The translations under genes were made by a program, and so were the position numbers. Below the pieces are notes generated by a model, which had not been told where the DNA came from, did no database searches, and worked only from the letters and a program-made list of their open reading frames with translations. Below are positions 1 through 64,000 of a stretch of DNA of 64,000 bases, in pieces. Every line of letters starts with the position of its first letter. Positions within the stretch are counted from its first letter, which is position 1. Origin of the DNA: Pelomyxa schiedti (taxonomy: Eukaryota; Protista; Evosea); the NCBI GenBank assembly GCA_020536535.1, contig JAHLWZ010000663.1, positions 1 through 64,000 of the forward strand, given 5' to 3'.

Positions 1-140
1 GAATTGAAAGGTTTTATTCTTGGATGTTTAAGGTTTCTTGTATTTTGTGGAGTCAAGTCGCTAGACTTGCCCTGGAGTTGTGGTTGTTGGAGACTTGTGA
101 TGATACTTGTGATATATCCGAAGAAGGGGATGATGAGTGA

Positions 141-198
141 TACTTGTGATTTTACTTGTGATTTTACTTGTGATTTTACTTGTGATTTTACTTGTGAT
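141..198. repeat. 12-bp tandem repeat (TACTTGTGATTT, about 4.8 copies)
   Basis: Units at 141, 153, 165 and 177 plus a partial unit at 189-198; related TGATACTTGTGAT copies at 101 and 222. Confidence 0.9.
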
Positions 199-999
199 AT
201 ATACGAAGGGGATGGATGAGATGATACTTGTGATATGATGTACTTGCAAAATTGGCTTTGGTGGTGCCTATTTAAATGTAAGTATTAGACTAAGATAAGA
301 AAGAAGACACTTAGCTTTGTGCCAAGTTAATTTAATTTTATTGAGGATAACTTGTGGCAAACCTATAACAACTAAGGGTCGAAGCCAAAAATACAGTAGA
401 GATCTAGGTAGCTCTAAACAACGAGAAAGGAAAACTTGAACGAGAGTACAAAAGGATGATCTTGTGGTGCTTAAACAAGGGAAAAAAAAACTTTCAAAAA
501 ATGAAGAGCAAAGAACACGGGGACACATTGCAGTCATTAGCAATACTTACCGATGTTTTCTGTCTGTTCTTGTGTCGTGTGGCCCGGCCCGAGATCCGGC
601 CTTTGTTTATTTTTTCGAGTTAGTTTGGCGGGGTAATTGCAAATTGGGAACTTTTTCGTTTTCCCCCAGAATATACAGTGTGGGGTTGTTATTGACCTGC
701 CCGGGTGCCGACTGTTGTTGCGGTTGTTGACCAACAGAATAACTTGTTGTGTTGAAGTCCAGTCCTAATCTCAGTCTCGGATCTGGAAGACCCCGAATAG
801 CATCAAAGCACATAAAAGGAAAGAACGACGTATGTGGTGCGCCGATTGCGTCTTGTTAGTGTGCGATTGACGATGATACTGGCACATGTCCATGCCCGTC
901 GGTTTTGGATGGGTTCGGAGTAATATTTCGTACCAAGAGACACTCATATTAATTTATTTGGCGTCTTCGGCATTCCGTGGGTTTTTTTCTTCTGATGTT

Positions 1000-1967
1000 A
1001 TGAACAACAGCCGCGATGCAACAGTTGGGTGGGGTCCTCAGAAGGTTCCCTCCTACTGACACATCACAGCTGTCTCCACGACATATTTCATGTTGCTAAG
1101 GAAATGTTGGTCCCAGTTGCTAAAACGTGGGGAGACCAGGTCTCATCACCTAACGTCTGGTACGTTTTTCTTCAATCAAACTGACAGTTCCTCGCAAATC
1201 AAACCGCTGGAACTTTGTGGACCAGTGCCAGGTGCTTGAGGACATCTCAGGCACTCAATGTTCCAAGCACAGTAACTGCAGTTACTGTGCACTCTGCACC
1301 AGAACACCTATCGGTTGGCATTTTAGGCGAACCCTTCGGTGTCACGTGACTTTATGCCCTTTCAGCCAAGCATCGCTCTGCCCCGCACCTCCTCCTCACT
1401 CAAGTTCTGTCTGAGCCACTTCCAAATCCTATTGTGTTGGATGTACAAATTCCTCAGTACCATTCATTTACTTAGCAAGTAGGGGCATATGGTATTTCTA
1501 TTGGCGCCTCCCAAACACAACCAACACAGTATTCCTATTGAGTCGATGGAGAAAATCCTCGACCGAGGAACTATGCGACAAAAAGTGACTTTCCGCTGAT
1601 GCCACATCGTTCTGCTCATCGTGATTACCTCCAATGAAAAGATGGCTGAAGTTGCACAGAGCTTATTTGTTCAAGGACTTACCCACCAACACCACGGGGT
1701 ATCAATGAACATCCTACAGTTGCAAACTTTCATCGATTGACTTTGGCGAGGCGTCATCCACGGGGGGCAACCCAGGGACCATGCCACCTGAGCTCAGCAG
1801 TTTCCTCTGCATATGAGAACATCCCGCTGAACCTCTTGGGAGCCTCAAAGTGCGACTTGTTTGCATTTGCCCTCTCCTTCTGGGACACACTTCTGGTGCC
1901 GCCCAAGCTCCCAATGGAATTGGAACCACAACATGAGTCAGTGCAACACCCTCTCACTGCTCCGTGA
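1000..1967 (+). CDS. possible multi-exon hypothetical protein
   Basis: Short open stretches separated by GT...AG segments (e.g. gtacgt...ctgacag near 1161-1188). No recognisable domain and exon structure unresolved. Confidence 0.25.
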
Positions 1968-2143
1968 TTTCCCAGCCGAGATTCCAAATGCTCCATTTTA
2001 CGCTTCCAAAGCCCCAATTGGAGAAAATCACGAAATTGCGTCGACTACTCAAAATCTTGATAAGAACCAACTTCCCTCTGGAAATCAGATAGGATTTGGC
2101 AACATGCCAACATATGTTTAAATAGTTTTTTCTTTTGGTTTGT

Positions 2144-3747
2144 TTAAGAAACCCAAGGCAGAACACTGCCAAAGAGGAAATGCTGAACAACGGGAAATTT
2201 AGTCATGACATCAATTTCATACTTCCTTTGCATGCCCACATTCACCTTTCGCCAAGAAACAGTGGCGCTAATGTTATAGAGGTCCGGTGAGTGTTCATGA
2301 AACGGTGCCTTTTTGTGCTGCAAAAAAAAAAAAAAAAAAGGTTAAACGGACCATACCGTAACCCACACCCCAAAAGGGAAAAAGAAGAGGGCATACATCA
2401 GTAATATATTTGATGCAAGCGAAATACAGATAATCCTGGCAGTTACGAGAAACTAGAGCTGGAGACAGTACCGATCCGGGGTCCAAGTTGGGGTGGTCTG
2501 TTGTTGGAATGAATTAAATGAAAACCTTGAAATGCCACTTCACCCACCAACTAACTGAGCTGCACCCCATATGAATGGAAGGAATTGGTAATCATCCAAG
2601 CCCCATACTCCGTGAGACCCAGCGGGTTCCAGCTTGTACCGTTGCTGCAGCTTGCGTACAACATCCAGATAGCGGATAAACACGCGCAATACAATGGCAC
2701 GGTAGTCGGCAGGCCCAAAAAATCCTGTAGCAACAAGAACATATAGCCAAGCTAAAAACGCAAGTTCGTGTCCTGTGCCATAGTCGATGCGAGTTTCATT
2801 CCCGAAACTACACACAGTGAATGGACGAAGGACAGGCAGGGTAGTAAAATGTATGAAACCTCTCAGTGAAGTAGGGCACCAATTCTATAACAGCGTTTTG
2901 TAGAGTCGCAGGAAGGAAAGCTCTGTGAAGCGCGGCTGCAGTCTAAGTTGGAGTTCAGGGAAAGAAAGAATAAACGGGAATGGAATAACCTGTTTCAATT
3001 TTTCATGCCAAATCCTAAACGCTTTATTGCCAAATCTGCATTGCTCCTTGAGTGGCTCGATTTCGTCTGCCCATCTTGAAAGTTCGTCAAGCAAGTCAAG
3101 TACAGCTTGTGCAGCCTAAGAAGGGTCAACTCAGTAAGGCTACGGGGAATCGGGAAAGACTGACAGTCACGGACCGGGCTAACAGTGCACTTGGTGGTAG
3201 TGGTGGGAATCATCAAAACGCTATCGTTGAGGCACCTAATGAAAGCCATCAACTGCAGGAGTTTGGGAGTTAAACCACGACTCTCTTACATGGATGCATT
3301 CAATAATAATAATTTCACAACAAAGACATCTCATAAAGTATGATGGGGAGGAAAAAAAAAAAAAAACCCAACGGTAACAACACAGTAAAGAGAACACAAA
3401 ACCTGGTCGTGTGTCCGTGACTTTGCGAACAAAGTTACGTCGTGTGCCGTAGTGATATGCTTGGTGGGAGTCACGAACGTGTGCCGCGACCAGTCGTAGA
3501 TCTCGGTGCCCTGGCTTGTGTTTAATTCCGCGTTTCGCGGTCTCGCGGTCTCGGTTGCCGTTGCGGCACTAGTCGAGGTAGCCCGTGCGGGATCTGCGTG
3601 CGGCTGTGCATTCGTGTGACTAGTTGATGCAGTTGTAGTCTTAGTCGTAGATGCCGGTGCCTCAGTTGTCTTTGCAGATGCCGCAGATGTAGTTGTTGCA
3701 GCGTTTGGCACCGCTGTTGCGGCCTGAGCCGGTACCTCCGTAGACAT
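2144..3747 (-). CDS. PTPA: PP2A phosphatase activator (PTPA/RRD family), spliced
   Basis: Exons give [69 protein letters not shown] and [32 protein letters not shown] at 3747, TAA at 2144. Long Thr/Ala-rich N-terminal extension. Confidence 0.95.
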
Positions 3748-3990
3748 TTTTTCTTTAGGGTGTGAACTCACGGACTCCCTAGTTGGAATCTGGAGCGAAC
3801 TCCAGGATATCGTCGCTCGTGCGCCGGATGTGGATCACACAAATACGAACACGTCCTCTCTCCCTGGTAATGTTGGCTGATGTGTCCCCACTGAGACGTG
3901 TCCTTCCACATCAGATTCCACGAACTGATGACCCCAGATAAAAACAGCAGAAACATAAAACTCAAACAAAAAAAAAAATCCGGAGAAAGG

Positions 3991-6447
3991 ATGAGTGGGA
4001 ACAATAAGGAACACAGTCACAGCAGCAAGGACGCGGCTGCGGCCAATGCAACAACGACGGCGCCTGCGAGCACAAAGGAGGGCGAGAAAAGCAGCACCAG
4101 CACCGCGACCGCCGCGGCCGACCCCTCCAAGTCGTCGTCCCACATCGCGCACGTGGCGCGCAGGGTTGCGATCCGCATCGCGATTATGGGAAGCATCGCG
4201 GCTGTTGCACTGCTTTTCCTTCGCCCGATCGTGATCAAGCTGCCTGCGTCGTCGTCCCTGGGCAGGCCCCACCAAATGTCGTCGGAGGAGCAAGTTGCCT
4301 CGTCTTCATTTAGCTTTTCTCTCCCTGAGGCATATACCAGTATGGTTTTCTTTTCTTTTCTTTCCCCTTTCTTTCGGATTTCCCACTTCTGTTTTTCCGC
4401 TCTATTCTGTATCACTTTTGGGGGACTTATTTCAAGCTGTAGAAGTACCTACGCTTATGGAAAGACGCTACAGAAATTTTTTCAACTATAGCAGTCCGGA
4501 GGCACGTGCTGCTCGAGAAGAGTTCATAGACAGTTATTCTCCGAATGGTGAATATGGATACAACTCACAGATTGACACAATGGTTGTGAATGAGCTCACG
4601 CGGATGGACGAGGTTGTGTGTCAATGTGCTCTCAAATGTGCATTTACTCCTTGCTCAGGCTGGTCATTCTCACGTGTACCTTGATTACACTGGAAGCGGG
4701 GTATATCAAAATAGCCAGCTTGAAAAGGCATTCAACGATATAAGGAACAATCTGTATGGCAATGCCCACTCCCGGAGTCCTTCTGCACTGAAGACAGAAA
4801 AAGAAATTGAAGTTCCTCTCCAAATTCTATCTTTTAAGTGCTTACAACTTGCTCAGAATGCACGAGATCTTGTGTTGAGTCATTTCCATACATCCAGACA
4901 GGACTACACAGTGGTATTAACTCTTTTTCTTTTTGGTGTAAACCAATTAAGGTTTCGTTTAAAGATCTTCACACAAGGAGCGACTGGTGCACTGAAATTG
5001 ATTGGCGAGTCATTTCCATGGACGAATGCTAGTAAGTTCGTGTACTTGAGACAGAATCATAATAGTGTACTTGGAATACGTGAGATTGCACTTGATCAAG
5101 GCGCAACATTTGTAGCTATTCCAGAGTCTGAGTTGAATGAAAACACCTGCAATTTCTTCATAGGCGGAGATCCTTGTAAACACCCCGATGACCAAGGAGA
5201 GGAAGGCGTATCGTTTTTGGAAGAGGTCCCTGTGACACAGGGACCCGCCAATCACAGACGAAATGTTCTGTTGACAAAGTTCCCTGACAGCACGTACAAT
5301 TTATTTGCGTATCCTCTAGAGGTAAAGTTAGAACGAGACGGCTTCATAGACTGAAAGCTACCCTCACACCAACTAAAAACCTAATTGCCAAATTTTTCCT
5401 AGGATAACTTTGCGGGAGTGAAATACCCCCTGGAGTGGATAAAGATGTTTAAAGATGAGCGACGTGGGGAAGCAGGGACTGGGCATTGGCTTACTGTCAT
5501 AGATGCTGCCGCTTTTGTACCATGCAATGACCTTAATCTTTCTGAGTTTGTCATGACATTTACAGTATTAATCCAACCTCGGGAAACAGAAACCCTGCCG
5601 ATTTTGTTACAGTATCTTTCTATAAAATGTTTGGCTATCCTACTGGGATTGGTGCTCTCCTCGTTCGAAATGAAGTAACTGAAATTATGCAAAAAACCTT
5701 CTTTGGAGGAGGAACGGTGGTATTGTCTTGCTGTGATACACATTTTTGTCTGTTACAGCAGCAACCTTGTCACAGATTCGAGGATGGCACCCCTTCATTC
5801 CTAGCAATTGTAAGTTTCCCTGCTCGTCGAATAGAGCTAACACCAACGTTCAGTCTGAACTGAAATACGGGTTTGAGAAATTGCATGCGCTGGGGATGAG
5901 CTCCATCACCCAACATGTCTGGACACTGACACGGTACTTATACGACCAACTGTCTGTAATGGAGCACGATAACGGAAATCCCGTTTTTGTGATGTAGGAG
6001 CTCCTGGCAAATACTATTTCTAACAGGAATAAAGATATGGCAAACATGAATTGAATGATCCAAATGTTCAGGGCTCGATACTCAACTTTAATGTACTGGA
6101 CCCTGCCGGTAACTATGTTGGCTACAGCACAATTCAGGTAACACCTACATCCTGTGCAATAAATCCTCATCCACATGTAGGATATAACGGCAAAAGCAAA
6201 CATTCACATAAGGACAGGGTGCAATTGCAACCCCGGTGCTTGCTTTGACTACCTTCACCTATCATCTGAAGAAGTTGTAAAGTACAGTCTCGGGAAAACA
6301 TCCTGTGGGGATGAGCTCGACCTTGTGGAAGGCAGACCGCTAGGCGGTGTCAGGGTCTCAATTGGCTACTTGACTACTTTTGAGGATGTGTATTCCTTTG
6401 TCACCTTTGCAAAACACACCCTGAGGAATTTTGTTGCCTCTTCATGA
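3991..6447 (+). CDS. molybdenum cofactor sulfurase-like PLP enzyme (NifS-like domain only) with N-terminal TM segment, spliced
   Basis: YLDYTGSG, YGNAHS, FTQGATGALKLIGESFPW, NHNSVLGIRE, IDAAAF, SFYKMFGYPTGIGALL (PLP Lys), RFEDGT, RTGCNCNPGAC and GGVRVSIGY. Stop at 6445-6447 with no MOSC domain. Hydrophobic segment VAIRIAIMGSIAAVALLFL near the N-terminus. Confidence 0.88.
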
Positions 6448-6602
6448 TTGGGTTATCCTATGGACCTTCCTGTCTTATCCTTTATTTTTCATATCTCTGA
6501 GGCACCAAATGAACAGTTGCCTTGGTTTGTTGTTTTTTCCCTAGTTGATGGTCACAACAAAAACACCAAAATTTTCTATTTTCCTTTTATTTCCTTTTTC
6601 TT

Positions 6603-7876
6603 TTAAGTGCGGTTTCGAGGGGTGAGCCACGGGAAAGCCTCAGTGTGAACTGTAGCACCTACTTTTGTTGCTGTGGATGACTTGAGAGGGCTGTGAGCTA
6701 TCTCGGGGATTTTCTGGAAGTCATCACCATGGTAGGTACTGGACAGTTTGCGGACTGTTGAGAGAAATCAGAATAGAAAAAAGGGAGGGTGACCAGTACT
6801 TCGTGGAGATGCCACACTGAGAGCGTAGTATGACTTCTCGAGGGAATTGTAACTTCTATCATTGGCTGATGTTCGCATCAAGTCAAAATGACGGGATGTG
6901 GTGGTAGGGTTCCACTTTAGGTTAGCACTAGCTTTTTCTGCCATAACCTGCTTTGTTCTATGCGGGGATTATTTCAAAAAGTGAATGTTGTTCCCAAACC
7001 CACATTTTGGGGGCAGGCGGTTCTTTATCCATAAAAACTGGAGGAAACATCTTGTCATGGTCAATGGGTCCAACAGTATTCCACTTCTTCATTGCTGTTT
7101 TTTCTTTTTTGATATTTTCGAGTTTCTCTCTCCTTCAAAAGGTCAGGAAAGTGGGTATTGTCAACGCGAATACAGTTTCTTGTTCTCTTCCGCTCTCAGT
7201 TCCTGTAATTTAGTTGGCTTCAACAAAGAAGAACCTGTAGGAATTGTTGTAGTGGTAGTGCTTGTACTTGTTGGTCCCTGTGATGGAGGCAGTGAGGCGG
7301 TGACACAGAAAAAAGGGTACACACAGGATGAGGCTTTGCAGCACTTATTGGAGACGACACTGATCTCCTTGGGGTGGTTTGTGGGCCTGTGCTCCGAGGA
7401 CTTGGAGCGGACTTGCGAGGGGTGGAAGTCTTTGATGGGCTACGTGTGTCAGGTTTGGCAGTGTGAGTAGATTTAGCAACTGCAGGTTTCTTGCCCCCTG
7501 CAGGGGAGAGAGTTGGGGTTTCAGTTCGTGGTGTGCTGCCAACGTCAGACTTTGACTTGTCACGTGCCTCGATTTTGTGTTCAGTGTCAACTTCAACTTT
7601 GGGCTCCTTTTGGTCATCTTTTTTGTCGGCTACTGGGGTGTCTGTCTTTGCCGGTTCATCGTGAAACACAGAGGAACCAACGGAAGTGTCATCGCCGTCG
7701 GTTTTTTGTTTGTGGTCAAGATCTGGGGTAGCACCCGACGGAGTTGTTTCGCCGACAATCGCAGGCGGATTTACGGTCTCCACTGTATCAGCCTGTTTTT
7801 ATGTCTCAATAAAACAAGTACACATCACAAAAGAGGAGAGAGATCTTTGTCTTGGCGACAAACAACGCCACACCAT
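6603..7876 (-). CDS. hypothetical low-complexity (S/T/P/K-rich) protein, spliced
   Basis: Probable ATG-only first exon at 7874-7876, then ADTVETVNPP... (ORF 7220-7783). Later exons give ELRAEENKKL/REKLENIKKEKTAMKKW and end ..FPWLTPRNRT* at 6603. No known domain recognised. Confidence 0.55.
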
Positions 7877-8580
7877 CTAACGGACGATTAAATATTTAAT
7901 TGTGCGTTTGATTCCGTGCCGCAACAAACGTGAAAAACCTTCACAATTATTTTTAGCAGCTCAATCAAATGCGGAAAGCTCCGACCTGTTCCGGCCCGAC
8001 CCGCACAGTGATGACACCTTAACAGTCAGTTAATGTTTCACGGTGAGTCCGCTCAGTCTTTTACTAAGTCCCTCTTGATTTGCGATTCACAAAGCGGTTT
8101 TCGGAGCTGGACGTCGACATGACCAAAAGCTGCTGCCCCTCACCTTTAACTTCCTTGACTTTTCGTGTGGAGAGAATGAACAGATTCCATAACAGGAAGG
8201 CGGTAGGCCTAAGCAGGGGAATCATCAAACTTGCTTGAAACCGATTTTAGTGGAGCACAAACGAAACTCAATATCAGACTTCCAAAAAGTCAGCTTGAAA
8301 CTTTAGGCGACCACGAAAAGACCAATTTTCCCTCAGTTCGTTGCTTTAATTTTATTTATTTATAGTTGGTGCTGTGTTCCTTGCAGGGGAGTTGTGTTGC
8401 CCTGCCATTTCTCCACAAAAATCAGAAAAATACTGGCCCTCCACACTGCCACACACCGTAGATCTCCCACTCACTCTCATCGTTGTATCTCTGTTTGTTT
8501 ATTTGATGCTTCATCCCCTCTGGGAAAACAGAGCCCAAAAGTACGAGTGCACTCCCATCTTCTAGCCCAGCGTGTTGTGC

Positions 8581-8593
8581 TTTCTTTTTTTTT

Positions 8594-8655
<62 letters not shown>
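8581..8655. repeat. about 75-nt near-pure poly(T) tract
   Basis: Directly visible; followed by aattgcattctag, a plausible 3' splice site. Confidence 0.9.
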
Positions 8656-8657
<2 letters not shown>

Positions 8658-8659
<2 letters not shown>

Positions 8660-9397
8660 GCATTCTAGTTGTCCTTATTGTCATTGCCTCTTAGTTCGTG
8701 ACCTTATTGTTCCAAATAGGACCAGCCAATGTAACACTGGTTTCCCAAAGTTGCAGAATCCTTGCTGGGTGGATTTAGTGCCGCACGGAGATACTATTGT
8801 GTGCAAACCTGAAGAACGTGTTGGAATCCAAGCAGACCAACAGGACCAGGATGGGTCTGAGGATAGTGAAGAGGAAGATGACGAGAACAACGGGCGTCAC
8901 ACTGGCTCTGGTGATGAGGGGGATGATGAAGCCGATGAGTACTGGCGGAATGTCAAACAGGAGAGTACGGGATTGGAACCTCCGAACCTCTTCGTTCCTT
9001 ACATCATGCTTGTCCCCGCACCCCTCCTTGCCTATAATACGCAGTGGTACGTTCCGGCTTAACTAGAAACTCCAACGTACCTAACTATCGATTCAGGCAC
9101 CCTGAATATGTGGTGTTACCTGCTAGCCTTCTATTAACAAATTATGTGGCCCCTAAACTCCCATCAACGAAGTCTACTACTACCACCAGCACTGTTACCA
9201 CCACCGCCACTACAACAACCACTACTATGCACCCCACTGCGCCACCGCCGCCACCGCCGCCACCGCCGCCACCGCCGCCGCCACCCTTTGACGAACCGGC
9301 GGTACCCTTTGTACAGAAAAATGTGCCCATCGTTGGTTACCTTATCGCCCATGGGTGCATGTGTCCCCACCGCCGTTTTTACCACCCCTACTCCTAG
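8658..9397 (+). CDS. hypothetical protein with acidic, poly-Thr and poly-Pro tracts (5' end unresolved)
   Basis: ORFs 8658-9062 and 9044-9397 can be joined through a short gtacgt...actag segment. Acidic EEEDDE patch and a run of prolines. Confidence 0.4.
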
Positions 9398-9593
9398 TGG
9401 CTTCCCGCACTGCTAACAGCAGAACAAGGATATAGCTTTACAGAGTAGACCACACACCACTACTGGCTATTGAACCACTCATGCACAGAATGTAGTGAGT
9501 GGGGAAATCGTTTTGTCAATTTTGTAAGACAAGACATAATTTTTTCCTTTTTGCAAAAATGGATTTACTTTTTCTTTTGTAAACAGCTTGTAT

Positions 9594-11477
9594 TTATGAG
9601 TCTTGGGGTTGGACGTGGTGCAGCCCCGTCTTGTTTGTTGTTGTTGGGTCTGTGCTTTGCGGCGCAGTTGTTTCAGTGGAGGGGGTGTCTTCGTGATCAT
9701 CGATGGTAAACGTAATAGAGTTCATCTCTATGTCATTTGTTGGGCTTGGCTGCAGAACCTCGGCGATGTCTTTTCCCTCATCAGTGCTATCCATGGATAA
9801 ATACGGGTTTCCCACAACTGGACGGAACTTCCACCTGTTGCGCGAGGATGAGAAAGGTCACTGATTACAGAGGAAGGCTTACGCAGTGTAAGAATAAAAT
9901 GCCAGAGCAGCCACTTCATCAAAGAACGGCTTGACCCACACATATTTATACTTCAGAGTGAACTCCAGCAAGTACAGAATGATCAGTCTGCAGTACATAT
10001 AGGAAATAACAGAGAGATAGAAGCCCCGAAAAAGTGCCATTTTCGTGAGATTGACAGCAGCTTACATAAGAGGTTGGACTTGAAGGAACTGTTGTTTGAG
10101 TTACCTTTCCCATCTGTCGCAGCAGCACTTTTCAAGCTAGAAATGGACCACAGCACTGGCGCCAAAACGGCAATGCAGCATACAATGTCAATTGCCCGGA
10201 AAATAAAAACCTATTTCCAGTTAGAAAATAGTGTGGGTGCTGTGTGTACCCAAAATCTCCACAACATCAAGCCTTCTTCTGTTTGTTCCGTGATTACAAG
10301 AGCGATGTTATCCAAGATTTGTAACGGTATGACAACCATCAAAATTTTCTTGTCTTTTGAGCTCAGATACGGTTTCAAAAATTTCCACCCAGATCCAATG
10401 AGAACAATAAGAACAAACACAAAGGAGCCTTTAACTCTGTTGCATTGTTAGTAAGGTAAGCACACACTGGAAAGATTACGTTAGGAATGCGTAGTAAGGC
10501 ACAGCCCATCCACCACTCACGCCATGTGTATCTTGGTAGTGCAACTCGATTGCCTCGAAGGTAAGAGACAGCACTTTTAAGAGGACCAGTGCGCTCATGA
10601 GATGATGTACTCTATTCCTGTTGTTTCTGTGATAGATGAGGTGTTACTTCCAAGATCTTTGCTAACTGGTACCCCTTTCTGAATACAACCCACAACCAGA
10701 GAACGAGACAAATAAGATAAACTCCAACCATCGTCCCATATACAATTGGCAGAGGCCAACTTCCAACAGACAAGTAACTGCGGGCACCATTTCTTATGTT
10801 GTATTCAGTCAAAATTACCTGTGGTGCGTTTCGATCAGCGTACACAATACTTAAGGTGAATACCTCAAAGCTGACTTTGTGGAGGCCGTTTGCTCTTAAG
10901 CCCAAGAAACACTGATTCTCACAGTTGATGAAATATGTTTGATACATTCCCTCCTGCGGTTTTGTAACATTACGAGTGAAGTTTCTTGACGTAGGTCAAT
11001 GACAATAGGTAAAAGAAGCTTCACTGACGTTGTTGGTTTTATTGTGGCAATAGTGGAAGTGTTAATGGGCTTTGCGCTTTCCAAGAGAGGGCAGAGTTGC
11101 TGGAGTGTGACAGCGAGAGCAGTCTCCATTGTCTGTACTACTTGCTACAGAGTAGTTATTTAGGTTGTTTTTGTGTTGACAATTAAAAAAAAAATGAAAG
11201 CTACTGCACCATAACAAATCCAGTTTTGTTTTTTTCTCCTTGAAAGTGCAAAATACGGAAGTCATACACACCGCCAGCAACAAGACCTGCGTGCGGGTGT
11301 CAGCGGCGATATAAAACAAAAATCACTTGTAGACACACCATACTGATCGATTCTGAAAGCGCACCTATCGTCATTCGACACCTTCAAGTGGTTCACCAAA
11401 CCCGAGGTACCGGCCGCACACAGCAACAATGCCAGACACAACAACAACTTGGACGCAGTATAGCCCCCACCGCACAT
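9594..11477 (-). CDS. GPR107: GPR107/GPR108-like (lung seven-TM / GOST family) protein, spliced
   Basis: Signal peptide MCGGGYTASKLLLCLALLLCAAGTSG, then LVNHLKVSNDDR..YG, YLSVGSWPLPIVY, LIGSGWKFLKPYLSSKDKKILMVVIPLQILDNIA, DIVCCIAVLAPVLWSISSL and NPYLSM near the C-terminus. Confidence 0.88.
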
Positions 11478-11957
11478 GGCTGGATCTCCCAAGCCAATAA
11501 TCAAGATCCGGGATGACTGGCCCAAAAACTGTTGTGTCTGGTGTCTGCGAAAAAATTTCAGCGCATAGTGAATGTTGTGTGCTGTGATGGGTTCGAAGTG
11601 TGTCGGAGGCAGAGGCGGGAGACTCTGGGTTTTGACCAAACAATAGTCCAGGGACTCCCCTCGGTCGATTCACTTCTGAACTGGCTGAATAAAAGAATCA
11701 ACAGACCGGAACGCTCTCATTTTTGGACTCACACTTTTTGGGTCGTTGGATCTTGCCATGTGATGCTCCTCAGAGGCTGGAAAGACCACGAAACGGTAGA
11801 ACGTGTGGTCCAGACATTTCAGAATTTTCCCCTCACAGGGTACAGAGTCCCAATTTTCGTTATCGTAGCTCGGGACGAAGATAGGAAAAATTGTTTTTTA
11901 TTTTAGTAGGAGAAACTTTGGGGTTTCTTTTTAGGTAGGTGGGGTGGATGGATTATG

Positions 11958-13406
11958 TTAGAATTTGAGTGTCTTGGGTACTTCCCAGGTGAAGTCTGGG
12001 TCATCGGTGCGACCGAAGTGGCCACCAGAAGCGGTCTTGAGGTAAATGGGTCGGCGGAGTTGAAGTATCCTGATAATGACACCTGGCCTGAGGTCGAAGT
12101 TGTTGAGAACAATGGCCGTGAGGTCCTCGTCAGAGCGGCCGCCGGTGGCACTGTTGTAGGAGTTCACATAGACGGAGAGAGGCGTGGCTACTCCAATGGA
12201 GTAGCTGACTTGGACAAGAACCCTCTTGCAGAGTCCGGCTGCGACGAGGGACTTGGCGATCCACCTGGCAACATAGGCACCAGAGCGATCTACCTAAGAA
12301 AAGTAAGGCAGAATATAGGGCTGGAATCTAGTAACCTTGCTGGGATCCTTTCCGGAGAAAGCACCACCACCATGGGCACCCCATCCACCGTAGCTGTCAA
12401 CAATAATCTTGCGGCCAGTGAGACCTGCATCTCCTTGTGGTCCACCAATGACGAACCTAATTGATTTGGTGAGTAAAGTGAGGGGAAATCGACTGCGCTT
12501 TCACCTTCCAGATGGGTTAAGGTGGTAAATGGTTCTCTCATCGAGATATTTGGCGGGGATAACGGGTTTAATGATGTACTCCATGAGGTCGTGGCGGATT
12601 TGTTCGTTGGTTACTTCTGGGTTGTGCTGGGTGGAGATGACAACTGTGTGAACCCTCCTTGGAATAAGGATTTTGGTTGTGGGATCCTTGACGTACTCGC
12701 ATGTAACCTGCAAGTCCGTAAGACGCAATAACGAAACTTTACAACGGGAGAGGAACCTGAGTCTTGGCATCAGGGCGAAGCCACCCTACAATGTTGGTTT
12801 TGCGAGCAACAGTGAGGCGGGTGATGAGCTGTTGGGCCAAAATGTGAGTGAGTGGCATGAGCTCTGGGGTCTCATCAGTGGCGTATCCGAACATGTGTCC
12901 CTGATCACCAGCACCAATGTTGTCTGGGTCACCCTTGTCAATGCTCTGGGAAATATCTGGGGATTGTTGTTCGATGGCAAGCATGACACTGCAGCTCTTA
13001 TAATCCAATCCCTTATTGGCATCGTCGTAACCGATTTGCTTAATGGTGTTGCGGATAACCTGCGAATCAAAGTTAAAACGAAACAAGGAAAGAAGAAAGA
13101 TACCGTGCTGTAGTCAATGACAGCCTTGGTGGTGATTTCTCCGAAGGCCATCACCATTCCGGTTTTTGTGCAACTTTCGCACGCGACACGCGACATTGGG
13201 TCCTAATGCGCAACCGCCATTTCGTAAGAAAGAAAGAAAGAAGCTGTGCGCATAGCAATTTAAAAAAAAAACCAGCGATAGAGTACCTGGGCCAAACAGG
13301 CATCAAGAATCGCGTCAGAGACCTGATCGCAAAGTTTGTCGGGGTGTCCCTCACTGACACTTTCCGACGTGAACAACACCACTCCGGGTTCCACTGTCGC
13401 TGCCAT
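11958..13406 (-). CDS. metK: S-adenosylmethionine synthetase, spliced
   Basis: [93 protein letters not shown] and [16 protein letters not shown]. Confidence 0.98.
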
Positions 13407-13643
13407 TTAGATCTTGTATTGTCGCGTGTCGCTCCCTTGTGATCTTGGACTTTAGTTTGAAAATGGTGACACACGAAAGTCTTACCCTTTTAAAAAAAGA
13501 TCACTCCCGTTTTCGGGGAACCTCAAAAGCAAATGCAAAAAGTCAACACATCATCCGTGATGGTTTTTTGTTGCACAATAGCCTTTGTGGAATCTTTTGT
13601 TTATTTTTTGTTCTTCTCTGTCTACAACACATTTCGGGAAGCA

Positions 13644-16600
13644 TTACATAAACTGAAACACTATGGTGCTGAGGTTGTCTGTGCTACCTTGCAAAAACGC
13701 TAGGGAGGGTGAGTGGGTTGAGAAAAATAGTAGTACAACCTGCATCCCTTAGTGCGGTTGCAGCATCAGTAGCATTATCTCTTTCCCTGTGGGTCTTAAG
13801 AGAGGAGAAAGTGAAGAGAAATCCGGTCACACCTGACTATGTTTACAGCTTCTTGGGATGTGAGCACATCCCAAACACCATCGCACGCAAGAATGAGGTA
13901 CTTGTCAGTTGGTTGCAATTGTATAACAGAGATATCTGGAACACCAGATATAGTGGGCTGTTTGCAAGATATTAGAGTGGATGGAGGATTAATATGAGGA
14001 AACTTTAAAGGCACTATCACCCAGTGCCCTGGACAAAGCCAGTTCACCGAAAACTCGGCCTGAAAAACGTGAAAAATGTATTGAATGGCGAAAACCAACC
14101 ATTGACAGTAACAAAACCACCTAATTTTGTCAAAATTCTCCTTAGAGTGAATTATATTATTACGAGTGATTTAGATACCCGTTTGTAAAATTCGTTTTAA
14201 TTCGGATGGAGTCTCTGGTTTGTGGTCATCAGAAAGATCGATAGCAGTATTATTTCGGCACAAAACAGCACGGGAATCCCCCAAATTAGCAACGTACAAC
14301 TGAAGATGTTAATTCAACAAAATTATCACTGATATGTACCTCGCCAGTTGGGACAAACAAAGCAAGAACTGCAGCACTTCCATCCCCAAGCTTGAATGAA
14401 GCTATCTCCTTTTGACACTATAGCAGAAATTTAGGGAAGTATAATGCCATATATACTCGCTACTTCATCAAAGGCTGTCCACAGTGCATCACATACGTCC
14501 GCGTGGCCTTGAAATATTAACGAAAAATCAAACAGGCATCAGGAGTACTTAAACTGTGCTTGGCAGCTAAATGGGTGGAGAGGAGACCAGGTAAATCCCT
14601 GCAAGCAAGTTGGGGTACTGTAACCCCACTATGCCCATCAAAAATAGCAGCCAGATGAAAGCTGGATAATGTAAGTGGTTCACTGAGAACCACCATTGCA
14701 TCTTGCATATCTGGCCGCTTCCCACACATGCTGGCCCAGCCAGCCTAAAAATAAATTAACCGATACCTTGGGGGTGGCACACCAGACACCTGGATTTGGG
14801 GTGTGAAGGGTGGATCATCACTCAACTTCCGGGTATCAGCAAACGGGGGTAGTGGCTCAAAAACCAAATTCCCCTCAACCCAAACATAGGGTGTCGGTGG
14901 AGGGATAGTTGGTCCTGTTTTAATAAAGGGAGGGAACTGAATGTGTCATTTTTCACGCGCATCAATGTCTCGAGAAACCTCTTTTAGTTCGTTGTGATCA
15001 AGGTGAATCTGTCCTGTAATACGGTTAACATAGGCTGAGTAGCAACCCTAGGTGATGGCGTAGCAAACCTAGGGTAGAAATAGCTCCCAAGAAAGGAGGA
15101 ATCACTTTAAGATTGTTCACGCTCAAGTCAAGTTCTGTTGGCATGTTAAAACTTGTAGAAAGTCCCTACGTACCTCTCAAATCTGTTAATTTTGTGATGT
15201 TGTCTGGAAGACTCCTCAGACCATTATGGGAAAGGTTGATATCCTTCAAAGTTGTAACTTCACATAGACTGGTTATCTTCAGGCATCGTTAGAACCATGT
15301 ATAAAAAAATTACCTAAGTACATCAGTTATAACATTGAAGGTAAAGTCGACAACTTCAAGCTTGTGCAAATTGCCCAAATTCATAGGGAGGTTTTGGATA
15401 TGTGCGTTAGACTATCATATGTTTCAGTACAGAAGAGACGGGAATGATGTTTACCATGTAAAGCTTCTTGAGAGAGGATATGGAAGGAATCACTGTTGGT
15501 ACATGCCTCAAAGGGTTGCCAGAAAGGCACAAAACTTCATGGAGAGAAGTATTAAGCGTCACTCAAGTTAAACAATCTAGAAACCTTGCAGGGAAGTAAG
15601 TTCAGCAAGTGAGTCCGGAAGATCTGTAAGCTAAGAAAATGTAAGTAAAAGGGAAAAAAATTCGTGGAAGGTAAGAACCCTGTTGTATCCAAGCAAGAGG
15701 ACTTGGAGACTGTTCAAGCAACTTATGGTTGCAGGAATTGAAGTCAATCGATTCCCAGAGAGATTGAGATTCATAATTTGTCGGAGATTTCCGAAAAGTG
15801 GATCATGCAGTTCTGTAAGATTATTGTAGGCCAGTGACAGATTTCTAAGTGGAGCATTATCTTGGTTACTGAAAGAAAATGACTAACCTCACATCTCTGG
15901 CAGCATCCGCAGTTATTAAGAAATCTGTTATGTGGTTTTTGTTAAGGGAAATGGACTGCCACTTTCCCTCTTGAATATGCACTGGGCCACTTATAGCATT
16001 CGAATTGAAGCTGATTTCAGTCTTCAAAAACTAGTAAGCAAAATGTTTAACGAGCAAGCAGTTGTTTACTCACTGAAAATACTGAAAGTGTTGGTAGAGT
16101 GTTGAAGTGATTGAAGTTCAGCATAAGAGCGACTACGGGACAATTCCGGATGTCAGAGTGCAATGTAGAGATGTTGTTACTACTAAACTCAGCAAGTTGC
16201 AACCGCGTTAACTGTGCGAAACTGGGTGGAAGGCTGTCCAAGTTATTTGACCACATTTGGAGAGTCCGCAACCTAAGCACGAGAATTCAACAGTTATTCC
16301 GACAAAAGAAAAAGGGGTGGGGGAGATACGATGCAAGCCCACTGATAGTATCAGGAAGTGATGTAAGTTTGTTATTGGCCACATTGAGGTCACGCAAAAG
16401 GGAAAGGTTTCCAATCTCAGGAGGCAACACAACCAATTCATTTTTTTGGAGAGAAAGTGACACCAAATTTGTAAGCATGCCTTACCCCGAGTAAGCAGTT
16501 TACATATAAGTATTTACTGTGGATACCAATTTGGGAAGGTAAACTCTTCAGAGAATTTCTTCTCAAGTCCAATCTTGAAAGAGTTTAGTATAAATACTTT

Positions 16601-18311
16601 CCCTTTCCCTCACCTCAAGTATTATCAAAAGTGGATGTTGAAGGTGAGCAACATACTTTGTTAAGTTTGTGAGGGCTTCAACTTGTGGTGGCATGTCCTT
16701 CAAGTCGTTTGCACACATTGTTAATGACGACAAGTTTCTCATTGCGCAAACCTTGCATTATCAAACAAGAATAACAAAAATAAGAGAAATACATTCAAGG
16801 GAAAACCACCAAAATTGTTGTGAGAAATATCCATCTGAAAAATTCTTGGACAGATATGGAAGAGAGGAAGGTACTCACTTCGGCGCAATGAAGAACGGGC
16901 ATTTCAGTTATCTTATTTAATAATAGTGCCACAGTATGCAACGTTGTAATAGTACTAAGCCCACTGGGAAGCTTTTCACACTTAAGAGGCAAGGTAGAGT
17001 GTTCAGAAATACCCGCGAAATTTTGTTCCAGTTTATATCAAGTGATCTGAGATTAGGTACACCAGACCAATCCTCAGGCAGTGTTTCTATCTTGTTTTTG
17101 CTATAGAAATAAGAACGAAGTTTGGATTTTGAAGAGAAACCCAAGGTCCAAGTGCAGCAGAGTGGGACAGTTTATCTGTGGTAACACTTTTATTTTATTA
17201 CCAAACATTCGCAGTGTTTGCAATTGTGTAAATTGCCAGATTTCTTTGGGAATTTCCTATAAAGAAGAAATTAATGGGGACCACTGTTTCTACGTTTCGA
17301 ATAAACAAGGGAAACTAACGGAAAAAAAGTTTCCACTGAGATCAATCATTATAATAGCTGCATAACAACTTGGGTCTATCCTTACAGTTTCTGGCCTCCC
17401 CAAATTCTGACAAAGCAAGTCATGTAAGGAGAGGTTGAAATGAAAGAAGGAGCGGTTTTTGTTTAACCCCTCCCTTCATGCCTTTGCTTTCAACACTATT
17501 CTGTTCCCATTTGCCTGCCAATTTTGTGCTACTGCTACTGCAGCTGACATAGCTAAAAATATCACTGCCGTCAAACTCACAGCACAATAAAATAAAATAA
17601 AATAAAATAAAGAATAATAATAGCTACAACAACAACAACAACAACAACAAAAACAACACAAACGCCAGTGCACACAACAAAGGGTGGGCCAAAAGAAGAA
17701 GAAGATAAGATAAGCACACCAGCAGCCTTATCTTTCCTCTTCCTCTCCTTATATTCCCTGCAAATTTGCAGGTGCTTTGCAAATTGCTCCTCCTGCGCCG
17801 GGTACCTGTGCAGCACACCCCCTCCCCCAACCATCGCAGTGGCCCCAAGTGGCAGCAGTGGTGTCATCATCCCCCCACCTGCACCACCACCACCACCGCC
17901 GCCGCCACCCACTGCCAATTGCTTGGTTGTGGATGCAGCAGTGGTTGTGCTAGCACTAGTACCGCTACTGCTTCTGCTTGTTGTTGTTGTTGCTGTTGTT
18001 GTAGTAGAAGTCGTTGTCGTTGTTGTTGCGGTTCTGGCATGTGGCGGCGGTGGTGATGTCGACGAGGACGTGTGTGCGGCGGCGCTGCTGCTGCTGTAAG
18101 TGGGCGACACGGCCGACGCCATTATGGGACCAGGGGATTGCGGCGGCGGCGGCGGCGGGGCCCCCGTTGCCGCGCCCGTGCTCGTGCTCGTGGTGGCTGA
18201 GGCTGAGGAGTGCTGGTGCCGCGACGCCGGCGGAGGCGGTGGGGGTGTGTGCTGCGGTGGGCTGTGCGTAGGCTCGTTGGTTGCAGTGGAAGAATGTGTG
18301 GCTTTTTGCAT
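13644..18311 (-). CDS. leucine-rich-repeat + PP2C phosphatase protein with low-complexity N-terminus, many introns
   Basis: More than 15 LRRs (IDLSGNFF, LRMFGNKIKVLP, LDINWNKI, LSLQKNELVVLPPEIGNL, LQMWSNNLDSLP). C-terminal PP2C motifs GKRPDMQDA, IFDGHSG, LILACDGVWDV and GSTDNLSTIV. Start codon uncertain; the first in-frame ATG of the big exon is at 18311. Confidence 0.85.
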
Positions 18312-18761
18312 GTGTTTGGATGTCACTCCTTCACTTCAACCCCACCGTCCTTGGTGCTTTTTGGGCTGTCAGACTTGGCTTGTGGGTGGCTAAAGTGGGG
18401 GTGTGTCGTGGGCTCAAGTCGCAAAGGGCAGTTATGGGACCGGTCAATACTATAAAAGTGAAAGGGGGAAAAAAAATGCCGTATTGCGGCCTAGGGGTCG
18501 TTGTTTCGTTTTTTTGTTTTTGGTTAGTAGCTGTTCGGTGAAGTGATCGATGCTGATCTTTTTCAGGTCTGAGTAATGGTCTCCCTCCCAGAGACGGAAG
18601 AGCGAATGTCTCACAGGTGGGAAAGAAGAGTATCATTGCCGGAGTGAAAGGCCTGGATCGCCAGAATAAGAAAGAAGAAAGGCTGGGAAGTTCTCAGTTG
18701 CATGACTTTAATTAACCCAGAGAAGGATTAAAGGGGAAAAAAAAAGGAAAAAAGCACGAGA

Positions 18762-20297
18762 ATGATAGGACGAGAGGGGTTTATCGACGAGGAGCACGAG
18801 TCCGCCTTGTTCGCAAAAGACTTTGGTTTCCTTCAGGTCGGTTTGGGTTGGGTCTCCTTCTTCCTCCCTTTTCCCCTCGTCGCGATGCCAACCAAGCCAC
18901 CAACGCGCAGGCCAACCGAGCCGAGATCATCGAGCGCGCTCTGAAGTGGAGTGACATCATACAAGCAACTGCTCAGGACGCGTCGCCATCGGCGGCGGAA
19001 GTGGCTGCGACGCCGTCGGCAACAACAACGACAACAACAACAACAGCAGCAGCAGCCTCTGCTGCTGTTTCTTCTACAGCGACTGAGAGTGCAGCATCCG
19101 GATCTGGTTCTGGGAAATTGAAAGCGCCGAGGCCGTACACATGCGACCATGGTAAGCGCAATTGCAATTATGTGAAAGTATATTTTTATGTAAGGGAAGT
19201 GAAAGCACGCCTTGTGGAACGATATTTTGTTATGTGATTAAAGTTGTATCTTGGTGCCGTCTTGAAATGCTGGCTTTAACTAAGTTTAATAGGGTTAACC
19301 CCTCCTAGAATTGTCATTCTTGATGCCGAACGCACCTTCGTTGACCGCAAGAACATTAATTCACTGGTCAAGTTTTTGACCTTTGTGGACGACGAATTTG
19401 GTGACTACGCACAAGGAATGGCTTTCTTCGCCGCTGCGTTACTTCTGGTTTTGGAGGAAGATAGGTACGATATTTTCACTGGTCGACTTTGACATGTATT
19501 TTTGACCTTGATTAGAGTACTTTCTATTCTTCGCACAGTGGGCCACAACAAACGGTTTTTACCTGGGTATTGGCAAACTGAGGCCGTGAAATACGCCACA
19601 GATGCTTATTACTTTGAGCACCTTCTGAAGAAGTATGTCCTTCACTACAGCCCTGATACGAAGTAACTCCCAAAAGACACTTCCCCCAAATTGCCACCCA
19701 CCTTGCTAACAACTACATTGTCCCTGAAATGTTTTGTTCCAAGTAAGTATATCCCTTGATTGACATTCACTAATCTTACTAAAGGTGGTTTGTCGGCCTA
19801 TGTGTTCACGTGCTACCTTTCGAACACCTCTTCAAGTATAACATAATTTTCCCTCTTTTGTGTCTGACATTTTCAAGCTTTTTTGAGGGGTTTTTCCGGG
19901 AGGGAAAGCCTTATCTGTTCAAGTTTGGTCTCTCACTTGTGGAACAATTGCTTCCACAACTCGAGAGTGCACCAGACACATCCCGGCTATTGGAGGTGCT
20001 TAGACTGGAAAAACTTGGAACTGTTGACCTTGGCGCTATTATTTCCGGAACAAGCCACTTTGATGTGCAAACAGGTGAGATTACTTTTCCTTTCCAAGGT
20101 GGGTGACCAAACCCCAGGCCCTGAGTATGAAGCCCTTTGTGCTGAATTGTACGAAACTAAACTGAGGAAAAGAATAGAAGCTGCCAGAAGACAGTATGCA
20201 TCCCTCTCAAATTTGAAAGGATGAAAAGAACCTTACACTCCACAGGCAGGAAGAAGACTCTGAAGATGAAATAACCTTCTCAGATGAGGAGGACTGA
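18762..20297 (+). CDS. Rab-GAP TBC-domain protein, spliced
   Basis: ILDAERTF (Arg finger), DYAQGMAF (Gln finger), KWFVGLCVHVLPFEHLF and FFREGKPYLFKFGL; acidic tail ..FSDEED*. Confidence 0.88.
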
Positions 20298-20677
20298 GTG
20301 CCGTATTCACCACCCAGAGCCTTGATTGTTTTTGTCAATAGAACCAACCAAAGTAGTAAATATTACAAAAGAAAATGCAAGTTCCAACCCCAGCCAACGA
20401 TGCTGCAGTTTCTTTGTCTAATAATTGGTCTTTGTTTGGGGATGTCCAGGGATAATTTAAAAAGAAAAGCGGATTTCTGCGCCGTTTAGAGCCAACGAGC
20501 GTTTGTGGACCATGTTTGATCTCAGCGAAATCAGGAGATCAAATCAACCACATCATACAGGAATGAGCCACGTTCTTCGAAAGTTAGATCGGCGAAGGAG
20601 GAGACCTGCCGGCAATTGGCTGCAAGAAAAAAACGAAATATCAACAAAGAAAAAAAAACGAAAGACTGTAAAGGCTA

Positions 20678-23600
20678 ATGAGCGAAGTTGGGGGTGAGTC
20701 GGAGGCCGGGTCTGCGACAGCGGGAGATCTTGGCACAGAGCTTGAGGAACGTGGACATGAAACTGACGCAATCAATGAGGATGACGCTGCCGAGCAAGGT
20801 GGTCGATCTAGGGCGTCGTCGTTTTCCAACTCCACGTCATCGACGTCGTTCTCTGCTTCCTCGGCAGACTCATCGTCAACGAAATCGGGACTTAGTGCAC
20901 TCAATCTGGCCACTGTGACAATGTGGTACACTTCGGGCGCACGTGCAAGCACGATGGGGCGATTGGCCGTTCCCCTATTGTTCATTCAAGTCCTTCAAGT
21001 ATGTTTGCCCAATTTTTTTTTTCTTCTTGGCAGGTGTAAGAAGCTTTGGTAGGCAATTAGCTTCACTCTGGATCCTGAGTTGGGCTGGAAGAATATGAGT
21101 AGCGCGTGGGGTAACTTGTTGAAATTTATTACTTTTTTCCGAACTTTGGGAGTGACATATAACTACAGTGAGTACATTTAATTCTATATGGCAAGGTAAC
21201 CGCCCTACAGCAACTATTCTGACACTGGAGATTGTATTTTCTGTATATATTGTACTGATGATAGTTGGTGTAATTGCGGCTACACTCTACCATCGTACAC
21301 AATTCAAGGGGGTGGAAACCAATCTGGGATTAGCTCTTCTTTTTGTGGTCTGGGTCCTTATTTTCCTCTTCCTTAAGTGACTCATTGTTCCAAGGTTGAG
21401 CTATTCGCCACTGTACTATATGCTCCTTTTGCCCACACTACACTAGCAGTAATTGGTTGCGGTGAGACAGCACCCTCTGGCATGAACCAAAAATGTTCTT
21501 CCGCTGCAATGGTAGTTTAATTATGTTGCTCACACTTTTCACTTTCCAAAAGATTATTCAGTCCTCCTCCATGGGGGTGTTGTTTCTACTTGGAACCGCA
21601 ATTACAGTTATCAGTGCCTTGTTTCAGTATGAATACCACATTCTGTCCAAACACCCATTTGCTCGTTTCCTTTCCCGAGGCGAATTGATCTTTTCTTTAA
21701 CGGTTTTCCTTCTACATCCATTTTCAGCCCAACATATTTTCAAAGATTCTTGTTACCTCGTGCTTGTCTCGGTATCTCAAATTTAGCTCGATTCATGTGG
21801 CTGTTGCTCAATCTTTGGTATTCACAGTTTACACCTAACTCGTTCCTGTCCCAATTTTAACAACTCTAGATTGCTTTCTCGTTGCTGTGTGGCTGTGTAG
21901 GCATTGTTGCGTATACACTTGTTTATGCCCCCTATTACAAGTGGTGGGCGAACCATTTGAGAATTGGGTGTTTTTCGGCTGTTACCATCATAGTAATAAT
22001 CTCCATCTTCCAAGTGGTATGTAGAACCATATCCTCATAGTGGTTCTCATTGGTTCCAAGATTTTCCCTCAAAAAGCAACTACCATATTAATCGTCATTA
22101 TCTCTTCTATTGCTCCACTTGTTGGCATTTGCACCTTCAGTTCTGTAATATTTTTCAAGTCTTCTCTCAGAAGTGTGAACAGGTTTTCCTGTCTTGCCAC
22201 TCTTTTTTCTGAGTTTCGTAGGAAGTTTAGAAGCCTACTCCAAGTTGATGGTGTGAATTTATCTGAGGAAAGTCGCCAGATTTTGGTGAATCAACTTGCT
22301 ACACGTCTCTCTACGCTACGGCACATCATTTTTCATCTTTATTGGGACCTTAAAAAGGAGGTTTTCACACCATTTTCATTGGAATTGTTGTAATTTTCCT
22401 AGACTGGGCAAGATTACGCTGACACTCTTAGCAGTGTACTTTTGGCTGCCATAGATGGCCACCACACTGTTATGCCAGAAATTGTATTCTCTTTGTTAAT
22501 TCGTTTCTAAGATGTTCATGTATAACTGTAGTTGTTCTCATTGTTCATGGCCGAACACTCTGAAGATTTACAAACTGTGGCTATCCATGTAGAGCGTGCT
22601 CAAAAGTACAAAATCTCCTGGCCGGACATCAAAATACTTCTCCTTCGAATTGAAGAATACAGAAAGAGAAAAATGCGCACTCTGGATGGTGGCAATGAGG
22701 AAATTGAATCTGTATCTTGGCTCCTGTGATCAACCAAAACTTACCCTTGTAGGGTTTCAGAGAGACAGATAAATTACTCAAAAAAGCAAAAAATGCAATT
22801 AGTCAATTTTGGCAGGTTTAGTAGTGGAGCCAAATTATGTACTAAATCCCAATCAGCAAGTTAGTTCCCGTGATGTTTCAGGCCTTCCCGCCGTTATCTC
22901 CGCCCTAGATAAGGCAGAACAGAAGGCACTACTTATTTTTGGAAGGCTCTTGAAGAAGTTTCCCAAGTCTTCCAAGGTGCTGCGCCAGTATGGAATGTTT
23001 CTGGAGGAGGTACTGTAAGTGGTTGTACTATTACTCTCCAACACGAAAAGGTTTCAAATGAGCCTCAAACGGCGCAATTAATGTATGCAAATGCCGATTT
23101 ACTTGAAGAAAGCCAACCCAAGCACCACAAGCATAAAATGATGGCTTCAGGGCATTCACACAGTAGTCACAGGCATAAATCAGTTGGAAGTGTGATATTC
23201 TTAGCCACTTCGAATCTTTAACTGCTACTCAGATTCTGTACTGCATGCCAATGATCCAGGCAAGCATAAGCACCTCGCAGAGATACAAAAACTTCAGTCA
23301 TACAAAGACAATATAGAAAACTTGGATAAATCCAAATTCAGGTTCCAACTAATTAATAAACAAAGGCACCCACCCATTTTCCTCCAATTCAATTTCCTTC
23401 AGACAACTTCAATTTGCCATTTTCGCGGTTATAACTTGTATGCCTTACCTTCCATTACTATACTCAACCAAGAAAAAGTTTCGTTGATTAATGTCACTCT
23501 CCTCTATGGGTTCTCCCTCTGGTCATTCCGGTAACACCCAAAAAACTTCCATGTCCTGACTTCCTGTTAGGAGTCTTAGTTTTGCTTATAAGCAGACATC

Positions 23601-26600
23601 AGAGACCGCCAACCTGACATCGTATTCCTATTTTTTTTGGTGTTTTGCTACTGAACACTTTCACAAAGATACATTCCATATATAAATACAAATGCTGAAA
23701 GGCATCTTATGCAACTTCTCTATCCCACCTATAACGCGTGGAACGCGACATCGGAACTCGAAAGCACTGCCAGTGATTTCCAAAATCTTGGCCGAAATCT
23801 TAGTACATTTCTGTTGAATACAATGGGAATTCATTTGTCCAATAGGGATAGAATCTGCTACCCAAAAAGGAATCGATTGGAATCTGTGGACACAAGAAGT
23901 TTATAATATTACCATATGGGATGGAAAACACCAAACGAGGCACCCAATGCTAGCAAGTTTAACTTTTTGTATGGAAGAATATGGCAGGGCAGCATATAAT
24001 TTGGCCAGCAAAAGCCATGCAAATGGGCTCTCTTTTGAGTGGGATCCCGATTTTCGTTTCATGTTGGTAGGTTTCTATCATCAACTTTAATATTTCCTTA
24101 CATGCTGTTGAAGGACAATGGCTACCATACAATTCGGCCTGCTTTGGAGTCTCTTACACTATCTTACCGGGTTAGCTCCTTATTTTAATTTGGCCCATTC
24201 CTAGCTACGCACCTGATCTATTGTTAGAACTTAGCTTTAGACACTATCCGGTCCTCCAGGATACTCCTGGGTGTCATTTTTCCGGTGACAGTAGTGCTTA
24301 TTGTTCTATGTGCAGGGTTTTTCTTTGTTAGGACACAACACTCCATACAAAAAGTCCGACACTAAAACCTTTGTTGCTCCTTATTCATCTACAGGAAAGA
24401 ATTGAGGTTTTTAGGCTTTTTCTGTATCTTCCACATGGAACTGCATTAAACATTTATAATAGCATCTCTGGCTCAAACCTTGAAGGTGTTTCCAACTTTG
24501 GGTTTTTTTTTTTTTTTACTTTCTTCTAGGGGTACCATCTTCTACTTCCACTACCCCTGGACCTGGCTCCCAAACAGGCACTCCAGAAACTTGTAAAGAA
24601 ATTACTTTCAAAATTAACCATCTCCGTGATCCAATAACCATCCGGTACACATAGTTTTTTTTTTTGTTTAATATTCCTACTTTCTTAGCTTTATATTTGG
24701 GGTATTGGTTCTGCTACTTTGTATTACTACCATCGCACTGTTCTCCATATTTGCACTTCGTGAATTACAAACTCCATTGGATTTAGTTACTCTCAGGTAT
24801 ATAGTGGAAGTTATTTATTAGTGCTTACTTATCTGCATAAAAAGGATACTTGAGCGGACAGCTCTCCAAAGGATACAGACTTCAAATGCCGCTATTATTA
24901 ATAGAGACGTTCTGTCCTTTGGCAGTATTGAGGGTTTATATGCCAATGTGGACGCTTCTCTTGAATACTATGACTTGATCCAAAACCTTTCTAGTACTAT
25001 TAGTCGTGTTTACAAAAAAGAATGGGATTATGAACCCATTAGAGATATTCTGACGGAGCGAGATTGCACCGGCATAGTACTGGGGGAGTGTGAAGGCGTT
25101 ATGGTATTATCCTTCATTTGAGATCAGTCTCTGGTTTACACAGTTGACAGGAGATCGACAACATTTTTATTTCCACTGCAGTGACTGTGAAGGTATGTGA
25201 AAATTTCAAGGTGGTAAATTCTAATGGGCCCTAGAATCTTCCTCTTAATAAAACCACTTGTGATGATGAAAATTGGCTCCTATCAGACAGAATCGACACT
25301 TTGGCACTTTGGACTTGGCATATTGAATATGTATGTACCCCGACATCTTCAAGCCATGTGATAGTTATTCCATTTAGGAGGATCTCTTTTTATCCTTGAT
25401 TCTTTCAACTGTTAAACAGTTTGAAGGCATCATCACAATACTCTTTGTATTTGCGTTTTTTGCATCGGCTATTTTCTACATCACGTTGCACAAGCCTCTC
25501 TCTCGTATTCACCGAGAGCATGTTCATATACTTCGGATGTTTTTATATGTGCCTTGGGATACCCTGGAGGCAACACCACAAATAAAGCACTTCCTCGAGA
25601 CTGGAGAAAAAATTGATACAAATACTCAAATGCGGAAGATGATACATGACACGCAAACGAAGTCGGAAAAGCTTATACAAGCAGCTGCCGATGCTGTGAT
25701 AATATGTGGCGAAAACCTGCTTATCAATACTTTTAATGCTGCAGCGGAGAGCATGTTTGGGTTTGTTTAATTTTTTTTGCTGTTGGTGGTTCTCATTTTG
25801 CTCAGCTGGAAGGCAGATGAAATAATAGGATCTCACCTTTCCCGCCTTATTTCTCCCGAGTGGTTGGAGTCTCAAAAAGTGGGAATTTCCTTTTTTCCAA
25901 TATGAACCAATACGAAATAGAAAACAACAAGCGAAAAGAACACAGAAGCAGTAGCATTTTCCAAAGATACAGGGAAATTCCCAGTTTTACTATCGAAGTC
26001 CACTGCTGTTCTTGAAAGTATGCAAGATCTTCCTTGTTTATTTTCAACAGTCTTCAGGTGGAACCGTTCTGATACTCATTGTTCGGGATGTCCGCGAAAT
26101 AAAGTAAGACAAAAATCTTACAAGAATTTTTACATTGCATCAGAGGCTATAAACTAATTCTTGAGCAAAATGAGGACTTCCTTCACAAAATGCTCCCAGC
26201 AACGATTGCCCAACGCCTCAAGTCCACAATTTCTAAAGCGACTGATGACAATGAACGATTGCTTATAGCTGATAGCCATCCAATGGTAGGTAGCGCACAC
26301 TCTTTTCCATCCTAATGGATTTGTCTGGCAGGTCTCCATCTTATTTGCTGGTTGATACCAAAATAAATTTGAGATTTCTCATCATTATAGATATGGTAAA
26401 ATTCAGTGAATGGAGCACAACAATAGATGCAGAAAAATTAGTTCAGATTCTCAATGATATAGTTTGTATCTGGGATTTAATATCTCTTTCTCTTGGGGTG
26501 GAAAAGATCAAAGTACCTGAACTTTTTTTCTATGGTTCACCTAACCACTGGTAATAGACGATTGGTGACAGTTACATGTGCGTGTGTGGCTGCCCTGAAG

Positions 26601-27251
26601 CCAACCCAAATCATGCCAGAATCCTACTTGAGTTTGCTGTAGAGATGTTGTGGTCTTTAGACAGATACAATAAGATTAGCCATACCGATGTTCATGTACG
26701 CATTGGAATAAATTCCGGCCCTGTAGTTGCCGGGGTTATTGGGGCTTCCAAGATTATGTATTCCCTTCATTCTCTGTCAACGTCACCCTAATCCAAAACC
26801 CAGGTATGACCTCTGGGTATGAAAAACCTGCTCTCCAAACCCACACTATAAATAATGATCACTATTCGAATTAAAATAACATTCTCGTAATTAAGGGCCC
26901 TTCGGTGAACATGGCATCACGAATGGAAAGTAGTGGAATATCAGATTGCATCCAGGTAAACCAAGTCCCAGACAAGTACTAATTCATTACTCAATAACAA
27001 AACACCAGGTTACGGAGAACACTGCCCGCCTACTTGGCTTTGAATCGCTGCAGCCTCGTGGCGAAGTCAACATTAAAGGAGGACACGTAGTTCAAGCCTA
27101 TCTTCACACACCCTCGGCACTACCCCCAGAGCGGCAGAAGTTCCTGGAAGACCTGTTCCAAGACAACGCATCCCCAACAGGGATGACTTGGGGAAAGCAC
27201 ATCACAAAAACACCCTCGTTGGTGTCTGTGCAGTCTGTCAACCAGTTCTAA
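20678..27251 (+). CDS. large multi-pass membrane protein: TmcB/TmcC-like region + PAS + class III adenylyl cyclase, many introns
   Basis: Many hydrophobic exons; helical repeat LLKKFPKSSKVLRQYGMFLEEV; PAS-like KSEKLIQAAADAVIIC..INTFNAAAESMFG; cyclase core SILFADMVKFS, EKIKTIGDSYM, RIGINSGPVVAGVIG, MYDLWGPSVNMASRMES and RGEVNIKG. 5' end uncertain. Confidence 0.85.
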
Positions 27252-27372
27252 CTGGCTTCACCAGTTAGAATCAACATGTGCATTTTTGTTTGTTTTGTGG
27301 ATAATTTTCCATGGTTTTTGAATTTTTGCATTTGCAAACGAATACTATTAAATATTTTGTCACTTCGGTTTG

Positions 27373-29999
27373 TTAGGCAAGACCCAGGGCCACAAGTTTT
27401 GCATTGGTAGGAATGCCAGTTTCATCCCAGCCGCGCTGCCTGTAATATTCCCCAAGTAACTCCTCCTTGTGCCATGTTTGACCCTAGGAGTCTGGTTAAT
27501 GGCAAGGGTACTAGTAGGAAGGGATACCTTGAAGGAAAGGTCTTGAAGCGGTTCAACCAGCAAACGTTTGGGCAGTGTGTCATCTGCGGGTGTTATGCCT
27601 GCTGCAAGATTGAATTTCTTTTGGGCATTCCATACTCTACAAAGACAAAGTTATGAGTTGTGAGGCCAAACAAATACTTGAAGAAACCTCGCGCCAACTT
27701 CCATGGCAAAAGCATCAGAATTTGGTGTTAGACCTCCTGTGGCAACGTGGGCAAGTTTGGCATATTCCGCAGCTCCAAGAGCAAATGAAGAAAACAGGCA
27801 CATCCCCACAGAGTCAATAAAGGCAGTCAGGTCTTGGAAGGCTATCACTGTGGAAACTTTTGAGCTATCGATGGCTGAGGGGTCCAGTTTTACAGGGCAT
27901 CCAACATGTTCTATTATAAAATTACTACTAGTTTGATACTGGAAGACTGAAAGAAGAATACCAACTGCGGTGGTATATCCATACACGTGGCAACCACCAC
28001 GTACAGACGTAGAATAGTTCAGTCCTGAACTCTAGGTTGAAACGGAAAAATACTGGAACAACAAGTTACCTAAGCCTTGCAGACCACGTGGATCATATGC
28101 AGGGAGTTCTTGACCTTTCACTAACGAAGAGTCATTTTATACAATAGCCAAGAAGGGAAAGCAACCACTCATGGAGAACTCAGGATGCCCATGCTTAGTT
28201 GCGAAGCGCAGTGAGCCCTCAGCAAGATCTGCACCTATACCAGGTTCCATTTTTCCCATTTTGTCGATGTACGTCACAAGACATTCACTGCTCTGCGGGA
28301 GGATTAGGAAAAAGTTGAATAGTTGCAAGTGGGGTGGGTACTCCAAAAACGATGGGCTCTGAAATAATGCCCTTGGCATGAAGCTCCATTGCGCACGAAA
28401 TCGTCCCGCCGGCACTGATTGTGTCAATGCCGTATTCATTGCACAATTGATTTGCTTTGCTAATAGGTGCGAAATCAAAAATACCACCTAGGCGCCATAA
28501 GAGAATATCAAGTAACAATACTACATACAATTGGCACCAAAAGCCCAGGCGGTTTCTGTTGAAAAAAAATTAGATCCTTGGGCACTTTCGCAAGTGAGGT
28601 ACACACCATACTCTGGGCCACTTATTACATGGCCTTCAATCTCAACAACCCTTCCACACCTAATCACACAGTTATTGCATCCCTCTGGATGTCTGAGATA
28701 GTGCTCAGATACAAATTCACCCGTTGTCTTGAACAAGGATTAATTTGGTCACTAAATGGAAAAAAAAAACGCACAGGTTCACAGGTGGTGGGGTCACAAT
28801 GCCCAGATTGAAAGTTGAGGTTGGGGAGAATTCCAGCATCGTTGCAGCCTTTCATAAGTACATTCGTTCCGTGTTGAGTAAGTAATCCACAAACTGCATT
28901 TGCGTGCATCTTTTTAACCATTTCGATATTTGTCTGTGTTGCAATATGAGCAAGGTAAACATAGAAGAATGAGTACTTCTCTAAGCGCCTCAGCATTACT
29001 AGCATTCACAACAGAACCTCCACGACATACAATAGCCTTGAGCATTTTAGAGCCCATTACTGCTCCAATTCCACCTCGACCAGCTGCGTGTTTGATATCA
29101 CTCATAATGCATGCAATTTTGCTATAGTGAAGACAGTTATGCTTGGTAAAAATACCATTCGGTGAACCCAGACCTGAGCTTTTCCCCCCCAGGGCCAATG
29201 CAGGAAATGCTAGTCGCCTTTGGCGCGCCATATCTTGTATGTAATACTTCAAACGTCTTCGATGTGAGTTGACCCCAGATGTCACTTGCACTTACAAGTG
29301 AAGGTCGTTCCCCACCCTATTTGGATTTAAAAAAAAGATCATAGTTGGGAGGTTAACTACCCCAATAACTAGAAGGACAGGAGAGGCAGATTTCCCGGAA
29401 ATGATAATAGCATCATAGCCAGACTTTTTCAGTGTAATACCGAACATTCCACCCATAGAAGTGCTAGAGAGAGTACCAGTCAGTGGACTCTTGCTCACGA
29501 ATGTGCACCGGGCCCCTTTTTGGCTTGTGAGGCATAGAGGCAGAGCAAAAAACGAGGAAAGAATAAAAAAAGGAAAGCCGGTGGGTGAGAGAACCTGTTG
29601 ATACTCCAACGCCTGTGAGAGGTCCAGTTGCTGCCACTAACAAGTTCTCAGGGCTCAACGGGTCCACTCTTGGGTCAACAGACTCTGTTACAATCCTACA
29701 ATTACAGTTAGAAACATACCCACTTCCGTTAGTCTTTTGTAAATGAATTATGCGTAGTAATATTTTTGAAGGTGGAACGTACTTAATTCCCAGCCCCCTG
29801 CCACCAATCCACTTTATTTTGGTTTCATTTAGCAAGGGCTCGTCTACCAGTGTTCCCTATGGCGAATTCGTAAGAAACAAAAAAGAGGAAAGTGAATCCC
29901 TTTAAACCAACTCCACCAAAAAGATTAATATTTCACACATACGGCGGTGAGATCAACTCTCAATATCTTTCCTACGTAAGCGTCGTTGTGGGATGCCAT
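27373..29999 (-). CDS. aor: aldehyde:ferredoxin oxidoreductase (AOR/WOR family), at least a dozen spliceosomal introns
   Basis: Spliced protein: [148 protein letters not shown] and [18 protein letters not shown]. Confidence 0.95.
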
Positions 30000-30074
30000 T
30001 CCGTACTGCCCGGTTTTTTTTGTTTTGTATTTTTTTTTCTTTCAAGACCTTTTGTTGAAGCAGTTTGGTTTTGG

Positions 30075-30954
30075 ATGTTGTTGATTTCTTCTTCGATGAA
30101 TCGCACATTCCACGGATTTAAACTCTGATCTGAGATTCAGTGTACTACCACTCTGGCCGCATCACTGAGGTGGTACACGACCAAAGAGGTGTCTGAGCAC
30201 GTCCCCCCCGACGACTGCTGGGTCATTCTCTTTGGGAACGTAATTGACGTCAGTTCCCTGCTCAGCGCCCACGCCTGTACCGCCGACGAACTAGCTCCTC
30301 TTGTGGGTCAGTAGGTTTTTCCCGTTACTTGATATCCCATAACAACTCTGTGCACGTCTACTCAGTGGTGCTTGTATTCCCGCACCCATAAGTCAGACCG
30401 CACACAAACTCACTCCTCCCGAAACCCCAGAGAATGCCGGCCGAGATGTATCGCACTGGTTTGATCCCGACACCCACGACTTGATGTGGTACATGAACCC
30501 AGAGACCGGATCGCGTTCAGTGTGGACGCCCATGGGCAGGTTCCCTCACGTTCCTCCTGAGATTCCACACTCACAGTGGAGAAACGACTTTGATGTACCG
30601 TGGTGGGCAAATGTCAATTTGCGCGTTGGGCGCGTGTCCGATTCCACACTCAAAATTTGCTTGGTCAACACTCTTACTCTGCACAAGAAAATAATGGAGG
30701 TTTTTACCCCTATTATAACAAGCTTACGAATTGTAATACAATACAAGGTTGACCCCATGGAAACACTGGCTGAAATCCGCGCAAGGTGTTACACCTGGAA
30801 TTCCAATGAAGACAACTACACATGGAAGTATCTAGGGGTCCCTCTACACATGTCAGGCACTCTAGGTGCCAATGGCGTGCAGTTTTTGGATGGGGAGACC
30901 CCTTACATTTTCTTGTATTTTAAGGACGGAATCGTAGACGACGAGAAAGACTAA
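30075..30954 (+). CDS. CYB5D1: cytochrome b5 domain-containing protein 1 (axonemal radial-spoke type)
   Basis: WYTTKEVSEH..DCWV, AGRDVSHWFDP, TPMGRFPHVPP, WRNDFDVPWW..VGRVS, INTLT-like LVNTLT, YTWKY and LYFKD. Start codon uncertain (candidate ATGs at 30075 and 30097). Confidence 0.88.
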
Positions 30955-31041
30955 AAAAATCACAGAAAAAAACAAAGTTTGTTTTGTTTTTTTTGGTTGT
31001 ATATTACCAGGAAAATGTAGCTACACAAATGTGCGGATGGC

Positions 31042-33605
31042 TTATCTTCTTTGGGTCTTTCCTGCCTTTCTCTTTCCAGAAAACAAGTGCTTGGGTTTCT
31101 TGGTATCAATTCTTCTGTCTCCTTCACCAACTTTTGCAACACGAGACCACTTCTTCTTTTCTCTGAAATCACTTTTAATTGTTCCAAGTCTTGCCTGTGG
31201 TTTTGATTAGTTTTCGGTAGTGAATACTAAGAGCTGCACACCTTAACATCCTTGAAACCAGCTCCTGGCGCTGGAGTAAGAGACCTCTCCCTGTTTTCGA
31301 CGTTCTCGTGGTGACGGTCACATTTACTAAGACCGCGGCGCCTCTTTCTGTCGGTCTCAAGGAATCGTACCTCCAGGGACTTGGCTGTACGTTTTCTCTT
31401 TGTGCTTGAGCTCCTGAGTGTTGTGGGTTTAAAAAAAAAATTATTGAAGGACTTCTACCTTGCTGCTCCCTTAGCCGCCACATTTGCATCAGCACTATCA
31501 GCACCAAGGTCTGTGAGATGTTTACTGAGGTGCGTAGAGGATCTCTTCACATTGGTGAGCATTGAAGTCGCATGTGACCTTGAGTGCTGATTGATTGCGT
31601 GCAAATATCTCTTCATCTTACGCTTGTGCATAATATCCCGATACTTTTCCAGTTGTTCGGTAGCTTATGGGGGAAAAGAAAGGTAAATAAAAGGTGTACG
31701 GAAGGGCGCTGCATACTCAGGGGCACATCTTTGTCCAAATTTAATTCTCTCCTCCTCATCTCCATGGCTACATCTTCTTCTTTTTCAAGTTCCTCCAAGC
31801 GAGCCACAATATCAGGGTCAATGAAATCAATAATGTTTTTGCCATCCATAATTTCAGGTATCACATCATACTTCCAGGCAGGATTTTCCAGTATGTAACT
31901 TTCTGTGGTACGTTATTGGGTGTGTGTAGCTGTCAGAGTACGAACCACGATCACTCATTCTTTCCTCCCACGGCTGCTTCCCAATGGAGAGAACATCATT
32001 TTCCCAATCCAAATGAGCAACTTCAATTTGCGCTTTGGTGAGTTTTGGTGGTAATTCTCCAGAGGCAACAGCAGCTTTGAGCTCTTCAGCCTTAACTCGC
32101 GCGCGGGCAACACTGGGCGGAATACAAGGTGGGCGAGCCTTGTTGGTGTTGGAGAGGTTTAAGAGGAAAACAATATTCACCTGCGAGTCTCTGCGTGCTG
32201 GTGCTGCTAAGTGAAGTCTATCTAGTAATGCCCCAGTTTTCTTTTTGCCCTCCGTTCTTAGTTCTAGAAGAATATCACAAACCTGTAAAAGGATAAGGTA
32301 AGATATGTATTGTTGATTGCTGAGCCTTGCCTGAGCTTTAGCTTCAGCAATTCCGATTTCGGTAAGTGTACTCATTTGAAGGATAGGCAGTTTGTGATTA
32401 GGTAGTTCTGTACTCTTAACTAAGCTCTCAATGAGAGTTCTATCCTCCACTGGGAGTGTGTCGTACTTCATCATATCGATTTTGTTGAGAAGTAACACAA
32501 CAGGTTTATTTGTGAAAAGGGGCTTGAGACTCTCAAAAAGTGAAACCTACTTCTGTTAACTTTTTAAAAGGGCACGCAATAACTACCTGTTGTCTAATGG
32601 TATACCCACAAGCAGTGGAAATATCTATCACAAATAGCACAGCAGCTCTCAAGTGGGCCAAAGCAGTGATAGCTTGCATCTCTATTGTGTTTCGGTCTTC
32701 AAGAGGATGATCAAGAATTCCAGGGGAATCAATTACCTGTGCACTGTTACTACACATTCAGATAAGGCTCTGGAGTTAGAGGGACCGTACTTGCCACCGA
32801 AGATATTTGTAGTCCATGTGCCCAACAAACAATGATTTGGTGGTGAATGCATAAGGTTGCACATCAACGTTAGCATTAGTAAGTTTATTCATGAGGCTGC
32901 TTTTGCCAACATTTGGATACCTTCAAAAGATTGGTTATGATGAACAAACACTGGCAAGAGTAAGTAGGGCTGATACCCTGTGATAAGAATAGTTCTTGTT
33001 GTGGGGTCGATGCTGGGAAGCCTGGCCAAATGTTGTCTGACCTGCTCTAGATATGCTAGACTGGGTGACTGTTGTCGGATAAGAGTGCACATCCTAGGAA
33101 CCATTACACAAATAATATTGGGTAGAAGGAGGACCTGCCAACAGCTGAACGCTTGAGCTGTTTGCATCGGTACAAACTGTCACCATATTTTAGGAATCGA
33201 ACATATTCTTTCCCGATATTGTCGATTAAGCGTCTGGCAGTTGCCAGCTGGGCCAAGGCGATTTTGTAGTGGTCCTTGTCATACAATACGTTCAGCAAAT
33301 CAGCGTAAAAAGGGTGTAAATCCTGCGAGCGAAAGGGAAGAATTGAACACGGTGCTGATCCAATAAAAAAAGAGGGGAGTTCTTACGTCAAGGACAGGGA
33401 ATTCCTCAAGAATGAGAGAAAGTCTGTCGTGGTAGGTCTGTTGGACAAACCGCACTTTTCGTATGTAAAACGCACGAATCCTTGGGATCGCGTAGTGCTT
33501 GTGAATAACCGTCGGAGTCTTCGACTGTGTCGACGACAGAACCACATCTATGAACTCCGAACCGGGGGGAACAACAGTGATACGCTTGAAGTTGTAAAGC
33601 ACCAT
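31042..33605 (-). CDS. NOG1: nucleolar GTP-binding protein NOG1, spliced
   Basis: [124 protein letters not shown] and [18 protein letters not shown]. Confidence 0.97.
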
Positions 33606-33867
33606 TCGTTGTCGTAGATCCGGCCGAACGCCTCAGTGCTCTGTGGGGCACGCAATTTAATAAGGAACTATTTCACCGCAACTGCAGATAGAATAGAAAT
33701 TCCTCCTCCACAGAAACAAGTCTGCTCCGCTCCTCACGACTCCTCCTCCTTTTCGCTCTTACTCAGCACTGCATCACTGAAGCAGGGCCCCTCAATGTGA
33801 CTCTGAGGACTCAGCTAAGATCACACACTCAGGAAAAATCAAAAAACAAAAAGAAAGTCAAGACAAA

Positions 33868-35535
33868 ATGGACGACGTGCGTGCTATGTTGGACGACCTA
33901 ATGGGACGAGATCGCAATAGACTGGTGCGTCAAAACCGTCGTTAATGTTATTCTCCCCGTTTTTTTCCCGTTTTTCTTTTTTTTTTTTTTTTGCAACCTC
34001 TAACAATGGTGCCCGTAGCCTAACGAGAGAACTCGTCGTGGTGTCCACTTTTATGATCCTCATGTTTGCAAGTATTATATTTGCGGTTTTTGTCCAAATG
34101 AGCTGTTTACAAACACAAAGAGCGACCTTGGTGCCTATTCCCTCTCTTTTGCACCGTTAGCTAGTCTTTATCTATCTTCAACGAAGCTATTTTTTTTTTA
34201 TTCCTAACATCACGCACCTTGCGCTTCACCCTATTACATATAATCAAATAATTTCTTTCTGTTGCTGACTCAGCACATTTATGGTATCCTCTTCTTGCCC
34301 TTAACACCAATAAACAACCATTCTTTCATCCTGCTTGTACCCTTCATTCCCAAACTGACCAGGTCCTTGTTCCGGTGTGCATGACGACGGATGTAGAACT
34401 GAGTGTGTAACTCAAATCATGGTAGAAACCCGTTTTAGATACTAATACTCTCACTCTCCCCCAATTCAACCTGCTTCATTCCTTTTATCTGGATCTCTAT
34501 TCGACTCGCCCTTGGCTGCCACTTTTTTCTGCTTTCGTGTTTGTTTTCTTTTCTGTGCCCCTGTTAGATTTATGAAACTCTCCCTGGAGGCCAAAAAGAA
34601 GTATGGCTATGAAGTAGACTTTACCAGACACCTAGAGCGGCTGGTTAATGATCTGGATAGGAAGTAATCTGCCTGTAGTTAGTGTCTCTTTCTCTAACAC
34701 AGTGTAGAATTAAAAAAGGATTAGAGAGGTTGGAACACCAAGATGACAGAGTAGACCTCTCACAATTGCCACCTGAAACTCAGATACGAATAAATGAGAT
34801 CACCCAACACATTCAAGAATTAGTAAATAAGGTAAGTAATCTTACTACTGGAACATTCTGATTTGTAATTACAGGTGGAAGCTCTAGGGGAGGAGGGTAA
34901 AGTCGAAGAAGCACAAGCAATGATGGTAGTAATTGACCAACAAAAGAAAGAGAAAGAACAACTAATTCAGGTTAGTACACGTGAAACTCCAGTTTCTCAT
35001 TCATTTTCCCAAGACATATACTCAAGAGAAGAGAATGAAAGTGTGTGAAGTTTGTGGAGCATTTCTGGTGATAGGGGACACCGAGAAGAGGACACAGTCC
35101 CACCTTGAGGGCAAGCAGCATTGTGGGTACCAAAAGATAAGAGACTGGGTCCATGAGTGGAACAAGGTAAGAGTAAGCCCCCACTCTCCCCGTACTGCTC
35201 ACACAACACCGAAAAAAAACCAGAACCGCTCTGGTGGTGGAGAAGCTGCGTCGTCGTCAACAAGCAGCACTAGCACTACTAGCACCACCACTGCCCCCAC
35301 TGCTGGCTCTTCTTCTTCTTCTTCTTCTTCTTCTTCTTCTTCTTTGGCCACGCACCATCCCCACTCCCACTCACATTCCCAATCCCGCTCCCGCTCTCGA
35401 TCCCGCGACCGTGACCGTGATCACCACCGGGATACTACACACAGGAGGGACCACCATGATCACAGAGACAGAGGCCGACACCGCCGTGAGAGGTCGAGGT
35501 CACACTCTCGCTCTGCATCACCAAGGAAACACTGA
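33868..35535 (+). CDS. LUC7: U1 snRNP-associated splicing factor LUC7, spliced
   Basis: MDDVRAMLDDLMG, VCKYYICGFCPNELFTNTKSDLGPC..VHD (ZnF1), MKVCEVCGAFL..DTEKRTQSHLEGKQHCGY (ZnF2) and an RS/RD-rich tail. Confidence 0.96.
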
Positions 35536-36039
35536 AGCCCAGAACAAAGAAACTAATTCAACCTCTTTCTTCTTTTTTTTTTTTTTTTTTCAAAAAGAAA
35601 TGGTGGGTGTCATATCCATACATGACATTGTTGAAGTAGGTTGCTCATACATGGACAAATCTGTGTCATCCAGTCATTTCATTGCTCACCAATTAATCCC
35701 CTTCCACTTTGTCAGTCCGCCGGTCTCATAATGTTGAACTTTATAGACCCATGCCCCTTATTCATCATAGTGTTGAACACAGTACGAGTGAAGTGAGCTT
35801 TGATCGAAATGGGACGTTGTACTGGACGTGAACTCCGAATATCGAGAACAACCCAAACAAGTTTGCCTTGACTTACACATTACCACTGTTCTAATTTTTC
35901 AAAAGCCTCTGGAAAGCAAATTCCCCAACCCTTGATATCCTTACTACTTCGATTGAGTGAAGAAGGAAGTTTAATTTTTTTTAAAAGGTGCAATTCAGTG
36001 TCTTCGTCTTCTGGAGTAATCTTGCTAGAGGGTTTATTC

Positions 36040-39000
36040 TTAGTTCGTTTTAAAAGTTAGACTAATTGTGTAGGGAGTGGAACACTTACCTCCGAATGTA
36101 ATTTCTTTTCTTTGTGTAGTAGGGGGATATCTTCCTTTGGCTGGTTTGGCATGTGACTTGGTGGTAGATGTAAGAACTGGTCGGTCCCCAACTGCTACCT
36201 CATCAATTATGCTGGGGAGAATTTCTTTGGTTTTGGCTGGATGTCTCGCAGAAATTATATCGGCCGAATATACTTCTCTCTGCTCACAAAACTCAAGCAT
36301 TGTGGCTTGGAATGAAGCCACGTCAGCCAGAGCCTCATTGGTGAAAACAAGTGAACAAACTTGTTCAACAGTCGGAAGTGCGGCACTGGATTTGGTTGTT
36401 GTTTTTGTGGTAGTTGAAGCTGTATTTACAGTTTTGGAGAGGGCTGAAACATTGGCTGAATGAATGTCAAAGAGGATGGCTTCAATTGCTTTTGTGGTAC
36501 CAGAAAAGAAATTAATTGCTTCCTCCATTGAAGAGGGGGCACATAACCAGTCACAGTGTGGATGCGGGAAGAACATAATGGCACCACATATTAGCATTGC
36601 TTGTTTGGCAGAGGGTCGCCGGAAGTTCTCACGTTCCAGGAGGTGGGGAATAAGGGCACTGGCCCAGGAGGAACTCTGAAACTGTGGAGGAACTACAAAG
36701 GGAGGTTTGGTGGTGGAAGAAATAAATTCAATATCAATGGGTTGATTTGCTCTTGCATAAGGATGCTGTCCACATATGGCTTCAAACAGCACACATCCCA
36801 CTGCCCAAACGTCATTTTTGCCAAGCTGATACTTGCGCTGTGAATATATCTGACCCGAGATTTTAGGCTGAGGTACTGAATGAAATAGCTCTGGTGCACG
36901 GTTTGACTGGTTTCCATCCATACACTCACCTTCATTCAGTAAAATGAAGTCTTCTCCATCAGGGCAACGAATTGAGGTGCCCATATCACAGAGAACCCAG
37001 GAGCTCCCACTGACATTAGGCCTGTTCATAAGAAGAACATTATCAATCTTGATGTCACAATGGAACCAGCCATGTGAATTTAGGTTGTAGCATGCACAAA
37101 GCAAGCAAAAAGCAAGTTGGAGCAGTCCGATTTGTGTATGTGCCCCAGAGAGTGGGTTTCCTCCATCAAGAGGTAGTGGTTTGCGTGGGAACCTGCCAAA
37201 CTTATCAGATAGTCTGGAGTCCAGCGTGCACTGCCCAAGCTCAATTGTGAGAAATGTAGTGCGTTTGAAAATTGGGATGGCATCATAGTCAGTAGATCCC
37301 TCAACCCAGCGGCGTGCATCGTCAACAAGCGCATATTTTGGTCGTAATTCTGAAGGGACAAGGTTGAGTTGAGTATCCCCTCTGAAGTAATTGTAGATGT
37401 TAGCAAGGCACCAGTGAGGATGCATAAACCCCACTTCGCACTCTCTGTCAAACCAGTCCTTTTGGTGCTTTGTCCTCTCCCCAGCAGAGAAATTAAACAT
37501 CATTTTCAGTGCAACTGTTGTTGGCTGTGTAGAAGAACGAATGGCAGCTGACCGTAAATCAACTTTGTGAACACTTCCATTACACCCTTTCCCAATAGTT
37601 ACTGCTGTAGATGTTTCAAGGCTCTCGAGTTCAACCAATCCCATTCTTCCCTTCTCGAAGTGGCAAATTTCTGCTTGCAAATTCTTTCCTGTTGTGAGAA
37701 GTAATTGTCTCTTTATCTCCACGACTTCATCCATCTGTGCACTTTCCACTTGTGTTCCCTTCCCAGTGGCTCCTCGGGTAGTTGTAGATGAAACTCTGTT
37801 TTTTTGAGGCACTGGATTTTTCCTTGTCTTAGTTGTTGTGGACTTTTTCAACACCACTTTTTGGCGTGGTGGGTCTTCCTGCACTTGTGTTCTGTGAGTT
37901 TGTGTGAGAGTGGGGCTTTCCACTAGTTTTCCATTGAATTCATTTGAGAGCTCTGGTTCCGATTCATGTACAGTGAGGAGATTCCAGTTATTGTTAAGGG
38001 ATTGGCATCCTCTCTCACTGTACTCCGCCTTGCTCAATTTCCAGTTATCAAAATGACCTGGTAATGAACCAAGTATAGACCCTCCAAGCCACACTGCATG
38101 TTGTCGCCCTTCATTACTCAGAACTCGAACATTGACTGTTGATGAAGAAATATGGGATATCTCTTTTTGCAAGCGGGTGGCTAGGCCAGTGAACATTGAT
38201 GAACCTCCAGATAGGGCAATATTGTTGGCAAGGTCTTGTTGTGAATTTACAATTGACTTCCAGCAAAGTGCCTGGATACTCAAGTCTGCACCCATTCCAA
38301 TTAGTTCAGGATAAAATAATGCCTCAGTGGCTCTGTGGTTCTCACTGTAAATATGAAATTTAGCACCATCAGGAAGTGTGACAAGTTGGTTTGGTTGACC
38401 AAGACTTTTTCTTGCTTCAAGGTCAGGGTCACTGGCCACATAGCAAACCCTCTCTTTAATTCCTTCATATGCATGTGCCCACTGTTCTGTAATTGCTGAA
38501 CCTTTTGTCAAAAATGAACTTGGTCTCTGGTGTATCAGGTCCTCCAATCTTTTATTGATGCTCTTCCCTGCATTGCAACACTTAAATGTAGCACGTGGAA
38601 AATAGTTACCATCCACAATTGGAACAATCTGAGTGAATCCATATCCCATCTCCACACAAAGACCAGAGGCCATAGCTGACGAAAAGAGTGCAAGAGGTCC
38701 TTGGGGCCATACCAACAGTGATGGTATAGTAAATGTCTCAAATGCCATCTCAGCTTTCCTCTCTCTATCTTTAAGTGGAGACAGGTGCGGTTCTGGCAAA
38801 AATAGTCGAGTTTCCTCTGGGACTATTTTGAGCAAGTCATAGAAAGTGTGGTGCCAAAGGTGCTCCAGATCCCAACTTATATCAACTCGTTCTGAGCTTG
38901 GAATAGGCCGTACCACTTTATCAAACTGAAGAGCTTGATTACCATAAGCTACTGAATCATACCACTCACTGCGAGAGTTAGAATTTCTTTTCTGTCCAAT

Positions 39001-39314
39001 AAGAGTCTTTAACAAAAATAATAAAGTGAACCGTAAGTATGAAAGTAAACCAACAACAACAGCAGCCACCATACCACACATATTAAACTATCTATCGTCA
39101 AGCACAAAGTACAAACCGGGAACACCAAAGAAGGTACGTCATCTCCCGCAAATCCAACCTTTGTGTAACCACTCCCATTGTCCATTACAACAATTAAATT
39201 TTGATCCCCTCCAGTACTCAATGGTTCTTCTGTAGTAGTGGTACTAGTACTTGTAGTCACGACAGAGGATGACTTCCGAGCTGACATTATCCTCCTCTCC
39301 ATTTCGGAAAACAT
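36040..39314 (-). CDS. actin-related domain fused to a PINK1-like protein kinase domain; 2 exons
   Basis: Exon 1 ends IVVMDNGSGYTKVGFAGDDVPSLVFP. After one intron (gtttgt...ttaaag) a single exon of about 2.97 kb carries the actin motifs (FETF, LSGGSSMF, AVWLGGSIL, SKAEYSERG) and then the kinase motifs IGKGCNG, VALKMMFN, HCDIKIDN, DMG, RAPEL and DVWAVG. Confidence 0.9.
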
Positions 39315-39842
39315 CTTGTCCAATGTACCCTCCTCCGCAGAACCAGACCGTCGCGACGAAAACGAAAAAGGAAAATAATGCAGTTCCGGTCCTTTGATTT
39401 TAGTCTGGTCTGGACCAGTTCGAGAAAAGTGCAGCTCGGATTTTCTCGCTAGAAACCAGCAGCTCCAGAACAACAACACCACCACCACCTCCAAAATGCC
39501 GATTGGTCAGGGGTCATGTTCAGCCGCTTTTTGATATTGTTCGTTCCAGGCTTTCTACAGTCAATTCCCCACTCTGCAGCGAGAGTCTCTGCTATAGTAG
39601 ATTGAACACCCGCTGCACACTCCTGCCTATTGTCACCACTCACTGGCCTCTGTTCTACACCATGCTTGATGTTACGTTTGATGACGGTCTATGTAAACAT
39701 TGCAAGGGACTTACGCACAAGTTTGGGAATGTTTGCATGCACTGCTTGCTTCCAGAAGGAGATTCGCTACTGGAGACTCGGGATCACACACAACCTATCT
39801 TGTCATGCAACGTTTTTTTTGAGTGATTGGGCCAAAGGCAGT

Positions 39843-40771
39843 TTAGAAGTCGAAAATGTGGGTATAGGGACCTGAGGAAGTCATTCTTAGGCGTTGTCTG
39901 TTGCCATAAGTACCACTGACTAGCACAACTGTTTTGGCCGGTGGGTGATGTAGTTCAGTTGTTGCTGCTGCTGTTGTTGTTGTTGTTGCTGCTGCTTGAG
40001 GCTCGCTTGTGGAACTAGTTGAAGCTGTTGTTTCTGAACTTGTGGTGGTTGTTTCTATTATGGGTTCTGAGGATGATGTGGGTTTTGGAGAAGGCGTTGC
40101 TGGTGTTGTTGCACAAATGTGTGATTGGGCCGATATCGAGGAAGAAAACGAGGAGATAAACTCGTTGAACAGCCGTAGGCCGCTTTGTTTCTCAATCAAT
40201 GAGTGATACCTTGTTCTGGTGAATTGAAAGTGGCTTTTGTTATTTCACTAATAAGGAGGGACTCACTGTGCGACATTACTCTTCAACTTGCCAGCCATAG
40301 ACGCTTGTGGAATTATCATCACGTCCCCTTTTACGGCAATAATTGACTCGTTGCCATTGGTGACTGGATTAAAACCTACAGTAAGAAACTCTAGTTAGTT
40401 CTACATGACTATCCCAAGTCATTAATGCCTACATATCTGAGCACTAGAAATAGCCTCCACTACAGAGGAATTACCAAATGAATTAAAAAGCTCAAAAAGA
40501 AAACCTGCTCTATGGACGGACTCAGTTGTGGCACTCTTTAAAAAGCAAACGTAAACTATAATTCCCCGCTCAATAGCACCCCATTGTGTTGCCCCTGCAT
40601 CCTTCCCATAACCAATTAAAGGTAGGTAGAACAGCGGGTTTAAGGCAAACAACAACTACGCAGCACTGTCACGATAAATGTGGCCACAGATGTCACACGC
40701 ACAAGTGACAATTCGGCACTCTCCACTTGCTGTACTACAGTTCGCACCCCACAATTCGTTGTTGCCGCCAT
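39843..40771 (-). CDS. DTD2: D-aminoacyl-tRNA deacylase 2 / ATD-type, spliced
   Basis: Spliced: GVRTVVQQVESAEL, QWGAIERGIIVYVCFLKSA, GDVMIIPQASMAGKLK..QYHS, GLRLFNEF and GTYGNRQRLRMTSSGPYTHIFDF*. These match the recalled DTD2 motifs (RGLVIYVCF, PQATLGG, GTYGNRQ, GPFTH). Confidence 0.9.
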
Positions 40772-40833
40772 CGCATCGGCCACCGCCAGGGCACAAAATT
40801 GGAAATAAATTAAAAAATCTATTTTGACATTGT

Positions 40834-41349
40834 TCAGTAGTGCACAATAAACATGGCAATTTCAATAAGCAGAAATGGAGGTACATGCCACAGAGGGCTG
40901 CTTTTGCCAGTGTTGGGGAGATGTCCCGCAAGCAGAGTGAGTAGAGCTGGTCTGTTTACTTTTAGGCCATACTTGTGCCATGTCAAATCAAAGTACAAAC
41001 GGCCTGATTGATACGAACATGGTGCGAACTTGCTCTGGAACTGTGATTCAGTTATGTGCCAATTTCCACATGGGTCTAACTTCTCAAAGGAGCAGGACAT
41101 TGCGTCAGCATAGGGGCAAAGCCGGGAAATGGAGCCCCATATACTGGGTGTGTGTGGTATACCGCGAAAGCTATAACTACACCAAGACTTCACCCACTCT
41201 TTGAAGCAACCTTCGTGAATCCGGACAGAGTAGGAAGGAATTACCTCCTCGGTCAATCTGACACCTTTATACTTAACAGAGCTCAGTATTTTATGAAGTG
41301 GAACCTGCAGCACGATACAGTAGAGTGCCACTGCATACAATTTCCCCAT
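40834..41349 (-). CDS. hypothetical protein (C-terminal exon/ORF)
   Basis: 171-aa ORF ending ALLTLLAGHLPNTGKSSPLWHVPPFLLIEIAMFIVHY*; true start unresolved. Confidence 0.4.
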   Translation of the reverse strand: MGKLYAVALYCIVLQVPLHKILSSVKYKGVRLTEEVIPSYSVRIHEGCFKEWVKSWCSYSFRGIPHTPSIWGSISRLCPYADAMSCSFEKLDPCGNWHITESQFQSKFAPCSYQSGRLYFDLTWHKYGLKVNRPALLTLLAGHLPNTGKSSPLWHVPPFLLIEIAMFIVHY

Positions 41350-41810
41350 TATGGTTCAGAGTCCAACAACCCTCACTCATTGCGAAATAGGTCTTGTAGC
41401 CCCTTTATACCAAAAAATGAGAACCCAAAAAAAGGAACTTAAAAAAAAAAAAAATGCTCACACACAAGAAGTCTCAACCAATTCGTATCGCTTCTCGTTC
41501 GTATTAATACTGGACAGTGACAACATCACACAGTGCTAGGATGTTGAGTAGGACCAATAAACAACAACAACAAAAACAAGCACGGAGAAAAACAAAGCCT
41601 CCGTTGTTTTTTTGTTCAATAGAACCTGATCCCTCTGATGTAACCACAAACCAACCGGTGTACTGTGATCACCCATGAAATAAGTGTCGGTTTTTCTCAT
41701 AACCTGGAGAATAATCAACAGGCCGGAACGCTGCATGTACGTATGTAGGATCGGCGGTCTGGTGCTTCTTTTATTCTCCCTTATCGCCAAGTACTTGTGG
41801 GTTGCGAGAT

Positions 41811-42476
41811 TTAGGGATGGTGCCGTGACAGCACACTTTTTGCTATGTCCCGTTTCGCGGCTCGCATTTCCTCTTCCGAAGTGAAAGGGCACAGTTCAGT
41901 TGGGTGAGTACGCAGTGTGCACTTTGAACAGTACTTCCACAGAGTGGGGAAGAACCACCAGATAGTGGTCCCATTTGCGTTGTATTCACAGGGTCCAGGA
42001 TACGCAACAAGAAGTGGATTGACTTTGAAAAAGTGTGCCTCGTACTGTCCGTTGCTTGTGTCGGTCCCCGGGATAAGCAGTGGCACCAGATATTCGGTGT
42101 CCCCAAGGAACTGTGAAAACGCGGCAAGAAGTTCTTCCCTGGGAGCGTCGCTGTAGAGGATGACAGGTACCACAAACTCATGTGGCGTAAAGTCTATGTC
42201 CCCATCTTTCAGTTGCACAGACACACCTTCCCTGGTGCTTTCGTTCTCAGTCAAGCAAACTCGATACGCCCCATTGCATTTGTCGAACCAATAGACCAAA
42301 CCCGTAAGCTGTGTCTGCACGGCTTGGCATATTTCGTCTTGTGTAGCGGTGTCGACAGTGAACGGGTGGTAGTAAAGCACAATTGTGGGTTGTTTAGCAG
42401 CCGATGTAATAATTTCTCCCCCAGCTGAGGTGGAACTTCCAGTATGAGTTACTGTCTGTGCCATCACAGATGACAT
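41811..42476 (-). CDS. hypothetical protein with CCHC zinc knuckle
   Basis: Uninterrupted ORF of about 221 aa from MSSVMAQ containing C-x2-C-x4-H-x4-C (CSKCTLRTHPTELC) near the C-terminus. Confidence 0.6.
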   Translation of the reverse strand: MSSVMAQTVTHTGSSTSAGGEIITSAAKQPTIVLYYHPFTVDTATQDEICQAVQTQLTGLVYWFDKCNGAYRVCLTENESTREGVSVQLKDGDIDFTPHEFVVPVILYSDAPREELLAAFSQFLGDTEYLVPLLIPGTDTSNGQYEAHFFKVNPLLVAYPGPCEYNANGTTIWWFFPTLWKYCSKCTLRTHPTELCPFTSEEEMRAAKRDIAKSVLSRHHP

Positions 42477-42532
42477 ACCGCCCTCTGTGTCGTCTTGATC
42501 GACACCACTCCCAGAAAAAAAAAAAAACAGCG

Positions 42533-43500
42533 ATGGACACTGGGAAGAAAGAGGAAGGTGCGGAGCCGGAGGAAGAGGGAGGAGTAAGAGGCATCCCAAT
42601 TGGAACCGAAGAAGCTTGCGCGGCGGTCGTGAACGGAGGCGACGTGGAGGTTTTGGCGCGCGGCACGCCGATACAGTACCAGCATCTGGTGTACGCCATC
42701 GATGAGGCTCTGAAGCGACCCTACTTCACTTTCAATGTGTGTGCCAAATTCAATGTGTCCTGTGACTTTGTTTTTGTTGTTGTTGTTGTTGCTGCTGCTG
42801 CTTATGGTCCCGCCAAATAAATGCTTAACTTGGCCAGGATTTCTTGAGTTACTTCAAGGGATTGGAGGATACCCATGGGGAACGGTTTTGGTTCACGCTT
42901 TATGTAACTCTATTGTATGTTCTGAGAAGGAACATAAAGGTGTGGAACAAATTATTCCTTGGAACCTCTTTCTTATTGTCTCCTTTTCTTTCTATGTTTT
43001 TCCCACTTCTTCAATATCATTTAGCTCGGATTTTATTTTGTTCAATTTTCTTATATTTGGAACATGGAACTGGGTGATTTACACTGTTTGCTGTAGCAAG
43101 AGTGCCTTATCGTTTTGGTTAAAAAGTATGGCTTGATGGAAAAATGGAAAGCCATAGAGCCCCTTATCGTTCAGCAATCAGCACTGTCAACACAAAAGTA
43201 TGGCAGCCAATCTTGCCGAATTTAAGCTCCTTCTGTAATGACCTCTAACTACAGTGTCACATCCGATGTCCTGACCACTACCAAATTCTTGGAGACCGTG
43301 ATTCAAGTGAAGAAAAGCACTTTAACCAAACTGGAAGAGAAAGAAACACAGGTACTGGGAATTTTATCCCATAATCATCTATCACAAATAACCCCTTGTA
43401 GCTCCAACATGAGGAAGCACAGCTGATGCAACAACTACACCAACTTCAGGACCAAACCTCTGTGCTTGTAAATACTCTCCAGGAAAACTTTTTGCCCTAA
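42533..43500 (+). CDS. hypothetical protein with C-terminal coiled coil, spliced
   Basis: MDTGKKEEGAEPEEE.., then exons DFLSYFKGLEDTHGERFWFTLY, LVKKYGLMEKWKAIE and LQHEEAQLMQQLHQLQ..NFLP*. Confidence 0.5.
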
Positions 43501-43578
43501 AGCCAAAATCTAAAAAAACAAAACCCGCGGTCCTTCATTACCCAGTTTAGTGCCATCACCACAGGGACCCCGAAAAAA

Positions 43579-46308
43579 ATGACGACGAGCACGGCAATCA
43601 ACCCCCAAATGGTACCCAGTCCCTACTTTTTTTTATTTGTGTTTTCGAACAACTGGCCCCCAGTCTAGCCACACACTCGTCCCTAGATTCACAGTGAACA
43701 AACACAACTCTCTTTTGTGTCAAACCTAAATTTCTATGATGTGGGTTCAGGCTACTTCTCCAAGTGCCTCGCCTGACACTGCTACGAATCCTACTACCAC
43801 TACAACAACAACAACCCCTCCAAGTGCAACTACTGCTGATGCGAGCTGTTGTGAAAATGCCAGCTCAACGGGAGCAACGTCGTCATCAACAGGGGGAGGT
43901 GTTGATGACCAACAACAGAAACAACAGCAAGTGGCGGCGAGTGATGAGAAGCCTGTGAATCACGATAGCTGTGACTGCTGTGGGGGTGGGGGCCAGTTGG
44001 TGTGCTGTGACAAGTGCCCGTCTTCCTACCACATCGAGTGCGTGCTCCCGCCAACTACTTTCGACGAACTCCATGAGTGGTGGTACTGCAGGGCCTGCTT
44101 ACCTTCTGTCACTAATGCTCATGCTCACGCTCATGCAAATGACAATGCCAATGCTACTGCAGTTGAGGCTGCTTTTTGGAATTTCTTTTTTTCCCCCCCC
44201 CCCCCCCTATTTGAAACAAAACCTCACCCTATCTTTCTGAAAAAAGACACGCAATTACAGTTTGGGTGACATTCTCACAAATAAGATGAAGACTATGAAT
44301 CCTACTATTTACACTCTCCCCAAGATAGTGTCACAAGGTTTGTATCTAGCGAACAACAATGGGAAAAAATTACAGACTCTCACAGATGCAGGAGCACAAC
44401 ACAATCTCAGAAAGCGTCAAGTAATTTCTGAATGCTCACCAATTACCAACTTATTCAACTGCCATTAGCAAGTCAAAGAGACCATTTGTAAGTATTGTGA
44501 GGCTTCTGGCGGTCTCCAAGCCCGCTGTAATTTATGCAACCGTTTTTATCACTTGCGTTGTCTTGATCCGCCACTTTCATATGTGCCTGACTATTTCGAA
44601 TGTGATAGACACTACAGAGATGGGCTACCTGAATCAGCTTTCTCTGTGTGCTGTTTCTTCTGGTACTCTGCGATTGATCAATACCTAGAGGCGACCTGAT
44701 CCATATGACTACGTTTCCAATGGTGCTGTTAAAATTGACTTCAATGGCGACAGCATCCCTGTACCAATGACGCAAGTACAATGCTGCACTCATATGTTGG
44801 TTGAAGAGTGATCTGAGAAATAACACAGGATGGCAAAGTGTGGGAGTGCAAAAGACCACGCATTGGGGATGTATCACAAGCTGAAAAGCAGCCAATTCTT
44901 AATGATACTATTGTTAAGTATAAAAACATTTCAGAAACGCCAAAAAGTAACCTTGAAACTATAGAACGTAAGTTTACCCCTACAAAGCGATGTCATTCTG
45001 TCAACAAGGTCGGCCACAGCAATGGCACCTCTTTTTGCACAATTTTTTGCATGGCAGAAACTTGAAACAGTATTTACCCTTTCTTACCCTTATTTTTATG
45101 TTGGGTTCGTAATGGGGTATTGTGCCATAGGTGAATGCTGAAATGAATGCTTTACGAGCCAGGGCCTCATCAGATACTCATGGTGGTTCCTCTGAAAGTG
45201 GAGCCACCAAAACTCCAGCAGCGGACCTACGTTCAGAAGTTATGAATAAGCATATACAAACCATGGCTCCCAAACGTATTGTAGAGATACGTATGTTTCT
45301 GTCAAAAGTTTGGTCCCTGAACATTAACACAGTAAATTAGCGGCAACGTATCTTGCTCAGATGGGCCGGGCCAGACCTGCATCTACAGAGAATACTACTT
45401 CAAGGTTAGTAGCAATGAGGGAAGCAACCCTTAAAATTTTCCAGCAGAGCCAAGTCAAAGAGACAGACACGGTACCGAAAGGAAAAGTACCTGCCCTCCA
45501 CTATTGCCCCTTTAAATCTAACGTGGACATTGCGTGCCATACAGTGACGAATTCATGCAGAATATTATCGCCAGTGAGGTGGCGCAAGATAAAAAGGCTC
45601 AAGTGAAGGGTTGTGCGTTGCATTGCAACTGTTACCTCTTACGTATGTGGGACAACTGAAAGTTTAGGTTCCCGCCGGAAAAAAACAAGGGCTGCCCCCA
45701 CCCCAGTGTCTCAGGCTCCTCCAATTCCAGCGTATACACATGCACCACCTCCACCAGCAGCATCCCCGCCTATACAGGAACAAGAAGGTTCTGTAACTCC
45801 TATATTAATTCATTCTTACAGAGTCCGCAGCTCCCCCAGAACCACTAGTAATAAAAATACTGACTCCTGCTGAAAACGAAAGATATTGCTACCTTGCTTC
45901 AGAAGGTCTTATCCAATAGATATTCCCAGGCTAACGTAACAGGCCACAGATAATCAAGTACTATTCCGCATACACAAGTCCCCAGTGGTGATTGGCCGAT
46001 CCGGAAAGGGTGCAGACCCCGATTTCAACCTTGGGCAGCACACTGTATCCCGCTCTATCAGCCACGCACATGCATGGATTACCTTTTCCACCCCAAACAC
46101 ACAGTTCCGGATCAAAAACTCAGGCCGGAACGGCACCCTACTTCACAGAAGAGGCCCCGCTGGCACCACAGACACCTACGCACTCACTGACCCCCATAAT
46201 GGTGCAGAAATGGACCTGCTCCCTGGTGATGTACTGGAAATAGGCCATTTCCGGTTTTACTTCATCCAACCCTATAACTACACTCCTCCCACAGTCTCCA
46301 CTGGCTAA
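43579..46308 (+). CDS. PHF12: PHF12-like chromatin reader (PHD-PHD-FHA), spliced
   Basis: PHD1 NHDSCDCCGGGGQLVCCDKCPSSYHIEC..WYCRAC; PHD2 CKYC..CNLCNRFYHLRCLDPPL..CDRH; FHA VIGRSG..SISHAHA..NSGRNGT..GDVLEIG. Confidence 0.8.
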
Positions 46309-46588
46309 CAAACCAAAAACGAATCAATGCCAGAGGTTGGAACCAACCCGAAAAAGAGATCGGGGGGTAACTTTTTTTTTCCTCTTCACTTGAGAAACTG
46401 TGACGTTCTCAAAGTGGCAACTTTGACTTTGGTCATTCGGAGATCAGAGATCAAAGGCTGAAAATAGTCTTCGTTCTTTCCGCAAGTATCGGAAAACCAA
46501 ATGAAAACGAAAAAAAAAAAACCAACAGTACCGTTGTCCCGTTTTGTGGCCACCGGATCTGCGATACGTTGTTTAGAAGACAACCAAT

Positions 46589-49500
46589 ATGTGTTCAGCC
46601 TTAAGTGTACACAGCCAAGACTACGGCACCTCAAGATCTACGGATCCTCTTGTGCGGGAACAGCCGTGGGACTTTTTAGCGCGCCAGCAACTTCAGGTCC
46701 TGGTAGATCAGGGTGTAAAAACCACACACTCTTTTGAAACTATGGGTGACGTAAAGGCTGACTCTATGTGGCCTGGAATTTCCTTGGGGAACCAACCCGA
46801 TTTTTACCGGTTAGTTTTTTGTTTTATTATTTCCCTCTCTTTGTCGTCTATGTCTTGACTGTTTTTTTCCCCTCCTTTTTATTAGAGACAGCTCCTTGGA
46901 TGCCTTATCGCCATTTTTTTCCGAGTACTCTTTTGCAGGTGACAATTCTTTTTTTCACCTTTAAAAAATACCTGCCTTATCTCTTAAAAGCCAGCAATAT
47001 GGTAACGGAAACGGGAACACAACCACAGACATCTCCAAGCAGAACGCCTCAGGGTTCTAATACATCTTCTCCTACTACCAGTGTGGGCAGTGAGGGTCAG
47101 CAATATGTAAATACTGCCTCACTAGCTCCACTGGGCGAACAAAATTCACAGTTACCACCCGCCTCACAAAGCCACACCGTTTCTACCCCCTTTGTACCTC
47201 AAGTGTCACCGTCTATTGTAGCTTTAGGCCTAAATCACACAATATCCCCACCTCCTCAACTGCCTATTCCAGATTTCCATCTTATTTCCTCACAGTCAAA
47301 TGTATCACCAAGCAGCAACTCATCTGACAGTGACAGTTGTGGAACTTCAACAGAAAGCAGTTCTTCTCGCCCTGCGACCGCCAATAGCTCCAGACGGGGC
47401 AGCGCGGAAGACAGTGACAACAGTGGGAGTAACAGTGATAATCCGAAGCCTGCCCACCCACCTAAGCTTGCCAGACATCGTGGTTCCAAACCCATTGTAC
47501 TATCACTTCCACCTATGAGTGCACGCAATAATACTCCTGCAACTCCCATGACTCCACTACACCTCAAGATCCCTCCATGCCTACAAATAGCCCCAACTCC
47601 AGTACCCCTATCTACCCCGATCCCCCAAACCCCCAAGTGGAGCAACACGACTGAGGAATGTTCTTTAGGTAAAACTTCCTTCAAAGTTAAAAAAACTGAT
47701 TCTTTGTTCAGCTGGCACACATCGAAAACACCCAAGCACGGAAAACTTGACAGAAAACACACAATTGCGGACCACAAGCATAAGTGAATATTCAAGTAAT
47801 AGAAATATACTCTGGCACAATATGAAAGTGGAGGAGGTGGTTATTTTGGACTCAGAGTTTTCTCCCATGTACGTCTGCTTAGCAAACGCACACGTTTACT
47901 CATTTCTGTAGAACTTGTACCCTCGAAATCGAGGCTTCTGGGTACCAATATAGCAACGAAGTGAATGCGTTCATTCACTACAGACGTAATCAACTGAGGG
48001 TCTGTTGTACTTTTTCTAGTCCAACTGTACCAAAGTTTGTTACCATATTCCGTATAACTCCCATTTGAATTGCTTGCCTCTAGGTTTGTTTCTTACCGTG
48101 GAAGCACCCAAAGTATAGATTCATTTTCATATAAAATTGTTGCTATTGTGTCTGATTCATCTCCCACGAAAAATGTAGTGGAAGTTTTTTGTCCCTGTTT
48201 AACAAAAACCTAGGTTGATTTGTACTACACAACCACAACACGTGATAAAAGACAAAAGTGCCTTACAACTTTTCCCTGTTATCATACACAAAAGGTTGTC
48301 TTTTCCAAGTTATCCCACAAACACTGATGAAAACAAGTGTAAACTCCCGAAAATATACTTTTCGAAGGCAACAGCCCATAACTCTAGTAGCAATAAAGTA
48401 TTCTTAGCTCTGTTGACCGAACTATCTTAACATATGACAGGACAAACAGGAATACTTTCAACTAGTCATTACTTTGATTGCCAATACCACAGGAGGCTTC
48501 ACTCCAGCACTCGCCTCATACATGTCCGACCCCATCATTGTCAGAGGCAACCACCCTGGGAAATACTTCCATTCTCGGACACCCCACGGTGCTTCTCTTG
48601 CATCCACGGTTTGTGTCACTTCTTGCGACACTGTGTCCGATCGCAGCTCTACATGCACACCCTCGACAGGTGATGAGAATTCTCAGAATGCCTCGGTCTC
48701 ACCAATAGTGCATGGATGCCCCCAACACAACAACAAAGCAATTCTGGTCTATATCTCATCTCAGTTGAAGTCTGCTAACATCGTCGCAGGTTGATGTTCT
48801 TGGTGATACTAACCTAGAAGTAATGAAATATCCTGGTATTTTTTCCACAACGTGTGCCTTCTTTAATATTCTCTTCAAGAAAAGTCCAACCCCCGACAAG
48901 GAAGCAGACAACCTTCTTCCTTGCAGGGAACTCAACAATCAGTGTGCTCCCAACAACCCGTTCTTAAATCTGAATCTCAAGATCTGCCATCTTCTCTACA
49001 TAAATTACCCCCAGCACAACCTCAGCTGAACATTCCGCAACAAGCTGACCAAGTCCTGCCTTACCAGTCATCCCAGTCTCAACCACAACCACAACCACAA
49101 CCGCAACCACAACCACAGCCACAGCCACAGCCACAACCTCAATCTCAATCTCAGTCTCAACCGCAGTCGCAAGCACTGCCACAACCACCTAGTATTCAAC
49201 AGCAACTCGAAGAGATTCAAATACAGTTACAACTGCAACGCCAGCTTCAGCAATTGGAACAGTTACAACAATTCCAACTCGAGATGACAAAACAAACACA
49301 GAAATGCACCGAGAATCAGCTCAAGCAGGCACAACCTCAACCACAACCCCCTCTCATTCCCAAGTTGCCGTCTCCAACGCTACCTTATGAGCCGCCACCA
49401 CAAGTACCAGGACCCCAACAAATTCCAGCATCAGCGCCTCAGAGTACAGTCTTTGAGGGTAAAGTTGGTATCAACACCAACCAGCCGGCTGAGGCTTTAT

Positions 49501-50292
49501 CTGTTATTGGAAACATTTCACTGACAGGCACAATATACCAACCCTCTGGTACTTTCCTGGTTTTTCCATTATCTACTCAACCATAGTAAGATGTGAGAGT
49601 AAAAGAACAAATCACACCGCTGGATACAAGTGACCAATTGAAGAAAATTTCACAGCTAAAACTTTATGATTACAAAATGAAGGTGTGAAATTCAGCAGTA
49701 TCCACCTTTTTTCAACCCTTTTTTCAGAAAGGAATTGCTACAGGCGACGAGCACCAGCACGGGATCCTAGCCCAAGAATTACGGGAAGTCTTCCCACATG
49801 CTGTTGTTGATACTTCTTATACTGTGGATTTGGAGTACGATACCCAGACCACTACGATGTGATAATCTTTCCTTTTACGAAAACAGGAACGGTGAGAAGG
49901 TCGACGGTCTCGTCATGGTAAACAAGGATGCCCTCCTAATGGAGACAGTGGGTGCGACAGTTGAAATTGCCAAACGAATTGAGGGACTGCAACTGCTGCC
50001 CCAGCCCGCCAGTGTCAACGGAGATAGCCTTGATGTAAGCACTAGCCAAACTTACAAAAGACCAAGACCCTCAAGGAAAAGAAGAGGTACCAACACAGCA
50101 CACATATTTGATTCTCACCTTCCCGCAGTGGCGATTATTTCCGCGCTGGTTGCGTTGATTATCCTCCTTGTAATAGCTGCGGCCCTTGTACTCTTCACTC
50201 TATTTCTCTCTGGGACAACAATAGCATCATCTGACGGGCAGGCTAGTCACCACCCCAACTCACACGCCAATTCGCATGCTTGGTTTGTATGA
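46589..50292 (+). CDS. MYRF: MYRF/MrfA-like membrane-anchored transcription factor (NDT80-type DNA-binding domain + peptidase S74/ICA + TM)
   Basis: DBD motifs FIHYRRNQLRV, FSKATAHN and SDPIIVRGNHPGKY; ICA GKVGINTNQPAEALSVIGN..PSDVRVK (Ser/Lys dyad across an intron), GILAQEL and MVNKDALLMETVGA; then a TM segment. Start and 3' end uncertain. Confidence 0.88.
49080..49166 (+). repeat. coding hexamer repeat (CAACCA/CAGCCA/CAATCT)n encoding a QP/QS tract
   Basis: Visible in the sequence; lies inside the MYRF-like gene. Confidence 0.85.
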
Positions 50293-50725
50293 TCCTCCTG
50301 GAGTCTGTGTGTTTTGTGTATGGAGTGGGGCGAGGTGTGTTGTATTTGTGGTACTGGTTGCTCGGTACCACTAATGGAAATATAAAAATCTGTCTTTGTT
50401 TTTAGCCAACCAGTTGGCTTTGTTTTTGTTTGCAAAAAAGAAGAGGGACCTACTTGTAATACTGTGGCTTGTGCTGGAAACTGTTGTAATCGAGATGCCT
50501 GAGATACATCAAGGTGTTGCAGGTTCTGTAACTGTGGCAGGTGCGTGGCGTTGGTAGGTGTAGTTACTGCAGGTGTAGGAGTGGTGGTTTCGCCGCAGGA
50601 GGGTGTTTCAGGTCCGCGCCACAAACAACGTGTTTCCACGAATTTGCAAGTGCAGCCAGTGTCCACAAACTTCAACTAAAACCAAACATTGGAACTAAAT
50701 AATTTAATTAGCCAACATAACTAAC

Positions 50726-51565
50726 ATGGCCGACGTGTCAGACCCCGCTCTCGTTGAGGCGTACAAGGACGTTCGCAACGACTCCACTCCCACAAATTGG
50801 TTACTTTTCTTTGGGGTTTTTTTTTTTCCCTGACTGGTGTCCGATGTAGGGTGTTGTGTGGGGCGAGGTGTGTTGTATTTGTGGTACTGGTTGCTCGGTA
50901 CCACTAATGGAAATATAAAAATCTGTCTTTGTTTTTAGCCAACCAGTTGGCTTTGTTTTTGTTTGCAAAAAAGAAGAGNNNNNNNNNNNNNNNNNNNNNN
51001 NNNNNNNNNNNNNNNNNNNNNNNNNNNNNNNNNNNNNNNNNNNNNNNNNNNNNNNNNNNNNNNNNNNNNNNNNNNNNNTAGAGGACGAGGAGTCTGCAGT
51101 TGTAGTAGCGGCCGCGGTTGGAGTTGCTTCCGGAGTTGTTTCGGGGGTGCTGTTTGACACGGGAGTGGGCGTGACAGTTGGAGTAGAATTCACTGTGGCC
51201 TATTTGATAACCCCGAAGGTATCCTAAACCCAAATCACATTTAGTGTAACTGGTGACGCAGAGAGCAAACGAGCCAAGTTCGTTTTCATCTCGTGGGTTG
51301 GTGAGCGCGTATCAGCCATCAAGCGAGCCAAAGTCAGTGTACACAAACCAAGCCTCCAGACTGTTTTTGCCGTACGTATTCTTTTCTTGGCGTGGTTCTT
51401 ATTTGGAACCCCTCCTTTTTTTTCTTTTTCTTACCTCTACCACCTTAGAACTTTGCTTTGGCCGTTCATGGTGCCGTAGTTGATGATCTGCTTGAGGACA
51501 AAATCCGTGCTGCTCTGATTAAGGCAGGCGGTGCCAACTACTCTGGAAACGTGATGGGCCATTAG
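50726..51565 (+). CDS. COTL1: coactosin (ADF-H family); middle exon missing because of gap/chimera
   Basis: MADVSDPALVEAYKDVRNDSTPTNW-VLCG, then interrupted; resumes VTGDAESKRAKFVFISWVGE..KRAKVSVHK, NFALAVH..DDL..IKAGGANYSG..*. Confidence 0.88.
50979..51078. other. 100-N scaffold gap
   Basis: Run of exactly 100 n. Confidence 0.99.
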
Positions 51566-51654
51566 ATCGTTCTCACATAGAGGCCACTTTGCCAAAAATC
51601 AAAAAAAAACACAAAAAAAGAAAAAGAGCTTTGCTTCTGATTTTTATTTTTAAG

Positions 51655-53515
51655 CTAAGAAAACAAGGTGTCAACAAGGTCGTGATCCTTCTTTGGGGTC
51701 CCTCCAAAGAGCTCTAATGAGAGTGAATATAATGTTATTTGGGTTTAGGATACCTTCGGGGTTATCAAATAGGCCACTGGAAGCAGCCGTAACTGGAATT
51801 ATTTAGTGTACAAGCATGGGAAATGGGGAAGAGGGACTGTACCTTTTGGTGCTGTAGAAACTGGGGTTACAGTGGTTGGTTCCGTTGTAGTACTTTGTGA
51901 GGTGCTTGTTGTTGTTGAATCAGAAGTGGTACTAGAGGACGAGGAGTCTGCAGTTGTAGTAGCGGCCGCGGTTGGAGTTGCTTCCGGAGTTGTTTCGGGG
52001 GTGCTGTTTGACACGGGAGTGGGCGTGACAGTTGGAGTAGAATTCACTGTGGGAGTAGGTGTCACTATTGGAGTAGGTGCCAGGACCAGGGTAGGGGTAA
52101 TTATAGGGGTTGGTGCCATAGTTGTGGTTGTAGGAGTTGTTGGTGCAACGACGGTGGTTGTAGGCGGTGCAGTCACGGACTCTGATGGAAGGGCGTCTAG
52201 TGTGAAGATAGGTATAAGAAAAGTTTGAACTGCAGTGGCTCTACCTGAAGTTTTTCCTTCAAAAGGTGCGAACTCCAAAGGTGTTGGCCCAGTGGCAGTT
52301 GGGTTGCGGGTAGCTTCAATGAACTCCTGTAAGTCAGCTGACCAACTGAGATCGTTGACGACAGTATTCATTGTATCATTTGCCGCTGTGTGTTCTGGGG
52401 GAAAGTCCTGGCAAGAAAAAAGAACAAAACTAAGGCCCAAATTGAACAGGTACAGAAAAGTACCTTCTGCATGGCGAGGAATGTTTTTGCAGATTGTTCC
52501 ATACAAGCAAATTGATATTGGATAACCTTTTGGAGATCAGCAAGCACAACAGGCATCTCTTCCATGTACAGCTTTTTTTGAGCTTCATTGGAAGCTGTTA
52601 TACTAGTCTATATTCTCGATAAGAAACCTAAAGAGTAGGAAAATGGTAACAACCTTGTAGGCCACCTCCATCTGCGATGCCTTTTCAATGCACTGAGATC
52701 GTTTTTGCAAGAACTTCGAATTTTCAGGTGAAGTATTAGAGTTGCAGTTGTTTACCTTTGGAAGACCTTGAACAAGTTTGGTCTTCTTAGGTTCAGGTGT
52801 AGCCTTAATTTCCGCCTCAGCCCTAAAATACTGGTCCTTTGCTACTTCAGAGTCTTTTGAGGCTTTGATATACACCTCGTGGGCCTGGGGGTATGAATTG
52901 CAAAAAAAAGAGTGTAAGGAGTTAACCTTGGTGACTGCCGCAACTGTATCCATGTAAATTTTTATTTTTCGAGTCCCGTCAGTAAATATCTGAAACAGAG
53001 AGGCTAAATTTTGCAGATAGAATTCAACTACTTTATACCCTCTTTTTGTCCAAGTCGCTTTGCTTAATGCAAGCCTCAATTGGCTTGACTATTTCATTGG
53101 TGATCCTAGCTGAGATATCTGTGTGTTTCAATGCAATCCTTTGACCACTATCAGAGACTGTGATAAGGGCTTCCCTCATAGTCCTATGGTGGAAGTTGAA
53201 ATAAGCCTTTGACAAAAAACAACAACAAAAAAAAAAAAAAACTAACTTTTCCATTTTCTCCACAGCAGGGGTTTTTCCACCAGGGTGTGTTTTACACAAT
53301 TCCAGCAACTCTTTTCCATAGTCACGTTCCACACGAGCACGTTTGTTCCAGAAATCGAAGTACTCCTTCATAGTGCGCATGTTCAAGTCCACCTTGGCAA
53401 CCGTCTTATCAAATCCATCCTTTTGTCGGTTGGATTTAAAATGTTTTTAAAATTCATTCAGCACACGACAACGCAAAAGTAAACCCACCCACAAAAGTTC
53501 CGCTATGGACGCCAT
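51655..53515 (-). CDS. F-BAR (FCH) domain protein with T/P-rich tail, spliced
   Basis: MASIAELLWDGFD..FWNKRARVERDYGKELLELCK, coiled-coil exons, YQFACMEEMPVVLADLQ, a long PTTT-rich region, and the end GLFDNPEELFGG..DTLFS*. Confidence 0.85.
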
Positions 53516-53713
53516 CCCTTGTTTTTGAAAGCTTTTCTTTTAGTTTTCGGGTTTAGTTTGACCGATAGGCAGACGCTGTTCAGTTTTTTCTCGTTCTCGG
53601 AGATGATTGAGATCTCAGCGAAAACACGAATTTCTTTTTGAGAGGAAGGGCGCAGCAAGGCAGAATCGTTTTTTTCCCAATTAACATTTTATGGATGTAG
53701 GTAGGTAGGTGTA

Positions 53714-55977
53714 TCAGGATTTGTTGAGCATTTTGTCAATGCGGCCGTCTTGGTTTGTTATGCGCTCATTGGCTGACTCGGCACGCTTGGTTACACGTTC
53801 TATTTGGGTAATTTGGTCGTCAATGGCTACGGTCTGTGGTGTAGCAGTCAGTGTCAAGATTGGAGAAAAGTAAAGCTATACCATGCCAGAGGCCATTCCA
53901 TGGAGGTCCCCAAGCACGTCGTTGATTTGATCAAGGTCCCTATCTTGCTCAAGAAGTTGGGCTTGAAGGTGCGAAGGAGCCTTGGCAATGAGTGGGTCGA
54001 CTCCCTGTGGTACGTTTGATTTGGTTTGGTTTGTTTGGAAGTTCAGAATAATAAAAAAAAACCTTCGGGGCAGTGCCAATGGGAGTGTCAGACCCTGGCT
54101 TCTTCTTCCTAAAGGATAAACTCAGACTTGATTATTAGAAAACCTTCCTACCTCTGTAGTTTGCATGCTGCAAGAACAAACTGGTCTTTGTAATCAAAGC
54201 GGGGGGCATTAGGCTGGAAATCGACAGAAGCAGTGGGGGCGCGGACATGGAACTCACTTAATATCCACTGCATGTACCTGGGAAAGATGAGCATTAAGAT
54301 AAACGATGGAAAACGGAATACGCTGTGCATATTTTGACGGGCTCTCCTTTTCCTTCTCTGAATCTGTAGTTGATACGAATGAGTAAAGAAATTTACAATG
54401 GAAAGGAGCCACTTTATTTCCATGTGCTGAGGACGGCTGCAAACGACGATCTGTTGTAGAGAATCGTATGGGAAGACTTTCGAAGGAGGAGCAGAGGTTG
54501 CTGCTGTAGGCGTTGGTTTGGTGGTGGCCGAAGGTGAGGAGGGTGTAGTAGCAGTTACAGTGCCAACGATAATGGAGAAACCATCAGGAGTCAAGCGAAG
54601 AGTAGAGGGCACAACTGCAACTGGTAAGACTGCACAAAGGGAAAAAAAAATACTTACAATCTCCCTTGTGCATTTTTTGTAGAAGATCAATTTCTTCAGT
54701 TACATCTCGTGCCTTGGCAACAATCTAGGAGAAATGAATACCTAGACAGAGGGAGGAGAAGTAACTCACAGTGTGATCTTTCTTGACCATTGGGCCAAGG
54801 TCCTTCGGGTCATGTGAAAGTTTGTTCTTAATGTGACCAACAACAGACTCAGTTCCCCTGATGTGTCTCTGGCCATGGTCCAAGTCATTGTGAATAGATT
54901 CAACGTTGTACTCTATCTGATCAAGCACCTCTAGTAGCCATCAAATAAGATAACTACGACAAAGGACTACCTCCTTGGGCAGAGAGCTCTGCCATTGTTT
55001 TGGCACTGATGTCCCGGCATTCCAATGCAGTTTTAAGTGCAGCCTTGGAGGCAGATGTATCGACCTAAGGCGGAAAAAAGACGTGAACACAGTCCAGAGG
55101 GGAAGGCATCATACTTGAACATCAAGTAGCTGATCTTCCCCATCATCCCATGAAGCTGAGGATGTTGTTGTTGTGCTTGAGGTAGCAGGTGTTCTGTAAA
55201 ACCAACCAATCAGAACTCGAAAATTTACTGAAAAACGCACTTCGCGGCAGTTCCGTCATCCCAGGATGCAGATGTACTCACTGCTGCCTACATTAATTTA
55301 GAAGGTATACCAATCCGCATGAAGGAAACCTTGGGGGTACTGTCTGCGGGCGGAGGTTTGGTATAAGTAACTGGGTTTTTCCACAGATGATTTACTAGAG
55401 CCCAGGCTTTACTGAAGTTCATAAACGATCCAAAGGAGTACTGCGGATATTAAGAATGGAGGTTGATGAATAGAAAACCTTACAGCCATTTCTGCTGTCT
55501 GAACTACCATAGACTTAGTTACATGGTCTTCCAGAACTATGGACTTCACCTTTACGAATGGAATACTTTCCTTCAAGAAAGGATTAGGAAGGAAGGAAGT
55601 TATGATGGAGAAGTACGTGTGATGAGGTGAGTTTGCTTTTCCATAAAATATAATTCTGCGTAACGAACATAGTTCCCCTTGTATGATGAGAACTGATTTT
55701 GCAAACATAGTCTTGAAAGGTTTTTTTTTATGTTAGAAATCGAGCGTTATTTGTTTACAAACAAACAAAAAAACCTTGTATGACAGACTCTGTTGAAGGC
55801 CTGAAGGAAAAAAAGTTAGCTGTGCCAAAGAAATAGAAACAGTGATGCGTACAAGCTGAAAATTCCTCGGACCTCATCCGTGAGTGCCTTAAGCTCCGCC
55901 GACTTTTTATCCTTTGTTTTTTTTTTTAAGTTTGTGAACAAAACAAAGCAGAATAACATGGATCTCACCTTCGACAT
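53714..55977 (-). CDS. SNAP-25-family (Qbc) SNARE with N-terminal GRAM domain and folded inter-SNARE linker, spliced
   Basis: GRAM: FSLPSTESVIQDYVC..GTMFVTQNYI..IPFVKVKSI..YSFGSF..WALVNHLW. Qb: TMAELSAQGEVLDQIEYNVESIHNDLD. Qc: QDRDLDQINDVLGDLHGMA..IDDQITQIERV. No TM anchor. Confidence 0.85.
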
Positions 55978-56319
55978 GCTGCCGGTTGCGACGGGGTTTT
56001 TTTTAATTGTTTTGGGTTTGTTGGTTCTTTGTCTTGTTTTAATTCTGTCTTTTGATTTTTGTGAGAAGCACTTCCCCACTTCGACTTCTCCGAAATCCTT
56101 TTCATAGGGAAATCGGCACGCCAGTGGCTTGGGCGATCTGTTGCGGATGGCCTCAGCCTCTCCCATCACACTCTATTCGACCAGATTCTCTTCTCTGAGC
56201 AGAGAGCGAGAGCTGTTATCTCCAATCTTGGGCAAGCCTTCGTTCCAAGGAGAGTTTGTTTTTCCGGAAACCCAAACTCTCAAGAGAACAGATACGAAGG
56301 ACAGTTTATTGTGGGCGAG

Positions 56320-59300
56320 ATGAGTGTCAGTGGCAGAGACCGTGTGCTAGTTTGTGTTCGCGTGAGACCACAGTCCCGTACCGAGACGGTTTTCTTTTTT
56401 TTTTCTTTTTTTCCCCTGTTTTTCTTTTCATTTTGTATATTTCTTTTGCACTTTTCACTACGCAACTCTCTGGGGTTATTATGCGAGATTTGCGTGTTTT
56501 TTTCTTCTTTTGTTCACCTTGCCCTCTAAACAAAACAAGGTTAAAGGGCACAGGTCAGTCGTGGGTGTGAATACAGAGACAAATGAGATCATTCTTGATC
56601 AGATGTCTGCTCAAAAAAGATTTCCTTTTGACTACGTTGCTGGTCCTGATACATCTCAGGTACTTGTTCTTTTTAGTTTGTGGGTCTGGTTGATTTCTAA
56701 TTGCGATGGTTACTTTCCCCCCCTTTTCTTGCCATTGTTAGAGAGAAATATTTGAAGTCATGGGGAAGCCTTTGACCTCTCAGTGCTTTCAGGGTTATAA
56801 TGGAACTTTGTTAGCCTACGGGCAAACTGGGAGTGGGAAAACCTTTACAATTTTAGGTTTGAGGAAGGAAGGGTTTCCTCACCTTATAAGTTTCTAGGCG
56901 GAGTCAATGAGCAGGGGGAGGAAAATTTTGAAGACCGAGGTATATGTCCAAGGGCTCTGCAACACTTGTTTGGCCTTCTTGAGTCACAACCATCAAACTC
57001 TGTACACTTTTCCTACATGACTGCTTTTTACTTGACTTTTTCCCTAGGATGGGAAACCAAACTTCTTATGTAAGTGCACAATGATCGAGATTTATAATGA
57101 AAATATCAAGGACTTATTTGATCCCTCTTCTGGGCTACTGCGTATTTAAAATCGTGGTCTTTCGAGACAATAACTTATTAAGGACTAAGAGAAGACCAAA
57201 AACTGGGAGTACATATCGAGGGTGTATCAGAGAAGGTGATCACAACCTGGGAGGAGGTACCACAGTGTTTGCCCAAAACACACTTATATCTTCAGGCATA
57301 CATTTTTTTAAAAAAAGGAAGCCGGAGTAGAACTGTTGGTAGAACTGACATGAATGAGAACTCTAGTAGATCTCACTGTGTTTTTACTATTGATACAAAA
57401 TTCCGAGTAAACAATTTCTTCCTTCAAAAAAGTTATGAATGGATTTTCAGGTGATGAAAAATAATGTTGAATCCTGGCGTTACACCAAACTACACATTGT
57501 TGACCTTGCTGTGTGTAATGAACTAATTCACTTTTTCTGAAGTCACATAGGGATCTGAACGTCAAAAATCAACTGGTGCAACAGGAAGTCGACTTAGAGA
57601 GGCTTCTAGTAATATCCCTGCTATAAACCACATTTTTTCACTGATATCCCTTCAGACATTAATAATTCCCTTTCTGTACTTGGGAGTGTGATTCGCACAC
57701 TCTCAATGTCTGGGGCAAAACAGTTTATAAGATACAGAGACTCAAAACTCACGTTTCTGTTGAAGGTAAATGATTCCATGTTTTCTGTAGTGACAAATAA
57801 ACTAGGATTCGCTAGGCGGAAACAGTAAAACATCTATTGTCGCAACAGTCTCTCCAATTGATGCATCCATGTGTATGCTTTATGATCCCCAGAATCGTTT
57901 TTAACTCTGCATCACAAAGCCGAAACATTTTCTACTCTCACGTTTGCAACAAGAGCAAAGTCCATAAGGAATAAGGTCAAACACCCTCCTTTTTTTACCA
58001 AGTTAAATGCAATTTCCCTAAAATAGGCCCTTTTGAATGAAGATGCCAGTGGAAGTGTTGCTGATCTTCAGGCTGAAATCAAGCGACTAAAGATGCAATT
58101 ATGCCAACTTTCTCTTTCACCGCAATTTGCACCATCATCACCTGTTGACCCAGGTGTCTGTGAACTCAATAAAAAGCCTCCTTCGTTTTAATCCAACCTC
58201 AGACCAAATAACAAGGTTGGAGACCACTATAGCCTCACAATTGGAAAGAGAGGCCGAACTTGTGGATCAATTGTCAAAACAAGATGAAATTTTGAAACAG
58301 CTCTTAGCTGTACAGAATGCTACAGATTCTTCACTGGAGGTTCGCTGTTCACTATTAATTGCTATACCTACAGTTTCTTACTTTTTCTCATCCCTGCACA
58401 TACTTTTAATTCAGCGGAGCAAGGCACTCATTAAAATAAAAGATGCCAGGATTGACTTATTGTCTTGTGGTGGTACAAGTGATACCAGCCTCACCGTAAT
58501 GCAGTATGTCCCCGTCGAGTGAAACTGAGTAACTTAGACAAAATAAAGAAAAGAAATTTCCCTCCTGAAAGAAATGGCTGCCAATCCCCCAGAAGTTGCC
58601 TTTCTTCGTACAGAAAATGAGAAACTTCAAGGTAGGAAAAAGAACAGATAGAAAATGTTTGATACCCTGGACAGCAAAACTTCAAGCCTTCTATGATCTG
58701 GAGGCAGGCTCCAGTAGAGAGGAGATGGAACATGGGTTGGATGACAATAATGTTAGTACCTCTGAATCCCGCGTTTCCCAACTTGAATCGGAACTACAAA
58801 TACTGCAAGAAGAAAATTCCTCTCTCAATACAGCACTACAAACGATCATAGCTCAGAACATGGGAGATTCAGTGAGAAATGAGGGACCAGGCAAACCATC
58901 ACTCGCCTCAACTTCCACTGCAATGGAGGCTCTTAAAGAAAAATATGAGAAGGCACAGTGAAAACCATTAAAATGGAATCTAATAAAGTAGATGATAGAA
59001 GAGATACAATTCAGTGCCCAGAAGGAAATTGAAACACTGAAAGTTGAGCTGTCTGCAGAAAAAACCCACTCATCCAACTTGTCATGCCTACTAAACTGTA
59101 ATTCATATACACTTCTTGCCACTCTGATGACCCTTCTAAAATAGCAAGACAGGGTACGCAGAAGCCAGAGAAACACGCAAATACATCTCGTTCTAATACT
59201 TCATTAAATCTGGAAGAGTGCCTTGCGGAATTGGATTTCAGAGATGCAAAAATCCAGCAACTTGAGGTAGTCCTTTCTCATAACCTTGGGGCTAAGGGGG

Positions 59301-60223
59301 TTATCTATCTAGGCGGAACTGAAATTAAAGGAACTAGCTGCAGAGGAGTCGCACCTGTATGCAGAACACATGAGACAAGTTGGTTAATTTTTAATTTCTT
59401 TTTCTCTTTTCATGAGGGACTCTTAAGGGAATGAACAAACTTGTATCTAGTCCGAGAAAACCTGTTCATCATTCATCGTTGTTTCCTGAATTTTTTCTCC
59501 CCCTAACATTAAATCAAGTATGGACTCCTCTGTGCAAAGTCTACAAAGACAGGTATATTTATACTGTGACTGCAAAAAGTCAACGCTAGTGCTGTCACAC
59601 ACTAGAAAGAAAAATTAGAGGATGATGTGGGGAGATTACAAGAACAAATATACCAAAAAGACTCTGAAATCCGGGATGTATGCTTCAACATTTAGCCATC
59701 ATTAGTAAGAGTATAAAGCTTCAAGATGAACTGATGGACCACTTGGATGACCTAGAATCGCTGCGGCAGCAGTCACAGTATTATCAGGCTCAAACAGAAA
59801 TACTGTACAGTCTCAGAACTTTAATATACACTCTTATAATTTTTTATTTAGCACAGCCACTAAAGGAGAACACATGGAACTAGTATGCTGCTGCTTATGT
59901 AAAGGGTATTAACCAAGAAACAGGAAAACCGGCTTGAATATGCACAGGCTAAACTAACACAATACAACATGCAACTTAGCAGTGCAAGTGAGGAAATAGA
60001 AATTCTACAGAAAATGCTATTGGAGGCGGGAATAGAACCGCCACTATTTTCTTTACCTGCACCTGAACCTGAAACTTTACTGTCACCTGACCAAGAGAGG
60101 TCAAACACCAGGTAACATGGTCGTGGGAAGTTTATTGAGTAACACCGCTATAGCACCTCCCAAGAAACCGGGTTGATAAGTCCTTCTTATGAAGAGCTCT
60201 CTCAAGTACTAACTTCCCTCTAA
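56320..60223 (+). CDS. N-type kinesin (kinesin-12/KIF15-like), many introns
   Basis: VCVRVRP, FPFDYV, GYNGTLLAYGQTGSGKTFT, EIYNE, MNENSSRSH, VDLAGSERQK, INNSLSVLG, RYRDSKLTFLLK, DSLGGNSKT and TLTFATRAKSIRN, followed by a long coiled coil. Confidence 0.93.
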
Positions 60224-60596
60224 TATGTGTCACTAAAAGTAGCAGACAGAGGACATTGCACAATACAGCAGTAGTACTGTAAATGAAAATGAAAAGTACA
60301 GTTTTTCATCAGCGCAAAATAACGACAGTGAACATGAAGATACCCACTGTGGGGGAAAACTAAACTTTGAGGAAGATGTCTGAAGGGAAAAACAATAAAC
60401 TTTGTTTACATTGTATTTAAGGCCAGACAACAAATGAAAAAAGAGGCAACCACCCAAAAGGGGCGAGCACTGCGAGCCGCTTTTGGGTGGGGTCGAAACC
60501 AACAGCAGTGTGCAGGTGGCAGAAATTATTGAGTGCTTAAGTTGTTCCATTGTGGCAGGTTCTTCACCCTCTTTTCCTATGCGTTATTAGGGGGTA

Positions 60597-60696
60597 NNNN
60601 NNNNNNNNNNNNNNNNNNNNNNNNNNNNNNNNNNNNNNNNNNNNNNNNNNNNNNNNNNNNNNNNNNNNNNNNNNNNNNNNNNNNNNNNNNNNNNNN
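60597..60696. other. 100-N scaffold gap
   Basis: Run of exactly 100 n. Confidence 0.99.
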
Positions 60697-60732
60697 GATG
60701 TCATGGACAAAGTTGTATAACCATTACAACAA

Positions 60733-60805
60733 GCCTTCGTAGCACAGTTGGCAGTGCATTCGGCTGTTAACCGGAGGGTCATTGGTTCAATCCCAATCGA
60801 AGGCG
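60733..60805 (+). tRNA. trnN-GTT: tRNA-Asn (GTT)
   Basis: Acceptor GCCTTCG/CGAAGGC, anticodon arm TTCGG-CTGTTAA-CCGGA, T arm ATTGG-TTCAATC-CCAAT, followed by a T-run terminator. Confidence 0.96.
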
Positions 60806-60945
60806 TTCATTTTTTTTCTTTCTTTCCCTTCCTTCCTCTTCTTCCTTGTGCCTTTGTTGTTGCTCTGTTTTTTTTTTTTTTACTTCCCCTGAAGGCCTTC
60901 TTTGGCTTCATAGTGTTGCTTTGTTATGAAACTGTTATATGTAAA

Positions 60946-61017
60946 GGGCGTATAGCTCAGTGGTAGAGCATGAGACTGCAGATCTTGGGGTCGGCGGTTC
61001 AACTCCGCCTGCGCCCT
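60946..61017 (+). tRNA. trnC-GCA: tRNA-Cys (GCA)
   Basis: Acceptor GGGCGTA/TGCGCCC with U73 discriminator, D arm TAGCTCAGTGGTAGAGC, anticodon loop CTGCAGA, T arm GGCGG-TTCAACT-CCGCC. Confidence 0.96.
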
Positions 61018-61514
61018 TCAATTATTTCTCTAAACTTCTTCTTCTCCTCTCTGTCTCCCTCTTTCTCTAATTTTTTTCCCCTCTTGGAGGTGGTGATGTC
61101 GTGTACTTTATCGTTTTTCCTTGGACAATTCTTTTACTGTTCTCTTTTGTTCAAAGATAAAGATATCCTCACCCTCATACATCGACACAGAGAGGTTTCT
61201 GTGTTACCAAAATTTTTTTGTTTTTCTTTGGGGAGAACCAAAAAAAAAAAAAACAAACCAGCAGAACGAACCACAGACAAAAATAAAACCAAACCAAAAC
61301 CAAAACCCAGTGTTTCTTGTGTTGGTGGTCTTGTTGTTAAAATCGAACTTGGAAGATTATTGCGCTGGAAGTTCAACATACGCAGATTCTCTACCGGAAG
61401 TTCAACAGTTCGACAGCGACTAAAACTTATCTGGCGGTTTGAACGATCTCTTTTAAACCAGAATCGAAGGGGTCCCGCAAACCAAGAAAAAAACAATCCC
61501 GAGTGTCAACGGAA

Positions 61515-63055
61515 ATGCCACCACACGGTGACCATCACAAGGCCATGTTTGAGGAGTTCATGCACGAGGCGGCATCCCACAATCACGATCGCGGGCACGA
61601 CCACGATCACGGCCACGTGCACCCTCACGATCACTCCCATAATAGCGTGGAGTGGGGGCAGCCTAGGGCTTGCCCCAGAGTGCGACCGAGCCCATGGGCC
61701 ACCGTGTGCGTTATGTTGTGCTTGGCGTGGATGTTGTCCTCGCCGTCGCAGTATTATGGGATTGCTCATCCATTGGTACGATGATAGCCGTTGCCGGTTT
61801 TTGATTTTTTTTTTTTTAATTCTGAAAAAAAGCAATTCTAGATACATAAATTTTTTGCTATGCATGAATAACACATCTCCCTCAAGGGAAGGGCCATTTG
61901 TAAAATAGTTATTGTATGTGGCGCCATTGATATTTTGTGCCGGTTGGTTTTATTCAATCCTCTCTATATCATGATTCATCAGGTTCGTTGTTGGAAATTT
62001 ATCTCCTCCTTACCTTTTCACCTAGCTCGTGTACCTCCTATGTAGAGTACCTTATATCAAAATGGTACTTTACATGACCAAATTCCCTATTTTTGCTCGG
62101 TACTGGCACAATGTATATCACTCCAAGCCAGTCACAACTGAACAAGCGAAGGTAATGCGCCTTTGACTAGTCTCAGGAAGCACTCAAACCAAATAAATCT
62201 CTGTAGCAATTCATAACACTTGAGAAAGACCTACCCCGAATTGACCTTGGTGAGAGAATCCTCCCATTCAAAGAGACACGTGAAATAGCACTGAAAGCCA
62301 ATGGGCCAGTAGCCGCAGTCCCTTGTGTTTGCAGAACAATCGGACCAAGAGTTCCTGGAGTTGTGGCCAATTGTGGACCAAAGAACGTAAGGTCATTGCA
62401 CCTATTAACTCATTTTAATGATTGTGTAGGTGTGCCTTATTTTTGGAAAGCTTGCCTCCTTTGCAGTGAAAGGTGGTGGAAAAATACTGTCGAAAGAAGA
62501 GGCCATAGAATTACTTGAAGACCAGCACAGGCGCGGTCACGTTCACAACGTCTATTTCAAGGATATGTTCAATGGGTTTTACGCACTATGTAACTGCTGG
62601 TGAGCCATCTGCAAAGTTTTGCATTCAATAACAGAAATCCAGCAAATGCTGCTGTGGTGGAATAGAGCGAATGAATGTTTCAGGTGGTTCTATGACTAGT
62701 TCTGGGTTTGTCAGTGTGGTGAGTTGAATCACTTATGATATTCCGCATTGTAACCTTCTACAACAGATAGATTCAACCAAATGTTGTGGCTGCGGAACTT
62801 GTGTCAGAACATGCCCCTTTGGAGCAATCGAAATGAAAGATGGAAGGCCTGTTGTTGACAAAGAAAGGTACCCTTACCTATCATTAAGTTATTTATTATT
62901 ATGGTAACACAAACCCGTGTTTTTTTTTACTGTGTAGGTGTCTTGGTTGCACAGCTTGTGATGGGACCTGCCCCAAAAAGGCCATTTCATTTGAGAGAGA
63001 CAAGGACAAACCAGAGCCCTTAGAAATATCCAAACTTGTAGATATGCAGTGGTGA
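61515..63055 (+). CDS. prokaryote-type 4Fe-4S protein (Cys-rich domain + 2x[4Fe-4S] ferredoxin) with His-rich N-terminus, spliced
   Basis: Exons: YHSKPVTTEQAK, ERILPFKETREI, CVCR..C..VCLIFG, LSKEEAIELLEDQHRRGHVHNVYFKD..FYALCNC, CKCCCG, CCGCGTCVRTCPFGAI, CLGCTACDGTCPKKAI..PEPLEI..W*. Splicing of the 5' exons (61770-62030) is unresolved. Confidence 0.85.
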
Positions 63056-63178
63056 GAACCACAACAAACCCGAGAGAGTGAATAGAAAACCGTGGTTTCC
63101 CATCACGTCCACTTTCCCTGAAACGACCTTTGAAGCGTTAGTTAACTGGTAAATTAAAACCAACCGTCGAGCAAGAAC

Positions 63179-64000
63179 ATGCAGGCTCCAGACTGGAGGA
63201 AATTCATTGTTGTGTCTGGTCCCGGTGGTGTGGGTAAAGTACGTAGTAAAAAAAAACAAGAGGACGTTGTGTAGAAAATTGGCCGCCAAAGGAAACCAGA
63301 ATGAGTTCGCACCCAAAATTGATGTAACGAGCAAAAGGGGTTAGTTGCTTCCTATTAATGAGAACTGCCCAAAACTTTTTTATGTAAACAAGGCAACCTC
63401 TATGAGCTGACCTTTAGAGGTTTCTTTACCCATTGGCCTTTTTGTTGGTTTTTCAGACTTTTATTTTTTAGATGTGGGTGCATATCAAGCATCCATGACG
63501 ATATGGAACAGATATGACCCATTCCACTCTGCAGCGATGTTTTTGCTGTGCTTTTCTGTCGATATTCCCGACTCCCTTAACCAAATTGTGAACGGGGTAC
63601 TACACCTTTTCCAAAAGCAAAATCATCGTAACAAAATCTATTCAGATATACTTTCCAGAGGCTCACGTAGTCAAGCCATCAGCACCAGTTATATTGCTGG
63701 GGCTGAGGTCTGATTTCTATGTTACAGGAACTCCAAGTGAAGGGAAGGCCAGAGGACCTATTCATCAACTCATTCTAAGAAGTGAAATTGAAGATGTAGG
63801 GAGTGTCTCGTATTGTACATCAGGAGCCAAATAAAATAACAAATATCAGGCTGGATCGAAAATGGGAGTGCATGCAATCATTCAAATTGGCAACACTACT
63901 GATGTCCAAGACCTGATAACTCTCATTTCCCACATATTTGACGAATATCCCCCAGCTGAAGAGCCACCCAGTTACCGACACACCATTCTACCTAAAATGT
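63179..64000 (+). CDS. degenerate Rho-family GTPase-like domain (partial; continues beyond window)
   Basis: KFIVVSGPGGVG, FLLCFSVDIPDSLNQI and YFPEAHVVKPSAPVILLGLRSD align by eye with Rho/Rac strands; the G1, G3 and G4 motifs look altered. Confidence 0.55.

Follow-up and report, generated by a model that had tools for sequence, protein, structure and literature searches.

The family of aldehyde:ferredoxin oxidoreductases (AORs) reportedly carries two pterin-binding DxxGL(C/D)x motifs, as described by Chan et al. in 1995. Members of the family characteristically bind a W-bis-metallopterin cofactor with a bridging Mg2+ and oxidise aldehydes, with ferredoxin or viologen as acceptor. In acetogens, an AOR of this type also runs toward acid reduction. 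The AOR of Clostridium autoethanogenum (PDB 9G7J) is ferredoxin-linked and mesophilic, so the AOR fold works at ambient temperature. The AORs closest in sequence to the one described here are uncharacterised proteins of Methanomicrobiales and Methanocella (47–52% identity, among the matches listed), including those of Methanoculleus, Methanofollis ethanolicus, Methanocorpusculum labreanum and Methanoregulaceae metagenome-assembled genomes. At the two methanogen AOR loci examined, a gene for an Mrp/NUBPL-type ATPase lies within about 2 kb of the AOR gene, and at one locus the AOR gene is followed by a ThiF/MoeB-like gene; no gene for a partner subunit was found beside the AOR genes at these loci, which gave no clear functional clue. 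Reviews of 2025–2026 regard a tungsten protein as unknown in eukaryotes (PMC13328260, citing Szaleniec and Heider 2025), in agreement with a preliminary description of the present locus, which knew of no characterised eukaryotic tungstoenzyme. The only eukaryotic families of pterin enzymes are stated to be sulfite oxidase, xanthine oxidase and MOSC (PMC6147048). A search of the literature on AOR with protists or Archamoebae, and on Moco with Pelomyxa or Mastigamoeba, returned no paper on a eukaryotic AOR or on this Pelomyxa gene, and in the Mastigamoeba genome paper there is no mention of aldehyde, molybdenum or tungsten.

The window, i.e., the whole stretch of DNA analysed, comprises the first 64,000 nt of contig JAHLWZ010000663.1 (109,911 bp) of the amoeba Pelomyxa schiedti. 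One gene in it (Table 1) is predicted to consist of 16 exons and 15 introns, and splicing gives a CDS of 1812 nt that encodes an uninterrupted protein of 603 aa. Translation would begin at the ATG at nt 29,999, the first Met past an upstream in-frame stop, and ends at a TAA codon (nt 27,375–27,373). All introns are of the GT-AG type and short (41–87 nt), and intron 8 cuts through the codon of the predicted catalytic residue E319. The spliced product is identical, residue for residue, to KAH3759801.1, already annotated in GenBank as "aldehyde:ferredoxin oxidoreductase [Pelomyxa schiedti]". The preliminary description had proposed an intron-rich AOR gene that retains its reading frame after splicing, with at least a dozen GT-AG introns and a set of AOR motifs; the stop-free model agrees on each point, and all the quoted motifs are present in the spliced protein. 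No direct RNA evidence for this copy was found, the exact protein occurring on one genomic contig only. When the N-terminus was aligned against archaeal AORs, no presequence was seen.

Table 1. Features of the AOR gene of P. schiedti (positions in the window).
Feature	Position (nt)	Strand	Basis
Whole AOR gene (KAH3759801.1)	27373..29999	-	Splice model, matches GenBank protein
Exon 1 (M1-A19); N-terminus aligns directly to archaeal N-termini	29943..29999	-	Splice model and alignment
Exon 2	29783..29856	-	Splice model
Exon 3 (AFOR_N, DPLSPEN...GPLTG)	29595..29695	-	Splice model and Pfam
Exon 4 (AFOR_N; carries R80, equivalent of Pf R76)	29361..29515	-	Splice model, Pfam, alignment
Exon 5 (AFOR_N)	29174..29316	-	Splice model and Pfam
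Exon 6 (end of AFOR_N; HAAGRGG; H188 for an at least 97% conserved Arg, Pf R182)	28977..29121	-	Splice model, Pfam, alignment
Exon 7 (start of AFOR_C; T248, equivalent of Pf T243)	28775..28933	-	Splice model, Pfam, alignment
Exon 8 (4Fe-4S ligands C295, C298, C302; E317, Y318; base 1 of E319 codon)	28607..28727	-	Splice model, alignment
Exon 9, micro-exon of 27 nt (rest of predicted catalytic E319 codon; TAWAFGAN)	28529..28555	-	Splice model
Exon 10 (first pterin motif NEYGIDT; N344, D349)	28342..28487	-	Splice model, Pfam, alignment
Exon 11	28166..28292	-	Splice model and Pfam
Exon 12 (Y427 within LPAYDPRG)	28070..28120	-	Splice model, alignment
Exon 13 (RGGCH; H448, Y452)	27962..28024	-	Splice model, alignment
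Exon 14 (second pterin motif DSVGMC; D489; fourth cluster ligand C494)	27688..27910	-	Splice model, Pfam, alignment
Exon 15	27528..27636	-	Splice model and Pfam
Exon 16 (YYRQRGWD tail and stop codon)	27373..27483	-	Splice model

The whole protein matches the Pfam families AFOR_N (PF02730, E = 9e-68, residues 10–211) and AFOR_C (PF01314, E = 2e-115, residues 227–602), and when exons 3–8, 10, 11, 14 and 15 were searched singly, all ten matched one or other of these families in collinear order. On these sequence matches, chance is excluded as the source of the similarity. The nearest solved structures are 1AOR, 9G7J, 9MQX and 8C0Z. The AOR of P. furiosus (1AOR) aligns end to end (E = 1e-157), and is of equal length and domain architecture with about 45–50% identity, whereas the Pelomyxa gene, with its 15 introns, resides in a mesophilic eukaryote. 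An AlphaFold2 model (pLDDT 93.5, pTM 0.94) displays the three-domain AOR fold, and Foldseek returned a TM-score of 0.96 to each of 1AOR (RMSD 1.2 Å), 9G7J and 9MQX. The C. autoethanogenum enzyme is bacterial, shares 42% identity and falls on the bacterial side of the tree described below.

The CxxCxxxC plus distal Cys ligands of the [4Fe-4S] cluster are found as C295, C298 and C302 (CNNCVIRC) and C494 (DSVGMC), corresponding to Pf C288, C291, C295 and C494, and are invariant in 48 homologues. The predicted catalytic residues T248, E319 (GPEYE), Y427 and H448 (RGGCH) all occur, together with Y318 and Y452 (Pf Thr243, Glu313, Tyr427 and His448, and Tyr312 and Tyr452), and the RGWD tail motif stands at the C-terminus. 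Of the pterin motifs, the second is whole (D489-SVGM-C494), while in the first (N344-EYGI-D349) an Asn stands where the P. furiosus enzyme has Asp338, as throughout the sampled methanogen and bacterial clade; since Asn occupies this position in 9/9 sequences of one alignment and in no fewer than 90% of 48 sequences in a second, the substitution looks like a clade trait, not a loss. Other signatures are shared with the methanogen AORs, namely HVYGY past the predicted catalytic His, and CN(E/D)xG(L/I)D. Of 106 positions that are at least 97% conserved across 91 prokaryotic AORs, 100 are kept, including all the cluster ligands. Near-invariant positions altered in both P. schiedti copies (see below) number five: N184S, R188H, N253K, A440S and L459V. 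The second of these replaces Pf Arg182, which, we presume, may contact the cofactor; Pf Lys450 is also changed, to Tyr. The four second-shell residues named as conserved in AORs (PMC12096430) are likewise among the 100 positions kept. Its sequence and predicted structure place KAH3759801.1 in AOR sensu stricto, as a canonical aldehyde:ferredoxin oxidoreductase with a single subunit.

A paralogue, KAH3745497.1, is encoded on contig JAHLWZ010000869.1 and is 68–70% identical. Its GenBank model differs in that it is extended N-terminally by 404 aa of low-complexity sequence and probably retains a GC-AG intron of 45 nt. Codon and phase agree between the two genes for 14 of the 15 introns, and the site of the fifteenth is occupied in the paralogue by that 45-nt in-frame GC..AG stretch, so probably all 15 positions are common to the two. 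A transcript of another species, Pelomyxa sp. JSP (EukProt EP01106), specifies an orthologous AOR (partial, 283 aa, 64% identity). Both P. schiedti copies retain all the catalytic, cluster and pterin-motif residues, and the partial JSP sequence also has those of the C-terminal half. The paralogues show a dN of 0.25 against saturation at synonymous sites (pS 0.87); both copies have evidently been maintained under purifying selection.

The AOR gene is resident in the nuclear genome of P. schiedti. It is adjoined by genes for NOG1, cytochrome b5 and a 1609-aa PAS/guanylate cyclase, and eukaryotic genes with introns flank it on either side. Prokaryotic contamination or an assembly chimera might be suspected, as the genome was built from single-cell assemblies and the cell is crowded with prokaryotes (PMC8887013, PMC10579272), but the reading frame is broken by spliceosomal introns, one of them inside the Glu codon, and the GC content (introns 37%, CDS 48%) differs from that of the methanogen symbiont (54.8%). 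Together with the intron-bearing neighbours on a 110-kb contig and a second contig carrying a paralogue with matching intron positions, this effectively refutes such an artefact, the probability of which is negligible.

In the maximum likelihood tree, KAH3759801.1, KAH3745497.1 and the JSP sequence form one clade (support 100/99), which groups with the AORs of Methanomicrobiales and Methanocella (100/99); a quicker tree agrees. The Methanomicrobia AORs sampled, with monophyly supported at 97/90, together form the sister group of the Pelomyxa clade. The Pelomyxa stem is long (0.5–0.8 changes per site) and could distort the placement, and this stem, along with the five lineage-specific changes, sets the Pelomyxa proteins apart from the methanogen AORs, the genes of which also have no introns. 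Among the best 120 matches listed in protein searches, the only eukaryotic ones were from Pelomyxa. With the JSP fragment as query, no fragmentary relatives from other eukaryotes appeared among the matches listed, just Pelomyxa and partial prokaryotic sequences, and exon 14 searched against 1.84 billion protein representatives returned KAH3759801.1 and a Pelomyxa sp. JSP fragment, the other matches being mostly short fragments. A scan of metagenome contigs with the protein gave 11 loci (42–46% identity), all of them intronless and none eukaryote-like. On the phylogeny, the gene evidently passed from an archaeon related to Methanomicrobiales/Methanocellales into an ancestor of Pelomyxa, and the comparison of the two copies indicates that it subsequently acquired its 15 spliceosomal introns and underwent duplication in the lineage of the amoeba.

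That the gene was transferred recently from Ca. Methanoregula pelomyxae, the endosymbiont that P. schiedti has today, is suggested by the closest prokaryotic clade being Methanomicrobiales, the symbiont's own order, but is most improbable. The best methanogen AOR is only about 50% identical, the Pelomyxa clade lies outside the whole archaeal group, and the published gene list of the symbiont holds no annotated AOR. Branching within Methanoregula or Methanoregulaceae was not recovered, and constraining Pelomyxa to join the Methanoregulaceae-type subclade worsened the likelihood by 33 lnL units (AU test, p = 0.03). The number of introns, a duplication old enough for synonymous sites to be saturated and the orthologue in another Pelomyxa species also speak against it. 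The preliminary description had proposed a resident nuclear gene, not contamination, lying between eukaryotic genes in an anaerobic protist and acquired horizontally long ago, before its introns. The introns, neighbours and GC content uphold its residence, P. schiedti is indeed an anaerobic amoeba, and the shared intron positions, the JSP orthologue and the long stem are as expected of an old acquisition.

The explanation we consider likely for the whole is that of a resident, methanogen-derived gene specifying cytosolic, metal-pterin-dependent and ferredoxin-linked aldehyde oxidation. The protein would be located in the cytosol, as expected from its lack of a presequence, and would bind one [4Fe-4S] cluster via C295/C298/C302/C494 and a bis-pyranopterin metal cofactor, with W the most likely metal and Mo possible. 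Aldehydes arising from fermentation or amino-acid breakdown would be oxidised to acids at a site formed by E319, H448, Y427 and T248, and the electrons handed to ferredoxin. P. schiedti has cytosolic PFOR, ferredoxin and hydrogenases, and an essential H2-consuming methanogen (PMC10579272). The hydrogenases of the amoeba would reoxidise the reduced ferredoxin and the obligate methanogen symbiont would take away the resulting H2, favouring the oxidative direction, while the reverse reaction (acid reduction) would be chemically possible.

The metal and the source of the cofactor bear on two other readings of the protein. It could have the same fold and reaction but use bis-Mo-MPT, as in E. coli YdhV, the premise being that Mo enzymes are already in use in the cell and that P. 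schiedti is not known to have a high-affinity transporter for tungstate. YdhV-type members bind Mo in organisms without TupABC (PMC13328260), and the published metabolic table of P. schiedti points to Mo use in listing four xanthine dehydrogenases (XDH), FdhF and a Moco sulfurase, and no tungstate transporter. On the other hand, the protein falls within AOR sensu stricto, a group treated as obligately W-dependent (PMC12096430), while YdhV sits in a separate clade, the membrane-linked Class V, and one of the cytosolic symbionts, Ca. Syntrophus, expresses tupA and tupB; we regard Mo as possible, though unlikely. Less probable again is that the protein was kept but is no longer a pterin enzyme, the amoeba being unable to make the cofactor, and serves as an Fe-S-only protein, in binding or storing a cofactor, or in a new role. 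In favour of this, MoaA/C/D/E, MoeA and MogA are absent from the metabolic table, and the five near-invariant sites, R188H among them, are changed in both copies. That table, however, is a map-based selection rather than an exhaustive search, and AOR itself has no entry in it; the four XDH and FdhF are accompanied by the tailoring enzymes ABA3 and a MobA-like protein, so that P. schiedti evidently handles pterin cofactors. The retention of catalytic, cluster and pterin-motif residues after long divergence also weighs against loss of the pterin function.

For the preferred reading, a metal-pterin AOR, the cofactor could come from the amoeba's own pathway, from cytosolic prokaryotic symbionts or from prey. 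Both symbionts, Ca. Methanoregula and Ca. Syntrophus, have expressed moa/moe genes. The preliminary description took the gene to imply that the eukaryote itself takes up tungstate and assembles the W cofactor; with no MoaA/C/D/E, MoeA or MogA in the metabolic table, supply by the symbionts or through prey may account for the cofactor instead. We tentatively raise the idea, which we hold to be doubtful, that bis-pterin enzymes of archaeal type (this AOR with its paralogues, and the listed FdhF) operate in the cytosol of P. schiedti with a metal-pterin cofactor that is not made by the amoeba but derives from cytosolic prokaryotes or digested prey. If true, this would represent a cross-domain provisioning of cofactor inside one cell as well as the first tungstoenzyme in a eukaryote.

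Although its value is tempered by the existing GenBank annotation, the finding that an anaerobic amoeba amenable to culture keeps a family of intact AOR genes under selection offers a concrete candidate, open to testing, for the first tungstoenzyme of a eukaryote. To the donors known from gene transfers that shaped anaerobic protists, it adds one resembling a methanogen. It raises the questions of the route by which a eukaryote obtains tungstate and a bis-pterin cofactor, whether obligate cytosolic symbionts may supply them, and whether ferredoxin-linked aldehyde oxidation may feed the H2 flux that underpins the partnership with the methanogen.

Three-frame translation of the minus strand at 27300–30060 gave AOR-like peptide blocks split by short, stop-rich GT...AG spacers. 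The spliced AOR gene has 16 exons and 15 introns, all of them (15/15) GT-AG, and its CDS of 1812 nt specifies 603 aa without an internal stop. The preliminary description had placed a spliced ORF at 27373–29999, and the model agrees exactly with these coordinates. It is also identical, residue for residue, to a GenBank protein (KAH3759801.1, 603 aa), found by a protein search with exon 14 and named by its source 'aldehyde:ferredoxin oxidoreductase [Pelomyxa schiedti]'. The codon of the catalytic Glu (E319) is split by intron 8 between G and AA.

Coordinates of features in the window, at the paralogue locus (L081, contig JAHLWZ010000869.1) and at two Methanomicrobiales AOR loci (L001, L007)
Feature	Location	Strand	Remark
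AOR start codon (ATG)	window 29999	-	in-frame stop upstream
AOR stop codon (TAA)	window 27375-27373	-	
AOR introns 1-15		-	86, 87, 79, 44, 52, 43, 47, 51, 41, 49, 45, 45, 51, 51, 44 nt
R188H codon	window 29088-29090	-	
Cytochrome-b5-domain gene	window 30075-30954	+	205 aa; head to head with AOR gene
N run	window ~60590-60700		X in every reading frame; assembly gap
Intron-bearing gene, His-rich N-terminus	window 61515-63055	+	
Paralogue N-terminal extension	L081:3001-4212		~404 codons
Paralogue intron-6 site	L081:5100-5160		
Neighbour ORF (ATPase/ThiF-MoeB entry)	L001:1645-2547		
Neighbour ORF (ATPase/ThiF-MoeB entry)	L007:6807-7643		
Neighbour ORF (ATPase/ThiF-MoeB entry)	L007:5131-5862		

Contig JAHLWZ010000663.1 (assembly GCA_020536535.1) is 109,911 bp long, the window covering its first 64 kb, and the called neighbours of the AOR gene are NOG1 (692 aa), the cytochrome-b5 protein and a PAS/guanylate cyclase (1609 aa); NOG1, cyclase and LUC7-like ORF fragments in the window agree with the called neighbours. 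Genes of P. schiedti average 7.4 introns, 98.4% of them GT-AG (PMC8887013). The GC content of the AOR gene is 47.7% in the CDS and 37.4% in the introns, unlike the 54.8% of the methanogen symbiont (PMC10579272). Prokaryotic contamination is excluded because of these eukaryotic neighbours, the intron type and the GC values, and the gene is, as first proposed, a resident nuclear one: the observation is correct and the AOR gene is real. The cytochrome-b5 gene lies ~75–130 bp from the AOR start codon. Further along the window, an intron-bearing gene combines an N-terminus rich in His (…HDHDHGHVHPHDHSH…) with exons that are rich in Cys and Fe-S-like.

When ten exons were searched singly against Pfam, they matched AFOR_N (profile 37–198) and then AFOR_C (5–346) in collinear order, and the whole spliced protein matched the same domains with E-values of 9e-68 and 2e-115. 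The top match among PDB sequences (phmmer) was 1AOR, the AOR of Pyrococcus furiosus (E 1e-157, residues 10–603), followed by 9MQX, 9G7J (C. autoethanogenum AOR) and 8C0Z (Aromatoleum AorB); matches to FOR, WOR5 and BamB were far weaker. An AlphaFold2 model computed from a 48-sequence alignment (mean pLDDT 93.5, pTM 0.94) superimposes on 1AOR with a TM-score of 0.96 and an rmsd of 1.2 Å. [quoted passage not shown] The P. furiosus Asp338 is replaced by Asn, as in every sequence sampled from the clade. The protein keeps 100 of the 106 columns conserved at >=97% in 91 prokaryotic homologues, and five of the six exceptions (N184S, R188H (P. furiosus R182), N253K, A440S and L459V) are common to both P. 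schiedti copies; these five are lineage-specific. L459V also occurs in Pelomyxa sp. JSP, where A440 is unchanged.

Among the matches listed from 5.8 billion proteins, the best outside Pelomyxa were all 47–52% identical, those named being Methanoculleus, Methanofollis, Methanocorpusculum, Methanomicrobiaceae and Methanocella. When prokaryotes were scanned at one genome per species, Methanoculleus, Methanofollis and Methanoregulaceae came out on top, ahead of a Thermococcaceae MAG and numerous anaerobic bacteria (43–50%). Two trees were reconstructed, a quick one of 97 rows and a careful one of 50 rows (LG+C20), and both recovered the three Pelomyxa sequences as one clade (100/99). The Pelomyxa sequences joined the Methanomicrobiales/Methanocella AORs (100/99) in a group that leaves out all bacterial, Thermococcaceae, Thermoplasmatota and Hadarchaeota sequences, and the methanogen AORs were monophyletic without Pelomyxa (97/90). 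The horizontal acquisition that was first suggested is borne out, on the methanogen side, with the long Pelomyxa stem as a caveat on placement. The present symbiont, Ca. Methanoregula pelomyxae, was considered as donor and rejected on tree evidence: constraining Pelomyxa into the Methanoregulaceae/Methanocorpusculum subclade was 33 log-likelihood units worse (AU p 0.03). The published gene list of this symbiont contains no annotated AOR. Tree placement and AU test together make the donor a relative of these methanogens, either unsampled or from their stem lineage, the exact placement being subject to the long stem. No other eukaryote with an AOR was found among the best 120 matches of two protein searches or in a metagenome scan; this absence is only suggestive because the lists hold the best 120 matches. 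One Methanofollis MAG carries two AORs (L080, L004), of which one groups with the methanogens and the other nests in a bacterial clade; the gene has therefore crossed between domains more than once. Two MAGs labelled Syntrophomonas (L037) and Pelotomaculum (L038) have identical AOR proteins, which suggests either misbinning or a very recent transfer.

A paralogue (KAH3745497.1, 1019 aa) is 68–70% identical to the window protein across the AOR part. Its protein was mapped exactly to the DNA of L081, and all 14 annotated introns match those of the window gene in codon and phase, the sole position without one being intron 6 (after ...ALRE). At this site the paralogue has a 45-nt in-frame stretch, beginning with GC and ending with AG, that encodes in the GenBank model a 15-aa insert (ASSASHLWSFLMACK) which all homologues lack. 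The stretch is probably a GC-AG intron left unspliced in that model; all 15 positions would therefore be common and the duplication would postdate intron gain. With dN between the copies at 0.25 and synonymous sites saturated (pS 0.87), the duplication is old, and purifying selection acts on both genes. Two Trinity transcripts from Pelomyxa sp. JSP (EukProt EP01106; P0002, P0158) share 64% and 62% identity with the two proteins of P. schiedti, and thus AOR is expressed in a second Pelomyxa species and is older than the species split. No direct transcript of the window copy was found, the exact protein occurring only on the genomic contig. The shared introns, saturated sites and JSP transcripts sustain the earlier view of an old acquisition with intron gain. 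The paralogue model also carries a 404-aa low-complexity N-terminal extension (RGG-, Lys/Glu/Pro/Ser-rich), in one exon with the AOR start, at which Met is absent; it is either genuine or a gene-model artefact.

The preliminary description implied cofactor assembly by the eukaryote itself. The supplementary gene table of the amoeba (PMC10579272) includes four XDH, an FdhF-type formate dehydrogenase (KAH3761291.1), the Moco sulfurase ABA3 and a MobA-like Moco guanylyltransferase, with none of MoaA, MoaC, MoaD, MoaE, MoeA or MogA; the AORs are also absent from it. Since the table is a curated selection, short of an exhaustive search, the pterin-gene gap is a lead rather than a finding. The gene list of Ca. 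Methanoregula pelomyxae holds moaA/C/D, moeA/B and modA, and that of Ca. Syntrophus pelomyxae moaA/C, mogA, moeA and tupA/B; both symbionts lie free in the amoeba cytosol (PMC10579272), and supply of the pterin cofactor by symbionts or prey is a live alternative to assembly by the amoeba. Ca. Syntrophus pelomyxae also has a split AOR pseudogene (CSYNP_03194/03195). In both Methanomicrobiales loci examined, ~2 kb or less separates AOR from the gene for an Mrp/NUBPL-type Fe-S-transfer P-loop ATPase (~0.45 kb in L001), and in L007 a ThiF/MoeB-like gene follows AOR; this neighbourhood may be a maturation context.

Eukaryotic pterin enzymes have been assigned to the SO, XO and MOSC families only, and Mo use is lost in Entamoebidae (PMC6147048). 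According to a review, tungsten proteins are not known from eukaryotes (PMC13328260). The main texts of the Pelomyxa papers PMC8887013 and PMC10579272 mention neither AOR, tungsten nor molybdenum, and the window AOR is annotated in GenBank and appears to be undiscussed in the literature searched. The Pelomyxa AOR joins the known AOR family, as an ordinary-looking enzyme in an extraordinary host. In the alignment, its N-terminus matches the opening residues of the archaeal enzymes; it has no presequence and is expected in the cytosol. The amoeba has cytosolic PFOR, reduced ferredoxin and eight [FeFe]-hydrogenases, and its survival needs H2 removal by the methanogen (PMC10579272). The reverse reaction, acid reduction with reduced ferredoxin, would be chemically possible; in the forward direction AOR would oxidise aldehydes to acids with a ferredoxin link, and its low-potential electrons would enter the H2 pathway of the amoeba.

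Follow-up and report, generated by a model that had tools for sequence, protein, structure and literature searches.

The protein kinase PINK1 (PTEN-induced kinase 1; kinase family NKF2) has been studied almost only as a single-copy mitochondrial damage sensor of animals. In PINK1, the N-terminal helix packs on the C-terminal extension. Coupling of a kinase to actin is known from the Yersinia protein YopO/YpkA (PDB 4CI6), which is activated by a bound actin monomer and uses this monomer as bait for actin regulators. Actin domains inside larger multidomain proteins are known from amoebozoans, of which filactin of the Dictyostelium actinome, which has a lengthy extension at its N-terminus and a nearly conventional actin at its C-terminus, is an example (PMC2441452). 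According to reviews, PINK1 itself is missing in Entamoeba, a related amoeba (PMC9796589), and in an oxymonad (PMC6759080). We analyzed a window of 64,000 nt, the whole stretch of DNA considered here, from the amoeba Pelomyxa schiedti; all positions given below are positions in this window, and all features lie on its reverse strand. It contains a spliced and expressed gene encoding a chimera of ~1035 aa, in which an actin-like domain is joined to a PINK1-type kinase.

The chimera shares with filactin the presence of an actin domain inside a larger multidomain amoebozoan protein, but its actin part is N-terminal, shares only 35% identity with actin and precedes a kinase. Likewise, by analogy with YopO, it may be viewed as a Ser/Thr kinase that is physically coupled to one non-polymerising actin unit that might present actin-binding proteins to its active site. 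However, YopO is a bacterial effector belonging to an unrelated kinase family that binds the actin of its host non-covalently, whereas the actin unit of the Pelomyxa protein is covalently fused and much diverged.

The gene consists of three exons. Exon 1 (39117..39314) encodes an N-terminus rich in S and T as well as the P1 loop of the actin part, DNGSGYTKVGFAGDDVPSLVFP, and it offers two candidate starts, the first ATG at 39314 and a second ATG at 39302, which is the start of the GenBank model. It is separated by intron 1 (39007..39116; 110 nt, GT..AG, phase 0) from exon 2 (36090..39006), where a single open frame covers what remains of the actin-like domain, then the linker, the entire kinase module and a C-terminal tail. 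Intron 2 (36039..36089; 51 nt, GT..AG) was confirmed by a spliced RNA-seq contig, and exon 3 (36034..36038) completes the last codon (Glu) and provides the TAA stop. The exon/intron structure that we derived is identical to that of the public GenBank gene model. The sequence-only reading had described one reading frame; this does not hold literally, because a 110-nt intron splits the 5' exon with the P1 loop from the 2.9-kb exon. The fusion of actin and kinase that it proposed is real. Both Pfam Actin (4.9e-72; positions 2-403 of the 410 in the profile) and Pfam Pkinase (4e-15) are called on the public protein model, and a check of the coordinates placed all the motifs that it quoted where it had located them.

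A stop-free run of 988 codons extends across the actin part, the linker and the kinase. RNA-seq contigs map to each of these three parts, and one contains the 51-nt splice. None of the RNA-seq contigs joins the actin part to the kinase part; it is from the uninterrupted frame that we infer a single transcript. In addition, the whole gene is present in one contig of a separate assembly, built from a run of the same study. When two haplotypes or cells were compared, two differences were found in the kinase, both of them synonymous, and none in the actin part, while seven of the eight differences in the disordered tail change a residue. Based on the open frame, the matching public model, the splice seen in RNA and the pattern of variants, we rejected an artefact of the gene model or of the assembly as the main reading.

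The actin-like domain (38002..39206, a range that includes intron 1; aa 33-397 of the GenBank model) contains the motifs DNGSGYTKVG (P1 loop; 39153-39182), EMGYGFT (P2 loop; 38632-38652) and LSGGSSMF (38191-38214), the coordinates of which were all checked. Its structural model matches conventional actins with a Z score of 41 and an rmsd of ~2 Å over ~330 residues. The identity to conventional actin is 35%, and no closer paralog was found. The codon position of intron 1 (after ..VFP) is common to all 11 resident conventional actin genes sampled, and the actin-like domain therefore descends from the resident actin genes; judged from its sequence, it arose as a copy of the amoeba's own actin and has since diverged. 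Membership in one of the Arp subfamilies (Arp1-Arp11) was rejected, since the 60 best PDB sequences and the 50 best structural matches were without exception conventional actins, and since the intron is that of the resident actins. The earlier description of an actin-related domain thus holds in that the actin domain is complete, both by Pfam and by fold, but not in the sense of an Arp, because the domain is a diverged actin that only conventional actins match best.

Subdomains 1, 3 and 4 are confidently modelled. Subdomain 2 (aa 65-107) is degenerate, with 14% identity versus 35-45% in the other parts of the domain and a pLDDT below 50. Of the residues involved in binding and hydrolysis of the nucleotide, the P1 loop, Gln137, Lys213/Glu214 and the adenine motif GGSSMF are retained, but the P2 loop is changed from DTGDGVTH to EMGYGFTQ (including Asp154, Asp157 and His161), and Lys336 is replaced by Gln. 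The surfaces required for polymerisation are not retained: the D-loop is replaced, His73 is changed to Glu and the last 11 residues are unrelated. Altogether, changes are found at 24 of the 74 positions that are at least 95% conserved across 40 other actin domains. The barbed-face cleft and the hydrophobic plug are largely conserved or conservatively changed (Y143F; I345, L346 and L349 are kept). The degenerate subdomain 2 and the changes in the hydrolysis residues argue against ordinary co-polymerisation and ordinary ATP turnover, and the sequence together with the model suggests that the domain is probably non-polymerising. Many of the classical G-actin ligands may also not bind, because the profilin-binding C-terminal residues are not conserved and the linker exits beside the barbed-face cleft.

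The linker (37759..38001; aa 398-478) comprises 81 aa with an abundance of T, K, N and S; at its C-terminal end it overlaps the first residues of the kinase model, which are of low confidence. The K/T-rich linker had previously been estimated at ~130 aa, which is too long: ~81 aa are disordered, and the next ~30 residues are helical and already part of the kinase module. This N-terminal helix (37666..37758; aa 479-509) aligns with that of PINK1. It is followed by the protein kinase domain (36610..37656; aa 513-861), in which VALK, DMG and APE are found and in which the coordinates of the following motifs were checked: the Gly loop IGKGCNGSV (37570-37596), VALKMMFNFSAGE (37477-37515), HCDIKIDN (37039-37062), CDMGTS (36973-36990), NRAPEL (36886-36903) and KNDVWAVG (36796-36819). 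An insertion of ~37 residues (37264..37374; ~aa 607-643) is located between beta4 and beta5, which we take, from the published PINK1 structures, to be the position of Ins3. The C-terminal helical extension (36265..36609; aa 862-976) contains the family motif PTVEQVCSLVFTNEAL, is predicted to pack on the C-lobe and aligns with the C-terminal extension of PINK1. All catalytic residues (the VAIK Lys, the alphaC Glu, HxD..N, DxG and APE) are intact, and K563, HCDIKIDN, DMG and APE are invariant or nearly so in 22-38 relatives. An AlphaFold2 model of the kinase module had a pLDDT of 88.9 and a pTM of 0.91, with helices at model residues 12-42 and 395-509.

The resemblance to PINK1, which the sequence-only reading had pointed out, was borne out by sequence, fold and tree. 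In a phmmer search against all PDB chains, PINK1 occupied the top six places (1.5e-7 to 2.5e-6), followed by NIK (8.5e-5). The metagenomic relative P0028 matched PINK1 with 2.4e-13, versus 4.7e-9 for the next family, and when a profile of the family was searched against 1.84 billion proteins, true PINK1s (Haliotis P0111 and P0138) were within the best 150. The top 24 Foldseek matches of the kinase model were all PINK1. Alignments to PINK1 chains with VIA-align gave Z scores of 26-29 over 357-388 residues, or 327-336 in the case of two shorter chains, versus at most 25.5 over 265-290 residues for other kinases. The PINK1 alignment spans model residues 17-507, equivalent to residues 115-574 of PhPINK1, and hence takes in the N-terminal helix and the C-terminal extension up to its end. 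Moreover, LVPSELRP in the Ins3-like insertion aligns with ALPERLNP of metazoan PINK1, and motifs of the C-terminal extension align as well.

In phylogenetic trees, the family grouped with PINK1 and was separated from the other best-scoring kinases, 21-81 in number (SH-like support 96 with 139 rows; SH-aLRT 100 with 56 rows). The Pelomyxa family (support 95) and a family of environmental protists (together 99) are sister to the metazoan PINK1 clade (99), and the group formed by these three is split from the other kinases with a support of 100. The kinase of the actin fusion therefore belongs to a sister family of PINK1 and is not a PINK1 ortholog.

Comparison with the PINK1 structures of insects and human (6EQI, 7T4K, 7MP8, 5OAT and 9EIH) showed that the entire cytosolic module is held in common, including the N-terminal helix packed on the C-terminal helical extension, the beta4-beta5 insertion with LPxxLxP, and the motifs IGKGCNG, (V/L)A(L/I)KMMFN, GN..(R/M)APE and K(N/S)D(V/I)WA.G. 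There are also clear differences. The Pelomyxa fusion has DMG in place of DFG, and the Ins1 and Ins2 inserts found in the N-lobe of metazoan PINK1 P0138 are, according to the alignment, absent from the Pelomyxa proteins or reduced to a few residues. Neither a mitochondrial targeting sequence nor a transmembrane anchor is present at the N-terminus, which consists of the S/T-rich stretch and then the actin-like domain; the latter thus stands in place of the presequence and membrane anchor of PINK1. The organelles of Pelomyxa are anaerobic mitochondrion-related organelles. The position of PINK1 autophosphorylation, nine residues after the VAIK Lys and equivalent to S228 of human and S202 of Pediculus PINK1, is occupied by Glu572 in the fusion and by A, V, I, N or S among its paralogs, and the catalytic loop has HCD, not HRD. 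Because of these two features, activation may differ from that of PINK1. Pelomyxa ubiquitin has Ser65; a predicted complex of the kinase module with ATP and this ubiquitin obtained a score of 0.00, which speaks neither for nor against binding.

The genome of P. schiedti contains at least 44 PINK1-like kinases of this family, versus one PINK1 per genome, and the family is arrayed in tandem. Its members share a layout in which a variable N-terminal domain is followed by a coiled coil or linker and then by the kinase. The kinase modules of the paralogs are 40-57% identical to that of the actin fusion and have the same N-terminal helix and C-terminal motif, and their N-terminal parts contain Sel1, FKBP, MSP, ankyrin, LRR, ARM, Ubl or coiled-coil regions. 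The constant part of the family is therefore the PINK1-type module and the variable part is the N-terminal one. Among the members found, the gene described here alone has an actin fold at its N-terminus; many paralogs have a coiled coil at the place of its low-complexity linker. Relatives of the PINK1 module were also found in the metamonad Paratrimastix and in environmental eukaryotes; the best match from Mastigamoeba fell outside the PINK1-like group in the tree. An anaerobic amoeba contains the complete PINK1 module dozens of times, with varied docking domains instead of the mitochondrial anchor, and the actin fusion is the clearest case in which this anchor has been swapped for a recognisable cellular "address".

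The sequence-only reading had proposed a kinase that may be tethered to, or regulated by, the actin system. Viewed against this family of at least 44 members, in which the N-terminal modules are many and interchangeable, the actin-like domain is best interpreted as a module for docking or bait, in the place of the mitochondrial anchor of PINK1. The explanation that we prefer for the protein as a whole, with a probability of roughly one half, is that it is a chimera of an actin mimic and a PINK1-type kinase in which the mimic serves as docking bait and the kinase is activated by crowding. The variable N-terminal part would take the role of the import and anchor segment of PINK1 and set where, or on what, the kinase accumulates. 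In the actin fusion, the non-polymerising mimic would dock on actin-binding proteins or on filament ends, acting as a built-in bait comparable to the actin monomer bound by YopO. Local crowding would then allow the PINK1-type helices to pair two kinases, which would activate each other and phosphorylate nearby targets; these might be actin regulators or, as with PINK1, ubiquitin and Ubl domains. The fusion bears on whether the PINK1 module can be re-targeted, on whether these kinases are ubiquitin kinases, and on what the actin fold is able to do once it is freed from polymerisation.

Other readings of the same features were weighed against this docking model. The actin-like domain might co-polymerise into actin filaments or cap them, so that the kinase would directly decorate F-actin. 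The hydrophobic plug and the large part of the barbed-face cleft that are conserved or conservatively changed fit this idea, as do subdomains 1, 3 and 4, which are predicted to be well folded. We nevertheless consider it very unlikely, given the replaced D-loop, a subdomain 2 with 14% identity and no confident model, the change of His73 to Glu, the alteration of about a third of the highly conserved actin positions (24/74), and the fusion of the C-terminus of the domain to a long chain. The fold could also, as the sequence-only reading had suggested in the second place, act as a sensor of nucleotide or energy, binding ATP or ADP, docking on its own kinase in one of the two states and so reporting adenylate status. 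From the sequence, the retained P1 loop, Gln137, Lys213/Glu214 and GGSSMF make nucleotide binding plausible, hydrolysis could be slowed, in a way that fits a sensor, by the altered P2 loop and the change at His161, and an archaeal cluster combining an Hsp70/MreB-type actin-fold ATPase with a kinase provides a lead, though only that. However, 81 aa of low-complexity linker lie between the domains, and paralogous kinase modules carry unrelated N-terminal domains, which points to independent modules and not to a fitted intramolecular switch; a sensor of this kind is the least probable of the readings considered.

The bait might alternatively serve in defence, as the integrated decoy of an immune sensor: bacterial toxins or effectors acting on actin by binding or modification would be caught by the actin-like domain and switch the kinase on, and the site would be marked, for example by phospho-ubiquitin, for cell-autonomous defence or symbiont control. 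Several sister genes have domains of the type found in innate immune sensors (RNI-type LRR named NLRC3-like, Sel1, ankyrin and ARM), database proteins from elsewhere have actin domains fused to NACHT, TIR and LRR modules, the family is large and lies in tandem arrays, a frequent trait of fast-evolving defence families, and Pelomyxa lives with several intracellular prokaryotes (PMC10579272). Yet a decoy would be expected to mimic actin closely, while identity is only 35% and the toxin-relevant D-loop and subdomain 2 are the most degenerate parts; moreover, the other actin fusions in the databases may include gene-model errors. A decoy role is thus unlikely. It is also distinctly doubtful that the actin mimic brings actin regulators, toxins or effectors to a PINK1-type kinase that writes a phospho-ubiquitin-like mark on the spot. 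If this were true, the 44 or more PINK1-like kinases would form a modular system for sensing damage and invaders, of which the mitochondrial role of animal PINK1 would be one surviving specialisation. Finally, the protein may have no dedicated function, being either a lineage-specific accidental chimera heading for loss or two genes misread as one. An ortholog of the fusion was found nowhere in the protein searches, no single RNA contig carries both domains, and the P. schiedti genome has made many such fusions. Against this stand the 988 stop-free codons through actin part, linker and kinase, the proper splice sites of both introns, one of them seen spliced in RNA, and the intact catalytic residues and folds with high model confidence. 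In addition, kinase variants are synonymous and those of the tail are not, and the residues that define the actin fold have survived a 65% loss of identity to actin. We regard an accident or a misreading as highly improbable.

The architecture had been put forward as one that was not recognised. A word search of 5.8 billion clustered proteins yielded no ortholog of the actin-kinase fusion, nor was there one among the best 150 profile matches of 1.84 billion representatives, and of 49 long actin-domain proteins retrieved, only the present one contains a kinase. In the ESM Atlas, only generic kinase clusters were found, plus one archaeal Hsp70-kinase cluster. This cluster (81 members), the nearest neighbour by language-model features, likewise joins a protein kinase to an actin-fold (ASKHA) ATPase within a single chain of ~1100 aa; however, its ATPase is of the Hsp70/MreB type and not an actin, its kinase is not PINK1-type and its hosts are archaea, and the likeness is probably an analogy only. 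No description of the kinase family or of an actin-kinase fusion was found in the part of the literature covered, and the Pelomyxa genome paper makes no mention of such a kinase. The architecture is not widespread, and no other actin-kinase fusion was found, but the protein itself was already present in GenBank, where its product name, "actin beta/gamma 1", hides the kinase.

Pelomyxa schiedti, the source of the window, is an anaerobic amoeba of the Archamoebae. An open frame of 1013 codons is present on the minus strand at positions 36040-39081, and a second open frame (39009-39494) holds DNGSGYTKVGFAGDDVPSLVFP. Intron 1, a GT..AG intron of 110 nt (39116-39007, minus strand), is in phase, and its removal at the borders GTGTTCCCG/gtttgt ... 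ttaaag/ACTCTT joins ..SLVFP to TLIGQKRN... At the 3' end, the DNA contains a second intron of 51 nt (36089-36039, minus strand; ..ACATTCGGAG/gtaagt ... ctaag/AATAA), downstream of which only the remainder of a Glu codon and the TAA stop are left. The best database match to the long open frame was P0001, a Pelomyxa schiedti GenBank protein model of 1035 aa that is 100% identical, incorporates both introns and takes the second ATG as its start. The fusion sequence is already public, under the misleading name "actin beta/gamma 1". The fusion of an actin domain to a kinase, proposed in the sequence-only reading, was confirmed by the unbroken frame, the identical public model and the precomputed Pfam families Actin and Pkinase on P0001. 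P0001 was used as the full-length fusion protein in the analyses; other references to the gene are exon-wise. The flanking genes are of an ordinary nuclear kind. An exon of a LUC7-type splicing factor (34981-35535, plus strand; Pfam LUC7, 9.5e-20), whose tail is rich in S, H, R and D, represents one of them, and the other encodes a PHD-finger protein (43736-44269, plus strand; 1.6e-7).

When all PDB sequences were searched with the kinase, the six best matches were insect PINK1 (1.5e-7 to 2.5e-6), followed by NIK and MAP2K7 at about 1e-4. The wording in the alignment with PINK1 was IAKGCNAVV / LAVKMMFNY and GN..MAPE / KSDLWAVG. In an AlphaFold2 model of residues 468-977, built on 38 relatives (pLDDT 88.9, pTM 0.91), the kinase is flanked by an N-terminal helix of 30 residues and, on its C-terminal side, by a helical bundle. 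The first 24 chains retrieved with this model by Foldseek were all PINK1 (8e-16 to 2e-11, about 420-530 alignment columns), and other kinases reached about 1e-10 over about 350 columns. VIA-align gave Z 25.9-29.1 over 357-388 aligned residues for PINK1 (327-336 for two shorter chains), compared with Z of at most 25.5 over 265-290 residues for other kinases; model residues 17..507 were aligned with Pediculus PINK1 115..574, from the N-terminal helix through the end of the C-terminal extension. Alignment with the metazoan PINK1 P0138 revealed a common final helix of this extension and a common beta4-beta5 insert (LVPSELRP versus ALPERLNP), at the Ins3 position of PINK1. However, the fusion kinase lacks Ins1 and Ins2, has HCD instead of HRD and DMG instead of DFG, and contains a Glu at Lys+9, the site of PINK1 autophosphorylation.

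The kinase belongs to a large family, with at least 44 matches in the genome at E 1e-10 or better and tandem arrays on three contigs. A profile of 22 paralogs run against 1.84 billion representatives detected 39 proteins below 1e-30. Among the matches looked up, the best were Pelomyxa proteins, followed by environmental eukaryotic proteins and one Paratrimastix (metamonad) protein; true PINK1s, so named, from Haliotis were inside the best 150. Trees were built with FastTree (139 domains) and IQ-TREE (LG+C20, 56 domains), using as outgroup solely other high-scoring matches of the same family profile. In both, one branch (support 96 and 100, respectively) separates PINK1, a malawimonad sequence, the environmental family and the Pelomyxa family from the other 81 or 21 kinases, the best Mastigamoeba match included. 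Both trees recover the Pelomyxa family as monophyletic (95-96), with the environmental family as its sister (95-99), and place it outside the metazoan PINK1 clade rather than nested in it. The resemblance to PINK1 noted from the sequence was borne out by the PDB search, Foldseek, VIA-align and the trees: the fusion kinase is PINK1-type, as a member of a family that is sister to PINK1.

The N-terminal partners across the paralogs are Sel1, FKBP, MSP, ankyrin, LRR, ARM, coiled coil, a second kinase and Ubl. The Pelomyxa protein P0107 (KAH3759533.1, 1016 aa), named 'PTEN induced putative kinase 1' in GenBank, contains two kinase domains, an ordinary one (249-461) and, near 686-907, one that is PINK1-like, and forms a long branch within the PINK1-like group. 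Swapped N-terminal parts are likewise found in relatives beyond Amoebozoa: P0032 of the anaerobic metamonad Paratrimastix pyriformis (KAJ4457529.1, 1496 aa; source name ankyrin 2) and the environmental P0042 (771 aa), which by eye contains an RCC1-like repeat region.

The fused actin domain covers the whole Pfam Actin profile. The genome contains at least 74 actin-family matches on many contigs, among which none is nearer to the fused domain than conventional actin, present in about 20 copies with equal scores and 37-38% identical to it. In 11 of 11 sampled conventional actin genes an intron immediately follows ..AVFP (codon 32, ..AVFP/SIVGRPRH), the same position as intron 1 of the fusion gene. 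Because this position is common to the resident actin genes, the actin module arose from one of them, by duplication at the DNA level. Compared with conventional actin, the P1 loop, Gln137, Lys213/Glu214 and GGSSMF are kept; the P2 loop is altered (DTGDGVTH to EMGYGFTQ), His73 is Glu, Lys336 is Gln, a different sequence takes the place of the D-loop, and the 11 residues at the C-terminus bear no relation to those of conventional actin. Identity is 45, 14, 36 and 35% in subdomains 1 to 4, and 50 of the 74 columns that are at least 95% conserved in 40 other actin domains are kept, the losses being concentrated in subdomain 2. In the AlphaFold2 model, subdomains 1, 3 and 4 are confident and pLDDT is below 50 at residues 65-107; it matches conventional actins with Z 41 and an rmsd of about 2 A, and no Arp is among its 50 best structural matches. 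The actin part is a diverged actin, and its subdomain at the pointed face is degenerate. Another contig encodes a second actin fusion, P0008 (889 aa, also named 'actin beta/gamma 1'), with an N-terminal B-box zinc finger, a long middle region and a C-terminal actin (Pfam Actin, 5.5e-86).

A word-based database search for long proteins with this actin domain yielded 49 proteins, some of whose models may be artefacts. Their partners include Sec23/24 trunk, vWA, WW, NACHT, TIR, LRR, ankyrin and TPR domains, as well as tandem actins; the fusion protein alone has a kinase partner. A comparison of language-model features placed an archaeal Hsp70/MreB-kinase fusion as the nearest cluster, which we regard as a lead only. 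Our literature search found no paper on the kinase family or on an actin-kinase fusion. A review gives PINK1 and Parkin as absent from Entamoeba histolytica (PMC9796589). The fusion is a variation on known kinds, a PINK1-like kinase and an actin fusion. In public databases, actin domains occur fused to NACHT (in the fungus Moniliophthora), TIR and LRR modules (P0174, P0192 and P0210); these may be genuine fusions of the bait type or mistakes in the gene models.

The protein combines this architecture with intact catalytic residues and PINK1-type helices, in a family of modular build. We infer that its N-terminal domain replaces the mitochondrial anchor of PINK1 as the address of the kinase. 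The actin part, as a non-polymerising mimic, would find its docking sites on actin-binding proteins or at the ends of filaments, and docked proteins may be presented to the kinase, by analogy with YopO, the Yersinia kinase activated by a bound actin monomer. Activation would, again by analogy, occur by pairing via the PINK1-type helices. Rival explanations assign the actin-like domain other roles: it might be incorporated directly into filaments rather than mimic actin without polymerising, or serve as an integrated decoy for microbial factors that target actin. Alternatively, the whole protein might act as a nucleotide sensor, or the fusion might be a functionless chimera.

Reads were available from one study with single-cell RNA-seq runs and one run of unrecorded type. 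Logan contigs of the RNA runs map to three stretches: 36306-37580 in the kinase, 37801-37981 in the linker and 38096-38354 in the actin part. One of them contains the splice 36038^36090, and therefore processed minus-strand RNA exists. The fourth run of the same study has the whole fusion gene within one 4.2-kb contig. None of the RNA contigs spans both the actin part and the kinase, and that the two share one transcript is therefore inferred from the continuity of the frame. The fourth-run contig and one RNA contig differ from the window at 15 places: two, both synonymous, within the kinase, none in the actin part or linker, and eight in the disordered C-terminal tail (36090-36262), seven of which alter the residue. 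In this small sample, the folded parts appear to be under purifying selection. The differing sequence, from another haplotype or cell in runs of the same study, deviates mostly in the tail and carries small insertions in and beside the 3' intron (36039-36089).

A possible substrate of the kinase is ubiquitin, which in Pelomyxa has Ser65. One paralog locus, L008 (G000:C1163:7285-11661; about 363-2895, plus strand), apparently encodes a Ubl, a coiled coil and a PINK1-like kinase. The kinase exon is preceded on its own strand, at a distance of about 900 bp, by a match to the ubiquitin family (49.5 bits, profile positions 29-70), with an N-terminal Ubl piece in a neighbouring frame and a coiled-coil exon in between. 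Since PINK1 phosphorylates Ubl domains, a PINK1-type kinase with a Ubl of its own deserves attention. At another locus, L052 (G000:C291:67702-70926), a Cys-rich ORF (1183-1965, plus strand) scores above the cut-off for the RING0-type domain of Parkin (Pfam zf-RING_12) both in the genome search (30.7 bits) and when the ORF itself is scored (27.8 bits), and is followed by a further Cys/His-rich exon (2042-2215); it is a candidate for a Parkin-like ligase in this anaerobic amoeba. A second, weaker zf-RING_12 match is located on contig C451.
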